Program-made: the position numbers and the translations under genes
The notes under the pieces: model-generated
Database searches by the model: none
Seen by the model: only the letters and a program-made list of their open reading frames with translations
What the model was told of the DNA's origin: nothing
Shown here: one piece after another, positions 1 through 64,000 of the stretch
Layout of the letters: each line of letters opens with the position of its first letter
How positions within the stretch are numbered: the first letter of the stretch is position 1
Assembly (NCBI GenBank): GCA_963667675.1
Contig: OY763929.1
Location: forward strand, 1,721,399 to 1,785,398
DNA length: 64,000 nucleotides
Reading direction: 5' to 3'
Source of the DNA: Dehalococcoidia bacterium
Lineage (GTDB): Bacteria > Chloroflexota > Dehalococcoidia > Lucifugimonadales > UBA3495

Positions 1-2
1 GC

Positions 3-518
3 ATAATCGCCCACGTAGCCCTGGCTGACCCATATTGCTCGTTAGTGTGCCAAGTAGTTGCCGATGAAGCCGGCCAGATAGGCGTCACCGCCCACTCCTA
101 CGGAACCCTCGTAGTCATGGAAGGCCCCGCCTTCTCCACCCGCGCCGAGAGTTTCATGTACCGTTCCTGGGGGGCCGACATCATCGGCATGACCGCCTTG
201 CCGGAGGCCAAGCTCGCCCGCGAAGCCGAGATCTGCTACGCCACGATGGCCTGGGTCACCGACTACGACTGCTGGCGCAACGAGACCGAGGCTGTGACCA
301 CCGAGATGGTCGTTCAAAACCTGGGCCGCAACGTTGCCGCTTCCAAGAAACTCTTGCGCCGCGTCGTTCCCCGGCTGGACGCCTTGACCGACGATTGCGC
401 CTGCGCCTCCGCCCTCGAAAATGCAATTATCTCTTCGCCTGCCGGCCTATCCGACGACTATAAACGCAAGATGGCCCCTCTCGTCGGCAAGTACCTGGAA
501 TCAACACCCAAGGAGTAA
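3..518 (+). CDS. mtnP: S-methyl-5'-thioadenosine phosphorylase, 5'-truncated by window edge
   Basis: Open frame from position 3; motifs EGPAFSTRAES, GADIIGMT.LPEAKLAREAEICYA, VTDYDCW typical of MTAP; next to ahcY/metK. Confidence 0.92.
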   Translation: MIAHVALADPYCSLVCQVVADEAGQIGVTAHSYGTLVVMEGPAFSTRAESFMYRSWGADIIGMTALPEAKLAREAEICYATMAWVTDYDCWRNETEAVTTEMVVQNLGRNVAASKKLLRRVVPRLDALTDDCACASALENAIISSPAGLSDDYKRKMAPLVGKYLESTPKE

Positions 519-522
519 CGTC

Positions 523-882
523 ATGCCTAGACAAGAACCTGGAGAGCCCTATTACAGGGTAGATTCGAACGAGGCCAGGTCCATGCTCGACGCCGACCCT
601 GACAACACCGTCGTTGTCGACGTCCGCCGCGACGACGAATGGGTTTCCGGCCACATCACCGGAGCCATCCACGTTCCCATAGACGACCTGCCCGACCGCA
701 TCGACGAGGTCCCCCACGGCAAGAAGGTCCTCTTCATCTGCGCTGTAGGCGTCCGTAGCGGTCTCGCCTGCGAGGTTGCCGCCTCCATGGGCTACGAAAC
801 CGAAAACCTCTTCAACATCGAAGACGGCACCCCCGCTTGGATCGCCGCCAATCACCCCACTTCCTACGGTGACGACCCTTAG
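523..882 (+). CDS. Rhodanese-like domain protein
   Basis: AGGAG RBS at 511-515 before ATG 523; VDVR..EW..GHI.GA.H.P and active-site loop ICAVGVRS. Confidence 0.85.
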   Translation: MPRQEPGEPYYRVDSNEARSMLDADPDNTVVVDVRRDDEWVSGHITGAIHVPIDDLPDRIDEVPHGKKVLFICAVGVRSGLACEVAASMGYETENLFNIEDGTPAWIAANHPTSYGDDP

Positions 883-960
883 CTGTTTCAACTTATACGG
901 CAAGCCATCAATTCATTACCCGCCTGCACAGCACTAACCGCAGGCGTCTAACTCAGATAA

Positions 961-2247
<1,287 letters not shown>

Positions 2248-2304
2248 TTCAGACAGAGCGCAAATCACTCGACATAATCATCTGAAAATATTGGAGAGAT
2301 TCAA

Positions 2305-3534
<1,230 letters not shown>

Positions 3535-3576
3535 CGGCAAAAACGGTCAACTCCCCAAGCCAGAGAAAGACCCTTC

Positions 3577-5001
3577 ATGCCATCAAACATAACCTTCGGC
3601 ACCGACGGCTGGCGCGCCGTCATTGCCCGCGACTTCACCTTTGACAACGTGGCCAGGTGCGCCCAGGGACTTGCCGACTACCTCCACGCACGCGGCACGG
3701 TATCCAAGGGCCTAGTCGTTGGTTATGACACTCGGTTCCTCTCCCAGAATTTTGCAGAAACCGTAGCCCAGGTCGCCTCCGCCAACGGCATTACCGTCTA
3801 CCTCTCCCGCAACCCCGCTCCCACTCCGGTGCTCAGCTTCAATGTCCTCCACCTGAATGCCGCTGGCGCAGCCATCATCACCGCCAGCCACAACCCCGGC
3901 ATCTGGAACGGGTTTAAGTTCAAACCCGAATACGCCGGCAGCGCTTCCCAGGAAATCACCGATAGCCTGGAGTCCGCTGTCAATACCGCCGCGGAACCCC
4001 GATTTCTAGACCTTCAAGAAGCCCGCGGACAAAGCCTGCTCATCGACGTAGACCCTGCCCCTCCGTACCTGCAGCACATCAACTCCATTGTCAACCTGCC
4101 CGCCATACGCAGCGCTGGCTTGAACGTCTCCGTGGACGCCATGTTCGGGGCCGGCGGCGGATACCTGCCCTCTATCCTGGCCGGAGGCGCCACGAAAGTC
4201 ACCGAAATAAACGGCCAACCCAACCCGGCATTCCCGGGCATGGCCCAACCCGAGCCCATCGCCCCCAACTTGGCTACGCTCATTCGTCAGGTCCAGGATA
4301 GCGAGTCCTCCATTGGCCTTGCACTTGACGGTGACGCCGACCGCATCGGCGCCGTAGACGAGAACGGACGCTTCATCACCACTTTAGAAGTCTTCTCCCT
4401 CCTCGCCCTTTACCTCTTGGAGTCCAAGGGCCTGCGCGGCCCCATTGTAAAGGGCGTCACCTCTTCCTTGATGCTCAACAAGTTAGGCCGGGAGTTCGGC
4501 GTAGAAGTGCATGAAATGCCCGTCGGCTTCAAGAACATCGGCCCGCAGATGTCCCAAGTAGACGCCTTGATTGCCGGCGAGGAAAGCGGCGGATTCGCTT
4601 TTCGTGGCCATGTACCCGAGCGCGACGGCATCCTCAGCGGCCTCTACCTGCTGGAATACATGGCGCAGACCGGGAAATCCCCTGGGCAGTTGCTGGACCG
4701 CCTCTTTGAACGCGTCGGGCCCCACTCTTTCCATCGCCGCGATCTGGTATTCGACCCTACAGACCGCGCGCGCCTGGAACAACTCCTCGGGGACGGTGAC
4801 TTAACTGAGTTGGCGGGGATGCCCGTACGAAGCTCCGACCGCGTTGACGGACGGCGGCTGATGTTTGACGACGCCTGGCTGGCCGCTAGGTTCTCCGGCA
4901 CCGAGCCGCTATTGCGCGTCTACGCCGAGGCTGGCAGTCCAGAAAAAGTGGCGGCATTGCTCGATGCCGCCGTAGAATACCTGGGTATTTCCCCACGTTA
5001 A
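3577..5001 (+). CDS. Phosphoglucomutase/phosphomannomutase family protein
   Basis: FGTDGWR, TASHNP (catalytic Ser), DGDADR, GEESGG, RFSGTEP. Confidence 0.93.
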   Translation: MPSNITFGTDGWRAVIARDFTFDNVARCAQGLADYLHARGTVSKGLVVGYDTRFLSQNFAETVAQVASANGITVYLSRNPAPTPVLSFNVLHLNAAGAAIITASHNPGIWNGFKFKPEYAGSASQEITDSLESAVNTAAEPRFLDLQEARGQSLLIDVDPAPPYLQHINSIVNLPAIRSAGLNVSVDAMFGAGGGYLPSILAGGATKVTEINGQPNPAFPGMAQPEPIAPNLATLIRQVQDSESSIGLALDGDADRIGAVDENGRFITTLEVFSLLALYLLESKGLRGPIVKGVTSSLMLNKLGREFGVEVHEMPVGFKNIGPQMSQVDALIAGEESGGFAFRGHVPERDGILSGLYLLEYMAQTGKSPGQLLDRLFERVGPHSFHRRDLVFDPTDRARLEQLLGDGDLTELAGMPVRSSDRVDGRRLMFDDAWLAARFSGTEPLLRVYAEAGSPEKVAALLDAAVEYLGISPR

Positions 5002-5417
5002 CGCTTGGTGTACTGCGGGGCCCGACGGGCCCGCTTCAGCCCGTACTTCTTGCTTTCCTTGATTCTAGCGTCCCTGGTTATCAGCCCGCCTCGCCGCAGG
5101 GGTGCCTTCAGGCTGTTGTCGAAGGCCACCAACGCCCGCGCGATGCCGTGGCCGATGGCCTGCGCTTGGGAGTGCACTCCCCCGCCAAGCACTTTCACCA
5201 CAACCCGGAATTTGGTGTTTGTCCCGCTGGCCCTGAACGGCTCCGTCACGACCTGTTGCCACGGCTGCCAGTTGAAATACTCGTCCATCGGTTTCCCGTT
5301 GATGAGCACCAGCGCCCCATCTTCGTCTGGGTACAACCGCACCTTGGCCACCGATGTCTTCCGTTTGCCGGTGCCGTAGTAGTATCTCTCGTCAACAGCC
5401 GTCTGTACCAAAATCAA
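4998..5417 (-). CDS. rpsI: 30S ribosomal protein S9
   Basis: GTGKRKTSVAKV, GGG..SQAQAI.HGIARAL, KKYGLKRARRAPQYTKR; exact start uncertain. Confidence 0.97.
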   Translation of the reverse strand: MILVQTAVDERYYYGTGKRKTSVAKVRLYPDEDGALVLINGKPMDEYFNWQPWQQVVTEPFRASGTNTKFRVVVKVLGGGVHSQAQAIGHGIARALVAFDNSLKAPLRRGGLITRDARIKESKKYGLKRARRAPQYTKR

Positions 5418-5420
5418 CCC

Positions 5421-5867
5421 CTATTCTGCATTCTTGGACTGACCAGCGCCCACCTGTGCCTGGTGGGGATGCTCGGCCCCGGCGTACACCTTTAATCTCC
5501 GCAGCATCTGCCTTCCTTGGTGGTTCCTGGGCAGCATTCCTTTCACCGCGAGGGTAATCACTCGTTCAGGGTGCTTCTCCAACACGTCCCTCAACTGGAA
5601 CGACTTCAGGTTGCCTACGTATCCGCTGTGCCGGTAGTACGTCTTCTGCAGCAGCTTGCGCCCTGTCACTCTCACCCGCGACGCGTTGACTACCACCACG
5701 TAGTCCCCCACCGGGGTATGCGGCGTGTAGGTCGGCTTGTCCTTCCCCTGCAACGCAACCGAGATATCCCGCGCCACCCGGCCCAAGACCTGGCCCGTCG
5801 CGTCGATTACCCGCCAGTTGGCCGGCGTCTCTCCGGGCTTGGGGAAATATGTGCTTGTTCGTTTCAT
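5421..5867 (-). CDS. rplM: 50S ribosomal protein L13
   Basis: W.VIDA.GQVLGR, GKDKPTYTPH, GDYVVVVNA, AVKGMLP. Confidence 0.97.
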   Translation of the reverse strand: MKRTSTYFPKPGETPANWRVIDATGQVLGRVARDISVALQGKDKPTYTPHTPVGDYVVVVNASRVRVTGRKLLQKTYYRHSGYVGNLKSFQLRDVLEKHPERVITLAVKGMLPRNHQGRQMLRRLKVYAGAEHPHQAQVGAGQSKNAE

Positions 5868-6715
5868 CGCGATGCCAGTCCCTGGACCTCCCAGGACTCC
5901 TCTCTATCTTCTTCGTCCGGCCACCCGACCGGATATGTTACTTTCATCAAGCACAGGCCGTGGGCTGGAAGCGTAGCCTCCGCCGCAGTATCTCCTCGCA
6001 ACACACGGGCAATGCTGTCCTCAGGCAACCTGCCCCTTCCAACCTCGATCAGCATGGCGTTGACCCTGCGGATTTGGTGACGCAGAAACCCGTTTGCCTC
6101 TGCCTCGATTATTACCTGCGATTCTCCCTCTTTCCAAACGTCCCAGCGCCGCACCTGCCGGACTGTGCTTTTTTCCGGCGGCATCCCCGCGCTGAACACC
6201 CTGAAGTCCTGTCTTCCTACCAGGCTCTTGGCTGCCGCGGCCATTCTGGGAACCTCCAGCTTCTCCCTTACCCACAACTGCGTGTGTCTTGCCAGCGGCG
6301 ACGGCCATTCCCTGTTCAATATGCTGTACCGATACGTCCGTCCTATAGCGTCCCGGCGGGAATTGAAGCCCGGCCCCACCTCGTAGGTTTTCAGCACCCG
6401 CACGTCTTCCGGCAGATAGTAATTCATCGCCTTGGGAAAGCTTTCCGTCGGGTGCCTGCAGTCAGTTGCGAAGTCCACCACCTGTCCATTGGCGTGGGCC
6501 CCTGAATCGGTCCTGCTCGCGCCCCGTATTCGGATAGGCTTCCCAGTGAACCTCGCCAGGCTTTTCTCAATCTCTCCTTGTATTGTCGGCTGCCCCGCTT
6601 GCAACTGAAACCCGGCGTAGTTGGTCCCGTCGTACTCCAGTACCAACGCCAGCCGTCTGGTTGTGGGGCTTCTATCCTCCAATTCCGTATATCCTGATGT
6701 CAATGTCCTGGACAC
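5864..6715 (-). CDS. truA: tRNA pseudouridine(38-40) synthase
   Basis: EYDGTNYAGFQ, ASRTDSGAHA.GQV, NGFLRHQIR; canonical position between rplQ and rplM. Confidence 0.95.
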   Translation of the reverse strand: MSRTLTSGYTELEDRSPTTRRLALVLEYDGTNYAGFQLQAGQPTIQGEIEKSLARFTGKPIRIRGASRTDSGAHANGQVVDFATDCRHPTESFPKAMNYYLPEDVRVLKTYEVGPGFNSRRDAIGRTYRYSILNREWPSPLARHTQLWVREKLEVPRMAAAAKSLVGRQDFRVFSAGMPPEKSTVRQVRRWDVWKEGESQVIIEAEANGFLRHQIRRVNAMLIEVGRGRLPEDSIARVLRGDTAAEATLPAHGLCLMKVTYPVGWPDEEDREESWEVQGLASR

Positions 6716-6752
6716 ATGCCGGCGCCTGTTGCCGTCAGTCCAACGTCCTGGG

Positions 6753-7106
6753 TCACACCAACTCGATCATCGCCATTGCTGCCGAGTCTCCCTGCCGCCG
6801 TCCCAGTTTGGTAATCCTGGTATAACCGCCCGCTCGGTCGGCATACCTGCTGGCGACGTCGTCGAACAGCTTCTCGATTACCTGCTTGTTCGGGAGCTTG
6901 GCCAAGGCCAGCCGCCGGTGGTGCAGCGTACCCTTTTTCCCATGGGTAATCAGCTTCTCAGTGAACGTCCGCGTCTCTTGGGCCTTGGCCAGCGTCGTCG
7001 TAATCCGCTCGTGCCGGATTAAATCAGCCGCCAGTCCGCGCAGCAGCGCCGTCCGTTGGTCCCGGTACCGGCTCAGTTTCCTACCCGCTATGCGGTGTGA
7101 TGCCAT
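6753..7106 (-). CDS. rplQ: 50S ribosomal protein L17
   Basis: [40 protein letters not shown]. Confidence 0.97.
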
Positions 7107-7123
7107 CTTTAATGGGGCTCCTT

Positions 7124-8320
7124 CTACTCTTCCGCGTCCTCAGCCTCGTCCTCTTCTCCCTCGTCCCCATCCAGCGGCTCGGCCTCACCCCCCAACTCTT
7201 GCAATTCCTCCTTGCTCACTGCCGCCGCCGCTGCGGCGCTGTCGTCACCCATGAGCTCGCCAATATCTGCCGACGACAGTTCCTCGTCAACTAAAACACC
7301 CGCAGGCAGGGGGGGCAAACCTACGCCGTCGCCTTCGGCGACTCCGTCTTGCCGTTGCGCGATCCCGCGTGCCTCCAACTTTTCTTTCAGTTCCTTGAGA
7401 GACTTCTCGCCGAAGTTCCGTATCTTCACCAGTTCCGCGTCCGTCATCTCCAAGACTTCACCAACCTTGTTGATGTGCGCCCTCTTCAGGCAATTCAGCG
7501 TCCTTGGCGACAACTCCAGCTTCTCTATGGGCGTCTGGTACACCTCAGGAGACACTGACAAAGGCAGCCGCTCCGTCCCCGCCTCTGCCGTCCGGTCCAA
7601 GTTGGTAAACAAGAAGAAATGGTTCACCAAGTGGTCCGCAGCCTGCCTCACCGCCTCCACCGGCTTGATAGTCCCGTCGGTCCAGACCTCCAGTTCCAGA
7701 CGCTCGTAGTCCGTCACTTGCCCCACCCTGGTGCGCTTCACGTCGTAGTTGACTTTCCGCACCGGGTTGAAGATGGCGTCCAGCGGTAGCACGCCTAACG
7801 GCGGGTTTTCCCCATCGTCCATTTGTGTCGCCCTCTGGTAGCCTACGCCCTGATCCACGTTGAACTCTATCGACAACTGTGAGTCCTCGGAGTCCAGGGT
7901 CGCCAGGTGTAGCTGGGGGTTTACGATTTCAAAATCGCTCGACGTCGAAATGTCTCCGGCGCACACCCTGCCTTCACCAGTGACGTCCAGCCGCATCTTC
8001 CCCGGCCTGTTCGATTGCGCCCGGATCCGGATGCGCTTGATATTGAGAAGAAGCTCCATCACCTCTTCTTTCACGCCATGGATAGCCGTGTACTCGTGCA
8101 CCACGTCTTCGATCTTAACCCAGGTTATCGCGCTCCCCGTGGTGGAACTCAACAATATCCGCCTCAGGGGATTGCCTATCGTCAGTCCGAATCCCCGTTG
8201 CAGGGGCTCCACGGCGACCTTGCCGTACGTCTCATCCGAGTCTATTACCCGGATCATCGGCTTCAACGACGCTTGTTCCCCCTCGATGGGCGTGGTGGGA
8301 ATCAAATAGGTATCCAGCAT
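7124..8320 (-). CDS. rpoA: RNA polymerase alpha subunit with acidic C-terminal extension
   Basis: [22 protein letters not shown], alpha[26 protein letters not shown]. Confidence 0.97.
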
Positions 8321-8328
8321 GGGGTCCT

Positions 8329-8955
8329 CTACCTCGAGTAAAACTCTACTATCAAGCGAGAGTTAATGTTCTGCTGCAGGTCTTCATCCGCCGGCAATGA
8401 GTTGACCGTCCCTTTCATTTCCGACTGATCAAGGCTCAACCACGACGGTACCGGGCGTTTGGGTATGTCATCCGTCCGTTCCTTGAAGAAGTCCGTACCT
8501 TTCACCCGCTCCTTCCAGGTAATCACGTCCCCCGCGCTCACCTGGTAGGAAGGAATGTCGTTTTTCACTCCGTTGACCAAGAAATGTCCGTGGCGCACCA
8601 GTTGACGCGCCTGTTTGCGGGAATCCGCAAAGCCTATAAGAAAAATCACGTTGTCCAGTCGCCGCTCCAGGGACCTCAGCAGGTTAATTCCGGTTATCCC
8701 CGGCGAGTTGAACGCCTCGGTCATATACCGCCGGAACTGCGATTCCAGCACTCCATAGATGTACTTGGCCTTTTGTTTCTCCAGCAGGTGAATCCCGTAC
8801 TCCGACGGCCTCCTCCTCCTGCGAGACTGGTCCCCGGGCGGCGTGCGCCTGCGCTCGAACGCGCATCGCGGCGTAAAGCACCGCTCACCCTTCAAAAACA
8901 GTTTCTCGCCGGCCCTCCGGCACAACCTGCATGACGGTCCTGTGTACCTACCCAT
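8329..8955 (-). CDS. rpsD: 30S ribosomal protein S4
   Basis: RYTGPSCRLCRR.GEKLFLKGERC, LERRLDNV, LIVEFYSR. Confidence 0.98.
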   Translation of the reverse strand: MGRYTGPSCRLCRRAGEKLFLKGERCFTPRCAFERRRTPPGDQSRRRRRPSEYGIHLLEKQKAKYIYGVLESQFRRYMTEAFNSPGITGINLLRSLERRLDNVIFLIGFADSRKQARQLVRHGHFLVNGVKNDIPSYQVSAGDVITWKERVKGTDFFKERTDDIPKRPVPSWLSLDQSEMKGTVNSLPADEDLQQNINSRLIVEFYSR

Positions 8956-8967
8956 GAGTTTGGTTGA

Positions 8968-9351
8968 CTATACCCTCCTGCGTTTTGGCGGCCTGCACCC
9001 GTTGTGGGGGATCCTTGTCACGTCCCTTATGCTCGTCACCACCAGTCCCGCCCCTTGCAGCGAACGGATGGCCGCTTCCCGTCCCGCTCCAGGGCCCTTT
9101 ATCATCACGTCTATATGGCGCAGTCCCTGGTCCATGCCCTTGCGCGCCACTTGCTCTGCAGCCCTCTGCGCCGCGAAGGCAGTCCCTTTCCGCGACCCTT
9201 TGAAACCGACGGTGCCCGCGCTGGCCGCGCATATCACACTGCCCTGCTGGTCCGTGATGCTGATTAGCGTGTTGTTGAAAGTCGAATAGATATATGCCCT
9301 GCCGTGCGGCACGTTCCGGCGTTCCCGCCGCCTGGACCTCGTCCTGGCCAT
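8968..9351 (-). CDS. rpsK: 30S ribosomal protein S11
   Basis: [37 protein letters not shown]. Confidence 0.98.
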
Positions 9352-9363
9352 ATCCTAGCTCCC

Positions 9364-9756
9364 CTACTTCTTTCCGCCGGTGCGCCGCCCCCGGCCTGCA
9401 ACCGTCCGTCGCGGCCCCTTGCGGCTCCGGGCGTTAGTCCTGGTCCGCTGCCCGTGCGCCGGCAGTCCTCGCCGATGCCGCAGGCCCCGGTACGAACCGA
9501 TTTCAATTAGCCGGCGTATGTTCTGGTTCACCTCACGGCGTAGGTCGCCTTCCGCCGTGTATGTCCGGTCAACCAGTTCCCTGATCCGGTCCACCTGCGC
9601 CTCGGAAAGTTCGTTCATCCGCGGCGACAACTCCGGGTCAATGTCGGCCTTCGTGAGTATCTCCCTGGCTATCGTCGGCCCGACGCCATAGATACTTCTA
9701 AGGGCCACGTGAGCCTTTTTTCGGTCAGGTACGTCTACCCCGGCTATACGAACCAT
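9364..9756 (-). CDS. rpsM: 30S ribosomal protein S13
   Basis: RIAGVDVP, EGDLRRE, YRGLRHRRGLP..GQRTRTNAR. Confidence 0.98.
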   Translation of the reverse strand: MVRIAGVDVPDRKKAHVALRSIYGVGPTIAREILTKADIDPELSPRMNELSEAQVDRIRELVDRTYTAEGDLRREVNQNIRRLIEIGSYRGLRHRRGLPAHGQRTRTNARSRKGPRRTVAGRGRRTGGKK

Positions 9757-9783
9757 CGCCCTCTCCTTGGACCCGCCTCTATC

Positions 9784-9897
9784 TTATCCCTGTCGCTGTG
9801 AATGCCGCGGATTTGAACAGATAATCCGCACTACGCCTTTGCGCTTTATCACCCGGCAGTTGTCGCATCTCGGTTTTACCGATGCTGAAACTCTCAT
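9784..9897 (-). CDS. rpmJ: 50S ribosomal protein L36 (absent from ORF track, 37 aa)
   Basis: Manual translation [37 protein letters not shown]; between infA and rpsM. Confidence 0.95.
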
Positions 9898-9915
9898 AAT
9901 TCCGTCGCCTTCTGA

Positions 9916-10134
9916 CTACTTGAACCTGTACGTTATCCGGCCGCGGCTCAGGTCGTAGGGCGAAAGCTCAACCAACACCCGGTCCCCCGGCAGCACTCGG
10001 ATGAAGTGCTTCCGTATCTTCCCGGAAACGTGCGCCAGCACCTTGTGGTCGTTGGGCAACTCCACCCGGAACATTCCGTTGGGCAGGGCCTCCCTCACGC
10101 TCGCTTCTACTTCTATCGCCTGTTTTTTCGCCAT
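9916..10134 (-). CDS. infA: Translation initiation factor IF-1
   Basis: [40 protein letters not shown]. Confidence 0.98.
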
Positions 10135-10165
10135 ACGCTTCCTCTATTTCTGCCGGCTGCTCTGT

Positions 10166-10972
10166 CTAAACGTGCTTCGTCAGAATCTCCGGACCGTCCT
10201 CCGTGATGGCTATTGTGTGTTCGAAGTGCGCCGATAGCTTGCCGTCCGCGGTGACCACTGTCCACTGGTCGTCCAATATACGCGTACGCCAGTCCCCCAT
10301 GTTCAACATGGGCTCTATCGCTATGCACATTCCGGGCCTGAGCAAGGGTCCCATTCCCGATTGCCCGTAATTCGGCACCTGCGGGTCCTCGTGCAGAAAC
10401 CTTCCTATCCCGTGGCCGACGAACTCCCTCACCACGCCGTACCCTCTCGCCTCGCCGAATTCCTGTATCGCCGCGCCTATGTCCCCGATGCGGTTCCCCG
10501 GCTGCGACGCTTCGATTCCCACTTCCAGGCTCTGCCGCGTTGCCTCCATCAGTGCTTCCACTTCTTCGCCTACCTCCCCAACCGCCAGCGATATCGCCGC
10601 ATCACCGATCAGTCCTCCCAGCGTCGCCCCTACGTCCACCTTGACGATATCACCCTCTTTCAGTTCCCTCTTGCTGGGGATGCCGTGAACGATTTCCTCG
10701 TTTACCGACGCGCAGATGCTCGCCGGAAACCCGCGGTATCCCTTGAACGTCGGCTTCGCGCCATGCCGGGTTATCTCCTTGTACGCTACCTGGTCCAACT
10801 CTTTGGTGCTGATTCCGGGCTCCACCGTCCGCTTCAACAGCGTCAACACCGAGCCCACGATCGCGCCAGCCTCCCGCATCATATCCATCTCTTGGGGCGA
10901 CTTAATCGTTATTCCCCCGGAGTATGTCGATGCCGAGTTGGACGCGGTTTCTATTTTGCGGTTGCGATTCAC
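10166..10972 (-). CDS. map: Type I methionine aminopeptidase
   Basis: [35 protein letters not shown]. Confidence 0.96.
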
Positions 10973-11065
10973 CCTGTTTATTCTACTCTGTATTCCGAAT
11001 CTTGAATACCCCGATGCATAGCGCTCGAGACAGTAAACTCCACCTTGCGCGAGGCTCGACCCACA

Positions 11066-11749
11066 TCACCGCTCCAATGCCTCCAGCAAGCGCCCGTTGA
11101 CGGTCTCTATGCTTCCCAGCCCTTCCACCTCTACCAGCAACTCCCGCTGTCGATAGAAGTCCAGCACCGGCATCGTCTCGTTACGGTATACCTCAATCCG
11201 CCGTCCCACGGCCTCCGGGCTGTCATCGGGTCTTTGATAAAGCTCTCCCCCGCACTGCTCGCAGTTCAAATGACCGTTGTCCGACGCCTCTCGACCTGTC
11301 CTGTCGAACGTCATCAAGCCGATGTTGTGCGGGGCCTGGCACTGCCGGCAACTGTAGCGGCCGCCCAGCCGTCGCAACAACTCCTCCTCCGGCAACTCTA
11401 TGTGCGCCACCGCATCCAGTCCACGCTCTTGCTCTTCCAGAGCCCCTTCCAGCGCCTCGGCCTGGTGGGTATTCCTGGGAAACCCGTCCAGGATAAATCC
11501 CTCTTCTTTGCCGAGGGCGAGCACCTTGTCCAAGATAATGTCTATGGTCACCTCGTCGGGCACCAATACGCCCCGCTCCATGAACCCCGCCGCCTTCAGT
11601 CCCAGCGGAGTCTTCTCCTTCAAGTTCCAGCGGAACAGGTCCCCCGACGATATGTGCGCGACTCCCCATCGCTCTCGCAATAGCTGCGCCTGCGTTCCTT
11701 TCCCGGCTCCCGGAGGACCGAACAGTCCTACTCTGATTTCTTCCGTCAC
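11066..11749 (-). CDS. adk: Adenylate kinase
   Basis: GPPGAGKGTQA, HISSGDLFR, FILDGFPR, Cys-rich LID. Confidence 0.96.
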   Translation of the reverse strand: MTEEIRVGLFGPPGAGKGTQAQLLRERWGVAHISSGDLFRWNLKEKTPLGLKAAGFMERGVLVPDEVTIDIILDKVLALGKEEGFILDGFPRNTHQAEALEGALEEQERGLDAVAHIELPEEELLRRLGGRYSCRQCQAPHNIGLMTFDRTGREASDNGHLNCEQCGGELYQRPDDSPEAVGRRIEVYRNETMPVLDFYRQRELLVEVEGLGSIETVNGRLLEALER

Positions 11750-11752
11750 CGG

Positions 11753-13108
11753 TTACCTCAGGAACCCTTCGTAGTTCCGCATCATCAACTGCGCTTCCAG
11801 CTGCCTCAGCGTATCCAACCCCACGCCCACCATGATTAGCAGGCTCGTGCTACTCAACGCTATCGCCTGTACCCCGGTCACCAGCGAGGCGAGGTATGGC
11901 ACTATAGCAATGAAACCCAGGAACAGGGCGCCGCCCATCGTGATTCTCACTATCACCCGGTTCAAGTAGTCCTGCGTAGGCTGTCCCGGGCGTATCCCCA
12001 GCACAAATCCGCCATTCCGCTGCAGGTTCTCCGCCAGGTTCTGCTGATTGAACACCACCAAAGTGTAGAAAAAGGTGAAAATCACCACTAGGATGAACAC
12101 CAAAATCCAGTACAGCACCGATGTAGGCGCCAGCAGTCCCTCGAAGAAGCGCGCCGCATCTCCTATCCAACTGGTATTCGTCGCAAAGTACGTCGCTATC
12201 GTCCCAGGCAGGATTACTATGGAAAAGGCGAATATCAGAGGTATCATTCCGGCCGAGTTGATGCGCAGCGGCAGATATGTCGCGCCGCCTTGGCGGTACA
12301 TCCTCCCGCTCCGGAATATGCTCCGCCCGTACTGCACCGGAATCCGCCGGTGCGCCTCGTTGAACATCACTATCAGCGCGATGATCAACACACCGATAAT
12401 TGCAAAGAAACCGATTCCCAACACGTTGTCCCGGTCTATAAAGCCCTGCGACAGCAACCCCGGGAATCCGGCCACTATCCCGGCAAAGATTATCAGCGAA
12501 ATACCGTTGCCGATGCCCTTCTCCGTAATTAACTCTCCCAACCAGACCAGGAACATCGTCCCCGCCACCAGCGAGAACAAGGCCGCCAGCGTGGGCAACA
12601 GCGAGTCCCCAGTAAACCCCACCGTAAACAACGCCACTCCTGAAGGGTCAATGAACACGCCGCTCTGTTGCAATAGCATCAACTGCCCATATCCCTGCGC
12701 CAGCGCTATCGGCACCGTCAGCAGGTGGACATAACGGTTCATCCTCGCCCGCCCCGCCTCTCCCTCCCGGGAGATTTCCTGCAAGGCAGGTATCACCGGC
12801 GTGAGCAACTGCATCACAATCGACGCCGTGATGTAGGGAAACACCCCCAGGGCCACTATGCTCATTCGCCCCAGCGCCCCGCCACTGAACAGGTCCAGGA
12901 ACCTCAACAACTCGTTGGTGTCGAACAGGTTGTCCAGCTGCGCGCTGTTTATTCCCGGTATCGGTATTTGCGTCGCAAACCGGTACAGCGCCAGCATCGC
13001 CAGCGTGAACAGGATTTTGCCGCGCAGGTCGGGAAGGCTGAAGGCGTCTATGGCTGCCTGTATCAGCCGGGGAAAGCGTCCACCACCTTGGGTTTCCGCC
13101 GAAATCAT
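11753..13108 (-). CDS. secY: Preprotein translocase subunit SecY
   Basis: SIVALGVFPYITASIVMQLL, WLGELITEKGIGNGISLIIFAGI, multiple TM segments. Confidence 0.98.
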   Translation of the reverse strand: MISAETQGGGRFPRLIQAAIDAFSLPDLRGKILFTLAMLALYRFATQIPIPGINSAQLDNLFDTNELLRFLDLFSGGALGRMSIVALGVFPYITASIVMQLLTPVIPALQEISREGEAGRARMNRYVHLLTVPIALAQGYGQLMLLQQSGVFIDPSGVALFTVGFTGDSLLPTLAALFSLVAGTMFLVWLGELITEKGIGNGISLIIFAGIVAGFPGLLSQGFIDRDNVLGIGFFAIIGVLIIALIVMFNEAHRRIPVQYGRSIFRSGRMYRQGGATYLPLRINSAGMIPLIFAFSIVILPGTIATYFATNTSWIGDAARFFEGLLAPTSVLYWILVFILVVIFTFFYTLVVFNQQNLAENLQRNGGFVLGIRPGQPTQDYLNRVIVRITMGGALFLGFIAIVPYLASLVTGVQAIALSSTSLLIMVGVGLDTLRQLEAQLMMRNYEGFLR

Positions 13109-13557
13109 CTGCCCTGAAGCTCCTCCACCCTTCCCTTGGCTGCCTCTATCTTCTCTCGGGCCGAACGCGTAAACTTGTGCGCCGCGACTGTCAGCGGCTT
13201 GCTGACCTCTCCGTCACCGACGATTTTCACCGGCCGCTTCAGGTTCCGCAAAAATCCCCGCTGCCTGAGCAACTCCGGCGTTACGCTTTCCCCCTCCGAG
13301 AACTCGTCAAGAGATCCTATTTTCACTAGCGAGTATTCAGTCTTGAAGTTGTTGGTGAACCCCCGCTTCATCGGCAGGCCCTTGGTCAGCGGCAACTGCC
13401 CGCCCTCGAACCCTACCCTGGGACCTCGTCCCGAACGAGACTTCTGGCCCTTCATTCCACGTCCCGCGGTGCTTCCCTGGCCCGCTGCGTCTCCCCGGCC
13501 TACTCTCTTTCGTCGTTTCCTGGCGCCCTTCGCGGGCGCCAACTGGTGTTCCATCAT
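13105..13557 (-). CDS. rplO: 50S ribosomal protein L15
   Basis: KRVGRG, GRGMKGQKSRSG, GFEGGQLPL; start placed at ATG 13557 rather than the ORF-track start. Confidence 0.95.
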   Translation of the reverse strand: MMEHQLAPAKGARKRRKRVGRGDAAGQGSTAGRGMKGQKSRSGRGPRVGFEGGQLPLTKGLPMKRGFTNNFKTEYSLVKIGSLDEFSEGESVTPELLRQRGFLRNLKRPVKIVGDGEVSKPLTVAAHKFTRSAREKIEAAKGRVEELQGR

Positions 13558-13574
13558 AGCGTCTGCACCCTCGG

Positions 13575-13769
13575 TCAGCCCTTTCCTTCCACTTGTTCTA
13601 CGGAAACCAGGTGGCTCACCTTGTTCACCATCCCCCGGATGGCAGGCGTATCGTCGTGCACCACCGAATGGTGCAGCCGCCGCAGCCCCAAAGAAGTTAT
13701 TACCCGCCGCTGCGACTCGGGCTTCCCGATACAGCTTTTCGTCCAAGTGATTTTCAACTGTGTGGCCAA
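13575..13769 (-). CDS. rpmD: 50S ribosomal protein L30
   Basis: LKITWTKS.IG, LGLRRLHHSV, PAIRGMVNKVSHLV. Confidence 0.95.
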   Translation of the reverse strand: MATQLKITWTKSCIGKPESQRRVITSLGLRRLHHSVVHDDTPAIRGMVNKVSHLVSVEQVEGKG

Positions 13770-13823
13770 TGCGTACCTGCTTGTCTCTTGCCTGCCTGAG
13801 GCCCGAATAAGACCGGTGGTTAT

Positions 13824-14360
13824 CTACCCTGTGTTCTCCACCCCGTCCCGGCGGCCCCGTCCTCGCTGCGCCATCTCCCCTTCAGGGTCTCGAAGCTGCT
13901 TCAGCGCTTCCATGGTCGCATACACAATGTTTATCGGATTCCTCGAACCCAGGGTCTTGCCCACCACGTCTCTAACCCCGCCAAGCTCAAGCATCGCCCG
14001 CATGGCCCCCGCCGCAATCACGCCGGTGCCTTCTCTTGCCGGCTTGATTAGAACTATCGTGGCGCCCTTCTTCACCGTGATTTGCTGCGGAATCGTGCTC
14101 CCACGCAACGGGATTTGGATCATGTTCCGCCTTGCTATGGCGTTGCCTTTCCTCACCGCATCGGGAATCACCAGCGCCTTTCCCAGTCCCGCTCCCACCT
14201 GGCCTTCCCTGTCTCCTACTACCACCAGGGCGTTGAACCGGAGCCGTCGGCCGCCCTTGACCACCTTGGCGATGCGCCGGGTGTACACCACCCGTTCCGT
14301 CATCCCCCCGGCGTCCTCCTCTCGTTGCCGGCCCTGGCCTCTATCGAACGCCGTAACCAT
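13824..14360 (-). CDS. rpsE: 30S ribosomal protein S5
   Basis: KVVKGGRRLRFNALVVVGD, GTGVIAAG, GSRNPIN; ATG 14360 preceded by an AAGGAG RBS. Confidence 0.95.
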   Translation of the reverse strand: MVTAFDRGQGRQREEDAGGMTERVVYTRRIAKVVKGGRRLRFNALVVVGDREGQVGAGLGKALVIPDAVRKGNAIARRNMIQIPLRGSTIPQQITVKKGATIVLIKPAREGTGVIAAGAMRAMLELGGVRDVVGKTLGSRNPINIVYATMEALKQLRDPEGEMAQRGRGRRDGVENTG

Positions 14361-14420
14361 CGGTAGACCGCTCCTTCCCTCGTTGCCAATCAAATCGCGG
14401 ACCGTGTCGCGAATCTTCTA

Positions 14421-14788
14421 TCAAAACTCCAGTCCCCCTTCTCGTGAAGCCTCCGCCAGGGCCTTCACCCGGCCATGGTACTTGTACCCCCCCGGTCGAA
14501 AACCACCTGTGATATTCCATTGGCAATGGCCCGTTCCGCCAGCAACTTCCCAACAGCCTGCGCCGCCGAGACTTTTCCAGAGTCTTTGGCTCCCGCTTCA
14601 GCCGCCGCCTCGTTGCTGGACGCCGCCGCCAGCGTGTGGCCGTTGGTGTCGTCAATCACCTGCGCATAGATTTGCCGCAGGCTCCTGAATACGCACAGTC
14701 TAGGCCGATGCGGACTGCCTTTGACCTTCCGCCTCACCCTGGCGTGCCGTACAATTCTCAGCTTGCGCCCGTCCTTGTCTCTGGGCAT
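14421..14788 (-). CDS. rplR: 50S ribosomal protein L18 with apparent 1-nt frameshift in a G7 run
   Basis: [24 protein letters not shown], then [21 protein letters not shown] in another frame; homopolymer at 14487-14493. Confidence 0.93.
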
Positions 14789-14790
14789 GA

Positions 14791-15336
14791 CTACGCCTTC
14801 CGCCCTGCCGCCTTGCCCGGCTTGAAATGCAGTACCTCGTCGTGATACTTGATGCCCTTCTCTTTGTAGGCATTGGGCGGCCTTACCTTCCGCACCTTGG
14901 CGGCCAGGCTACCCACCTTCTGCTTGTCAATACCCCGGACGTGCACCCGGTTGTTTCCCTCAACCTCCATGCTCACCCCTTCCTCCGGGTGAATCTCCAC
15001 CGGGTGGCTATATCCCACGTTCAAAATAATCCCGTCTCCCGCTTGCTGGACCCTGTAGCCCACACCCATGAGCTCCAGCGTCTTGGTGTATCCCTCAGTC
15101 ACTCCGGTGATGGCGTTAGACACCAGGCTTCGGGTCAGACCGTGCAGCGAATGATGGAACTTCCTGGCCGATAGCCGCTCCACGACCACCGCGCCGTCCT
15201 CGACCTTCACCGACACTTCCGGATGGTACATCTGCGTCAGCGTCCCGCCCGGCCCTTTGACCGTGACCTCTCCGTACCCCACATTTACCTCCACTCCCTG
15301 TGGGATGGCTATGGGTTTGCGGCCGATGCGCGACAG
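14791..15336 (-). CDS. rplF: 50S ribosomal protein L6 (start uncertain: CTG 15336 or ATG 15381)
   Basis: [43 protein letters not shown]. Confidence 0.95.
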
Positions 15337-15370
15337 CGTCCGCTCTTTGCTCTTGCCGTTGATTCCGCCG

Positions 15371-15769
15371 TTACCAGACATAGCAGAGCAACTCTCCTCC
15401 AATACCCTCTCGCCAGGCCTGGCGTCCGGGCATAAGCCCTTTAGACGTGGACAGAATGGCCAGTCCCAGGCCTCCGTACACCCGCGGTATCTCTCCCTTG
15501 CCCACGTATGTCCGCAGCCCTGGCTTGCTGACCCTCTTCAGTCCCGTAATCGCTGGCATACGGTCTTGCCTGTACGCCAGGTGCACCCGCAGTGTTGGAT
15601 GCACCCTGCCCCTCGGCATGTCATAGTCCCGGATGTATCCCTCATCCTTCAGAATCTTCGCTATCTCCAGCTTCAACTTGGAATGCGGCACCAGCACCGA
15701 TTCGTGTCGCATCTGGATAGCGTTGCGAATCCGCGTCAGCATATCTGCCACTGGGTCTGTTACCGGCAT
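15371..15769 (-). CDS. rpsH: 30S ribosomal protein S8
   Basis: DPVADMLTRIRNA, RVSKPGLR, STSKG, GGELLCYVW. Confidence 0.98.
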   Translation of the reverse strand: MPVTDPVADMLTRIRNAIQMRHESVLVPHSKLKLEIAKILKDEGYIRDYDMPRGRVHPTLRVHLAYRQDRMPAITGLKRVSKPGLRTYVGKGEIPRVYGGLGLAILSTSKGLMPGRQAWREGIGGELLCYVW

Positions 15770-15827
15770 GGTTCCATTATTCCTTTACTCGTCTTGGCCG
15801 CGCTCTTGTAGCGAACTGCCGTCCCCC

Positions 15828-16013
15828 TTACCAACTGGCCTTCCTTACCCCCGGCAACTCTCCGGTCAACGCCAACTCCCGGAAGCAGATTCGGCATATC
15901 CCAAAATGCCGGATGTACGCCCTCGGACGCCCGCAACGGTGGCATCTGCTGTGTTCCCTCACCGGAAACCTCTGCTTCCGCAACCACTTTTGTATTTTGG
16001 AAGACTTGGCCAA
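15828..16013 (-). CDS. rpsN: 30S ribosomal protein S14 (Zn-binding type)
   Basis: [34 protein letters not shown]. Confidence 0.97.
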
Positions 16014-16023
16014 GGCTCCTCCT

Positions 16024-16857
16024 CTACGCCTCCCTTACGAAGGGCATTCCGTACAGTTCCAGCAACCGTATCGCCTCTGCATCGTCCGGCGCGCTGGTTG
16101 TTATCGTCACTTGCAACCCCCGGATGCGGTCTATCTGGTTATAATCGATTTCCGGGAAGATGATTTGCTCCCTTATCCCGATTGAAAAGTTCCCTCTCCC
16201 GTCGAACCCCCGCCGGGGAATCCCGCGAAAGTCCCGGATGCGCGGCAGCGCAACGTTGATTAGCCGGTCCAGGAAATGGTACATCCTGTTCCCCCGCAGC
16301 GTCACTGCCGTTCCTATTGGATTGCCCTCCCTGACTTTGAAGCCTGCGATAGACTTCCTCGCCCGGGTGATGACCGGTTTCTGACCGCTGATCTCCGTAA
16401 GGTCTCGGGTAGCCCCATCCATCGCTCTTCCGTCTGTCAGTGCCTCGCCGACTCCGATGTTCAACACAATCTTGTTTATACGCGGCGCCCGCATCGGATT
16501 GTCATATCCGAATTCCCGCATTAACGCCGGCACTATTTCTTTCCGGTAGGTATCCAACAGCCGCGGTCTAGGGGGTGCATCCTCTGCAGCCGGCTCCGCT
16601 TCCGCAGTAGCCGCTGCCTGTTGTCGTTGCGACGTGCGCCCGCCGCTCCGGGCCGCCCGCTGCCGGCGCGGCGCCTTTTCTGCAGTCTGTTCCTTCTCGG
16701 CCTTCACGGCAGCTTCAACTCCGCTGTCGGCCGATGCCTCGGCCCCGGCTTCCGCCTCGGCTTTAGGCCTGGTCTGGCGGCGGGTCCTGCTCTGCCTCGC
16801 CGGCTTTGCCTCTGCCCCATTCTCCGTCCCTGGCTGGACCTCATCGGGCGTCATCAA
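16024..16857 (-). CDS. rplE: 50S ribosomal protein L5 with ~95-aa low-complexity N-terminal extension
   Basis: [47 protein letters not shown]. Confidence 0.96.
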
Positions 16858-17161
16858 TCACTTCCTTGCACTTGGGGCATCCTCTAACCCGGTCGCCGGT
16901 CTCCAACTTGACCGACGTCGGCTTCACCGGCTGATTGCACTTGTTGCAAATCAACACCACGTTGGAAATATGCACCGAGGCTTCTTGTTGAATCCGCCCA
17001 GACTGCCGCACTCCCGGTCTCGGCTTCATGTGCCGGGTAACCAAGTTCACTCCGTCGATCACTACCCGGCCTTCCTTGGGCAGCTGGCGGTCTACCCGGC
17101 CCGTCTTACCCTTTTCCTTGCCGGCTATCACCAGCACCGTATCCCCGTTTCTGATACGCAT
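16841..17161 (-). CDS. rplX: 50S ribosomal protein L24
   Basis: GDTVLVIAGKEKGKTG, EASVHISNV. Confidence 0.97.
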   Translation of the reverse strand: MRIRNGDTVLVIAGKEKGKTGRVDRQLPKEGRVVIDGVNLVTRHMKPRPGVRQSGRIQQEASVHISNVVLICNKCNQPVKPTSVKLETGDRVRGCPKCKEVIDDAR

Positions 17162-17529
17162 TAGACGACCTCTGGCGCCAGGGAAATGATTCGCATGAAT
17201 CCCTTTTCTCTCAATTCTCTGGCCACCGGCCCAAAAATCCGGGTCCCTCGCGGCAGACGGTTCTCCTGTATCAGCACCGCCGCATTATCGTCGAACTTTA
17301 TATACGTGCCGTCGGTACGCAGGTGCGGCTGCGCCTGCCGTATCACCACGGCGCGCACTACCTCTCCTTTACGCACCGGAGAGTTGGGGGCAGCCTCCCG
17401 CACGTTGCACACCACCACGTCGCCAATCCCGGCGAACTTCCGTTTGCTGCTCCCGGGAATGTTGATCAAGCGTATGACCTTGGCCCCGCTGTTGTCCGCT
17501 ACGTGCAGTCGTGTATAGGTCTGTATCAC
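17161..17529 (-). CDS. rplN: 50S ribosomal protein L14
   Basis: [34 protein letters not shown]. Confidence 0.98.
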
Positions 17530-18527
17530 TCTGCTGCACCCTTGCCTTTCCCGTCAGTCTCTTCGCCCCCGCCCTGCTCATCAGCAGCGCCGTCCCCCTC
17601 GGGCGTTTCCTCTCCAGGATCCCCTTCCGCCGCGACCTCGTCAACCTCCGGCTCTTCCACGGCTGTCTCTTCCACGACAGCCTCATCAACCGCCGGTCCT
17701 TCGGACTCCAACGCTTCCGGCTCCTCTATGGCCGTCTCTTCTGCAACGGCCTCGTCAACCGCCGGCTTCTGGGATTTTTCCCCTTTCGGTTCCTCCACGG
17801 CAACTTCTTCTACATCCGCTTCGTCAACCGTTGGCTCATCCGCAACAGCTTCCGGTTCTTCTGCGGCAGTTTCTTCCATGGCCGCTTCACCCACAGCAGG
17901 CTCCTCAGACTCCACCGTTTCCGACTCCTCCACGGCGGCCTCTTCTACAACGGCCTCGTCAACCGCCAGCGCCTCGGACTCCACCGCCTCCGGCTCATCT
18001 GCGGCGGTTTCTTCTGTCACGGCTTCGCCGACCTCTGGCCCCTGGGATTCTTCTCCGTCCGGTTCCTCCACGGCAGCCGCTTCGTCAACCGCTGGCTCTT
18101 CGGACTCTACCGCCTTGGGCTCCTCTACAGCAGTCTCTTCTACAGTCACTTCCTCAACGACTGCCTCGGCAACTGCTGTCTCGGCTACGACCGCCTCAGC
18201 CGCTACGGCTTCCTCGGCAACCGTTTCCTCAATTTCAGCATCGGCTTCCAAGTCCATCGGGCGCACGTCCGCTACTTGGCGCCGCTCCAATATCTCCAGC
18301 AACCGCCATCGCTTGGTCTTGGAGATTGGCCGCACTTCTTGAATCCGTATGGTGTCCCCCAACCGGCACTGGTTCAACGGGTCGTGCACGTGGAACCTCG
18401 CCACTCGGCGCACCTGCTTCCGGTACAGCCGGTGCCGTTGCTTCCACACCATCTCTACGACCACCGTCTTGTCAGCCGTGGCCCGCACTACGAAACCGGT
18501 CCGGACCTTCCGCATAGCCTTCGCCAT
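17526..18527 (-). CDS. rpsQ: 30S ribosomal protein S17 with ~240-aa acidic repetitive C-terminal tail
   Basis: G.VV....[29 protein letters not shown], then a Glu/Ala/Val-rich repeat. Confidence 0.95.
17640..18150 (-). repeat. Degenerate ~69-bp (23-aa) coding tandem repeat within the rpsQ tail, about 7 copies
   Basis: Units such as [69 protein letters not shown]. Confidence 0.85.
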
Positions 18528-18529
18528 CT

Positions 18530-18727
18530 CTAGTCCACCCTCAACCCGCGCTCGTTCATCACCGTCAACAGACGGGCGATAGACCTGCGCGTCATCCTTG
18601 GCAGATTAGAGTCCGGCAACTGGTTGGTGGCCGCCCTGAACCTCAGGTTCATAAAGTCCCTATAGCTCTTCACCAACTCTTCCCTTAGCTGCTCGTCCGT
18701 CAGTTCCCTTAACTCGTATGCCCGCAT
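18530..18727 (-). CDS. rpmC: 50S ribosomal protein L29
   Basis: ELRELTDEQL, MNLRFRAATNQL, RRSIARLLTV. Confidence 0.95.
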   Translation of the reverse strand: MRAYELRELTDEQLREELVKSYRDFMNLRFRAATNQLPDSNLPRMTRRSIARLLTVMNERGLRVD

Positions 18728-18739
18728 CCCGACGCCCCC

Positions 18740-19177
18740 TTAGGCTCCGGTCCCGGCGCCGGCCGTCAGCCGGTCCCGGTGTACCGTCTTGGTAGGAATC
18801 GGCAGCTTGTGCGACGCCAGGCGCAGCGCCGCTACGGCGTCCTGAGCTGGCACTCCCGCTACTTCGAACAGGATACGCCCCGGCTTTACCACTGCTACCC
18901 AATGGTCCACGCCGGACTTTCCCCCGCCCATGCGGGTCTCCGCCGGCTTCTTGGTCACCGGTTTGTCCGGAAACACCCGCACCCAGACCTGGCCGCCCCT
19001 TCTCAGTCGGCGTGTCACCGCCACTCGGGCCGCCTCGATTTGGCGCGATGTTATCCAATCAGCCCCCAATGCCTTAAGTCCAAATTCCCCGAAGTTCACC
19101 GTAGACCCGGTCGTCGCAGTTCCCTTGCGCCGGCCCCGGCCTATCTTCCGGAATTTGGTTCTCTTAGGTTGCAGCAT
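18740..19177 (-). CDS. rplP: 50S ribosomal protein L16
   Basis: [37 protein letters not shown]. Confidence 0.98.
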
Positions 19178-19225
19178 CCCTAGCTCCTCTGGCCCTAGGC
19201 CCGGCTCCCGTGACCCTCTTCATCT

Positions 19226-19963
19226 TTAGAAGTCGTCCTCTACCAGTTCCACCTCTTCCAGCGGGGCGTCCGCCTGTACCGTCACCTCAATAGACTCCAA
19301 CTCCTCCACTTCCTCCGGCGGCGGCGGCAGAATCTCTCCCATGTAAACCCAGGTCTTAACTCCAATGCGTCCCATTGCGGTGCTCGCCTCGGCCACACCG
19401 TAGTCGATGTCGGCCCTCAGGGTGTGCAACGGCACCTGGCCCATCATCAACTTCTCTACACGGGCAATTTCAGACCCGGAGATTCGTCCTTTGACGATAA
19501 TTTTCACGCCCTGGGCTCCACCCTGCATTGCCCGCTGCGCCGCCTGCCTCATCGCTCGCCGATAGGCCACACGACGCTCCAGTTGGTCCGCTATGTTCCT
19601 TGAAACCAGATATGCGTCTATCTCCGGCTGCCCGATTTCTATGATGTTCAACTGGACCTTGCGGTCGGTTATGCTTTCCAGCCGGGCCCGCAGTTGCTTC
19701 ACCCGCTCCCCGTCCCGACCGATCAGGATTCCCGGCCTGGCCGAGTGTATGTTGATTACACTGTCCTGTGCCCCCCGGTCTATTTCTACCCTGGAAATAC
19801 CGGCATCCGAGAACGCCTCATATTCCTTCTTGATGCTGTCCCTCAACTTCAGGTCTTCCAGCACCAGGTTCCGGTAGGACGACCCATTGGACGCATACCA
19901 GTGGGCCTTCCAGTCCTTGACTATCCCCAGTCTGAACCCGTACGGGTGGGTCTTCTGGCCCAT
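19226..19963 (-). CDS. rpsC: 30S ribosomal protein S3
   Basis: MGQKTHPYGFRLG, ARPGILIG, VPLHTLRADIDY. Confidence 0.98.
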   Translation of the reverse strand: MGQKTHPYGFRLGIVKDWKAHWYASNGSSYRNLVLEDLKLRDSIKKEYEAFSDAGISRVEIDRGAQDSVINIHSARPGILIGRDGERVKQLRARLESITDRKVQLNIIEIGQPEIDAYLVSRNIADQLERRVAYRRAMRQAAQRAMQGGAQGVKIIVKGRISGSEIARVEKLMMGQVPLHTLRADIDYGVAEASTAMGRIGVKTWVYMGEILPPPPEEVEELESIEVTVQADAPLEEVELVEDDF

Positions 19964-19966
19964 GCC

Positions 19967-20308
19967 TTATGCCTCCTCTTCGTCTACCACTACGGTAACG
20001 TGGCTGGAACGCTTGGTGATTCGTCCCATCCTGCCACGCGCCCGTGGTCGGAAGCGCTTCAATGGCGTCGCGTTGTCCGCCGTGATTTGCACAATCCGCA
20101 GCGAGTCCCGGTCCATGAACATGTTGTTCTCCGCATTTGCCGCCGCCGATTGCACCACTTTGGCCACCGTCTTGGCCCACGGCGACGGTAGTAGTTGCAG
20201 CGTGTTCACCGCGTCTGAGACCCGCTGGCCCCGCACCAGGTCCAAGATCGGCTTAAGCCTCTTCTGCGAGGCCCCTATTCTCTTTGCCACTGCGCGTACG
20301 GGAGGCAC
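19967..20308 (-). CDS. rplV: 50S ribosomal protein L22
   Basis: SAAANAENN, LKRFRPRARGR, KRSSHVTVVV. Confidence 0.97.
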   Translation of the reverse strand: MPPVRAVAKRIGASQKRLKPILDLVRGQRVSDAVNTLQLLPSPWAKTVAKVVQSAAANAENNMFMDRDSLRIVQITADNATPLKRFRPRARGRMGRITKRSSHVTVVVDEEEA

Positions 20309-20312
20309 TGCC

Positions 20313-20597
20313 TTACCTCGTCCTCGAAGAACGTTCCGTCCGGCCCACGTGTCCGCGGTAGGTCCGCGTCGGAGAAAATTCTCCCAAGCGGTGCCCTACC
20401 ATATTCTCCGTGATGAACACCGGCACGTGCCGCCGTCCGTCGTGGACTCCTATCGTCAGTCCCACCATTTCCGGCATGATCATCGACGCCCGCGACCAAG
20501 TCCTGATCACCGTCTTGGCCCCGGACCGCTGCACCGCCTCCACTTTTTTCATCAGCTTAGGGTGCACGTATGGCCCCTTCTTCACCGAACGGGACAT
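20313..20597 (-). CDS. rpsS: 30S ribosomal protein S19
   Basis: [30 protein letters not shown]. Confidence 0.98.
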
Positions 20598-20599
20598 CC

Positions 20600-21433
20600 T
20601 TACCTTCTCCTGCCCCTGCGCATGATGAACTTGCTGCTGCTCTTGTTCTTCCGCCTGGTCTTATATCCAAGCGTCGGCTTGCCCCAGGGCGACTTGGGCC
20701 CCGGCATCCCTACCGGCGACCGGCCCTCTCCTCCTCCGTGGGGATGGTCCACCGGGTTCTTGGCCACGCCTCGTACCTTCGGTCGCCTTCCCAGGTGCCG
20801 CTTGGCCCCGGCCTTCCCCAGGCTTTCGTTCTTGTGGTCCGGGTTGGACAGTTGCCCCACGCTGGCCCGGCATTCCAGCAACAGCCGCCGCATCTCTCCC
20901 GACGGCAGCCGCACCAGCACGTATTCTCCTTCTCGCGACAGCACCTGCGCTCCGACTCCGGCCCCCCGGGCCAACTGACCGCCTCGTCCGGGGGTCAACT
21001 CCAGGTTGTGTACCACGGTTCCAGTGGGAATCGACCGCAGGGGCAGACAATTGCCTGGATGTATCTCCGCCCCGGTCCCCGACTGCACCCTGTCTCCCAC
21101 CGACAGGTCCAGCGGCGCCAGGATATACGACTTCTCGCCGTCCACGTAGTGAATCAACGCAATGCGAGTCGTCCGGTTCGGGTCGTACTCTATCGACACC
21201 ACCTTGGCTGGTACGCCGTCCTTCATCCGCTTGAAGTCTATGATGCGGTACATCCTCTTGGACCCGCCGCCTCGGCTCCGCGTCGTTATTCGGCCGCGGT
21301 TGTTCCGGCCTCCACGGCCGGGCAGCGGCGACAACAGCGACTTCTCCGGCTTCCGCGCCGTCAATTCCTCAAACGACGACCGCACCGCATTCCGAGTCCC
21401 CGGCGTAACCGGCCTCAGGTTCTTTAGCGGCAT
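20600..21433 (-). CDS. rplB: 50S ribosomal protein L2
   Basis: [29 protein letters not shown]. Confidence 0.98.
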
Positions 21434-21476
21434 GACCGCCGACCTCGGTTTACTCTATTTCCCATCCTGACTGCCA

Positions 21477-21761
21477 TTACAGCCCTTCTATTAGATTGAT
21501 GCGGTCTCCCGCTTTCAAAGTGACCACCGCCTTCTTCAGGTCGGGTCTCTTTGAAAGCCGCGGGCCGTACCGTTTTCGCTTCCCGTGGGTCTTGGTGATG
21601 TTCACGTCCAGGACCGTGACGTTGAAATTCTTCTCTATCGCCGCCTTAATCTCCACCTTGTTGGCCCTGGGTTCCACCTGGAAAGTGTACTTCCCTGACT
21701 CCTGAAGAAGCGTGCTTTTCTCCGTAATCGCCGGCTTCACCAGCACTTGGTTGATGTTCAT
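21477..21761 (-). CDS. rplW: 50S ribosomal protein L23
   Basis: P.ITEKS, ANKVEIKAAIE, KKAVVTL. Confidence 0.97.
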   Translation of the reverse strand: MNINQVLVKPAITEKSTLLQESGKYTFQVEPRANKVEIKAAIEKNFNVTVLDVNITKTHGKRKRYGPRLSKRPDLKKAVVTLKAGDRINLIEGL

Positions 21762-22648
21762 TGCTGGGCCTCTTCATCAGCGTCGTCCGCCCCAGCTTGC
21801 TCTTCAGGGGCCGCCTCAGATGCATCTCCCACGGCCTCTTCATCCACCGGGGTCTCTACCGCCTCATCGGCGGCTCCTCCAGCATCTTCGGTGGTCTCCT
21901 CAGTGGCCTGCTCCGCTCTGGCTTCTTCTACCGAGGCTTCCGGCGCAACCTGTTCCGATGCCGGTTCTTCGGCCTCGTCGTCATCCGGCGTTTCTTCCAC
22001 CGCAGCGCCGACCCTTCGCCGTACCGGGGCCGACAGGAACTCCTCCGCCCAGCGCGCCGCATCTACCGTCATAATCACGGTCTCCCTGCGCAGCAACTCG
22101 TGGGCGTTCAGCAGGTTCACCGGCAGCGTCCACACCTTTCCCAGGTTGTGCGCCGCCCGTACTACGTTCTCTTCCGGGTCCAGGGTCACCATCAAAGCCG
22201 ACCCCGACACTTCCAAGTTCTGCAGCAGTTCGGCCATCGACTTGGTCTTGCCGTCAACCCCGTCCCAGCTTTCCAGGCAGATTAGCCGTTCTTGCCGCGC
22301 CTTGTCCGACAGCACGCACTTCAACGCCTGCCTCCGCATCCGCCGCGGAAGGGCCTTCCGGTAATCTCGCGGCTTGGGCCCGAACACGATCCCTCCGTGC
22401 CTCCACTGGGGAGACCGTATGCTCCCTTGCCTTGCCCTGCCGGTATGCTTCTGGATCCACGGCTTGCGGCCGCCTCCGGAAACCTCGGCCCTAGTCTTGG
22501 TGCTGTGCGTCCCCTGGCGCTTGTTCGTCTGGTATATCACCAGTGCCTGGTGCACCAGCGAGGGGTTCATGGGCACGTTGAACACCGCATCATTCAAATT
22601 GATGGTGTCCACTGTGTCCCCGTCTCTGTTTCTTACTGGAATGTTCAT
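21758..22648 (-). CDS. rplD: 50S ribosomal protein L4 with acidic C-terminal extension
   Basis: RQGTHSTKTRAEVSGGGRKPW.QK.TGRARQGSIRSPQWR.GG. Confidence 0.97.
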   Translation of the reverse strand: MNIPVRNRDGDTVDTINLNDAVFNVPMNPSLVHQALVIYQTNKRQGTHSTKTRAEVSGGGRKPWIQKHTGRARQGSIRSPQWRHGGIVFGPKPRDYRKALPRRMRRQALKCVLSDKARQERLICLESWDGVDGKTKSMAELLQNLEVSGSALMVTLDPEENVVRAAHNLGKVWTLPVNLLNAHELLRRETVIMTVDAARWAEEFLSAPVRRRVGAAVEETPDDDEAEEPASEQVAPEASVEEARAEQATEETTEDAGGAADEAVETPVDEEAVGDASEAAPEEQAGADDADEEAQQ

Positions 22649-22664
22649 ACTTTCAGCCGGCCTG

Positions 22665-23294
22665 CTATCGGCCCGTCTGACTCTTCTTTCTTCTGATTTG
22701 CAGCAGCCCGTTGGGCGCTCCCGGAACGCCGCCCTTCACCAGCAACAGGTTCCGGTCCGGGTCTACTCGCACCACTTTCAGGCCCTTGGCCGTAATCCGC
22801 CGGTTTCCCATGTGTCCGGCCATCTTCAGTCCCTTGAACACCTTGCCCGGCGTCGTCCCGCCACCGATAGACCCCGGAGCTCGAGCGCGGTCTGACTGGC
22901 CGTGCGTCCTCGGGCCTCCGCCAAATCCGTGCCTCTTCATCGTTCCGGCAAATCCCCGGCCCCTGGAACGCCCGATGACGTCCAGCACCTCTCCCGGTTC
23001 GAAGATATCCACGCCGATTCTCTGGCCAACCTCAAACTCGCTGGCGTCGTCCGCCTGTACTTCTCTGAGGTACCGGCAGGTTCCGTTGCCCTTCAAGTGC
23101 CCGGCCTCCGGCTTGTTCAGCCGCTTGCTCTCTCCGAAGCCCAGTTGCACCGCCTCGTACCCGTCCTTCTCCCGGGTCTTCACTTGCGTCACGATGCACG
23201 GGCCGGCCTGGATTACCGTCACCGGCACCACCCGGCCGTCCTCCTCGAACACCTGCGTCATCCCGACTTTTTTGCCTAGAAATCCCTGTATCAT
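22665..23294 (-). CDS. rplC: 50S ribosomal protein L3
   Basis: [39 protein letters not shown]. Confidence 0.98.
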
Positions 23295-23348
23295 TCCCGG
23301 TTCCCGCTTGCTGTATCCTCAGCCCCCGCGCGCATCACAACTTGCCCG

Positions 23349-23660
23349 TCACAATTTAATAGAAATATCCACGCCTGCCGGCAGGTTCAGCCGCGTCAGT
23401 GAGTCTATCGTCTTCGACGTCGGTTCCAATATGTCTATCAACCGCTTGTGCGTCCGTATCTCGAAATGCTCCCGCGAGTCCTTGTCCACGTGGGGACTCC
23501 TGATTACGCAAAACCGCCGTATGTGTGTCGGCAGCGGCACCGGACCCGCTATCCTGGCCCCCGTGCGTTCAGCAGTCTCCACTATCTGGCCCGTCGACTG
23601 GTCCAGCATCTTGTGGTCGAATGCCTTTAGTATTATTCGCACTTTCTGGCTGCTTACCAT
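23349..23660 (-). CDS. rpsJ: 30S ribosomal protein S10
   Basis: [37 protein letters not shown]. Confidence 0.98.
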
Positions 23661-23687
23661 CCTCTGAAAACCCGGCCCTTCCTTCGG

Positions 23688-25775
23688 TTAAGCTACGTTG
23701 ACCAACGACTTCATCGCGCCCTCGGGTATCGGCGCGTAGTGCTTGAATTCCATGCTGAATGTCGCGCGTCCTTGGGTCGCCGACCGCAGCGCGCTGGTGT
23801 ACGAGAATGTCTCTCCCAGCGGCGCCAACGCCCGCACCACCTGGACTCCTTCGTGTCCCTCTATCGTCCGTATCTGGCTCCGCCGCGTCCCTAGGTCTGC
23901 CAGCACCTCGCTCAAAAACTCTCCCGGCGTGGTGACCTCCATGTCGACTATCGGCTCCAACAATACCGGCCCGCCCTTGGGAGCCCCCTCGCGGATCGCC
24001 AGCATTCCGGCGCTTCTGAAAGCCATCTCCGACGAGTCCACCGGATGGTAGCTCCCGTCCACCAAGCTCACCTTCAAGTCCACGATGTTATATCCCGCCA
24101 GCGGCCCGTTCTGCAGCGCGTCCCGCACTCCTTTCTCCACCGCCGGGAAATACTCCCTGGGAATCCGGCCGCCCTGCACCGAACTCTCGAACACAATACC
24201 GCTGCCTCTTTCCAACGGCTCCAATTCCAGCCACACGTGGCCAAACTGCCCGTGCCCGCCGGTCTGGCGTACGAACCGGCCCTCGATTCTCACTGGCTTG
24301 GTCAGCGCCTCCCGGTAGGACACTCTCGGCTGGCCCACGTTCGCTTCAACGTGAAACTCCCGCCGCATCCGGTCCACCAGCACGTCCAAGTGCAACTCGC
24401 CCATTCCCGAAATAACCGTCTGTCCCGTCTCGTCGTTGAACCGTATGACAAACGTCGGGTCTTCCTCCGCCAGTTTTCTAAGTGCCTCCGCGAGGCGGTC
24501 TTGGTCCAACCGGCTCATCGGCTCGATGGCCACCGACACCACGGGGTCGGGGAATTGCGGCGGCTCCAGCAACACCTGCTGCGACGTCCCGCAGATCGTG
24601 TCCCCCGTGAACGTGTTCTTCAGCCCCACCGTCGCGCAGATGTTCCCCGCTCCCAGTTCCTCTAGTTCTTCCCGGTGGTTCGCGTGCATCTGCAGCAGCC
24701 GGCCCATTCGCTCCCGGTTCCCCTTGGTCACGTTTAGCACCGAGGCCCCGGATTCCACTTTACCTGAATATATCCTCAAAAAGACCAACCGGCCCACGTA
24801 GGGGTCTGTCGCAACTTTGAAAGCCAGGGCTGAAAGCGGCCCCTCTTCGTCGGCGAAACGCAGCTCCGTATTCCCGCTCCGCGGCTCCACGCCCTCCACC
24901 GCCGGTATGTCCTTGGGCGATGGCAGGTAGTCCACTATTGCGTCCAGCAGAGGATGTACTCCCTTGCCCGACGGCGCGCTCCCGCACAGCACCGGCACCA
25001 CGTCTCCCGTTATCGTCGCCTGCCGCAACGCGTTCCGCAGCGACTCTTCCTCTATCTGCTCCCCTTCTAAGTACCGGATTAGCAGTCGTTCGTCCGTCTC
25101 CACGATCTTCTCGATCATCGTCTGCCGGTACTGCTCGAATGCCTCTTTGTACTCTTCCGGGACCTCCGACATCTGGGGTGCCCCGGCTGTTTTTCCGTTG
25201 CCGTTCCCGTTGACGTAAATCGCAGCATTCCCGGTCAGCAGGTCCGCCACTCCCTGGAATCCGGCCTCCGCTCCAATGGGAAGCTGCACCGCCACCGCAT
25301 TGCCCCCCAACCGCCTGCGGATAGACTCGAGGGCCCGCTCGTAGCTCGCGCCCACTCGGTCCATTTTGTTGACGAAGCAAATCCTCGGAACGTGGTACTT
25401 GTCCGCCTGCCTCCACACCGTCTCAGATTGCGACTGCACCCCGGCAACTGCGTCCAGCACCACCACGCCGCCGTCCAACACCCTCAGGCTGCGTTCGACT
25501 TCTGCTGTGAAGTCAACGTGCCCCGGCGTGTCTATGATGTTCACCCGGTGCTCGCGCCAGTACGCGCTGGTCGCCGCTGCGGTGATGGTGATTCCCCGCT
25601 CCCTCTCCTGCGGCATCCAGTCCATCGCCGTCGTGCCCTCGTCCACCCCGCCTGGACGGTGAATCCGCCCCGTGATGAACAACACCTGCTCCGTCACCGT
25701 CGTTTTGCCGGCGTCGATGTGTGCTATGAACCCGATATTCCTTATCGAGTCTATGGGATACTCTGTCTTCTTCAT
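23688..25775 (-). CDS. fusA: Elongation factor G
   Basis: AHIDAGKTT, ERERGITI, DTPGHVDF, NKMD, GMGELHL. Confidence 0.97.
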   Translation of the reverse strand: MKKTEYPIDSIRNIGFIAHIDAGKTTVTEQVLFITGRIHRPGGVDEGTTAMDWMPQERERGITITAAATSAYWREHRVNIIDTPGHVDFTAEVERSLRVLDGGVVVLDAVAGVQSQSETVWRQADKYHVPRICFVNKMDRVGASYERALESIRRRLGGNAVAVQLPIGAEAGFQGVADLLTGNAAIYVNGNGNGKTAGAPQMSEVPEEYKEAFEQYRQTMIEKIVETDERLLIRYLEGEQIEEESLRNALRQATITGDVVPVLCGSAPSGKGVHPLLDAIVDYLPSPKDIPAVEGVEPRSGNTELRFADEEGPLSALAFKVATDPYVGRLVFLRIYSGKVESGASVLNVTKGNRERMGRLLQMHANHREELEELGAGNICATVGLKNTFTGDTICGTSQQVLLEPPQFPDPVVSVAIEPMSRLDQDRLAEALRKLAEEDPTFVIRFNDETGQTVISGMGELHLDVLVDRMRREFHVEANVGQPRVSYREALTKPVRIEGRFVRQTGGHGQFGHVWLELEPLERGSGIVFESSVQGGRIPREYFPAVEKGVRDALQNGPLAGYNIVDLKVSLVDGSYHPVDSSEMAFRSAGMLAIREGAPKGGPVLLEPIVDMEVTTPGEFLSEVLADLGTRRSQIRTIEGHEGVQVVRALAPLGETFSYTSALRSATQGRATFSMEFKHYAPIPEGAMKSLVNVA

Positions 25776-25817
25776 ATCTAAGCCCCGCTGGATCCGGGGA
25801 CCCTCGTCCTCCGCCCG

Positions 25818-26288
25818 CTACCCTCTATAATGAACAAATGCCCGGTTGGCTTCGGCCATCCGGTGCAATTCTTCTCGTCTTCTTACTGCTGTTCCTTCGC
25901 CCCGAGCTGCCTCCAGCAACTCCTGGGCCAGGCCTGTACGCATCGGGACGCCCTTGCGTCCCCTAGCTCCTCTAATCAGCCACCTCATCGCCAGCGCTTC
26001 GCTCCGCACCCGCCGCAACTCCGTCGGCACCTGGTACGTAGCTCCGCCGACGCGCTTGGGCCTCACCTCCACCAGCGGCGTCGCGTTCCTCAGGGCCTGC
26101 TGGAACACCTCCAGCGGGTCCAGGTTCGACTGGTCCCGTATAGCGTTCAACGCATCGTAAGTAATGCGTTGGGCCGTCGTCTTTTTGCCCCGCTGCATTA
26201 TGCGGTTGATGAAACGGGCCAGTTCCTCGTTGTTGTACTTCGGGTCCGGCGCTACAACTCGCCGCTCGGCGCGCCTTCTTCTAGACAT
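25818..26288 (-). CDS. rpsG: 30S ribosomal protein S7
   Basis: MSRRRRA, GKKTTAQ, RVGGATYQVP, HRMAEANRAF. Confidence 0.97.
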   Translation of the reverse strand: MSRRRRAERRVVAPDPKYNNEELARFINRIMQRGKKTTAQRITYDALNAIRDQSNLDPLEVFQQALRNATPLVEVRPKRVGGATYQVPTELRRVRSEALAMRWLIRGARGRKGVPMRTGLAQELLEAARGEGTAVRRREELHRMAEANRAFVHYRG

Positions 26289-26423
26289 GACAATCCACCC
26301 CGTTCCGGCTTTCACCGGACGCCGTAACTCTGTCTTTGGCGCGCCTGTTCTCAGGCATAGCTACGCACCCCATCCTGGTTCGCAGTTAGAAATCATGGGG
26401 GATCGAGGCCGGTCTAATCCCGG

Positions 26424-26846
26424 TTAGACGGCGGAGCGCGGCCGGTCCGCGCCGTACTTGCTGCGGCCCTGCCGGCGGTCTTGAACCCCTTCACAGTCCA
26501 GGGCGCTTCGGATTACGTGGTACCTCACTCCCGGCAGGTCCTTTACCCTTCCTCCTCTCACCATCACCACCGAGTGTTCCTGCAGGTTGTGCCCCACGCC
26601 TCCGATATACGCTGTCACCTCGACCCCGTTGGTCAACCGCACCCGCGCTATCTTTCTAAGCGCCGAGTTAGGCTTCTTGGGGGTCATCGTGCGCACCTGG
26701 ATGCAGACGCCTCGCCTTTGGGGGCAGCCCGGCCCCCACTTTACCCGGTTGCGCAATGAGTTCTGCACCCAATGCAACGCAGGAGCCTTCGTCTTCTTAC
26801 GGACAGGCTGGCGTCCCTTCCTGATTAGCTGGTTGACCGTAGGCAT
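26424..26846 (-). CDS. rpsL: 30S ribosomal protein S12
   Basis: [31 protein letters not shown]. Confidence 0.98.
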
Positions 26847-26884
26847 GAAAAATCCCCGCTGTCCTATTTGAACAGCAACTAGGT

Positions 26885-26913
26885 ACTTTACCAACCATAA
26901 TCTAAGATGTCAA
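26885..26913 (-). promoter_or_regulatory. Sigma70-type promoter of the str/S10/spc superoperon
   Basis: Minus strand TTGACA, 17-nt spacer, TAAAGT with TGn extension, ~40 nt upstream of the rpsL ATG. Confidence 0.75.
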
Positions 26914-26991
26914 CCTAACCTTATTCTCTCAGGACTTATGGTACAGGCGAACCCAAAACTCGTTTCCAAATTATCTGCCGCAGAATCCCCG

Positions 26992-27000
26992 TGTTATAAT
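26992..27000 (+). promoter_or_regulatory. Extended -10 element for the divergent lipoprotein gene
   Basis: TGTTATAAT (TGn-TATAAT) 32 nt before the GTG start. Confidence 0.55.
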
Positions 27001-27032
27001 CCGCCCCAGTTTACTGCCGGAGGATATTCAAC

Positions 27033-27497
27033 GTGTCTAAGTCGCAGCAGTTTATGCTAGTTATCGTCGGGGCGATAGTCTTATGCGCCATGGCGTTCAG
27101 CGCCTGTGGCAGCGATCCAACGCCAACAGCAACCCCGGCGCCTACACCGACTCCAACATCGACGCCGGATCCAACGCCCACACCCACTCCGACGCCGACA
27201 CCAACACCAACTCCCACGGCAACGCCGGAGCCAACCCCGACGCCGGAGCCGACGCCAGTCCCTACGATGGACGAGGTCCAGCCCCCTCCGCAAGAGATAA
27301 TTGACGCCCTTCATGAAACCCTTGGCGGCGCCACCCTGGCTGACCTGGCATCATTGGCCGGACAGGGGGACCCGCAAACCATCGGCGCCTTGTGCGATAT
27401 CGCTAACGGTAAGCACGAGCCCGACCTGGTGCTGGAGGACTTTAACGATGACGCCAGCGTGCTGTCGGGCATCCGGGGATTCTGCGCCGGCCAATAA
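27033..27497 (+). CDS. Hypothetical lipoprotein with Pro/Thr-rich linker
   Basis: Hydrophobic signal with lipobox-like FSAC, (PT)n linker, small C-terminal domain with two Cys. Confidence 0.75.
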
Positions 27498-27566
27498 AAG
27501 CGATTAGTTCGCCCTGTCCACCGACTCCGGCCATCCTCGCCGCCCCCGTAGCCAGCCTCGGATGCA

Positions 27567-27620
27567 ACCCAGTCCGCCTTGGACACCCAGTCCGGCTTGG
27601 ACACCCCAGTCCGCCTTGAA
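27567..27620. repeat. 18-bp tandem repeat, 3 copies
   Basis: ACCCAGTCCG(C/G)CTTGGAC units without unique spacers. Confidence 0.8.
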
Positions 27621-27624
27621 TATC

Positions 27625-27666
27625 CCCTCCGTTCGCCCTGAGGGAAATCGAAGGGCGAACGGAGGG
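27625..27666. repeat. REP-like palindrome, family C
   Basis: CCCTCCGTTCGCCCT-GAGGGAAATCGA-AGGGCGAACGGAGGG; related copies at 42604, 47734, 50587/51720, 51936, 54591, 55882, 56950. Confidence 0.9.
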
Positions 27667-27799
27667 TGGGCCGGGCTGCGCTCGTCTTGAGCGCGTCGAG
27701 GGAACCAAACTGAAAGGATCCAAGCTCGCGGACGCCCTGGCATCCTCCGAGCTAATAGCATACAATCAAGGCACATCAACCGCACACCGGAGGCAGCCC

Positions 27800-28225
27800 A
27801 TGGACATCGCTCTGGACATCCTCAGGGAACTGGCCCAGGACGACAAGATGCTATGGGTGGCTGGCTCCGGCCCCGTCGTCAGCGAGAACGACTCCAAGGG
27901 TATCCAAGAACCTGAAGTCCACGGCAGCAACGTCACCATTGAAGCCTACAACTGGCACTGCCACCTTGACCTCGACGTCGTAACCGGCATCCAGTTCGTT
28001 GAAGCCGTCGCCCACGGCGACCTCCTCTCTTACTACATCCGGTTCTCCGGCGCCCAGGAAGAGACCCTGCTGCGCTCCTACTTCCCAAACCCGTACTTGG
28101 ACGACAATTTCAACCGCACCGAGCTACAGCCGGAAAAGCTGCAAGCCTTTGAGGACTTCCGGGACCGCTACGTCGGGCACGACGGCGTCGTCTTTGTCAA
28201 CCTTTCTGCCCAGACCTCCGCCTGA
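27800..28225 (+). CDS. Hypothetical protein resembling ChuX/HutX heme-carrier family
   Basis: GGAGG RBS; pattern HL.L..V..I.FVE....G...Y.I.F...EE.LL..YF..ELQPEKLQAF recalls HutX/ChuX (by eye only). Confidence 0.5.
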   Translation: MDIALDILRELAQDDKMLWVAGSGPVVSENDSKGIQEPEVHGSNVTIEAYNWHCHLDLDVVTGIQFVEAVAHGDLLSYYIRFSGAQEETLLRSYFPNPYLDDNFNRTELQPEKLQAFEDFRDRYVGHDGVVFVNLSAQTSA

Positions 28226-28246
28226 TTTTACCCCCGCTGGCTTTTC

Positions 28247-28275
28247 TTGAACTTTTCTCCAAGACCCGCTAATAT
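28247..28275 (+). promoter_or_regulatory. Sigma70-type promoter upstream of the cobalamin riboswitch
   Basis: TTGAAC, 17-nt spacer, TAATAT. Confidence 0.6.
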
Positions 28276-28292
28276 ATCCCCGTTAACAACCA

Positions 28293-28509
28293 AATACGGC
28301 CTGGAGGTGGCCCCGGAATTCCGGGGCTGAAAAGGGAAGCCGGTGTGAGTCCGGCGCGGTCCCGCCACTGTGATTGGTTAGCTGCCCCAGACCGCTTCTA
28401 GCGGAGCCACTGGTCCGAACAACCGGACTGGGAAGGCTGGGTGTCGGTTGTAGCCATAAGCCAGGAGACCTGCCTCTCGGTTGGCTTGATACACTTCGCG
28501 GAGGGAGGT
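28293..28509 (+). promoter_or_regulatory. Cobalamin riboswitch
   Basis: AAAAGGGAAGCCGGTGTGAGTCCGGCGCGGTCCCGCCACTGT, GCCACTG..CTGGGAAGGC, B12 box AGCCAGGAGACCTGCC; precedes a BtuF-like gene. Confidence 0.95.
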
Positions 28510-29733
28510 ATGAGTCGCATGATTCCTATTGCCTGGCCCCTCGGCCGGGTATTTTTTTTGCCCGGCCCCAACAACAGACCCCATGTCCAAAACCCAACCC
28601 CATCCCCATCAAACAAGTCTGATGGAATTCGCCGCGTACTGACGCCGTTCGTCATCCTCTCGGCGATGCTCCTCGCCTCGCTGCTTCTGGCCTGCGGTAA
28701 CGGCGATGCCCCAACGGCTCCACCGACGGCAACACCCGAACCGACTGGCCTGACCACTCCCACGACTACCCCTGATCCCACAGCCCCTCCGGCGACCACC
28801 ATTGCCCCGGCGCCCACGGTCGCGCCGACACCCGCGCCGGAATCTACCCCGGTTCCCGATCCTACCGCTGCCCCGGCGCCCACGGCCACCACCGAGCCGA
28901 CTCCCACACCCACTCCTGAACCTACTCCCACCCCGGTCCCCCTGTTTCCTCTTACCATCGAGTCCACCGACGGCGCGGAAGTAACCTTCGATGCCCCTCC
29001 AGAGCGGATAGTGGCTTACGACGGTGCCGCCGTGGAAATCCTGTTCGCCATCGGTGAAGGTCACCGCATAGTAGGGACCCACGACTTTGTAACCTACCCT
29101 CCCGAGGCCGACTCCATACCCAGGCTCGGCAGCGCCTTCGAAGTAGACCTCGAAGCCATGGTCGAACTGGAACCTGACCTGGTCTTCATTTTCTACGACC
29201 GGTTCAACGAAGACTTTGAGCGCGCCGGATTGAAGGTGTTGTATCGGCAGAGTGTTTCCGACGACTTTGCCAGGATCCCCGACGTCATCAACATGTGGGG
29301 CCAAATCACCGGCAACCCCGCCGCCGCCGAGAAAGTGTCATCCGTGTTCCGGGAAAGGGTCGACGCCATCGCAGCGGCCCTGGAGGACGTGGAGGCCGGC
29401 CCCTCGGTCTTCCAGGATGCCGGCAACCTCTGGACCCCCGGCCAAAACACCCTGATGCAGGCCGTGTTCGACCTCCTGAAGCTGGAAAACGTCGCATCCG
29501 ACATCGACGGCTATCAGCAGATTAGCCCGGAGGTCATCGTGGAGAAGGACCCGGGGATCATCATCGGCGACCCAGAGGCATTTACCGGCGAGCCGGCCTT
29601 CAGCCAGGTCAGGGCAGTCCAGGACGGCCGTATCTTCACCTCCAGCACCAACGCCCTCAGCATTGCCGGGCCCCGGTTCATGGACGGGGTCGAAGAACTC
29701 GCCCAATGGGTCTACCCTGACATATTCCAGTAA
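28510..29733 (+). CDS. Cobalamin/Fe-siderophore ABC transporter substrate-binding lipoprotein (BtuF-like); start uncertain
   Basis: Lipobox LLAC, PT linker, PERIV..EILFAIG, LEAMVELEPDLV, ISPEVIVEKDP, GPRFMDGVEELA; in-frame ATG 28510 after GGAGGGAGG. Confidence 0.85.
   Translation: MSRMIPIAWPLGRVFFLPGPNNRPHVQNPTPSPSNKSDGIRRVLTPFVILSAMLLASLLLACGNGDAPTAPPTATPEPTGLTTPTTTPDPTAPPATTIAPAPTVAPTPAPESTPVPDPTAAPAPTATTEPTPTPTPEPTPTPVPLFPLTIESTDGAEVTFDAPPERIVAYDGAAVEILFAIGEGHRIVGTHDFVTYPPEADSIPRLGSAFEVDLEAMVELEPDLVFIFYDRFNEDFERAGLKVLYRQSVSDDFARIPDVINMWGQITGNPAAAEKVSSVFRERVDAIAAALEDVEAGPSVFQDAGNLWTPGQNTLMQAVFDLLKLENVASDIDGYQQISPEVIVEKDPGIIIGDPEAFTGEPAFSQVRAVQDGRIFTSSTNALSIAGPRFMDGVEELAQWVYPDIFQ
28531..28559 (+). 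terminator. Intrinsic terminator-like hairpin downstream of the riboswitch
   Basis: GCCTGGCC-CCTC-GGCCGGGT followed by A and T8. Confidence 0.6.
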
Positions 29734-29794
29734 TGGCTTCTCCCGGTATCTTTAGTCAGTGTCTTTAATACGGGCATAGCAAGAACGGGTTGAC

Positions 29795-30898
29795 ATGGCG
29801 GAACACGCTGGCAAGAAACCATCCGACATCGGGCCCATCGATCTCGGCAGGATAACCGCCGGGCTGGTCGGCCTCCGCTACCCCTGGTGGAGGCTGGCCG
29901 TCGGCGGGCTCCTCTTCTTCATCGCCGCCGTATTTGCCGCCAGCCTGGGCTCCGTAGACATCCCATTCCAGTCGGTCGTCTTGGTCTTCCTGTCCCGGCT
30001 GCCCGGCGTCGACGCTCCCGGCGACGCTCCCGCCACCTGGGACACCATCCTTTGGCAGCTCCGCTTCCCCAGGGTCGCCCTGGCGGCCATCGTCGGAGGC
30101 GCCCTGGCCATGTCCGGCGCCGCCTACCAGGGACTGTTCAAAAACCCCTTGGCCGACCCCTACCTGGTTGGAGTCGCCTCCGGCGCTGGACTCGGCGCAA
30201 CCATCGTCCTCTTGACCGGGGTGCCCCTGGTTATCTGGGGATTCAACTTCCTCCCCGTCGCCGCCTTCGCCGGAGGCATCGCCGCGGTGACCCTGGCCTA
30301 TGTCATCGCCCGCAATGCTCAGGGCGCACATCTGACCACCTTGATTCTGGCTGGCGTCGCCATCGCCTCCCTGGCCGGTGCCGTCACCAGCCTGCTCATG
30401 CTGCGGTCCGACCCCGAGCTGCGCCCCGTCCTTAGCTGGCTCCTGGGCAGCTTCATCTCCGCCGAGTGGAGTGAAAGCGCCGTGGTGCTCCTCTACCTAG
30501 TGCCGTGCCTTGCCGTGCTGTTGGGGTTCGCCCGGATTCTCAACGTCCTCCAACTCAGCGAAGACCACGCTTCCATGCTGGGCGTCGATGTGGAGAAGGT
30601 GAAGTTATTACTGATCGCTGCAGCAACCCTGGCCACCGCCGCTGCCGTGGCCTTCGCCGGCCTCATCGGATTCGTGGGCCTTATCGCCCCCCACGCCGTC
30701 CGGTTGCTCTGGGGCACCGACTACCGCTTCATCCTGCCCATGTCCGCCATCGTCGGCGCCACCTTCCTCGTCTTGGCCGACCTGGCCGCCCGGACCCTGG
30801 TAAGTCCCGGAGAACTCCCCGTAGGCGTGGTAACCGCCTTCTGCGGCGCGCCTTTCTTCCTTTATCTGTTGCGCCGCCGCCGGGCCGGGGTGGTCTAG
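29795..30898 (+). CDS. FecCD/BtuC-family ABC transporter permease
   Basis: LRFPRV, QGLFKNPLADPYLVGVASGA, GLIGFVGLIAPH, ELPVGVVTA..GAPFF. Confidence 0.93.
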   Translation: MAEHAGKKPSDIGPIDLGRITAGLVGLRYPWWRLAVGGLLFFIAAVFAASLGSVDIPFQSVVLVFLSRLPGVDAPGDAPATWDTILWQLRFPRVALAAIVGGALAMSGAAYQGLFKNPLADPYLVGVASGAGLGATIVLLTGVPLVIWGFNFLPVAAFAGGIAAVTLAYVIARNAQGAHLTTLILAGVAIASLAGAVTSLLMLRSDPELRPVLSWLLGSFISAEWSESAVVLLYLVPCLAVLLGFARILNVLQLSEDHASMLGVDVEKVKLLLIAAATLATAAAVAFAGLIGFVGLIAPHAVRLLWGTDYRFILPMSAIVGATFLVLADLAARTLVSPGELPVGVVTAFCGAPFFLYLLRRRRAGVV

Positions 30899-30899
30899 T

Positions 30900-31733
30900 A
30901 TGCCCAGTCTACATCCCAACGGAAATACGCCCGTTGCCCGGCCGACGTCCCTCAACAGTCTCCACCCGGCCGTCGGCGTCTCCGGCGTTAGCTGGTCCTA
31001 CGGAGATCGGCAGGTGCTCTCCGGGCTGGACTTCGCCGTGCAGCCGGGCACCCTCACCGCCTTGGCCGGGCCCAACGGCGTCGGCAAGTCCACCTTGTTC
31101 CGTCTCATAGCTGGAGTCTTGCGACCGCCGTCCGGGAGCATCCAAGTAGCCGGAACGGACGTGGCCTCCCTCTCCCATCGAGACCGGTCCCGGCTGGTCG
31201 CCGTCGTTCCTCAGGACCCGGACCTTCCCCGGGGTTCATCTGCGCTGGAAGTCGTGCTCATGGGACGCAACCCGCACCTCGGTTTCCTTTCATGGGAGGG
31301 CCCGGACGACGTGAAGTCCGCCCTCGACGCCATGCAGCGCACCGAGTCTCGGCAGTTCGCCGACCGGCCCGTTCACCAGCTATCCGGCGGAGAACGCCAA
31401 AGGGTCGCCATCGCCATGGCCCTGGCCCAGGACACCCCGGTATTGCTGCTGGACGAACCCACGGCCAATCTGGACCTGGCCTATCAGCCGGCCATCATGA
31501 AGCTCTTGCGCGGCCTGGCTGCCTCAGGTCAGACCGTGATTACCGCAATCCACGACCTGACCCTGGCCGCCCAGTTCTGCGACTCAATGGCTCTCATGTG
31601 GGGCGGCCGGGTCCAAGCTGTCGGCCATCCCGATAGCGTCCTCACTCCCGAGAACATCAAGACGGCCTACGGCGCCGACGTCACCGTGATAAAAAACCCC
31701 CGCACCGGCCGCCCCGTCGTCCTCAGCTCCTAA
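30900..31733 (+). CDS. BtuD/FecE-like ABC transporter ATP-binding protein
   Basis: GPNGVGKST, LSGGERQR, LLLDEPT, HDL. Confidence 0.94.
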   Translation: MPSLHPNGNTPVARPTSLNSLHPAVGVSGVSWSYGDRQVLSGLDFAVQPGTLTALAGPNGVGKSTLFRLIAGVLRPPSGSIQVAGTDVASLSHRDRSRLVAVVPQDPDLPRGSSALEVVLMGRNPHLGFLSWEGPDDVKSALDAMQRTESRQFADRPVHQLSGGERQRVAIAMALAQDTPVLLLDEPTANLDLAYQPAIMKLLRGLAASGQTVITAIHDLTLAAQFCDSMALMWGGRVQAVGHPDSVLTPENIKTAYGADVTVIKNPRTGRPVVLSS

Positions 31734-31893
31734 CCAAAAGACTTGCTCGCGCACTCAACCCCTCACTCCAGCCCCACTATCACATCCCTGAGCCCCCTCC
31801 GTGATAAACTAGCCCGCAATCCCCTCCCCGTTCTACCACCGATTCGTGTAGAATTGTCCCACCAAGACTCCAACCCTTAACCGGAGCAAACAA

Positions 31894-33222
31894 GTGCCGC
31901 GGTCCCTCCTCTATGCCGACATGGACAAAGTCCTATCCCTGTCCAAGCGGCGCGGTTTCGTCTTCCAGAGCAGCGAGGTCTACGGCGGCCTCGCCTCCAC
32001 TTGGGACTATGGACCCTTGGGCGTCGAGCTTAAACGCAACGTCAAAGAGGCTTGGTGGCGCTCCGTGGTCCGCCAGCGCGACGATGTCGTCGGCTTGGAC
32101 GCCGCCGTCCTCATGCACCCCCAGGCCTGGGTCGCCAGCGGCCACGTCGAGAACTTCACCGACCCCCTCGTCGAATGCCGCGACTGCCACCTCCGCTTCC
32201 GCCCCGACCACCTCGAGTCCGACCGGTGTCCCGAGTGCGGCGGCGAGTTCACCGACCCCCGCCGCTTCAACCTCATGTTCAAGACCTTCATGGGCCCCGT
32301 CGAAGACACCGCCAGCCAGGTATACCTGCGCCCCGAGACCGCCCAGGGCATCTTCGTAAACTTCCCCAACGTCCTCAACTCCACCCGCAAGAAGCTCCCC
32401 TTTGGCATTGCCCAGATTGGCAAGGCCTTTCGCAACGAAATCACACCTGGCAACTTCACCTTCCGCACTCGCGAATTCGAGCAGATGGAAATCGAGTTCT
32501 TCGTCAAGCCCGGCACCGACGACCACTGGCTCCAGCAGTGGATTGACGACCGCTTTGCTTGGTACGTCTCCTACGGCATCCGCCCCGAAAACCTCCGCTT
32601 GCGCCAGCACGGTTCCGACGAACTGGCCCACTACGCCAAGGACTGCTACGACATCGAATACCGCTTCCCCTGGGGCTGGGCCGAACTCGAGGGCATCGCC
32701 AACCGTACTGATTTCGACCTCAAGCAGCACTCCCAGTCCAGCGGCCAGGACATGACCTTTTTCGACGACTCCGCCGAAAAAGACGCCCAACGCTACTTCC
32801 CCTACGTCATCGAGCCCTCAGGGGGTGTCGACCGAGCCACCCTCGCCTTCTGGGTCGACTCCTACGACGAAGAACCCGACGGCGACGCCGTCCGCACCGT
32901 CCTCCACCTCCACCGCCGGCTGGCCCCCGTCACCGTCGCCGTCCTGCCCCTCAGCCGCAACACGCGCTTGGTCCCCACTGCCCGAAACGTCTACGATCAA
33001 CTCCGAGGCAGCTTCAACACCCAGTACGACGATGCCCAGAGCATCGGCCGCCGCTACCGCCGCCAGGATGAAATTGGCACCCCCTACTGTGTCACCGTCG
33101 ATTTTGAAACTTTAGAAGACCGGGCCGTCACCATCCGCGACCGCGACTCCATGCACCAGAGCCGCATTCCTTTGGAACGCCTGGTTTCCGTCCTTCAGGA
33201 CAAGTTCGAGCACGGCTGGTGA
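31894..33222 (+). CDS. glyQS: Glycine--tRNA ligase (alpha2 type)
   Basis: [69 protein letters not shown]. Confidence 0.97.
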
Positions 33223-33280
33223 TTCGCCCATAAGCGATTCCCCGCCCGGTTAGCACGAATCTATCCCCTAAGGTGAGCAC

Positions 33281-33703
33281 ATGACCAGCGCTCCGAGAGG
33301 CCAAGCCCAACGCTACATCCAGGGTATCCAGCGAAACCTGACCCGCCTGGAAGAAATCCTGCGCCGCCTGGAAGCCCAGTCCCCCCAAATCCCTACCCAG
33401 GACGCCCGCAGCGAGCTTCTAAGCCAGGTCCACGTCGCCGGGGCCATGGACCAGCGACGCCTCTTCGAGTTACTCGACCAGCGCGGCATGAGCCACGCCT
33501 GGATCGGCGCTCAGGTCGGCGCTGAATACCTCGACGTTTGGCAAGGCGCCGACGGCCGCACCTGGTATCGCGTTACCCAGCGCGCCGTCCGCGAGCTTTA
33601 CCTGGGCCAGATGGCCACTCTGTCCGGACAGCCTGCCGAGTCCCAGTCGTCCTTCGCCGAAGACTGGGACAGCCAGGAGGACTCCGCCTATGACAGCCTA
33701 TGA
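33281..33703 (+). CDS. Putative type II antitoxin
   Basis: Overlaps the start of a PemK/MazF-like gene; acidic C-terminus SFAEDWDSQEDSAYDSL. Confidence 0.6.
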   Translation: MTSAPRGQAQRYIQGIQRNLTRLEEILRRLEAQSPQIPTQDARSELLSQVHVAGAMDQRRLFELLDQRGMSHAWIGAQVGAEYLDVWQGADGRTWYRVTQRAVRELYLGQMATLSGQPAESQSSFAEDWDSQEDSAYDSL

Positions 33704-34031
33704 TCCCGGCGATTTCGTCCTCGTTCCCTACCCCCTTGACCAGACCAAGGCCGGCCGCCAGCGGCCCGCCCTCGTCATCAGCTCAACCAACTACAACCAG
33801 ACCACCGGCGAGTTGGTCATTGCCCAGGTCACCGGCCGCCTCTCCGCCCATCCCAGGCTCGGCGACTCCCCGGTATTCGATTGGCAACAGTTCAACCTCG
33901 CGTCCACCTCCCTCATCCGCTCCCGCTTGGCCACCGTCAAGGCTTCCCTCGTCATCCGGCGCTTGGGCCAACTCAACCCCGACGACTTTCAAGCCGTGCT
34001 CAAGTCTCTGCACGACTCCATATTCGAGTAA
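33690..34031 (+). CDS. PemK/MazF-family toxin
   Basis: PGDFVLVPYP....G.QRPALVISS..YN..LVIAQVT, SLIR, RRLGQL. Confidence 0.85.
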   Translation: MTAYDPGDFVLVPYPLDQTKAGRQRPALVISSTNYNQTTGELVIAQVTGRLSAHPRLGDSPVFDWQQFNLASTSLIRSRLATVKASLVIRRLGQLNPDDFQAVLKSLHDSIFE

Positions 34032-34088
34032 CTTCATGCCCCCGGCCTCCACGCCATTCTCCATACCCTGCCGCCGTACCAACCTGCT

Positions 34089-34889
34089 ATGCCGCCCAAC
34101 CTAGTCTCTGCAACCCTCCGCCGCGGCCTCTTCACACGCGTCGTCGGCAAGCGCCTGCTCTTCTTCCAGGAGATTTCTTCCACCATGGACGAAGCCTCCC
34201 GCCAGGCCCGGGCCGGATCCGACGAGGGCCTTGTAGTCGTGGCTGAGGTCCAATCGGCCGGTCGCGGCCGTCTCGGCCGCAATTGGGTCTCCAGCCCCGG
34301 CAACCTCTATTTCTCAGTTCTCTTCCGGCCCGCCATGCCGGTACTCCCCATGATTAGCATCCTCGCCGGCGTCGCCATCGTCCGCTCCATCCGCACCTGC
34401 ACCGGTTTGGACCCACGCATCAAGTGGCCCAACGACGTCATGCTCCAGGGCAAGAAGGTCGCCGGCATTCTCGTCGAGACCGCCGTCCAGGGCGACCGGG
34501 TAGACCACGCCGTCCTCGGTATCGGCATCAATATAGACCTTGACCTCGACTCCCTGGGCGACATCCAGGACTTCACCACCAACCTCAACGTCGCCCTCGG
34601 CTCCCCAGTCTCCCGCGAAGACCTCCTCCGCCAACTCCTCCACGACCTTGACGCCCTCTACCACCAGGCAACCCAGGGCGTCGCCGTCCTCCCCGAGTGG
34701 CGGCCTCTTCTCAACACAATCGGCCAGCGCGTCCAAACCTACGGCCGGACCCCATCCCACACCGGCGTCGCCGAAGACGTCGATGACCTCGGCAACCTCC
34801 TACTGCGCCTGGACGACGGCTCCCTAGTCACCCTAACCGCCGGCGACGTCTCACTCACACACCCCAATAGAGAGGACTCCCATGCTTGA
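34089..34889 (+). CDS. birA: Biotin--[acetyl-CoA carboxylase] ligase without HTH domain
   Basis: SSTMD, QSAGRGRLGRNW, KWPND, KVAGILVE, GIGIN. Confidence 0.95.
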   Translation: MPPNLVSATLRRGLFTRVVGKRLLFFQEISSTMDEASRQARAGSDEGLVVVAEVQSAGRGRLGRNWVSSPGNLYFSVLFRPAMPVLPMISILAGVAIVRSIRTCTGLDPRIKWPNDVMLQGKKVAGILVETAVQGDRVDHAVLGIGINIDLDLDSLGDIQDFTTNLNVALGSPVSREDLLRQLLHDLDALYHQATQGVAVLPEWRPLLNTIGQRVQTYGRTPSHTGVAEDVDDLGNLLLRLDDGSLVTLTAGDVSLTHPNREDSHA

Positions 34890-35694
34890 AACACTCAGAC
34901 TGGAAGGCAAGTCCATAATCATCACCGGCGGCGGCACCGGCCTCGGCCTCGCCATGGTCCGCGCCCTCGCCCGCGCCGGCGCAGACCTCTGCATCGCCGG
35001 CCGTCGCCCCGAACCCATCCAGGCCGCCGCCCAAGAGGTCCAGTCCTTGGGCCGCCAAGCCATCTCCGTCCCCACCGACGTAACCGACTCCGCCCAGGTC
35101 GACAGCCTGGTCTCTGCCGCCATCGACCACTTCGGCCGCATTGACGTCCTCATCAACAACGCCGGCGCAGCCAACAATGAAAACCTCCGCAGGCCCATTT
35201 GGGACATCACAGACGACGACTGGCATCGGCTCATGAACGTCAACCTCACCGGCGCTTTCTACTGCTCCCGCGCCGTCTCCCGCCCCATGGTCGATCAGGG
35301 CCACGGCAAGATCGTCAACGTCGCCTCCGGCTTCGCTCTCCGCGGCGGCCGCGACATCTACATGTACTGCTGCAGCAAGGGCGGCATGCTCCAACTCACC
35401 CGCTCCCTTTCCTTCAACCTTGCCCGCAGCGGCGTCACCGCAAACACCATCGTTCCCGGCTTCATACCCACCGACATTTTCGCCGGAGACGAACGCGGTA
35501 TGACCCCGCGGTCAGGCGAATTTCTCCCCATTGGCAAGCTCGGCGCCCCCGAAGACATGGGACCAATCGCCGTCTTTCTTGCTTCCGACGCCTCGGACTA
35601 TATGACCGGCGAGATGATAGTCGCCGACGGCGGCGGCCTGGCCGGCGGCATAGCCCCCACCGGTCATGCTCCCGTCCAAGCTCTGGAACCCTAG
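34882..35694 (+). CDS. SDR family oxidoreductase
   Basis: TGGGTGLG, NNAG, YCCSK. Confidence 0.92.
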   Translation: MLETLRLEGKSIIITGGGTGLGLAMVRALARAGADLCIAGRRPEPIQAAAQEVQSLGRQAISVPTDVTDSAQVDSLVSAAIDHFGRIDVLINNAGAANNENLRRPIWDITDDDWHRLMNVNLTGAFYCSRAVSRPMVDQGHGKIVNVASGFALRGGRDIYMYCCSKGGMLQLTRSLSFNLARSGVTANTIVPGFIPTDIFAGDERGMTPRSGEFLPIGKLGAPEDMGPIAVFLASDASDYMTGEMIVADGGGLAGGIAPTGHAPVQALEP

Positions 35695-35743
35695 CCGGTC
35701 GCCGCACACCCTATCCCAGCCCCTTTACATAAGGAGACCCACC

Positions 35744-36511
35744 ATGCCAGTGCCTCCCGAATTCAGCCTCTCCGGCCGTGTCGCCGTCCTCCACACCACC
35801 GGCGGCGACCATGCCCCGTTCTTTGCCCAAGCCCTCGCTGAGGCTGGCGCCTTCGTCTTCACCATCGCCCGCCGCCAGGAGCTTCTCGACCCGGTACTGC
35901 AAGCCCTGGAATCCCATCCCGCAGACCACCGCGGTGCTGTCGCCGACATAGGCCGCAATGGGCCAACTGCCGTAGCAGAAGCAATGGCATCCTTTGACCA
36001 ACTCGATAAACCCGTGGACATCCTCGTCAACGACACCCGCAGCCTGCATGCTGGCCCTTTGGATGCCGTCACCCCTGACGAATGGGATGAACTCCACTCC
36101 CGCAACCTCCGCTCCACCTTTTTCCTCACCCAGGAGGTTGCCCGCCGCATGCTGGACCGTGAGTACGGCCGCATCGTCAACATCGTCTCCATACTCGCCG
36201 AACGCGGCATGGCTAACAGCACCGCATTTGCATCCACCCAGGCCGGCCTCCTGTCCCTCACCAAGTGCCTGGCCCTGGAACTAGGCCGCTCCAACATTCG
36301 CGTCAACGCCCTTGGCCTCGGCTGGTTCACCACCGACGACCTGCCCTTGGAAGAACAGCAGCAGGAACTCCTCGTCCGCTTCACCCCACTTCGCCGCAAG
36401 GGCCACCCCCGCGATGTAGGCCCCCTCCTCGTCTACCTCTGCTCCGAAGCCTGCGAATACGCTACCGGACAGCCCGTCTACGTCGACGGCGGCCTCAACG
36501 CCCACCCCTGA
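35744..36511 (+). CDS. SDR-fold protein with degenerate catalytic motifs
   Basis: GRIVNIVS, IRVNALG, TGQPVYVDGG retained; TGxxxGxG, NNAG and YxxxK replaced (HTTGGDHA, NDTR, FASTQ). Confidence 0.8.
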   Translation: MPVPPEFSLSGRVAVLHTTGGDHAPFFAQALAEAGAFVFTIARRQELLDPVLQALESHPADHRGAVADIGRNGPTAVAEAMASFDQLDKPVDILVNDTRSLHAGPLDAVTPDEWDELHSRNLRSTFFLTQEVARRMLDREYGRIVNIVSILAERGMANSTAFASTQAGLLSLTKCLALELGRSNIRVNALGLGWFTTDDLPLEEQQQELLVRFTPLRRKGHPRDVGPLLVYLCSEACEYATGQPVYVDGGLNAHP

Positions 36512-36559
36512 TGTAATTGATGCCTCCCATACCCTGCTGTACAATATTCGCCAATCGCC

Positions 36560-38005
36560 ATGCAACGTGAACCTGCCACAATCCTATCCCGCCTGAGGGG
36601 AATGCAGGACGTATCCCACCAGAGGCGGCGCATAAAGCGCAGCCTCCAGGACAGCTTGTCCGACTTAATGGCCGGATTCGGATACCTCCCATTGGAAACC
36701 CCCGTCCTCGAGCCCACCGAGCTATTCCTCCGCAAGTCCGGCGGCGAGCTAGCCTCGCGCCTCTATAGCTTCACCGACCCCGGCGGCGTCTCTGTCAGCC
36801 TCCGCCCAGAGTTCACCTCCTCCATCATGCGCCACTACCTGGAGAAAGCATCCAACCTAGACCTCCCCGCTCGCTGGCAATACTCCGGCCACGTCTTCCG
36901 CCACGACCCTTCAGACCCTCAGACCGGCGGCCAGTTCACCCAGATCGGCGCAGAATTGGTCGGCGCTTCCGGCGTCCTCGCCGATGTCGAAGTCCTCGGA
37001 TTGGCCTGCCTTGGCCTCTCCACTCTGGGCGTTGAAGGCTGGCAACTCGAACTCTCTGACCTGGACGTCATGGACGGCATCCTTGATGCCGTTGGCGTCT
37101 CCCAACGGGCCAGGTCCTTCATTATCAGCAACGCCCACCACCTCAGCGCCGGACGTTCTGCAGTCCCGGACGTCCTCACCGAAGCGTCCCGCTGGCGCCT
37201 CACCGGCAGCAACGGAGACGACCAGTACCTGAGTCAGGCCATCTCCGGCCTCGATGAAGCCGAGGCCAGGGTGGTGCTCAACGGCCTCCTCCAATGGGGC
37301 GGCGCCCCCCAAATGGGGCAGCGTCAGCCCGACGAGGTCGTAGACCGCCTCCTGCGCAAGCTGCGCGGCCTCGACACCGAGGCCAACCTACGCCGCGGCC
37401 TTGAACTGGCCAGCGACCTCGCCTCTGTGCGCGGCAGTCCGGCCGATGCCCTCGATGCCGCCGCCGCGGTGGTCAAAGCCGCCGGTGCAGACGGGGCGGC
37501 CCTCGACCGCCTTTCCCAACTTCTCGACCTACTCTCCGGCCATGCCGAAATCGCCAACGCCTGCGTCCTCAATTTCGGCCTCGTTCGGGGACTGGGTTAC
37601 TATAATGGCATCGTGTTCGAGCTTAATCACCCGGCATCCGGCGTGTCCCTTGGCGGCGGCGGCCGCTACGATGCCCTGGCCCAGTCCCTTGGCAACCCTG
37701 GACCCGTTCCCGCCCTCGGCTTTGCCTACAATCTCGAGTCCCTGATTGCCCTTTCCGGCGAATCAACCGGCGACTCCGGCCCTGCGACGCCCCGGCCCCA
37801 GGCCCTGGTCATCGCCGACGGGCCCGAAAGCTACGCCGACGCCCTGACCGCCTCCCAGGAACTTCGCTCCCAGGGAGTGCCCAACCAGTTGGACGTCGAC
37901 GGCCTAGAATTACAGCAGGCCTTGGACTACGCCAGGAAGCAGGAAATCCCCCAGGTCATCGTCATACGCCTCGGCGGACATCGCGAGACCCATGCAGCCG
38001 ACTGA
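36560..38005 (+). CDS. hisZ: ATP phosphoribosyltransferase regulatory subunit (HisRS paralog)
   Basis: LRPEFT, QFTQIGAEL, RGLGYYNG, GGGRYD; motif-3 Arg absent (YNLESL); overlaps hisG. Confidence 0.8.
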   Translation: MQREPATILSRLRGMQDVSHQRRRIKRSLQDSLSDLMAGFGYLPLETPVLEPTELFLRKSGGELASRLYSFTDPGGVSVSLRPEFTSSIMRHYLEKASNLDLPARWQYSGHVFRHDPSDPQTGGQFTQIGAELVGASGVLADVEVLGLACLGLSTLGVEGWQLELSDLDVMDGILDAVGVSQRARSFIISNAHHLSAGRSAVPDVLTEASRWRLTGSNGDDQYLSQAISGLDEAEARVVLNGLLQWGGAPQMGQRQPDEVVDRLLRKLRGLDTEANLRRGLELASDLASVRGSPADALDAAAAVVKAAGADGAALDRLSQLLDLLSGHAEIANACVLNFGLVRGLGYYNGIVFELNHPASGVSLGGGGRYDALAQSLGNPGPVPALGFAYNLESLIALSGESTGDSGPATPRPQALVIADGPESYADALTASQELRSQGVPNQLDVDGLELQQALDYARKQEIPQVIVIRLGGHRETHAAD

Positions 38006-39038
38006 TTCCCAGGCCAACGGCGCCTCCTCTTCCGGCGCCGCCCTCAGGCTACTGTTGCCCAGCGACGGGGCCCTATACCAGGGCGCTCTCGACTTCATGC
38101 GGGACTGCGGCCTCAACGTCCTGCGCGCCAGTGCCCGCAGCTATACCGGCCAGGTCCCCTCTTTGGCCGGTGTCGAGGTCCTTTTCCAGCGCACCTCCGA
38201 CATAACCGGGAAGGTCGAGGAAGGCAGCGCCGACCTTGGCATCACCGGCCTCGACCGCCTCCTTGAGTACCGCAACGACGAACAGCGCGTCGTCTCCCTC
38301 ATCGACGATCTCCACTTCGGCCGTTGCGAGCTTGTCCTTGCCGTGCCCTCCTTCTGGCTCGACGTTACCTCCGTCGCCGATCTCGCCGATCTCGCCCTCG
38401 AGTTCCGCCAGGCCGGCAAGCAATTGCGCATCGCCAACAAGTACCCTCGCCTCCTCCGCCGCTACCTCTTCGACCGGGGCATCAACTACTTTACCCTCGT
38501 CCCAGCATCCGGCTCCCTCGAGGCCGCGCCCGCCGCCGGTTACGCCGACCTCATCGCCGATATCACCGCCACCGGTGCAACCCTGCGCGAAAACCGCCTT
38601 AAGCCTCTCGAAGAAGGCACCATCCTCGCCTCCCAGGCCTGCCTCATCGGCAACACCGCCGCCCTGACCCGCAACCCCGATACCCTCCAGGTTGCCCGCT
38701 CCATGCTCGAACTCATGGAAGCCCACCTCCAGGCCGGCCCCTTCTACCGCCTTACCGCCAACGTCCGGGGTGCGTCCGCAGCCGAGGTCAGCGCCGCCAT
38801 CCTCGCCCGCCCCGATGTCTCCGGCCTGCGCGGCCCCACCGTTGCCAGGGTCTACAACATCCAGGAGCAGGACTGGCACAGCGTCAGCCTCCTGGTCAGA
38901 AAAGAAAAACTCTTGGAGGCCGTAGATCACCTGCGCGACTGCGGCGCCGTCGACATCGCCTCCTACCGCGTCAGCTATCTATTCGACGGCCATTCCCAGG
39001 CATATCACAACCTTTTTGAGGGCGGCCCCGGACCGTGA
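37992..39038 (+). CDS. hisG: ATP phosphoribosyltransferase, long form
   Basis: ADLGITGLD, L.FGRC.L, ANKYP, GSLEAAP..G.AD.IADI..TG.TLREN.L; C-terminal regulatory domain (GLRGPTV). Confidence 0.93.
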   Translation: MQPTDSQANGASSSGAALRLLLPSDGALYQGALDFMRDCGLNVLRASARSYTGQVPSLAGVEVLFQRTSDITGKVEEGSADLGITGLDRLLEYRNDEQRVVSLIDDLHFGRCELVLAVPSFWLDVTSVADLADLALEFRQAGKQLRIANKYPRLLRRYLFDRGINYFTLVPASGSLEAAPAAGYADLIADITATGATLRENRLKPLEEGTILASQACLIGNTAALTRNPDTLQVARSMLELMEAHLQAGPFYRLTANVRGASAAEVSAAILARPDVSGLRGPTVARVYNIQEQDWHSVSLLVRKEKLLEAVDHLRDCGAVDIASYRVSYLFDGHSQAYHNLFEGGPGP

Positions 39039-39065
39039 ACCGGCCGTCTGCCCGCGCCTGCCAAC

Positions 39066-39839
39066 ATGCCTAACCTGCCCATGCACATATACCTCGCCAA
39101 GTGCGTCGCCGACCGCCTCGACTGGGGTTGGCTCAACGACCATGCCCCCAGCCTATACTTGGGATCCACCGCACCCGACGTACGCGCCATGACAAAGTGG
39201 CCCCGCGAGCGCACCCACTTCGCCCCCCTCTCTTTCGGCGAGGTAGGCGCCGGGCCAGCCGCCATGTTCAAGCTCCATCCCGGCCTCGCCGGCTCCAACT
39301 GCCCGTCCCACGCCACCCGCGCCTTCCTCGTCGGCTACGTCAGCCACCTGGTCGCCGACGAGTCCTGGATTTCCAACGTCTTCCGCCCCAACTTCGCCCC
39401 CCCGCCCGGCAGCCCCGCCGCGGTCGACACCGAACTGCAAGGCCACATCTATGATCGGACCCTCCAGTTGGATATGGACCGCACCGTCTTGACCGTGGTA
39501 GGCGGCCTCCTCAACAACGGTCAGTCTTGGGACGACGCCCCCGTCGGCGTCGATGTCGAATTCTTGGACCGCGACACCCTCTCCCAATGGTCCGAATGGG
39601 TGTCCCGTTTCCTCACCTGGGAATTTAGCTGGGACCGCCTGAAGCGCGCCCTCAACCGCATGTACCGCGACGACCAGGCCGTTCAGGACACCGTCGCCGC
39701 CTTCATCGAAGACATGCCCGCCAGCCTCGACCGCGTCTACAGCAAAATACCCCAGGTCGCCATCGAGGCCTACTTCCAAGGAGCCCTCAAAGAGACCCTC
39801 GTCCAGGTTCGCGAGCGTTGGGACGATACCCAAACCTAG
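39066..39839 (+). CDS. Zinc-dependent phospholipase C/P1-nuclease-like family protein
   Basis: MP...MH at N-terminus, YLGSTAPD, THF, GYVSHLVAD, H...D. Confidence 0.7.
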   Translation: MPNLPMHIYLAKCVADRLDWGWLNDHAPSLYLGSTAPDVRAMTKWPRERTHFAPLSFGEVGAGPAAMFKLHPGLAGSNCPSHATRAFLVGYVSHLVADESWISNVFRPNFAPPPGSPAAVDTELQGHIYDRTLQLDMDRTVLTVVGGLLNNGQSWDDAPVGVDVEFLDRDTLSQWSEWVSRFLTWEFSWDRLKRALNRMYRDDQAVQDTVAAFIEDMPASLDRVYSKIPQVAIEAYFQGALKETLVQVRERWDDTQT

Positions 39840-39937
39840 CCAACTGCCCCCTTCAAGCCTCTCGCCAACCCGCCGCCCGCAGGACTATAATCTCTAAGTC
39901 GCACAATTTAGCCCTTTCCCCATAGGGACTATCCAAA

Positions 39938-41284
39938 TTGAAGCTTAAGAAAATCCAGGGCAGCCAGGATGTCGCCCAGATTCTCGACCGGGTAGACCCC
40001 CTCGACTTGTCCTCCCTCCCCGACTCCGTCTTGGAGCGCACCCGCCAGGTATTCGGCCCCGGCGTCACTCCCGCTCAGTCCGTGGTCGCCATCCTTGAAG
40101 ACGTACGCCGCGAAGGCGACGCCGCCGTCCGCCGCTACGCCAAGGCCCTGGACGGCATCGACCTCGAGACCACTTTGGTCAGCCCCGAGCAGGTCACCGA
40201 CGCGGCTTCCCAGGTCTCCCCGCACGTCCGCCAGGCCTTAGAACTCGCCGCCCAGCGCGTCGAGGACTTCCACCAGTCCGTCATGCCTCGCGGCTTCATG
40301 GATGAAACCCAGGGCCTCGGCCAGCTCATACGACCCCTGGACCGTGTCGGCCTCTACGCCCCCGGCGGGGCCGCTGCCTATCCTTCTACCGTGCTAATGA
40401 CCGCCATACCGGCCCGGGTCGCTGGAGTGGGCGAAATCATCCTCGCCACTCCTCGCAAAGCCGGCCAGCCCCTCAATCCCGCCGTCATGGCCGCCGCTCA
40501 AATCGCCGGCGTCGATTCCGTCTACCAAGTCGGCGGCGTCCCCGCTATCGCCGCCATGGCCTACGGTACCGAGTCCGTACCCAAGGTCGACAAGATTTGC
40601 GGCCCCGGCAACATATTCGTTGCCTACGCCAAGCAGCTTGTCCAGTCCGTCGTCGGCACCGACGGCATCTTCGGCCCTACCGAGACCATCGTCATCGCCG
40701 ACGACAGCGCCGACCCCGCCTATTGCGCCGCCGACCTCATCGGCCAGGCCGAGCACGACCCCCTGGCCACCGCCATCCTGATTACCGACTCCCCTTCCCT
40801 GGTCCGACAGATAGAGGACGAACTTGACCGGCAGATCGCCTCCCTGCCCAGCGCCGGCGTCGCCTTGGAAGCCCTCCAACGCCAGGGCCGGGTCATCATC
40901 GTCGACGACATCGAACAGGCCGTTGACCTGGCCGACCGCATCGCCCCCGAACACCTTTGCCTGATGCTCCAGGACCCCTGGCCCTGGGCCCAGCGCGTCA
41001 AGCACGCCGGCGGCCTCTTCCTCGGGATGTATTCTCCCGAGGTAATGGGCGACTACATCGCCGGCCCCAGTCACGTAATGCCCACCGGCGGCACCGCTCG
41101 CTTTAGTTCTGCCCTCGGCGTAAACCAGTTCCTCCGCACCATGCCCGTCGTCGGCCTCAGCCCCGACGACTTTCGACGTCTGGGCCCAGCCGCCGTTCAC
41201 ATCGCCGAGACCGAAGGCCTCAGTGCCCACGCCGGAGCCGTCCAGGTAAGATTGGACCGCCTCGGCTCGCCGGCGTCGGAGTGA
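39938..41284 (+). CDS. hisD: Histidinol dehydrogenase
   Basis: GLYAPGG.AAYPSTVLM, KICGPGN, QAEHD, APEHL, GDYIAGPSHVMPT. Confidence 0.97.
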   Translation: MKLKKIQGSQDVAQILDRVDPLDLSSLPDSVLERTRQVFGPGVTPAQSVVAILEDVRREGDAAVRRYAKALDGIDLETTLVSPEQVTDAASQVSPHVRQALELAAQRVEDFHQSVMPRGFMDETQGLGQLIRPLDRVGLYAPGGAAAYPSTVLMTAIPARVAGVGEIILATPRKAGQPLNPAVMAAAQIAGVDSVYQVGGVPAIAAMAYGTESVPKVDKICGPGNIFVAYAKQLVQSVVGTDGIFGPTETIVIADDSADPAYCAADLIGQAEHDPLATAILITDSPSLVRQIEDELDRQIASLPSAGVALEALQRQGRVIIVDDIEQAVDLADRIAPEHLCLMLQDPWPWAQRVKHAGGLFLGMYSPEVMGDYIAGPSHVMPTGGTARFSSALGVNQFLRTMPVVGLSPDDFRRLGPAAVHIAETEGLSAHAGAVQVRLDRLGSPASE

Positions 41285-41290
41285 CCCGCC

Positions 41291-42391
41291 GTGAAGACCG
41301 CCGTCGACCTTGACAAGTTGCTGCTTCCCCACATCCGGGGCCTCGAGCGGTATCAGGGCGTCGCCTCCATGGATTCCATGGCTTCCCAGTCCGGCATTCC
41401 CGCCGATAAGGTCATACGCCTCAACGGCAACGAAAACCCCTTCGGCCCCTCCCCCAAGGCCGTCGAGGCCCTCGGCGACTTCCCAAACTACAACCACTAC
41501 CCCGACCAGGACCAGACAAAGCTCCGGCAGGTCCTGTCAGACTACGTCGGCTTCCCCCCCGACCGCATCGTCGTCGGCAACGGCAGCGACGAAATTATCG
41601 ACCTGCTCATGCGCATGTTTCTCGGCACCGGAGAAAACGTCGTCATTCCCTCACCCACCTTTGGAATGTACGCCGTCTCCGCCGCCATCAATGGCGGTCA
41701 GGCCGTCTCAGTTCCCCTCGACGAAAACTTTGACCTCGACGTTGCCGCCATGCTCCGCGCCGTCACTCCCAAGACCAAGGGATTTTTCGTTCCGTCTCCC
41801 AATAACCCCACCGGTAATCTGGTCTCCGAGTCCCACGTCCGCTCCCTTCTCGACACCGGCCTCTTGGTCGTAATGGACGAAGCCTACTACGAGTTTTGCG
41901 GGGTTACCTTCCTACCCCTTCTTGAAGACCACCCCAATCTCGTGGTCATCCGCTCCTTCAGCAAGTGGGCCGGCCTTGCCGGCCTCCGCGTCGGCTTTGG
42001 CGTCATGCACCCCGAAATCGCCCTCACCATGTTCAGCGTCAAGCCGCCCTACAACGTCACCCAGGCCGCCGAGGTTGCCCTTATAGCCTCCCTGGAAGAC
42101 CGGCCCGTTCTCATGGAACGCGTCCGCGAAATAGCCGCCGAGCGCGACCGCATGACCGGCCTCCTTAACGACGTCCCCGGAATAAAGGCTTGGCCTTCCC
42201 AGGCCAACTTCATCCTTATCCAACTCCCCAACCGACGGGGCAAGGAGATTTACGACGGCCTCTGCCGCCGCGGCATCTTCCTCCGCAACTACGACTCCCC
42301 GCGGCTCCAGGACCACCTACGAGCCAGCGTCGGCTTCCCCGCAGAAACCGACGCCGTAGTCTCCGCCCTCTCCACCCTGGTGAAACCATGA
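41291..42391 (+). CDS. hisC: Histidinol-phosphate aminotransferase
   Basis: LNGNENPFGP, GNGSDE, SPNNPTG, DEAY, RSFSKWAGLAGLRVG. Confidence 0.95.
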   Translation: MKTAVDLDKLLLPHIRGLERYQGVASMDSMASQSGIPADKVIRLNGNENPFGPSPKAVEALGDFPNYNHYPDQDQTKLRQVLSDYVGFPPDRIVVGNGSDEIIDLLMRMFLGTGENVVIPSPTFGMYAVSAAINGGQAVSVPLDENFDLDVAAMLRAVTPKTKGFFVPSPNNPTGNLVSESHVRSLLDTGLLVVMDEAYYEFCGVTFLPLLEDHPNLVVIRSFSKWAGLAGLRVGFGVMHPEIALTMFSVKPPYNVTQAAEVALIASLEDRPVLMERVREIAAERDRMTGLLNDVPGIKAWPSQANFILIQLPNRRGKEIYDGLCRRGIFLRNYDSPRLQDHLRASVGFPAETDAVVSALSTLVKP

Positions 42392-42743
42392 CCCAACACC
42401 AGGCCCCCAATCTGTCATTCCCGCCCCCAACCCGTCATTCCGAGCGAAGCCGAGGAATCTCAAATCCCTCGCTACCAGCCAAGTTTGGCTCTCTCCCAAA
42501 GCACTCAGTCCCGCCCGTTACCCGTCATTCCCGCGCAGGCGGGAATCTCGCGCCCCAAACCACACATCCCCTCGCACAAAGGCCATCGCATAGCCCGGGC
42601 AAGGGCTGGTCGTTCGTCCTGAGGGAAATCGAAGGGGGAACGGCCAGCCACGGTTGTGCTCAGGTCTCCACTTCACGACCACCTGAGTCAACCGTCTCCC
42701 AAACCGTCCAATTCCCGCTAACCTGGTGAAACCATGACCCAAC
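42376..42743. repeat. Composite REP-like insert bounded by a 22-bp direct repeat
   Basis: CCTGGTGAAACCATGACCCAAC at 42376-42397 and 42722-42743; palindromes A (42434-42460), B (42524-42548), C (42604-42649) inside. Confidence 0.85.
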
Positions 42744-43357
42744 CCAAGCATGACTCCCAACCATCCCGTTCCGCCTCCCTGGAACGCAAGACCGGCGAGA
42801 CCTCCGTCAACGTCTCCATCAACCTCGACGGCCAAGGCAGACACGACGTCGACACCGGCAACGGCTTCCTGGACCACATGGTCAGTCAGGTGGCCCGCCA
42901 CGGCCTCATTGACATAACCCTCAAAGCCCAGGGAGACGTCCAGACCGGCTGGCACCACCTGGTAGAAGACGTAGGCATATCCCTTGGCAGAGTATTCCGC
43001 CAGGCCCTCGGCGACGCCACAGGCATCCGCCGCATGGGTCACGCCATCGTCCCCCTCGACGAGTCCCTGGCCCTCGTTGCTGTAGACTGCAGCGGCCGTT
43101 CCTACGCCGAGATCGACACCACTCTCGACGGCGCAACCGTCGAAACCCTCTCCGGCGACCTCATAGCCCATTTCCTTGAGTCCTTCGCCATCGAGGGCAA
43201 AATCAACCTCCACGCCAGGGTTCTCGCCGGCGTCAGCCCCCACCACAAGGCCGAGGCCCTTTGCAAAGCACTGGCCAAAGCCCTCCGCCACGCCGTCGAG
43301 CCCGACCCACGCGCTCCCGGACAGATCCCCAGCACCAAGGGCACCATCTCCGCCTGA
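42734..43357 (+). CDS. hisB: Imidazoleglycerol-phosphate dehydratase (monofunctional)
   Basis: RKTGET, GFLDHM, HHLVEDVGI, PLDESL, HHKAEA, PSTKG. Confidence 0.97.
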   Translation: MTQPKHDSQPSRSASLERKTGETSVNVSINLDGQGRHDVDTGNGFLDHMVSQVARHGLIDITLKAQGDVQTGWHHLVEDVGISLGRVFRQALGDATGIRRMGHAIVPLDESLALVAVDCSGRSYAEIDTTLDGATVETLSGDLIAHFLESFAIEGKINLHARVLAGVSPHHKAEALCKALAKALRHAVEPDPRAPGQIPSTKGTISA

Positions 43358-43376
43358 CCATTCACCCAGGAAACGA

Positions 43377-43721
43377 ATGCACCAGCCAGTACTTCCATCA
43401 GAAGTCCGCATCGACGACCAGGCAATCCGCGTCCAATGGGATGACGGCCACACCGGCATCTACCCCCACCGCTACCTGCGTCTCAAGTGTCAGTGCGCCA
43501 ACTGCATCAACGAAATCACCGGCCGCCCCACTCTTGACCCTGAAACCGTACCCCAGGACGTCAAGGCCCTAGACCACATGCAGGTCGGCAATTACGGCCT
43601 CCAGTTTCTCTGGAGCGACGCCCACTACACCGGCATCTACACTTACGAATTCTTGCGCTCCGCCTGCGCCTGTCTCGCCTGCAACGCCGCCTCCACCCCA
43701 GCCGGGGGGGCTTCCAATTAA
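43377..43721 (+). CDS. DUF971 / gamma-butyrobetaine hydroxylase-like N-terminal domain protein
   Basis: W.DGH...Y...YLR..C.CA.C, VGNYGLQFLWSD.H.TGIYTY.FLR. Confidence 0.85.
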   Translation: MHQPVLPSEVRIDDQAIRVQWDDGHTGIYPHRYLRLKCQCANCINEITGRPTLDPETVPQDVKALDHMQVGNYGLQFLWSDAHYTGIYTYEFLRSACACLACNAASTPAGGASN

Positions 43722-43787
43722 CGCCGCAGCCGTCCTATAATCCGCCTTCCGGCCGCCTGGCTTGCTGCGCATGACCGAGGACTAAAA

Positions 43788-44216
43788 ATGCTTCAACAGG
43801 TCCACGACCACATCGTAAAAGAACTGGGCGAAAGCAGCCGCACCGACACCATCTTCGTGCTGACCGCCATCGTCTTCAACCTGATCGTCTTGGGAGTCAA
43901 CTCCGCCGTGGCCGCCGCCGCAGTCAACGAGGACCCTGCCACTACCTACGACTTGGTGCTGGCCGTACTAGCCGCCGTAACGGTGCTGCTAAACGTCGTC
44001 GCGGTCACCGCTTTGGTCTATGGCCGCCGCACCCGCCGCACCCTTCTCGATGGCCTGGTCGCCATGTACCGCGACAACCAGGCAGACAAGTACTACGACC
44101 CTTCCCTGATGTCCAACTACGGGGTCCGCTACCTTCTCTTCACCGGCGTCATTGCAACTCTGGCCGTCACCGCCGTCCTGGTCCCGCTGATCATCCGGTT
44201 TACCGGCTCAGGGTGA
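43788..44216 (+). CDS. Hypothetical membrane protein (about 3 TM segments)
   Basis: GAGG RBS; three hydrophobic stretches; host-like codon usage. Confidence 0.7.
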   Translation: MLQQVHDHIVKELGESSRTDTIFVLTAIVFNLIVLGVNSAVAAAAVNEDPATTYDLVLAVLAAVTVLLNVVAVTALVYGRRTRRTLLDGLVAMYRDNQADKYYDPSLMSNYGVRYLLFTGVIATLAVTAVLVPLIIRFTGSG

Positions 44217-44264
44217 CTCTGTCCTCTTCAAAGCGTCTCCAATTGCCCTGCAACGACTCCGATG

Positions 44265-44334
44265 GGTTCCGTTTGATTTTAGAGTGTGTTAAGCCTGAGC
44301 CTAGATATGCCAGTCCCTATAGCCGAACGGAACC
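44265..44334. repeat. 70-bp element with 9-bp terminal inverted repeats, copy 1
   Basis: GGTTCCGTT...AACGGAACC; first 15 nt identical to 44856-44870. Confidence 0.6.
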
Positions 44335-44359
44335 GACTGTGCTTCACCATCTCCGCCTC

Positions 44360-44788
44360 TTAGTAGCCTGAGTAATTGGGTAAGCAACAAGATCTGACTC
44401 CAATAATCTGAACCGGAACACCGTCAAGACACTCAGGTAGACGCCTGTGCTCTGGTAGAACGTTAGGATCTACCACTTTGCCGACGATGACTTGTATGCC
44501 GTAGGTCTCAATACGTTCCCCGGCGGGGTCCTGTAGGAAGTAAGTTGTAGTGTATCTGTGATACGGATACTCTTGAATGAGGTCGCTATACTTCTCTACG
44601 ACTGCTTTCTGTCGTGGTACGTCAGCTACCCATTGTGCCACTAGAGCCTCTTCCTCAGATTTGTTCAGTTCATCGAGAAGTCCATCACTTACCTCCACAT
44701 CGCATGGCGGGAATTGGTTATTGTCTGATCCTCCGCAAGCTATGGCTACCAAAAGAACTAGCGAAAGTAGCAACTGACAGTACTTCAT
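44360..44788 (-). CDS. Hypothetical lipoprotein, lower GC than flanks
   Basis: Signal peptide with AIAC lipobox; C-terminal LPECLDGVPVQII. Confidence 0.65.
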   Translation of the reverse strand: MKYCQLLLSLVLLVAIACGGSDNNQFPPCDVEVSDGLLDELNKSEEEALVAQWVADVPRQKAVVEKYSDLIQEYPYHRYTTTYFLQDPAGERIETYGIQVIVGKVVDPNVLPEHRRLPECLDGVPVQIIGVRSCCLPNYSGY

Positions 44789-44855
44789 CCCACGGTATTT
44801 CTTGTATGGGCCTAATGCTATGTTTACTTGGAGTAAGCCGAGTTGTCTTGCCCGC

Positions 44856-44925
44856 GGTTCCGTTTGATTTCGATGTGCGGCCTATCTGGTCGTAGGAGTA
44901 CCATACGCCAAAAGCAACCGGAATG
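44856..44925. repeat. 70-bp element, copy 2 with degenerate right end
   Basis: GGTTCCGTTTGATTT...ACCGGAATG, same length as copy 1. Confidence 0.5.
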
Positions 44926-45075
44926 CTGCGATGCCTCTTTATTACGCGCCGCCCGTTCCAGCACACCATATCGGGCTGGTCCCAGTGGTGGAGTGCAGGC
45001 CCGAGCGCCACTTCCCGCCGCCTCGAGTTACACCTGTTCCGGGCTACTTACCACCACTCCAGGCTGGACGCGCCC

Positions 45076-45294
45076 TCACTCCTGCTCTTTGCCGCGCCCC
45101 CTGAACGGACCGTGCTTAGGCGGCTTCAGCTTGGGCATCCCATAAGTATTCGTCTTGAACGCAAAGTACGACAGGAGCCTCTCCCCGGGCTTGTCGCACA
45201 CCGGGCACGGCGCCGGGTCATCCATGCTTGAAATCGGACGCATCAACTCGTACTCGCTCTCACAACTATCGCAATAATACTCGTACACTGGCAT
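45076..45294 (-). CDS. FmdB-family zinc-ribbon protein
   Basis: MPVYEYYCDSC...CPVC...RLLS. Confidence 0.88.
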   Translation of the reverse strand: MPVYEYYCDSCESEYELMRPISSMDDPAPCPVCDKPGERLLSYFAFKTNTYGMPKLKPPKHGPFRGRGKEQE

Positions 45295-45485
45295 AGCTAC
45301 CCTCGATATCCTTCGAATTACCCAGCATCCTCGCCTAATACGCTTCTTCCTCGTCGATTTTCTCGCCACCGTGATTTTACCCCTGTCCATTCCCCGCCGC
45401 CAACCCTCCCATTCCACAGATGCACAAGATGCACACTCGCCAATCCCGTGTTAAACTGCCCTATAGCCGCCTCCTGGAGACCGGG

Positions 45486-47681
45486 TTGCTCCGCATCTAC
45501 AACACCCTCACCAAGTCCACTGAACAGGTACAACCCCTAGAACCTGGCCTGGTCCGCATGTACACCTGCGGGCCCACCGTTTATCGTGACGCCCACCTCG
45601 GCAACCTCCGCACCTACCTCCTCGCCGACTGGATTCGCCGCGTCCTTCAGGCAGACGGCCTCGGTGTCCGCCACGTCAAGAACATCACCGACGTCGGCCA
45701 CATGCGCCAGGACCTCATCGAGGCCGGCGGCGACAAGGTGATTCTCGCTGCCATTGAAGAAGGCCGCTCTGTATCGGAACTTACCAAGTACTACGCCGAC
45801 CGCTTCCATCGCGACGAGGCGCGCCTCAACATCCTCCCAGCCCACGAATTCCCTTGGGCCACCCAGCACGTCCCAGAGATGCTCTCCATCGTCTCCAAGT
45901 TGCTCGAAAACGGTCGCGCCTACCACGTCGGCGGCAACGTCTACTTTGATGTCAGTTCTTTCCCCGACTACGGCAAGCTCTCCCGGAATACCGGCGCCGA
46001 CCTCCTCGAAGGTGTTCGCGCCGAGGCGGACCCCCTCAAGCGCGACCCCCGCGACTTCACCCTCTGGAAAGCCGCCGAGCCCGGCCGCGACCTCAAGTGG
46101 GACAGCCCCTGGGGTCCGGGCTTCCCCGGCTGGCACATCGAATGCTCCGCCATGGCCGAGAAATACCTTGGCCCCTGGTTCGACATCCACACCGGCGGCG
46201 TCGACAACATCTTTCCCCACCATGAAGACGAAATCGCCCAGAGCGAGGCCGCCTTCGGGAGTTCCCACGTCAACTATTGGGTCCACGCCCAACACCTCCT
46301 TGTCGACGGCGCCAAGATGGCCAAGTCCTCAGGCAACGTCTTCCTGGTCGACGACCTCGTCTCACGCGGCTTCGACCCCCTCGCTTTCCGCTATCTCTGC
46401 CTCACCGTCCGGTACCGCCGCCGCATGAACTTCACCTTCAACGCCCTCCGCTCTGCCGAAAAGGCCCTCACCGGCCTGCGCCACCGCATCTGGCTGTGGA
46501 AGCGCCTGGGTCCCCTCTCATCGCTCCCTGCGGAGACTCAGCAATGGTGCGATGCCTTCTGGTCGGCCATCCACGATGACCTCAACCTTCCCCGCGCCCT
46601 CGCCGTCGCTTGGCGGCTATGTGCCTCGCCGCTGCCCGGGCAGGCCAAGCTGTCCCTCCTACTCGACTTCGATCGCGCCTTCGGGTTGGAGCTCGACTCC
46701 GTACCGGCCGCCTATGACATTCCCGAGCCGGTCGCCTCTGCCGTCCAGCGGCGTACCGATCTTCGCTGCCAAACCCAGTATCCTGTCGCCGACCAAATCC
46801 GTTCCGACCTCGACTCCCAGGGATATATCCTCCAAGACACCCCCTCCGACAGCCAGGTCCGACCCAAGACCGCTTTCGAACGCACCCGCCAACCCTGGCC
46901 CACCTTCTCCTCCTCTCGCGAAGTCCAGTCCTTCCTCCACCTTCCTTCCCAATACGACTTCACCTTCATCCTCAATGCCCAGGGCTACGTCAGCGACCTG
47001 GATCGGTGTCTGAACAGCGTCGTCAACCACTCCAACGGCTACTCGGTGGAGATCATCGCCGTAGATAACGGCAACGGCGCCGGCCAGTGGCTAGAAGACT
47101 TCCGCCTTTCCCACTCGTCCATGCGGGTCATCCATTGCGACCACAACCTCGGCGATGCCGCCGGCAAGAACATCGGCCTCAAGCAAAGCCTCGGCCACCG
47201 CGTCGTCATCCTGGACAGTTCCATCGAAATCGTCGATGTCATTCTCGACCCCATCGCCCAACAACTGGCCGACCCGTCCGTTGGCATCTTCGGCCCCTAC
47301 GGACTCACCACCAACGACCTCCGCCACTTCCACGAAGAGGTCGCCAAGGGCGACGCCGACGCCATGCAGGCCTATTGCATGGCCTTCCGACGGGAATGTG
47401 TCAACACCGTCGGCCTCATGCGTGAAGCCTTCCGTTTCTACCGCAACCTCGACATCGACTACTCCTTCCAATTCAAGGACAAAGGCTTCCGCATCGTAGC
47501 CGACGACACTCTGCCCTTGGTCCGCCACCAGCACCGCCAATGGGTTGAATTGGAAGAGAACCAGCGCGACGAACTCAGCCGCAAAAACTTTGGCCGCTTC
47601 CTAAAACGCTGGGGCCACCGCCCCGACCTCCTCCTCTCCTCAACCGGCCAAGGCGTAGGCAACGACTTCTTCCACCATTAG
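45486..47681 (+). CDS. cysS: Cysteine--tRNA ligase-like domain fused to a C-terminal GT2 glycosyltransferase-like domain
   Basis: MYTCGPTVY, HLGN, NITDVGH, GWHIECSAM, FPHHEDE, KMAKS, ADQIR anticodon domain; then EIIAVDNG, NLGDAAGKNIGL, DIDYS; TTG start after GGAGA. Confidence 0.85.
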   Translation: MLRIYNTLTKSTEQVQPLEPGLVRMYTCGPTVYRDAHLGNLRTYLLADWIRRVLQADGLGVRHVKNITDVGHMRQDLIEAGGDKVILAAIEEGRSVSELTKYYADRFHRDEARLNILPAHEFPWATQHVPEMLSIVSKLLENGRAYHVGGNVYFDVSSFPDYGKLSRNTGADLLEGVRAEADPLKRDPRDFTLWKAAEPGRDLKWDSPWGPGFPGWHIECSAMAEKYLGPWFDIHTGGVDNIFPHHEDEIAQSEAAFGSSHVNYWVHAQHLLVDGAKMAKSSGNVFLVDDLVSRGFDPLAFRYLCLTVRYRRRMNFTFNALRSAEKALTGLRHRIWLWKRLGPLSSLPAETQQWCDAFWSAIHDDLNLPRALAVAWRLCASPLPGQAKLSLLLDFDRAFGLELDSVPAAYDIPEPVASAVQRRTDLRCQTQYPVADQIRSDLDSQGYILQDTPSDSQVRPKTAFERTRQPWPTFSSSREVQSFLHLPSQYDFTFILNAQGYVSDLDRCLNSVVNHSNGYSVEIIAVDNGNGAGQWLEDFRLSHSSMRVIHCDHNLGDAAGKNIGLKQSLGHRVVILDSSIEIVDVILDPIAQQLADPSVGIFGPYGLTTNDLRHFHEEVAKGDADAMQAYCMAFRRECVNTVGLMREAFRFYRNLDIDYSFQFKDKGFRIVADDTLPLVRHQHRQWVELEENQRDELSRKNFGRFLKRWGHRPDLLLSSTGQGVGNDFFHH

Positions 47682-47733
47682 CCGTCCCAGCTAACCGTTT
47701 CCCCGCACCGAGCTCCTTCTCGAACCCGCGCCC

Positions 47734-47781
47734 CGGCTGTCCGTTCGCCCTGAGGGAAATCGAAGGGCGAATGGACAGCCG
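47734..47781. repeat. REP-like palindrome, family C
   Basis: CGGCTGTCCGTTCGCCCT-GAGGGAAATCGA-AGGGCGAATGGACAGCCG. Confidence 0.9.
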
Positions 47782-47974
47782 CCCTCGCGCAAGAACTCCA
47801 ACCCCCAGCCAAATTGCCCCAAAATCAATTCCTCACGCCGCATTCCGACATTACTACCTATGTCGCCTCTGCGTGAACGATCCCTGCACATTTCGCCAAT
47901 ATTGCCGCAAATTCACATCCAAATTCCCCCATCTTCCGCTCGTTTTACATTACATAATCTATCCCAAAATTCTC

Positions 47975-48003
47975 TTGACTCGCCTAGCCCAGGATGGTAA
48001 ATT
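47975..48003 (+). promoter_or_regulatory. Sigma70-type promoter for meaB
   Basis: TTGACT, 17-nt spacer, TAAATT with TGn extension. Confidence 0.6.
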
Positions 48004-48059
48004 CCGGCAGTCGCACTAAGTGCCCTTCCCAAACTATCGGGACTCGGAGTCCTTGCCCC

Positions 48060-49040
48060 ATGGAGGAAGCTGTCCAGAGGCTCTTAGCCGGAGACCGCCG
48101 GACTCTTTCCAGGCTCATCACCCTCCTCGAAAAGGGCGACCTCCAAGCAGCAGGGGTTCTGAAATCTATAGACCAGCACACCGGCCGGGCCCACGTTATC
48201 GGCGTCACTGGCCCCTCCGGTGCCGGAAAGAGCACCATCGTCGACCGGCTTACCGATCTTGCGCGTTCCCAAGGTCAGACCGTCGCGATAGTAGGCGTTG
48301 ACCCTACCAGCCCTTTCAGTGGCGGCGCTTTGCTCGGTGACCGCATCAGGATGCAGCGCCATTATTTGGATTCGGGGGTATTCATTCGCAGTGTCGCTTC
48401 CAGAGGACAGGCCGGTGGACTCCCCAGGATTGTCAAAGCCGTTATCCGTCTCCTCGACGCCTCCGGCTCCGACGTCATCCTTGTCGAAACCGTGGGCGTC
48501 GGCCAGTCCGAGTTGGCTATCAGCGACGTCGCCGATACCGTATTGCTCGCCCTCGTGCCAGAGTCGGGAGACGCAATCCAGGCCCTCAAGGCCGGCGTCA
48601 TGGAAATCGCCGACATCTTCCTGGTCAACAAGGCCGACCGGAATGGCGCAACCCAAATGGCCGCAACTGTCACCGGCGCTATGCAACTGGCTCCCGGCCA
48701 GCCGGACTGGGTCCCGCCCGTACTGCTCACCGCAGCCCATTCCAGCCAGGGTATCCAGGACCTTTGGGACAAAATCCAGGAGCATCGCGACTACCTGACC
48801 TCGGCCTCGCTCCTGGCCCAACGTCGCGCTCAGCGGCGGCGAATGGAATTTCTTGAGACAGTGGAGGATGAAATGGCTCGCCGCTTTAGGGAACATGTTA
48901 AACGCGACCCCGCCCTCATAACTGCCTTGACTGAGGTGGCCGAGGGTAAAGCCGAGCCCTTTTCCGCCGCCCTCCGGTTACTTGACTCACGCCGCACTCA
49001 GGCGGACTGGCTCACTCCCCTCTCTACCGGACCCGACTAG
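48060..49040 (+). CDS. meaB: Methylmalonyl-CoA mutase-associated GTPase (MeaB/ArgK)
   Basis: GVTGPSGAGKST, VDPTSPFSGGALLGDRIRM, ETVGVGQSE, NKAD. Confidence 0.94.
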   Translation: MEEAVQRLLAGDRRTLSRLITLLEKGDLQAAGVLKSIDQHTGRAHVIGVTGPSGAGKSTIVDRLTDLARSQGQTVAIVGVDPTSPFSGGALLGDRIRMQRHYLDSGVFIRSVASRGQAGGLPRIVKAVIRLLDASGSDVILVETVGVGQSELAISDVADTVLLALVPESGDAIQALKAGVMEIADIFLVNKADRNGATQMAATVTGAMQLAPGQPDWVPPVLLTAAHSSQGIQDLWDKIQEHRDYLTSASLLAQRRAQRRRMEFLETVEDEMARRFREHVKRDPALITALTEVAEGKAEPFSAALRLLDSRRTQADWLTPLSTGPD

Positions 49041-49148
49041 CGCTGGCCGCTCTCCACGGTAAGCGCCTCCGCATCCCTTCAAGTCCCCGGTGGTTGGTGC
49101 TCACCTGCAACCCCATTACACCGCCCTTTTGTTGGCCGGAGAAATATT

Positions 49149-49787
49149 ATGGTTATTCTAGGCGTTGATCTCAGGGCTTCCTCCAAGCATCCCAGTACCG
49201 TCGTCGCCTTGGACCGTGAGTCGTCTATCCTCTTTATGACCTCATTCAGGCACGACGACGAGATCTTCGAGATTGCCCAGACCCACCAACCCGAAATGAT
49301 AACCATCGGAGCCCCCCTCGGTCTCCCCACGGGCATTCATTGCCTGGAAACCTCCTGCTCCTGCTGCAACGGCGCTCCCCGACGCAAGGGGCGCCTCCTC
49401 GAGTTGGAGCTATCCCGCATGGGAATTAGCTGCTTCTTCACCAGCAAGGGTTCCATCATCCGTAGCCTCGTTTACCGTGGCATCGCCCTCAGTCGACGCC
49501 TGCGCCAAGATGGCTTTGACGTTGTTGAAACCTACCCCCACGCCACTAAAGTTATCCTCTTTGGAGACAAGGTGCCCCCCAAGAACAGCGCCGCCAGCGT
49601 TGCCTTCATCAAAAGCCGCATCACTCCCCTGGTCAACGGTCTCAGCCCCCACCTCGATGGCCTCGACCGCAACGGCTGCGACGCTGTCCTCAATGCCTAC
49701 ACCGGCTTGCTCCACTCCCAGGACGCCACCGACGTCTTGGGCTCCCCTGAAGAGGGCACCCTCGTCCTGCCCAAGCTGCCTCACTGA
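49149..49787 (+). CDS. DUF429-like predicted nuclease (RNase H fold)
   Basis: ILGVDL, IGAPLGLP, VVETYPHAT, DAVLNAY. Confidence 0.7.
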   Translation: MVILGVDLRASSKHPSTVVALDRESSILFMTSFRHDDEIFEIAQTHQPEMITIGAPLGLPTGIHCLETSCSCCNGAPRRKGRLLELELSRMGISCFFTSKGSIIRSLVYRGIALSRRLRQDGFDVVETYPHATKVILFGDKVPPKNSAASVAFIKSRITPLVNGLSPHLDGLDRNGCDAVLNAYTGLLHSQDATDVLGSPEEGTLVLPKLPH

Positions 49788-49877
49788 GCGCCTCACCCGG
49801 TCTTGCCCATCACAGGCTATCCATAACCCGACGCGTCTCTACTTTGCCGTCAACAGGTTCACAGGAGGCTCACAGCA

Positions 49878-50453
49878 TTGGAACTCCAGATACAGGCCAA
49901 AAACCTGGAACTTAACGACCAGGTACGCAACCACGCTTCCCAGAAGTTGGGCCAACTAGGCCGTCAACTCCCCAGCCTCACTAGCGCCTCCGTCGAACTT
50001 GCCTCCGAACCCACCCGTTCCCAGAAAGACCGCGTCGTCGCCCAGATCACCCTAGACGTCAACGGCGCCATCCTCCGCTCCGAACAGCGCGCCGCCAACA
50101 CCCGCTCCGCCATCAACTCCGCCACAGAGGTTCTCTCACGCCTAATTGAACGCTACAAGAGCCGTACCTACCGCAGCGAGCGCCTGCGTAGGCTCCAACC
50201 CCAGCAAGTCGAAGCAGCTTCCGGGACCCTTTCCACAGACTCCACAGATCAAGACGGGGACCCGCTCCCCGACGGCGACTTGGTCCGCATCAAGCGCTTC
50301 GACATGCCCTCCATGACCGTCGAGGAAGCCGCCGTCCAGATGCAGCTCCTCGGCCACCACTTCTTCATGTTCCTCAACAGCGACACCGATACCCACAACG
50401 TCCTCTACCAACGCCGCGACGGCAACCTCGGCCTAATCCAACCCACCCCCTAA
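49878..50453 (+). CDS. hpf: Ribosome hibernation promoting factor, long form (HPF/RaiA)
   Basis: AGGAGG RBS; MELQIQAKNLEL, VRIKRF...MTVEEA.VQMQLLGHHFFMF, VLYQRRDGNLGLI. Confidence 0.93.
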   Translation: MELQIQAKNLELNDQVRNHASQKLGQLGRQLPSLTSASVELASEPTRSQKDRVVAQITLDVNGAILRSEQRAANTRSAINSATEVLSRLIERYKSRTYRSERLRRLQPQQVEAASGTLSTDSTDQDGDPLPDGDLVRIKRFDMPSMTVEEAAVQMQLLGHHFFMFLNSDTDTHNVLYQRRDGNLGLIQPTP

Positions 50454-50581
50454 CCAACACCCCAACTCGTCATCCCTCGCCCCCAACCAGTCACCCCCCA
50501 CCACCAACTGTCATTCCGAGGAGCCTGCGATGAGGAATCTAAAGTCCCTCCCCACCACTTACGTCATACCCACGCGCTTAG

Positions 50582-51702
<1,121 letters not shown>

Positions 51703-51814
51703 CATTCAAGACAGTTGCTGAGCCTGTCCTGAGGCTCTCGAAGGGCGCACGGCGCACCAGCCATGCCTAACCCATCCTTCCGCTCCCCCAACCCAGCATC
51801 CCCGCCCCCAACCC

Positions 51815-51981
51815 GTCTTTCCCGCGCAGGCGGGAATCTAAAGTCCCTCGCCACGATACAGGTCATGCCCCCGCATACCCCGCACCCAACCCGTCCTTCC
51901 CACGCACGCAAGACTATTACCTAGGCCAGAGCCGAGGCTGTCCGCTCGCCCTGAGGGAAATCGAAGGGCGCACGTACAGCC
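51815..51981. repeat. REP-like cluster (families B and C)
   Basis: GTCTTTCCCGCGCAGGCGGGAATCT at 51815-51839; family C at 51936-51981. Confidence 0.85.
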
Positions 51982-52089
51982 GCCGTTGCGCCACACCCCC
52001 CCCACAAAAAAGGCCGGGCGCCCTCCCCGTTCTGGGAAGACCGCCCGGCCTGACTATCCCTACCGGCCGCTGTTCAGCGAATCCCCACT

Positions 52090-52971
52090 TCAGCCGCCCT
52101 CTTCCTTGCCGTCCCCTCCGCCATCCTGCCCTCGGCTGCCTCCCATTCCCAGGAACGGCGACAGCATCGACGTGAACTCCATCGGGAATATCCACTTCGT
52201 CGACGGGCTCTCCCCCAACGACTTCAGGGTTTCGAAATACTGTAAGCTCATCGTCTTCGAGTCCACTGTATTGGCCACACGGTAAATCCGGTCCAACGCC
52301 CCGCTGAACCCCTCGGCCCGCAGAATCGCCGCCTGCTGGTCACCTTCTGCCTGCAGAATCTCCGACTGGCGCTGCCCCTCCGCTTGAAGGATCGCCGCCT
52401 GCTTTTCGCCCTCGGCCCTGTTGATTTGGGCCTGCCTTTGGCCCTCCGACTCAGTGATTTCAGCCGTCTTTATGGCCTCAGCCGACTTCTCCCGCTCCAT
52501 GGCCGCTTTGACCCCCGGCGGCGGGTCGATTTCGTTGATTTCAACCTGGGAAACCTTCACCCCCCATCGCTCGGTAACTTCATCCATCCTGACCTGCAGT
52601 TGGTCCCGGATTTTCTCCCGCTCCGCCAGTGCTTCAGACAGGGTAGTGGCGCCGACCACTGCGCGCAGGGTGGCGAAGGCCAGGTTCACCACCGCCAGCT
52701 CGAAGTTTTGGACCTCCAGCACCGCTCTTTCGGCCATGTCCTCCAGCACCCGGTAGTAGATGACGAAGTCCATGTCCACCACCACGTTGTCCGAGGTGAT
52801 GTACTTCTGGGTAGGCACTCTGGCAACCCGCTCCCGCAGGTCCACCTTTGTCCCGTTGTATACGATGGGAATCAAAAAATGAAACCCTGGTCGTCTGAGG
52901 CCGACATAGGTGCCGAACCTCTGGACCACCATCCTCTGGTACTGCTGCACGATTACTATTCCAGCCGACAT
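52090..52971 (-). CDS. SPFH/band-7 (stomatin-like) protein
   Basis: VVQRFG, VDLRE, ITSDNV, TLRAVVG, WGVKVSQVEI, coiled-coil AEG repeats; GAGGAGG RBS. Confidence 0.93.
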   Translation of the reverse strand: MSAGIVIVQQYQRMVVQRFGTYVGLRRPGFHFLIPIVYNGTKVDLRERVARVPTQKYITSDNVVVDMDFVIYYRVLEDMAERAVLEVQNFELAVVNLAFATLRAVVGATTLSEALAEREKIRDQLQVRMDEVTERWGVKVSQVEINEIDPPPGVKAAMEREKSAEAIKTAEITESEGQRQAQINRAEGEKQAAILQAEGQRQSEILQAEGDQQAAILRAEGFSGALDRIYRVANTVDSKTMSLQYFETLKSLGESPSTKWIFPMEFTSMLSPFLGMGGSRGQDGGGDGKEEGG

Positions 52972-53002
52972 ACATGCCTCCTCATTATTCAGCCAGGTTT
53001 CT

Positions 53003-54340
53003 TCATTCTTTTTCTGGCTCCAGTCGCGCAACGGTCAAGATCAGTCCGTCAACCTTGCGCACTTCGACCGTCTCCCCTTCGTTTATCACGTTACCATCCA
53101 GGCTAGTCGCTGTCCAGGTTTCGTTGCTTACTCTCACCGCACCCCTGGGCGCAAGCGTTGCCGTCACGGTCCCCTTCATTCCCTCCAGTGGTTCCCTCGT
53201 TGGCGTCCGGCCTCCCCGCCTCGACTGGTAAATCATCCACACCGTCGTCCCCAGCGTCAGCGCCAACGCCCCCGACACCCCGCCCACCAGCCAGCGGTTC
53301 ACCTGCGTCGGCGGCATCACCGGCGTATCGCCTCCAAACAGTATCACCGCGCCTACTATGAAACTCACGATTGCCCCAACTCCCAGCACCCCGAATCCCG
53401 CCACCAGTATCTCCAGCGCCGCCAGCGCGAACGCCAGCAGCAAAAAAGCCACACCGGCCCAACTCACCGGAAGGTTTCCGAACGCCAGGAACGCCAGCAG
53501 CAGCGCAATCACCCCGACCACCCCCGGCGCAATCAGTCCAGGGTTGAACAGTTCTATGACTATTCCCAGACCCCCTATCGAAAACAAAATGAACGATACG
53601 TTGGGGTCGGAAATGAACTCCAGGAAGTTTTCTAAGAGGTTCTTGTTAAGCCTCCGCTCCGTCAGTCCCTCCGTCTCCAGCGTATGCGTCCCCGAAGTAG
53701 TCTCCACCACCCGGCCGTCCAGTTGCCCCAGCAGGTCTTCTAAGTCGTCTGCGATAAAGTCCACCACGTTGAGGTCAACCGCCTCTATCGCGCTGAACGA
53801 CGCCGCCTCCCGCACCGTCTTCTCCAGCGCATCCTCGTTCCGCCCTCGTTCCTGTGCTATGCTGCGGATGAACGCCGCCGTATCGTTCTCCACCTTGCTC
53901 GCCAGCGTATCCTCCAGGTCCTCCCCGGTGCCCGAAACCGGCGTCGCCGCCCCTATGTTCGTCCCCGGCGCCATCACCGCAAAATGCCCCGCTGCCGCTA
54001 TGAACGTCCCTGCCGACCCCGCCTGCGCTCCCCGTGGCGACACATAGACCGCCACCGGCACCGGGGAGCCCAGCAACTCCTCCACGATGTTCCGCGTCGA
54101 GTCCAGGAGACCCCCGGGCGTGTCCAACTCCACCACCAGCAGCAGCGCTCCCTCCTCCTCCACCTTGCCCACGGCCCGGCCGATAAACCGCTCCTTCACC
54201 CCGTTGATAGTCCCCTCCACCCTGATAGCCACCACCCCCGGCTCTTCCCCCTGCGCCGCCGCCCGGCCCAACAACGGCCCTGCCGCCGCCAGCAGCATCA
54301 GCCCCAGGCAAAAAACTCTAAACGCCCCAGCCATCCTCAT
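53003..54340 (-). CDS. NfeD-family membrane-bound serine protease (ClpP class)
   Basis: LDTPGGLL, AGSAG, MAPGTNIGAATPV, TM region, C-terminal OB-like domain; paired with SPFH gene. Confidence 0.93.
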   Translation of the reverse strand: MRMAGAFRVFCLGLMLLAAAGPLLGRAAAQGEEPGVVAIRVEGTINGVKERFIGRAVGKVEEEGALLLVVELDTPGGLLDSTRNIVEELLGSPVPVAVYVSPRGAQAGSAGTFIAAAGHFAVMAPGTNIGAATPVSGTGEDLEDTLASKVENDTAAFIRSIAQERGRNEDALEKTVREAASFSAIEAVDLNVVDFIADDLEDLLGQLDGRVVETTSGTHTLETEGLTERRLNKNLLENFLEFISDPNVSFILFSIGGLGIVIELFNPGLIAPGVVGVIALLLAFLAFGNLPVSWAGVAFLLLAFALAALEILVAGFGVLGVGAIVSFIVGAVILFGGDTPVMPPTQVNRWLVGGVSGALALTLGTTVWMIYQSRRGGRTPTREPLEGMKGTVTATLAPRGAVRVSNETWTATSLDGNVINEGETVEVRKVDGLILTVARLEPEKE

Positions 54341-54394
54341 AACCCTATGGTATCACCCCACCCCCACCCGTCATCCCCGCGCTCGCGCCACCCC

Positions 54395-54628
54395 GTCATT
54401 CCCCGAGCGCAGCCGAGGAATCTAAAAACCTTCGCTACCACCCAGGTCTTGTCCTCACACCCTCCACCCGTCATTCCCGTGCAGACGGGAATCTAAAATC
54501 CCCCGCTGCCACCCAGTTCATGCTCCCTCACATACCACGCACCCAACCCGTCCTTGCCCAGCACCAAGACTAATCTATGGCCTGCGTCTAGGCTGTCCGT
54601 TCGCCCTGAGGCTCTCGAAGGGCGAACC
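54395..54628. repeat. REP-like cluster (families A, B, C)
   Basis: A 54395-54423, B 54470-54494, C 54591-54628. Confidence 0.85.
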
Positions 54629-54656
54629 CGCACCCAGCCACGCTCCTCCTCTACCC

Positions 54657-55667
54657 CTACGGGTTCAACTCCCTATTCGGATAAGCATCCACCCCGTGCC
54701 TCGCAAAAACCTCGTCTATCCTCCGCAAGTCCTCCCCCGAAAGCGCCCAGCCCAAAAACCCCAAATTCTCCTCCAGTTCCGCAACCGTCAAGCTCCCCAC
54801 CAACGCTACATCCACCGCGCCAGACGACAAGGCCCATCGTATCGCCAGCTGCGCCATCGTCTTCCCCCGATTCTCCGCGATGGGCTTCAAGTCCTCCACC
54901 AGCTTCACGTACCGTTCCCTGCGGTCATGCTCCAATATCCCCGCCTCCCAGTCTGGGCTGCCGCCCCTGTCCCGATAATCGTCCCCTCCAAACCTCGTGT
55001 CGGCCTTCCACGTGCCCGAAAGCATCCCGAACCCCATAGTCCCCCAGATCATCACGCCGATGCCCCGCTCCCGGCAATACGGAAAAACGTCCAACTCCCT
55101 CCGCCGGTCCAGCATGTTGTAGTCATACTGCACCACATACACCCGCCTCGCCGCTTCGCATTCCTTTAGTTGGTCCAGCGTAAAGTTCGACACCCCAATC
55201 GCCCGCACCTTCCCTGCCCGCACCGCCGTATCCATCGCCTCCATCGTCTCCTCGAAGGGCGTATAAACGTCCGGCGCATGCACTTGCAGCACGTCTATGT
55301 AGTCCGTCTGCAGCCGCTGCAGGCTCCGCTCTACCAGGGGCAGAATCGCCTCCCTCCTGCCGTCCCGGCCGCCCGGCCTGCCCGCCTGCGAGCCCTCGAA
55401 CCCCAGTCCGCACATCGTCACCACCACCACGTCCTTGCGCCGCGCGCCCAAGGCCCTGCCCAGCATGATTTCCGAGTCTCCCGATGCGTAGTGCGGAGCC
55501 GTATGAAAGCAGGTGATTCCAGAGTCGATAGCCCGGTTCACCATGGCGCTCATGTGGCCGATGTACTCTTCGCCCCACGGCTCTCGATTCGGCTTCGTAT
55601 AGTCGAAACACCCAAACCCCAGCGCCGAAGTCGTCAGACCCGTCGGCCCCAGTTTCCGATATTCCAT
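54657..55667 (-). CDS. Aldo/keto reductase family protein
   Basis: MEYRKLG, SLQRLQTDYID..QVH.PD, GKVRAIGVSNF, AQLAIRW, ELEENL. Confidence 0.9.
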   Translation of the reverse strand: MEYRKLGPTGLTTSALGFGCFDYTKPNREPWGEEYIGHMSAMVNRAIDSGITCFHTAPHYASGDSEIMLGRALGARRKDVVVVTMCGLGFEGSQAGRPGGRDGRREAILPLVERSLQRLQTDYIDVLQVHAPDVYTPFEETMEAMDTAVRAGKVRAIGVSNFTLDQLKECEAARRVYVVQYDYNMLDRRRELDVFPYCRERGIGVMIWGTMGFGMLSGTWKADTRFGGDDYRDRGGSPDWEAGILEHDRRERYVKLVEDLKPIAENRGKTMAQLAIRWALSSGAVDVALVGSLTVAELEENLGFLGWALSGEDLRRIDEVFARHGVDAYPNRELNP

Positions 55668-55881
55668 TGGTCGATACCTCCTACCTGCCGCCGGGAAATC
55701 CCAGCAAAACCCCGTCACGCCCAAGCTCCCTGGACCCGCCGCAGTATACCGTCGATAGACTTGACATAAAAGAATCGGCCGGAGTCCGCACCCACATGCT
55801 CGCCGATTCGGTCCCTGCCCTTGGAGACCTTTGCACATCCGTGATTCTCCCGCGCCAAGACCATTACATAGGTCCGGCCGA

Positions 55882-55927
55882 GGCTGTCCGTTCGTCCTGA
55901 GGGAAATCGAAGGGGGAACGGACAGCC
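55882..55927. repeat. REP-like palindrome, family C
   Basis: GGCTGTCCGTTCGTCCT-GAGGGAAATCGA-AGGGGGAACGGACAGCC. Confidence 0.9.
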
Positions 55928-56074
55928 GGGGTTACGCAAAGGTCTCCGCTTGCGTGGCAATCATCGCAGATGGTACAAAGTCCGTCACGGGACCGCCGCC
56001 CCGTGGTAAGCTAGCGGGCGGTTCGGCTTTACCCATCTAACCGAAAATGGACGGCTAATCAGGGAGTAAAAGCG

Positions 56075-56842
56075 ATGGCAGGTATGTTGGAAGGCAAGAT
56101 TTCGCTGGTCACCGGCGCAGCGTCGGGCATTGGCCGAGCTACGTCGCTGGTCATGTCCCGCGAGGGCGCCACGGTGGTGGTGTCCGACATCGACGCTGCC
56201 GGCGCCGAGGAAACTCTGCGCTCCATCCAGGCCGCTGGCGGCGACGGAATGTTCTTCCGCGCCGATGTATCGCGTTCAGACGACGTGGCCTCGCTGGTCG
56301 AGAAAGTAGTGTCGGCTTACGGACGGCTGGACTGTGCCTTCAACAACGCCGGCGTAGAGGGCCAAATGACCGAACGTCTCCACGAGTACCCGAAAGACGA
56401 TTGGGATCGGGTCATCGAAATCAACCTCACGGGCGTGTGGCTCTGCATGAAGCACGAAATTCCGCAGATGCTGCACCAGGGCGGCGGCGCTATCGTCAAC
56501 ACTGCGTCAGCTGGAGGGTTGATCGGCGCCAGGCGGATGGCGGCCTATATCGCCAGCAAGCACGCGGTGGTGGGGCTGTCCAAGACCGCCGCGCTGGAAT
56601 ACGCCCTCGACGGCATCCGGGTCAACGCTGTCTGCCCCGGCATGACCGACACGCCCTTGATGGGCCGCCTCCTCACCGACCGCGAGCAGGATTCCGAGGC
56701 TGACATTCCGTCCCGCCAACCCATCGGCAGGCTGGGAAAGCCGGAAGAAATAGCCGAATCCGTGACCTGGCTCTGCTCCGACGCGGCATCTTTCGTCACC
56801 GGCCTGGCCATGTCAGTCGACGGCGGCCTCACCGCCCAGTAA
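56075..56842 (+). CDS. SDR family oxidoreductase
   Basis: TGAASGIG, NNAG, YIASK, VNAVCPG. Confidence 0.95.
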   Translation: MAGMLEGKISLVTGAASGIGRATSLVMSREGATVVVSDIDAAGAEETLRSIQAAGGDGMFFRADVSRSDDVASLVEKVVSAYGRLDCAFNNAGVEGQMTERLHEYPKDDWDRVIEINLTGVWLCMKHEIPQMLHQGGGAIVNTASAGGLIGARRMAAYIASKHAVVGLSKTAALEYALDGIRVNAVCPGMTDTPLMGRLLTDREQDSEADIPSRQPIGRLGKPEEIAESVTWLCSDAASFVTGLAMSVDGGLTAQ

Positions 56843-56887
56843 CCTACTCAACCCATCCGCCCCCTCATCTTCGGCCGTCCGCTCCTC

Positions 56888-57151
56888 CATCTTCTTCACC
56901 CACTCGCCCCCTCACCTTCTTCACCCGTTCGCCCTTTCATCTTCTTCACCCGTTCGCCCTGAGGCTCTCGAAGGGCGCCAATAACCAACTGTAGGGGTAG
57001 GCCTTGTGCCTACCCTCCACTTTCCGCCCATCACCTCGGCATCCCACGCCCGTCCCTAGCCATCCCTGTGCTGCGCCCCCGTCATTTCAGTGCCTTTCCC
57101 TTGCCATTCCAGTGCCTTTCCCCTGTCATTCCGAGCTCAGCCGAGGAATCT
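56888..57151. repeat. Repeat-rich spacer: ~25-bp tandem units, family C, GTAG-type palindrome, family A
   Basis: CTTCTTCACCCGTTCGCCC-like unit x3; C at 56950-56977; GTAGGGGTAGGC-CTTGT-GCCTACCCT at 56991-57016; A at 57125-57151. Confidence 0.8.
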
Positions 57152-57242
57152 AAAAGCCCATGCCCCCAACTCCCTGACTGAACCTTGGACCAACCCAAGC
57201 TCACGCCCCATGCCCATCTGTTCGCCTCCGGTAAGCCGTAAT

Positions 57243-58109
57243 TTACTGCGGAATATCCCGAATGGTTTCTGGAGCTAAGAGTGTGAGCCAATTCTGGACG
57301 GTCTCCATGTCCCGTCGCGCTTCAGTCATGCTTAGGCCGAATGTGCCGGCTAGCGCCCGTTGGGCTACTGTGACATCGCTCGTACGATTCAGTTGAATCA
57401 CCGTGTTGGCGAAAGGCGTCGCCAGCAAGCAGGTAGTGGCCCATGCCCTGACACCCTCGTTAGAGAGGCTTGAAGGCATCATAAGAGCCTCGAGATCCAT
57501 CCGCGCGGCTTGTTGCTCATCATCGGAAGCTATGTCATGTTCTCTCCCTCCATAGCTGAGCTCCAAGTGAATGGGGTAGCGGGTTTTAGGTCTCCAAGTG
57601 TCGAGCCGTGGTTGTTGGGCAAGTACGGCTTTGTCAATGGGCGCGAGCATCTTAGGAATGGCTTCCCATCTCAGAAATTCATCGTCGCCGATTTCGCGGG
57701 CGTGAGCTAGCAGTTCCTGTTGGAATGCCAATGAATCGAAATCGTCGCCTGCCTGACACAGGATCTCGAGATTGGGTTGCGGTGCCCAACCCATCGCGGA
57801 AGAAGTGAGGTTCGCAGACCCTACCAGGATAGTGTCATCAATGCGGTAGTATTTAGCGTGCAAAGTTGGGTGCAATAGGAACGAACCGCCGAAATCGTTG
57901 ACGAGCTTCCGGCATTCTGTGTCGGACGCACCCGTGGCGAGGTCGTGTGGAATCCACCTAGTGACGCAAATGAGGGATGCGTCAACATGCAGGGCTGCCA
58001 GAACTTTGGAAAGAGCCTGAGCCTTGATGTACGGAGCCGCGATGAAGAGGCTCGCGGCGCTTGAGCAAAGGCGTGTCAACAAGTCGCCGGGACTATCCCC
58101 GATAGTCAA
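57243..58109 (-). CDS. Phospholipase D-family (single HKD) predicted nuclease
   Basis: IAAPYI, LHAKYYRIDD..VGSANLT; TTG start overlaps stop of the upstream ATPase. Confidence 0.88.
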   Translation of the reverse strand: MTIGDSPGDLLTRLCSSAASLFIAAPYIKAQALSKVLAALHVDASLICVTRWIPHDLATGASDTECRKLVNDFGGSFLLHPTLHAKYYRIDDTILVGSANLTSSAMGWAPQPNLEILCQAGDDFDSLAFQQELLAHAREIGDDEFLRWEAIPKMLAPIDKAVLAQQPRLDTWRPKTRYPIHLELSYGGREHDIASDDEQQAARMDLEALMMPSSLSNEGVRAWATTCLLATPFANTVIQLNRTSDVTVAQRALAGTFGLSMTEARRDMETVQNWLTLLAPETIRDIPQ

Positions 58110-59971
58110 CCGTCTCTCTCGCGCAGTTGGTTGATAACCTTGTCCACCTGCCGCCCCCAGTTCATGGCTATGTCCTGTATTCGCGTTCGTTCGTCTCTGG
58201 ACTCGGTTTGGTCTTCCATGCGCGCCCAGGATGATAACAGGAGTCGCAGCGCAACAATCGCTTGGAAAGCAGGGTCGTCCTCGTCGTCCTCGTCGCTGAG
58301 TTGATCTTCTACATGACTTATCAAGTCGTAAATTGGATGGTCCGTATTCAGATTGATGTGCAAGACCCCTTGGTTCGAGCGGACGTTGAACATCTGGTAG
58401 CCGTCAAGCTGTTGAGGGTTGAATTGGTATGACAGATTGTCCTGCACCAACGCTCTAGCCAGTGCCCGTGCCTCGCCCTCTGGCTGTCCGGATGCCATGA
58501 ACTGTTCGGTAAGCCCATCCATCCGTTCCTGTGTCCCAATCTCTTCTCGGTCAATATCAGTGGGCGTCTTCTTTTCGGCACCAGATTCGATGGCTTCCTT
58601 GTCAGCATTGGTCTGGGTTCTGACTGCCTCGGCTTCTGGAGTCTTCTTCCCGCCGCCGGTACCATCAGACTTTCGCTTCTGAGCGAACATCTGCCTAATT
58701 TGGTCCATCATTGCCCGAGTCTGATCCCGGATTTCCCCGACAATGGTGTAAATCGTATCATCGTCGATTCCCATCTCATCTAAGACGACTTGTCGCGGGC
58801 GATCATCTCGGGCAAGGGTCTTGGCAGCCTGTGTGAAGTTCGCAACCATCTGCTTATTGTGGTCTACGCCAAACAACTCGTCGCAACTCCGACGGAAACT
58901 CACTTCGCAGCCCCACCAACGGTTCTGTGGGTTTTCGGCACTCCCACCCTCTCTCAAGAATGCGTCCTCAAGAACGATCTCTCGATCCTCTCGGACGACC
59001 GAAACCCCAATATTGTGCCTAGCGTGCCGACCTCTCGGTGTCCCACCGGGATTCTGCCTAACAGTTTCAGTCCTTAGTGCTTCGGGCTTCACAATTGAGT
59101 ACTTGACGCTAACCGTCTCTTCTCGGCCTCCGACATTAACTGGGTAGTACCTGATTTCTCCCCATTGCTCAAACATGGGTGTGTTGTTCCACGGCTCTTC
59201 AGGGACAGACGTTGGACTCATGAGGTAAATCGGGTCGTTGGCAACGACACTGGCCTCGTATTCGGCCTCACCAGGCCGATTGGCCAAAAAGGATGCGGTT
59301 CGTATACGTGTGATGCCAGCGTCTATGAAATGCCTGTGAATGCGCCCGACTTCACGAGACGCGTTGTCTATAATCGTTCGTCCTGTTCTCCATTGGACCT
59401 TGTCTAGGTCGCCGCCCCAAACGACAAGTGTGCCTGACCGATGTTGATAAATCTCGTCGCTTCCGGCCATCACCCACCTATCCGGTATCGGTGTGTCTCG
59501 GTCAGGAATAGGGACTTGATGATTGCCGCGCTCAATCGCTTTTGCATCAAGGCTGGAATGCCACACCGAATCCAGACCATCCTGCCAAGTCCACACATCC
59601 ACTTTGGTGCACTGTGACATGGAAGAGGTGGGAAGGCCCATGCCGTATTTGCCGATTCCCCTTGTAGAATTGTGCCTTGTCCCTCCACCGAACTTAAGGG
59701 CGTCTAGGAGGGTTCTTGCATCCATGCCACTGCCGTTGTCTAAGACCGCTAGCTCAGAAATTCTTCGACGGGTACGAGACTGAACCATTTCCGGTTGCTC
59801 CATGCATAGTAATTCCACACGCTCGGAGTTAGCCTCTACCGAATTGTCTATGAGTTCAGCGATAGCATAGGCCGTGTTGTGATAGCGACTGTCTCTGATG
59901 GCGCGTATGGTGAAGCTGCCTGGAAACAGGCTACGGTCCGCATCCTTTAATTCGTCGAATTGTTCGACCAT
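58106..59971 (-). CDS. MORC-like GHKL ATPase
   Basis: AIAELIDNS, DNGSGM, GIGKYGMGL, GTLV; WWGCEVSF...DELFGV.HNKQ; GGAGG RBS. Confidence 0.88.
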   Translation of the reverse strand: MVEQFDELKDADRSLFPGSFTIRAIRDSRYHNTAYAIAELIDNSVEANSERVELLCMEQPEMVQSRTRRRISELAVLDNGSGMDARTLLDALKFGGGTRHNSTRGIGKYGMGLPTSSMSQCTKVDVWTWQDGLDSVWHSSLDAKAIERGNHQVPIPDRDTPIPDRWVMAGSDEIYQHRSGTLVVWGGDLDKVQWRTGRTIIDNASREVGRIHRHFIDAGITRIRTASFLANRPGEAEYEASVVANDPIYLMSPTSVPEEPWNNTPMFEQWGEIRYYPVNVGGREETVSVKYSIVKPEALRTETVRQNPGGTPRGRHARHNIGVSVVREDREIVLEDAFLREGGSAENPQNRWWGCEVSFRRSCDELFGVDHNKQMVANFTQAAKTLARDDRPRQVVLDEMGIDDDTIYTIVGEIRDQTRAMMDQIRQMFAQKRKSDGTGGGKKTPEAEAVRTQTNADKEAIESGAEKKTPTDIDREEIGTQERMDGLTEQFMASGQPEGEARALARALVQDNLSYQFNPQQLDGYQMFNVRSNQGVLHINLNTDHPIYDLISHVEDQLSDEDDEDDPAFQAIVALRLLLSSWARMEDQTESRDERTRIQDIAMNWGRQVDKVINQLRERDG

Positions 59972-61209
59972 AGGTCCTCCCAGTTCGTAAAGGCATCAGT
60001 TACTGACCCGAAACCAGGAAGGTTTGTATCAGCAACGGTCATGATCTCTGCAGTTCGGTTTCCGCCTGCCCTAGGGCCGCGCATGGCTCTACCTGCCATT
60101 TGCGAGTAGAGCACCAGCGATGTCGTTGGCCGAGCAATGATGACACAGCGGGTACGAGGAGCGTCAAAGCCAGCGGTAAGCACGCCGTAGTTGAACATCA
60201 CCATGTGTGCTCTGCCATCGCTCCGGAACCTATCGATTATCGCTCGACGGTCGTCTATATTGGTGCTGGCGGTAACTACATAACTTGTCACCCCTTGGCT
60301 TTGAAGGAGCCGGTTGCATTCGACTGCACTTTCAACCGAGGGACAGAATACGATAGTTCGAGGGTGACGGGTCGCTGCCTCCCTGGCCAGTTCCACGATC
60401 TTGAATGTACGAGCATCGTTACGCCCTATGGTATCGAGATCGTTCTTGCTATAGTCCGTGCCGGATTCGGGATCCTTTACCCCAATTTCAGACTCGAAAC
60501 TGATCGGCACAAACCGCGGATCCGCCAAATATTGGTTCTGAATCAAATATGTGACTGGGCTATCGTGTCCTCTCGGGTCTATCGAAACCTTGGTTTGATT
60601 GAACATCTCGGCAAGTCTATAGTCAGCGTCAGTCAATCTAGCCGTTCGCCCGGGCGTAGCCGTGAGGCCGAGTAAGGGAGGACGTGTGCTACACAGTTGC
60701 TCAGTCACGAAGGCATAAGTCTCAGCTACCGCCTGATGGGCTTCATCAAAGATAGCCGCTGCGGTTTGGTAAGCGAGGTGGGCGAGTAGCGTGTGATCAG
60801 AGTCGGAAGCTGCACGCAGCTTGGCTAGCCCAGTCACCAGGAAGCCAGACGGAAGATTGCGCAAGTCTAAGGAGCGATTGCCCCAGTATCGATGAACGTG
60901 GACCTCCCGCAAGCCGAGATGCATCCAAGCCCTAGAGAGCTCGTCCGCCGCCTGTTCACACAGTTCCTCCGTGGAAGCTAGCCATACGATAGTAGCACTG
61001 TCGGATTCGACCTCGTTCAGTAGGCGGCAGGCTGCGTGTGATGCTATCCTCGTCTTGCCAGCGCCAGTAGGAAGATGAACTACGGCTCGACGTTCGGGAG
61101 ATGCTAGAGCCCGAAAGATGTCGCGTAGGACTTGGCGCTGATGCGGATACAGCGAGTAGTTGGGTTCGAGCCTTTCCTCAGTGGCTTCAGACACCACAGA
61201 GACCCTCAC
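59947..61209 (-). CDS. Superfamily 2 DEAD/DEAH (Res-like) helicase; start may be GTG 61194 or 61197
   Basis: LYPHQ, LPTGAGKT, DEAH, TATP, LTAGFDAP, QMAGRAMR. Confidence 0.92.
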   Translation of the reverse strand: MRVSVVSEATEERLEPNYSLYPHQRQVLRDIFRALASPERRAVVHLPTGAGKTRIASHAACRLLNEVESDSATIVWLASTEELCEQAADELSRAWMHLGLREVHVHRYWGNRSLDLRNLPSGFLVTGLAKLRAASDSDHTLLAHLAYQTAAAIFDEAHQAVAETYAFVTEQLCSTRPPLLGLTATPGRTARLTDADYRLAEMFNQTKVSIDPRGHDSPVTYLIQNQYLADPRFVPISFESEIGVKDPESGTDYSKNDLDTIGRNDARTFKIVELAREAATRHPRTIVFCPSVESAVECNRLLQSQGVTSYVVTASTNIDDRRAIIDRFRSDGRAHMVMFNYGVLTAGFDAPRTRCVIIARPTTSLVLYSQMAGRAMRGPRAGGNRTAEIMTVADTNLPGFGSVTDAFTNWEDLWSNNSTN

Positions 61210-62053
61210 ACTCCTCGTTGAAGTGGTTGATGGCGTCCGGGTCTTCTTCCATCTCAGCTATGACGGTGGCCAGAGGGCGACGCGCGGAGTGAAGATATGG
61301 GCGGCCTTTCAGCAACTTTCTCACAGGATTAGTCTTGCTGTTTCGAAGCCACCGATCATATTTTACCGCCTCGTAGTAACTTTCCGGTTCAGACTGTTTC
61401 AACTCCAGCCAATGTTCGTCGGAACGATATGGGCATATAACACAGGCTGAGCGAGGCAACCACCGGTCAGGGTACTGAGAGGAAAACCATTCGGCACAAT
61501 CGCGTCTTGCCATTCCGAGGTCTACAAGGGGCCAGCGATGCTCTACCCACGGTTCCCTGCTCGGTTTCATTCGACCGACTTCATCCAGCGAGATTCCGAG
61601 CCACATCTCTACTTGGTAGTGCTTTGGAAATGGCCTGCCGGGTTGACCGCCTGCCAGCTTCCTAATCCGCCTGTAAATTGGGGCGATCTTGTAGTGGTTG
61701 GTGCACTGTCGCCGCAGCATCCCCTTTTTCCCATTTTCGTCGACTAGGTAAAAAGGGACATCAACAAAACTGTGGCCCGACGTCGTTAGGCCCTTTCGGA
61801 GGTTTGATTTGATATCACCGCTTGAAACCCGTATCAGTGGATAATCAAGTTGCCCTTCCAGCCATGCGAGATGGTCATAGACGTAATCAGGCTCCCAACC
61901 GGTATCGGCAAATATGGCCGCGTCTGGTTTGGGATAACCTAGCTCGATCAATCGAGGGTCCGAGCGTGACAACAGAAGTGCTAGAACAGAACTCTGCACG
62001 CCTGCACCCAAGCTGAGTGCGCGATACGCTACGGTGCTTGCCTGAGTGCTCAT
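61187..62053 (-). CDS. PAPS-reductase-like / PP-loop adenine nucleotide alpha-hydrolase protein
   Basis: SLGAGVQSS, IFADTGWEP, RQCT..YKI.PI, GISLDE, WPL, SACVICPY, C-terminal ECEGLCGV; AAGGAG RBS. Confidence 0.78.
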   Translation of the reverse strand: MSTQASTVAYRALSLGAGVQSSVLALLLSRSDPRLIELGYPKPDAAIFADTGWEPDYVYDHLAWLEGQLDYPLIRVSSGDIKSNLRKGLTTSGHSFVDVPFYLVDENGKKGMLRRQCTNHYKIAPIYRRIRKLAGGQPGRPFPKHYQVEMWLGISLDEVGRMKPSREPWVEHRWPLVDLGMARRDCAEWFSSQYPDRWLPRSACVICPYRSDEHWLELKQSEPESYYEAVKYDRWLRNSKTNPVRKLLKGRPYLHSARRPLATVIAEMEEDPDAINHFNEECEGLCGV

Positions 62054-62579
62054 TCGGACTCCTTTCCCACGATGCCTTGGGCCATAGCCAACAATCGATT
62101 CAATAGTGCTACCCTGGCCAAATTTACCCAAGGCAGTTGTACTTAACCCTGTCTAACAACATCCGCGCCTCCCCAAAAGTTGTTATGAGATTGTACCCTA
62201 AGTCACCACCTTACTGACACATCCCCACTATTAAGGTCCACCCCCGCTACTGCCATTCCCCCCTTGTCCACCCCCGCAACCTCCCCATATCATAAATCCA
62301 GGTCAGGCCCGGCCCGTCGCCGGACCAAATCAAAACCAGCCACTGAGACCCGTGATGTTCCTTGTCCAAAAACCGCTCCACATCCAATAGCTCTAACCCT
62401 ACCCCTCCTCAGACTAATCCTCGCGAACGGGCGGGAATGAAAAGAAATGAGAGGGGAGCTAAGAATCCCAGCCTCTCCCGTCCCCAGCAAACCGCTCTCC
62501 CCCTTGGTAAGGGGGATAAGGTATAATAAACCGCAGCGCCGAAATTCTCTTGGATTCCAGACTTGCCGGCGATCGCTGA

Positions 62580-63824
62580 ATGAAAATACTGGCCACAAAA
62601 CCCATCATGGCGGTCCTCGCCGCGGCGCTCCTCTCGTCCCTCGCCTTCCTGCCCGCCTGTGGAGGGGATGATGCTCCCGGCCCCCTCAAGGTCGGCCTGA
62701 TGCTCAATCTCAGCGAACCCTCGCCCACCGGACGCGCCCATGAGAGGCAACTGGCCTTCCAATTGGCCGTAATGCACGTCAACGACGCCGGCGGTGTCTT
62801 TGGCCGCCCCGTGGAAATTGCAGTCGCAGACTCCACCTTGGACCCAGAAACCGCTGCCGCCGAGGCTCGACGCTTGATTGAAGAAGAAGGCGTCCACGCC
62901 ATCGTCGGCCCCAGCAGCAGCGCCAACTCCATGGTCGTCGCCCGTAAGGTTGCTGCTCCTTCGGGAATACCCGTCATCAGCCCGTCGGCCACTTCCCCGT
63001 TGCTGTCGGGCATAGACGATAACGACTTCTTCTTTCGCACTGCCCTCTCCGACACTACCCAAGGCGCCGTGCTGGCCCAGCTGACCCGGAATCTCGGCTT
63101 TGAGGACGTGAGAGTTGTCTACCGGGATGACGCTTGGGGAAAGGGCCTGGCCGACGCTTTTGACGCCGCTTGGACCGGCGAGAGCAAGTCAGTCGCCGTT
63201 GACCCTCTACAGTCCACGTTTCTCCCCCAACTCAAGGAATCCGCCGGCGGCAACCCTCAAGCCTTGATATTGATTACTTTCGAGTCTGAAGCCGAGATAA
63301 TTCTTCGCGAGTCCGTTGAAAACGGCCTATACGACCAGTTCATTTTTGGAGACGCCTCCAAGAGCCCCGAACTGCCCGAGAAAATAGGCGCCGACCACTT
63401 GGCAGGCATGTATGGGACTGCTGGCTCAACTCCCCCCGACAGCCTGTCCTACCGTGCTTGGAACGACGCCTATACAGCCCAACACGGACAGTTGCCCGGC
63501 TTTGCCTACGTCAGGGAGACCTACGATGCCGCCATTGCCATTGCCCTGGCGGCCCAGTCCGCCGGCAGCGTCGATGGCGCTGCCATCCGGGACAACCTGC
63601 GTTCCGTGGGCTCCGCTCCCGGCGAAGAGTCCATAGCCGGACCCGAGGGGGTGGCCTACGCCCTCAGCGCCCTTGCCGACGGGAAAGACGTGGACTACCA
63701 GGGGGCCGCCGTGACCTTGGACTGGGACGAGAACGGAGACATTACCCGGGGCCACATCGGCGTGTGGCGTTTCACCAAAGACGGCGACATCGAAGACTTG
63801 GTGGCCATACCATTCGGCTTCTAA
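62580..63824 (+). CDS. LivJ/K-like ABC transporter substrate-binding lipoprotein
   Basis: Lipobox LPAC, VNDAGGV.GRP, ISPSATSP, FFFRT..SD..QG, YDA; TATAAT at 62522-62527. Confidence 0.9.
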   Translation: MKILATKPIMAVLAAALLSSLAFLPACGGDDAPGPLKVGLMLNLSEPSPTGRAHERQLAFQLAVMHVNDAGGVFGRPVEIAVADSTLDPETAAAEARRLIEEEGVHAIVGPSSSANSMVVARKVAAPSGIPVISPSATSPLLSGIDDNDFFFRTALSDTTQGAVLAQLTRNLGFEDVRVVYRDDAWGKGLADAFDAAWTGESKSVAVDPLQSTFLPQLKESAGGNPQALILITFESEAEIILRESVENGLYDQFIFGDASKSPELPEKIGADHLAGMYGTAGSTPPDSLSYRAWNDAYTAQHGQLPGFAYVRETYDAAIAIALAAQSAGSVDGAAIRDNLRSVGSAPGEESIAGPEGVAYALSALADGKDVDYQGAAVTLDWDENGDITRGHIGVWRFTKDGDIEDLVAIPFGF

Positions 63825-64000
63825 CCGCCCCCCGTCCATCTCCAATCTTCAACTGCTCTCATTTGTCTTGAGACCGCCCGTAAGCGCCGCCCACTGTCAT
63901 TTACCCCCTTGCGCCTACCCCACCCGCCCTCTATCATATCTACAGGCAGCCAAAATACGTTGCCCAAACCTATCACCGGCCACTGAGGCCCCGATGTCCC

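Follow-up and report, generated by a model that had tools for sequence, protein, structure and literature searches.

A four-gene cassette of a Dehalococcoidia bacterium with a PAPS-reductase-fold protein, a helicase, a MORC ATPase and a PLD nuclease: a candidate phosphorothioate-type defence system

Introduction

Can a lone enzyme of the PAPS-reductase fold mark DNA when the ATPase and the nicking partner, both supposed to be essential, are missing? The question is raised by a minimal cassette of four genes in the window, by which we mean the whole 64,000-nucleotide stretch of contig OY763929.1 that was analysed. In the account given by a 2025 review (PMC12707154), every characterised phosphorothioate (PT) writer depends on an ATPase as well as on a partner that binds or nicks DNA, and the PT restriction branches in its list are only dndFGH/sspFGH, sspE and pbeABCD.

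Results

Organization of the locus

The features of the locus are given below; genes 2-4, the helicase-MORC-PLD trio, are called HMP.

56843..57242: downstream spacer, with 25-nt tandem repeats at 56857-56956
57243..58109, minus strand: gene 4 (P0004, 288 aa), single-HKD PLD-family nuclease (residues ~1-125) with a helical C-terminal domain
58106..59971, minus strand: gene 3 (P0003, 621 aa), MORC-like GHKL ATPase, HATPase_c_3
59947..61209, minus strand: gene 2 (P0002, 420 aa), SF2 helicase/translocase, ResIII and Helicase_C
61187..62053, minus strand: gene 1 (P0001, 288 aa), PP-loop/PAPS-reductase-fold protein with conserved cysteines, phrog_424 family, distantly SspD-like
62054..62579: upstream spacer, presumed promoter region of the cassette

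An earlier note, made from the DNA letters and their open reading frames, had described four overlapping minus-strand genes with intact catalytic motifs, in a segment of lower GC lacking the host C-skew, between repeat-rich spacers. The coordinates bear out the overlaps, which are 23 nt (61187-61209), 25 nt (59947-59971) and 4 nt (58106-58109), and a purine-rich stretch precedes each of the four cassette starts. The open frame of gene 1 runs from 61187 to 62131; its likeliest start is the ATG at 62053 (288 aa), because GGAG lies 8 nt upstream and homologs are 288-289 aa long. The composition is also as described: GC is 0.53-0.56 over 57000-62500 against 0.60-0.64 on either side, and GC skew is -0.13 to +0.06 within the island against -0.2 to -0.42 in the flanks. 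The description of the spacers held in part. A 25-nt unit forms a head-to-tail array at 56857-56956, and two copies of a 15-nt unit lie at 62236-62280, but no direct or inverted repeats bracketing the island were found. A consensus scan of the upstream spacer (62054..62579) gave no minus-strand promoter-like site. The edge of the island is approximate and lies near 57045, where similarity to a genome of the same genus stops.

The left neighbour is an SDR gene (56075-56842, plus strand) and the right neighbour encodes an ABC-type periplasmic binding protein (62580-63824, plus strand). Both are housekeeping genes; the cassette does not lie in a defence island, which counts against a defence reading.

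Gene 1 belongs to a phage and plasmid family

P0001 matched the PHROG profile phrog_424 over residues 11-288, a full-length match (127.8 bits, E 1.1e-36). Its match to the PADLOC SspD profile was far weaker (54 bits, E 4e-15, where canonical SspD scores 451 bits), the Pfam PAPS_reduct domain (PF01507) scored 16.9 bits, under the gathering cut-off of 22.5, and an NCBIfam profile search gave no match. P0001 is 26% identical to canonical SspD over 232 aa. In the tree, gene 1 copies from minimal cassettes form a clade of their own (support 100), apart from canonical SspD and from SspD-like fusions, with phage and plasmid members branching at the base of the gene-1-containing clade. The earlier note had likened gene 1 to DndC and SspD; the profile match and the tree correct this. 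On sequence grounds gene 1 is a member of phrog_424, the "PAPS reductase" family of phages and plasmids, and apparently neither DndC nor SspD proper.

Five cysteines of P0001 (C117, C204, C207, C282 and C286) show no variation across 39 sequences, and C117 and the C204-x-x-C207 pair are common to P0001 and canonical SspD. The PP-loop of P0001 reads GAGVQS and not the canonical SGGxDS, so ATP-pyrophosphatase chemistry of the DndC/SspD kind is not assured. An AF2 model (pLDDT 89.7) had as its best PDB matches in Foldseek the [4Fe-4S] enzyme LarE, PAPS reductases, TtuA and NcsA (E ~1e-4, TM 0.34-0.41). Judged by this model, P0001 folds as a PP-loop protein whose closest structural relatives are Fe-S sulfur transferases and PAPS reductases, and we regard gene 1 as a predicted sulfur-transfer "writer". 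It is also better conserved than any of the other three proteins (62-82% identity, compared with 37-67% for PLD). [quoted passage not shown]

The relatives of gene 1 in mobile elements occur in a different setting. P0001 is 30-43% identical to the phage and plasmid proteins compared, and 43-49% identical to its best 80 viral-contig matches, and the alignments reach the last residue, 288, with the C-terminal cysteine pair included. Genes for the helicase, MORC, PLD, M33A/B, SspB/C/E or DndB were found in none of these 80 best viral loci. In phages P23-77 and HTVC034P, and in plasmids too, the phrog_424-type gene stands alone, surrounded by genes of replication or of the leading region. Outside the cassette, the family thus operates with no partners of its own, which favours the idea that gene 1 needs none. 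The phage "PAPS reductase" matches gene 1 over the full length of the profile, whereas in the window gene 1 heads an operon with a nuclease machine. The PHROG category of the family is auxiliary metabolic gene, and its phage members are usually annotated as a sulfate-assimilation gene, as PMC8879888 puts it.

The helicase, MORC and PLD proteins

The catalytic residues of the three other proteins are preserved, as the earlier note had claimed. In P0002 the Walker A motif (PTGAGKT) and the DEAH box are present and invariant among homologs. Its best PADLOC match was the helicase part of PbeA (65 bits); the NCBIfam RadD model gave 102 bits, far under its cut-off of 720. P0003 matched Pfam HATPase_c_3 (76 bits), its only sequence matches in the PDB were to human MORC2 (E 3e-4), and the GHKL residues of the N-box and the G1 and G2 boxes (E39, N43, D78, G82, G110, G112) are invariant. 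A threshold of E<=1e-3 gives the P0003 family 2892 representative clusters, and one of E<=1e-30 gives it 437.

P0004 scored 24.7 bits with Pfam PLDc_2, just under the cut-off of 27, and carries the motif HxK(x)4D...GSxN, in which H84, K86, G97, S98 and N100 do not vary across 25 sequences. The best Foldseek matches of its AF2 model (pLDDT 92.1) were SauUSI, NucT, the NgoAVII R-protein, Nuc, Zucchini and BfiI. Both motif and fold place P0004 in the PLD superfamily, Nuc/BfiI type. The helical C-terminal domain had no convincing Foldseek match among ATP-dependent PLD restriction enzymes.

The cassette recurs and looks foreign

The earlier note had asked whether the four-gene synteny occurs in other genomes. 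We compared the 37 closest loci, whose gene-1 homologs are 62-82% identical to P0001. The full cassette, with its order kept, is present in 32 of them; contig ends truncate three others, and the remaining two have decayed. Such conservation of gene content and order, seen at 32 of 37 related loci, shows that the cassette is not a chance assembly. The loci span at least nine phyla, some nearly identical copies come from different phyla, and no further gene was consistently attached to the minimal cassette among the loci compared. Clear defence genes (R-M, DISARM-like or Hhe-like) lie in the flanks of 7 of 18 loci.

MORC was found in 3 of 30 relatives of the host (4 of 31 with the host), none of these copies being orthologous. 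In a sample of the phylum, 4 of 400 other genomes, drawn evenly, had MORC at E<=1e-30 (5 of 401 with G000). With its low GC, the patchy MORC among relatives and the near-identical copies across phyla, the cassette looks foreign, and it has spread horizontally.

HMP is linked to phosphorothioate genes

A genome of the window's genus (locus L086) carries, on one strand, SspB (338 bits), SspC (1270), SspD (451), helicase, MORC and PLD, and its helicase is 44% identical to P0002. In L086, L096 and L098, HMP follows canonical sspBCD immediately, and in other plasmids it is close by. Canonical SspD was found within 7-9 kb of the MORC homolog in 9 of 11 plasmid loci examined; one of the other two has DndB and cysteine desulfurase only, and one has neither these nor SspD. 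All four MORC-positive genomes among the 400 sampled in the phylum have an SspD or SspD-like gene beside MORC. One IS-disrupted chromosomal locus has a MORC homolog with no SspD nearby; this locus and the two plasmid exceptions count against a PT reading. Carriers of HMP behind ssp genes belong to the Cyanobacteria, Alphaproteobacteria, Bacteroidota and Chloroflexota.

A second context is provided by relatives of gene 1, at 44-50% identity, fused to DUF6339 (PADLOC PDC-M33C). Downstream of these SspD-like/DUF6339 fusions stand swappable modules: SspE (786 bits), GmrSD-like, HEC-05, DndB, PbeA/PbeC and, in 5 of 43 loci, HMP. By its gene neighbourhoods HMP belongs to the Ssp world, for it turns up repeatedly beside canonical sspBCD. 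No PADLOC model covers the trio, and our literature searches found no published description of it.

What the host genome lacks

The host genome, one contig and 94% complete, was searched by tblastn. Canonical SspB and SspC gave no match, and no homolog of M33A/B, DndB, SspE or Pbe was found; the SspE query reached only a distant GmrSD-like gene elsewhere, and a PbeC/DndD-like query found nothing. Two cysteine desulfurase homologs lie elsewhere in the genome. Profile searches detected no methyltransferase domain in the four cassette proteins. The lack of a methyltransferase and of DndB and SspB/C/E, which the earlier note had read from the window, therefore stands. So, in part, does its statement that the cassette matches no recognised system: PADLOC returned no system-level match, only weak single-protein ones (PbeA 65, SspD 54, MzaB 43 and ZacB 21 bits at best). 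The part that must be corrected concerns the trio, which recurs beside canonical sspBCD.

Discussion

The cassette shares features with several known systems. Like Ssp (SspABCD with SspE or SspFGH), it places a swappable restriction module behind a PAPS-reductase-fold protein, and a cysteine desulfurase acting in trans is a possibility common to both, since iscS, for example, can supply this activity to Ssp according to PMC8092258. Ssp differs in having SspB (DUF4007) and SspC, absent from the window and the host genome, and an SspD of another clade, to which gene 1 is only distantly similar. No cassette protein matched SspE in PADLOC, and SspFGH, as published descriptions characterise it (a Walker A protein and an FtsK-like protein), is set apart from the trio. 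As for Dnd (DndABCDE-FGH), P0001 had no PADLOC DndC match and the DndD-like query was negative in the host genome. Among cellular proteins, the closest relative of gene 1 is the C-terminal domain of the PDC-M33/SspD-like fusion, and HMP follows this fusion in five loci, but PDC-M33A, PDC-M33B and DUF6339 are absent from the window and the host genome.

The trio itself resembles the prokaryotic MORC restriction-modification operons of Iyer, Abhiman and Aravind (2008; PMC2292703), which combine a GHKL ATPase of the MORC type with a superfamily II helicase and a nuclease, HKD nucleases being among those noted there, and which spread by lateral transfer. Those operons, as described, carry DNA methylases, in whose place the window has a PAPS-reductase-fold protein; the terms PAPS, DndC and phosphorothio are absent from that paper. 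ATP-dependent PLD restriction enzymes (SauUSI, the R and helicase subunits of NgoAVII/CglI, and the BfiI nuclease domain) share the single-HKD fold and SF2 motor, but they have no MORC ATPase or PAPS-reductase-fold partner and recognise sequence or methylated DNA through other domains. DISARM is represented only by weak DrmC matches for PLD (<=20 bits), and DrmA and DrmB are absent.

The reading we prefer, with a probability of roughly 55%, is that the locus is a horizontally acquired, self-sufficient PT-type defence cassette in which one enzyme writes the mark and HMP restricts. Gene 1 would take sulfur from a housekeeping cysteine desulfurase and mark host DNA, most likely with PT, without SspB or SspC; the helicase, the MORC ATPase or both could perhaps be its DNA-handling partner. 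Genes 2-4 would form an ATP-dependent restriction module that translocates on DNA and cuts it according to whether the mark is present or absent; the model allows either attack on unmarked DNA or activation by the mark. That gene 1 writes, that the mark is PT and that HMP restricts are each inferred. The earlier proposal of a writer and a restriction module working through a non-methyl mark was favoured by each of the note's sequence checks that we ran (the PADLOC comparison, the synteny search and the question of a Dnd-type remnant). It gains independent support from the trio's position, in other genomes, beside canonical sspBCD, or SspD-like genes with SspE, DndB and Pbe, though modification and defence are themselves predictions.

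None of the partners that known PT writers use, neither the ATPase nor the DNA-binding or nicking protein as they are described, is in the cassette, which counts against a PT writer. Gene 1 might instead make another mark, for example another sulfur-containing or adenylate-dependent one, or be a regulatory, sensor or immunity subunit that, for instance, keeps HMP inactive on self DNA. We give this a real but minor chance. Its variant PP-loop, its 26% identity to SspD, its separate clade on a long branch, the absence of SspB/SspC-type partners from the host and the lack of an established function for phage and plasmid members all suit such a role; yet modules of the PT-linked families SspE, DndB and Pbe follow immediately behind relatives of gene 1, the cysteines common to SspD and Fe-S sulfur transferases are invariant, and the trio's other partners are bona fide sspBCD.

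A role outside immunity, in DNA repair, chromosome compaction or the maintenance or transfer of mobile elements, with the "PAPS reductase" serving sulfur or cofactor metabolism, seems improbable. It would accord with RadD, a repair helicase, as the best NCBIfam match of P0002 (102 bits, far under cut-off), with the chromatin compaction ascribed to eukaryotic MORCs and with the auxiliary metabolic category of phrog_424. The cassette's distribution, however, is sporadic and horizontal (5 of 401 genomes in the phylum sample including G000; 4 of 31 among relatives), the overlapping four-gene operon includes a nuclease, the trio sits in tight linkage with genes for ssp, SspE, DndB and Pbe, and R-M, DISARM-like or Hhe-like genes neighbour 7 of 18 loci. 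Very improbable is a decaying remnant, no longer working, of an sspBCD-HMP or PDC-M33-HMP operon that has lost SspB/SspC or M33A/B, a version of which the earlier note had named as a refutation. Longer forms do exist (L086, L058, L062, L067, L069), as do decayed minimal loci (L001 and L027), and the helicase of L002 has an internal stop. Set against these are 32 intact copies in several phyla with all frames open, invariant catalytic residues, gene 1 as the best-conserved protein and a tree that gathers the minimal cassettes in a single clade (support 100), which is the sister group of the M33-fused forms and not nested within them.

The survey in PMC8092258 counts 2,211 of 2,678 sspBCD clusters without a known partner, and HMP behind ssp genes would explain some of these. 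It would also give the prokaryotic MORC ATPases a concrete, testable role, and HMP with canonical ssp genes can be tested in cultivable carriers: Trichormus variabilis ATCC 29413 (plasmid A), Roseobacter litoralis (pROLI83) and Pannonibacter phragmitetus. A wider and more doubtful idea is that the phrog_424-type "PAPS reductase", common in phages and plasmids, is in general a single-subunit writer of a DNA sulfur mark (PT). HMP would, on this idea, also be a further, unnamed restriction branch of PT-based immunity. The window cassette might then be a complete one-gene-writer system whose MORC-powered helicase-nuclease arm reads the backbone mark, and the viral and plasmid copies might serve counter-defence by mimicry, marking the element's own DNA so that such systems let it through. 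If the lone enzyme does mark DNA, hundreds of viral genes now called "PAPS reductase" or "CysH" would become genes of DNA modification or counter-defence.

Layout and borders of the cassette

The ORF listing gives four genes for the cassette, all on the minus strand:

57243-58109, minus strand, PLD gene, encoding P0004, a nuclease with a single HKD motif
58106-59971, minus strand, MORC gene, encoding P0003, a MORC-like GHKL ATPase
59947-61209, minus strand, helicase gene, encoding P0002, an SF2 helicase
61187-62131, minus strand, ORF of gene 1, encoding P0001, a PAPS-reductase-fold protein; likeliest start ATG 62053

Neighbouring ORFs overlap head to tail by 23, 25 and 4 nt, and a purine-rich stretch precedes every start. 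Gene 1 most plausibly starts at ATG 62053, which has GGAG 8 nt upstream and yields a protein of 288 aa, as in almost all homologs. GC content is 0.53-0.56 within 57000-62500 compared with 0.60-0.64 on either side, and the cassette region lacks the strongly negative GC skew seen in its flanks. ORF listing, GC and skew therefore bear out the earlier note, which had described four overlapping minus-strand genes in a low-GC segment without the skew of the flanks. Its repeat-rich spacers are the one weak point of that description: they hold a 25-nt tandem repeat at 56857-56956 and one 15-nt pair, and a repeat search found no att sites or target duplications bracketing the island. The yield of a scan for consensus promoters and terminators was not above the shuffled expectation.

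The cassette is flanked in the window by housekeeping genes (an SPFH/NfeD pair, aldo-keto reductase, SDR and periplasmic binding protein). Genome G002 is syntenic with the window as far as about 57045. In the closest relative, G004 (locus L099), the SDR gene is followed by an IS-like ORF, and neither the cassette nor the binding-protein gene is present; synteny between G004 and the window picks up again at 63893. Only one border of the island can therefore be placed, and that approximately. The site after the SDR gene may be an insertion hotspot.

The ORF that directly follows the SDR gene in G004 (L099:9590-10591, 333 aa) matches the island in position, and its first residues suggest an IS transposase or an HTH protein. 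Three short intergenic stretches of the window (51811-51977, 54404-54527 and 55879-55931) match several other intergenic places in L099, a locus from the same genus, at 71-91% identity, and look like a dispersed repeat family of the lineage.

Recurrence and horizontal transfer

One genome per species was scanned, which gave 80 loci. Synteny of the four genes in other genomes, a check proposed in the earlier note, was found by tblastn in 32 of the 37 loci with 62-82% identity to P0001, all four genes being present in the same order. Three loci are cut by contig ends (L004, L007, L026) and two are decayed (L001, L027); the L002 helicase has an internal stop. Clustering of the ORFs in the flanks revealed no fifth attached gene, every other family occurring in at most seven loci. 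According to the record titles, the hosts are Chloroflexota, Latescibacterota, Rhodothermaceae, Entotheonella, Acidobacteria, Gemmatimonadetes, Alphaproteobacteria, Binatia and one 'uncultured bacterium'. Several of these lineages are typically found among marine sponge symbionts.

The trees cited here are quick maximum-likelihood trees. Very short branches unite copies from different phyla (Rhodothermaceae L011 with Latescibacterota L017; Tepidiformaceae L027 with Gemmatimonadota L030), which indicates recent horizontal transfer of the cassette. Across the loci with the minimal cassette (gene 1 plus helicase, MORC and PLD), gene 1 is best conserved, at 62-82% identity, compared with 38-83% for MORC and 37-67% for PLD. 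A MORC homolog occurs in only 3 of 30 relatives of the window's genome, and none of the three is an orthologous copy.

Clear defence neighbours were present at seven of 18 minimal-cassette loci, judged from 109 ORFs in the flanks that are 200 aa or longer. These neighbours comprise type II R-M, type IIG/DrmMI-like, DrmD, PDC-S37/Hhe, HEC-05 and PD-Lambda-5_B genes; five more loci gave PADLOC matches that were weak or generic only. Defence-island context thus lends moderate support to a defence function, although the window's own flanks are of the housekeeping kind. At the alphaproteobacterial locus L034, the minimal cassette is preceded, 1.4 kb upstream, by an 839-aa ORF (4093-6612) with similarity to SspA/DndA cysteine desulfurases in its C-terminal half (176 bits).

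The helicase, MORC and PLD proteins

P0004 scores just under the Pfam cut-off. Residues H84, K86, G97, S98 and N100 of its single HKD motif are invariant in 25 sequences. The nearest solved structures to its confidently predicted model (pLDDT 92.1) are SauUSI, NucT, the NgoAVII R-protein, Nuc, Zucchini and BfiI, that is, PLD nucleases of restriction enzymes and their relatives; residues ~126-288 form a helical domain in the model. P0003 is a GHKL ATPase (HATPase_c_3, 76 bits) whose sole sequence matches in the PDB are to human MORC2. E39, N43, D78, G82, G110 and G112 do not vary among 31 sequences, and the family is of considerable size, with 437 representative clusters at E ≤ 1e-30. P0002 carries the SF2 helicase motifs PTGAGKT and DEAH. 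The catalytic motifs, judged intact when the DNA was read alone, are so.

Helicases encoded beside canonical sspBCD (L086:9273-10976 from the window's genus, and those on plasmids; ~540 aa) have an extra N-terminal region of ~140-150 aa, which the 420-aa helicases of minimal cassettes lack.

Linkage of the trio to phosphorothioate genes

The principal finding is that the trio of helicase, MORC and PLD genes is linked to phosphorothioate (PT) genes across phyla. In G003, from the window's genus, a divergent cysteine desulfurase gene is followed by SspB, SspC, SspD, helicase, MORC and PLD, all of these on one strand (PADLOC scores of 338, 1270 and 451 bits for SspB, SspC and SspD respectively). 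A tblastn search of 72,556 plasmids with MORC returned 16 records, of which 11 (H1-H4 and H6-H12) were looked at; H5, from the same species as H6, and H13-H16, which are weak or partial, were left out. Canonical SspD lies within 7-9 kb of the MORC homolog in nine of the 11: Hymenobacter, Roseobacter litoralis pROLI83, Trichormus variabilis ATCC 29413 plasmid A, Mesorhizobium onobrychidis, Aminobacter MSH1, Planktothrix agardhii, Pannonibacter phragmitetus, Geminocystis NIES-3709 and Pleomorphomonas SM30. The Cyanobacterium HL-69 plasmid has only DndB and cysteine desulfurase, with no canonical SspD near MORC. Agrobacterium pAtCFBP7129b (L095) is a variant without PLD, and has neither SspD nor DndB/cysteine desulfurase near MORC.

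In an even sample of 400 other genomes of the phylum, four hold MORC at E ≤ 1e-30, and in all four an SspD or SspD-like gene lies alongside. Two have minimal cassettes, one has the trio with sspA-B-C-D, and one has sspBCD with an SspE-like gene and MORC. The sole counter-example among the relatives is G013 (L087, G013:C1:66000-84000), where only MORC and a PLD fragment are left. This locus appears to be broken by an IS21-type insertion, with Mu-transposase-like and IstB-like genes at the expected place of the helicase.

Several neighbouring genes were recorded at these loci. In L095 and L093 (Aminobacter pUSP2) a 359-aa hypothetical protein follows MORC in the place of PLD; in L095 two hypothetical genes and then an FtsK/SpoIIIE-domain gene come after it. 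At L188 (G301:C6:56500-76499), SspB, SspC, SspD, the SspE-like gene and the MORC homolog lie in series, and helicase and PLD were not detected with the queries used. The remnant in L087 adjoins a homolog of Tiamat TmtA (376 bits).

Gene 1 and its family

P0001 scored 16.9 bits against Pfam PAPS_reduct (cut-off 22.5) and 54 bits against PADLOC SspD, and had no NCBIfam match. PHROG family phrog_424 ('phosphoadenosine phosphosulfate reductase') matched over the whole length with E 1.1e-36. The predicted model (pLDDT 89.7) has a PP-loop fold, and the nearest solved structures are [4Fe-4S] LarE, PAPS reductases, TtuA and NcsA (E ~1e-4, TM 0.34-0.41). A sequence search of the PDB with the gene-1 profile gave nothing at E ≤ 1, the fold search alone being informative. 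The PAPS-reductase-like label of the earlier note holds for the PP-loop fold, and is refined to the phage and plasmid family of phrog_424.

Cysteines C117, C204, C207, C282 and C286 are invariant in 39 sequences, and C117 and C204-x-x-C207 align with cysteines of canonical SspD. The PP-loop reads GAGVQS, compared with SGGxDS, and flexibility is predicted for the last 10-13 residues, which bear C282 and C286; we take this variant loop and cysteine-bearing tail to be similar to those of CysH-type enzymes. Complex prediction for the helicase with the gene-1 protein gave a score of 0.00, which speaks neither for nor against a complex. The main rival to a PT-type writer would still make the cassette a defence system, with gene 1 having another chemistry or a regulatory role, and we consider it rather unlikely.

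At least 7558 of 8000 candidates scored are relatives of P0001 at E ≤ 1e-3; among the best 120, identity is 73-88% and most proteins have 285-295 aa. Matches numbered 46 in the phage collection (30-41% identity) and 172 in plasmids (39-43%). At least 551 stretches in IMG/VR encode relatives, the best 80 at 43-49% identity, and none of these 80 loci has helicase, MORC, PLD, M33A/B, SspB/C/E or DndB. The homolog lies amid replication genes in Thermus phage P23-77 (17 kb) and Pelagibacter phage HTVC034P, and after a large ParB-family gene in Roseobacter denitrificans pTB1. These stand-alone viral and plasmid contexts suggest that the family normally works without dedicated partners. The phage "PAPS reductase" family is taken as a metabolic gene in the available portion of PMC8879888; that of PMC12429752 reports prophage 'SspD' matches as weak as those here and calls for verification. 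In the Mesorhizobium phage-plasmid MesoLjLa5 (L104:5485-6804), a P0001-like sequence (43% identity) lies inside an annotated DNA cytosine methyltransferase ORF that adjoins primase genes and in which two DNA-modifying domains may have been fused.

Canonical SspD is set apart, by a long branch with full support, from a clade of all other proteins, in which the stand-alone phage (P23-77, HTVC034P) and plasmid proteins are basal. Proteins of the minimal cassettes group together in that clade (support 100), with M33-fused domains as their sister group (support 94).

SspD-like fusions and other arrangements

In 43 loci at 43-50% identity, the P0001-like domain usually makes up the C-terminal half of a ~540-aa protein. 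The N-terminal half is DUF6339 (PADLOC PDC-M33C), and PDC-M33A and PDC-M33B lie upstream. Downstream, SspE (786 bits), GmrSD-like, HEC-05, DndB, PbeA/PbeC or the trio occur interchangeably, the trio in L044, L058, L062, L067 and L069. M33 loci with the trio are scattered over at least three places of a larger tree, as module swapping would give.

PDC-M33A, PDC-M33B and the DUF6339-SspD-like fusion recur in ~30 Dehalococcoidia-type genomes (L038-L080, e.g. L038:4464-8819) and look like an undescribed PT-writer module; a literature search found no mention of DUF6339 or PDC-M33. The N-terminus of PDC-M33A (L038:4464-6332) has GHKL-like N-box, G1 and G2 motifs, with E37, N41, D44, D115, G120, G145, G148 and G150 invariant in 30 homologs. 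Kinship with MORC is a hint only: BLASTP was not significant, hhalign gave a probability of 4.6%, and Pfam HATPase matched none of five members. A third arrangement consists of a short SspD-like gene, a small GIY-YIG gene and DndB, all three being found in L065 (7965-10469), L068, L072, L076 and L077. The small middle gene of L078 joins the GIY-YIG genes of L065-type loci by clustering only, and L075 has the SspD-like/DndB arrangement without the GIY-YIG gene.

A proposed modification-restriction cassette

Together the four genes make up an intact and horizontally mobile operon, which encodes a cysteine-rich protein with a PP-loop fold, an SF2 motor, a MORC ATPase and a nuclease of the HKD type. 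The window's genome is a single 2.6-Mb contig, 94% complete, with one copy of gene 1. SspB, SspC, PDC-M33A/B, DUF6339, DndB, PbeA and PbeC were absent from it by tblastn, and the sole match to an SspE query was a distant GmrSD-like gene elsewhere. Since these known PT partners are missing, gene 1 would act through housekeeping factors, the three operon partners, or both. Two cysteine desulfurase homologs are encoded elsewhere in the genome; compared with an SspA-like protein from a plasmid, they are 35% and 29% identical.

We propose that gene 1 would obtain sulfur from IscS/SufS-type desulfurases and place a mark, most likely PT, on host DNA. ATP-driven DNA handling, the role of DndD or SspC elsewhere, would fall to the helicase (a P-loop NTPase), MORC or both. 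In its action the trio would resemble NTP-dependent restriction enzymes that have PLD and helicase on split subunits, such as NgoAVII/CglI and SauUSI, and a MORC dimer might clamp the DNA. The trio would either cut unmarked DNA, like DndFGH/SspFGH, or be turned on by the mark, like SspE; gene 1 is kept in every intact cassette copy, which is compatible with both polarities. That the cassette belongs to the defence systems of the PT/Ssp world is likely, and to the whole model, a PT-type writer with a restricting trio, we assign a probability of 0.55. With the trio linked to PT genes, the writer plus helicase-MORC-nuclease restriction module put forward in the earlier note is the best-supported interpretation.

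Its further statement, that the genes match no system recognised there, stands in so far as PADLOC v2.0.0 has no model fitting the trio (best scores 65, 43 and 21 bits), and gives way in that the trio is an Ssp-linked module. The published description of SspFGH (PMC8092258), in its available part, is of another trio, and identity with SspFGH was ruled out. A MORC/SFII helicase/HKD theme was described in 2008 in R-M operons with methylases (PMC2292703), with no mention of PAPS reductase or PT in the accessible text. MORC and GHKL likewise go unmentioned in a reappraisal of the Dnd machinery from 2024. A 2025 review (PMC12707154) gives, in the sections available, three PT restriction branches only, and a 2026 study of BREX type 4 (PMC12914056) analyses SspD neighbourhoods, the word 'helicase' being absent from its main text as available. 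No description of the cassette, or of the trio with ssp genes, was found among the papers that the literature searches listed, and a supplementary table or a subscription paper might still hold one.

The finding is real. PT-type modification-restriction being already known, we file as new the restriction trio and its pairing with a minimal, phage-type writer. From the company that it keeps, with sspBCD, SspD-like and M33-fused loci, the trio behaves like one of several restriction partners exchanged among PT-type writer modules.
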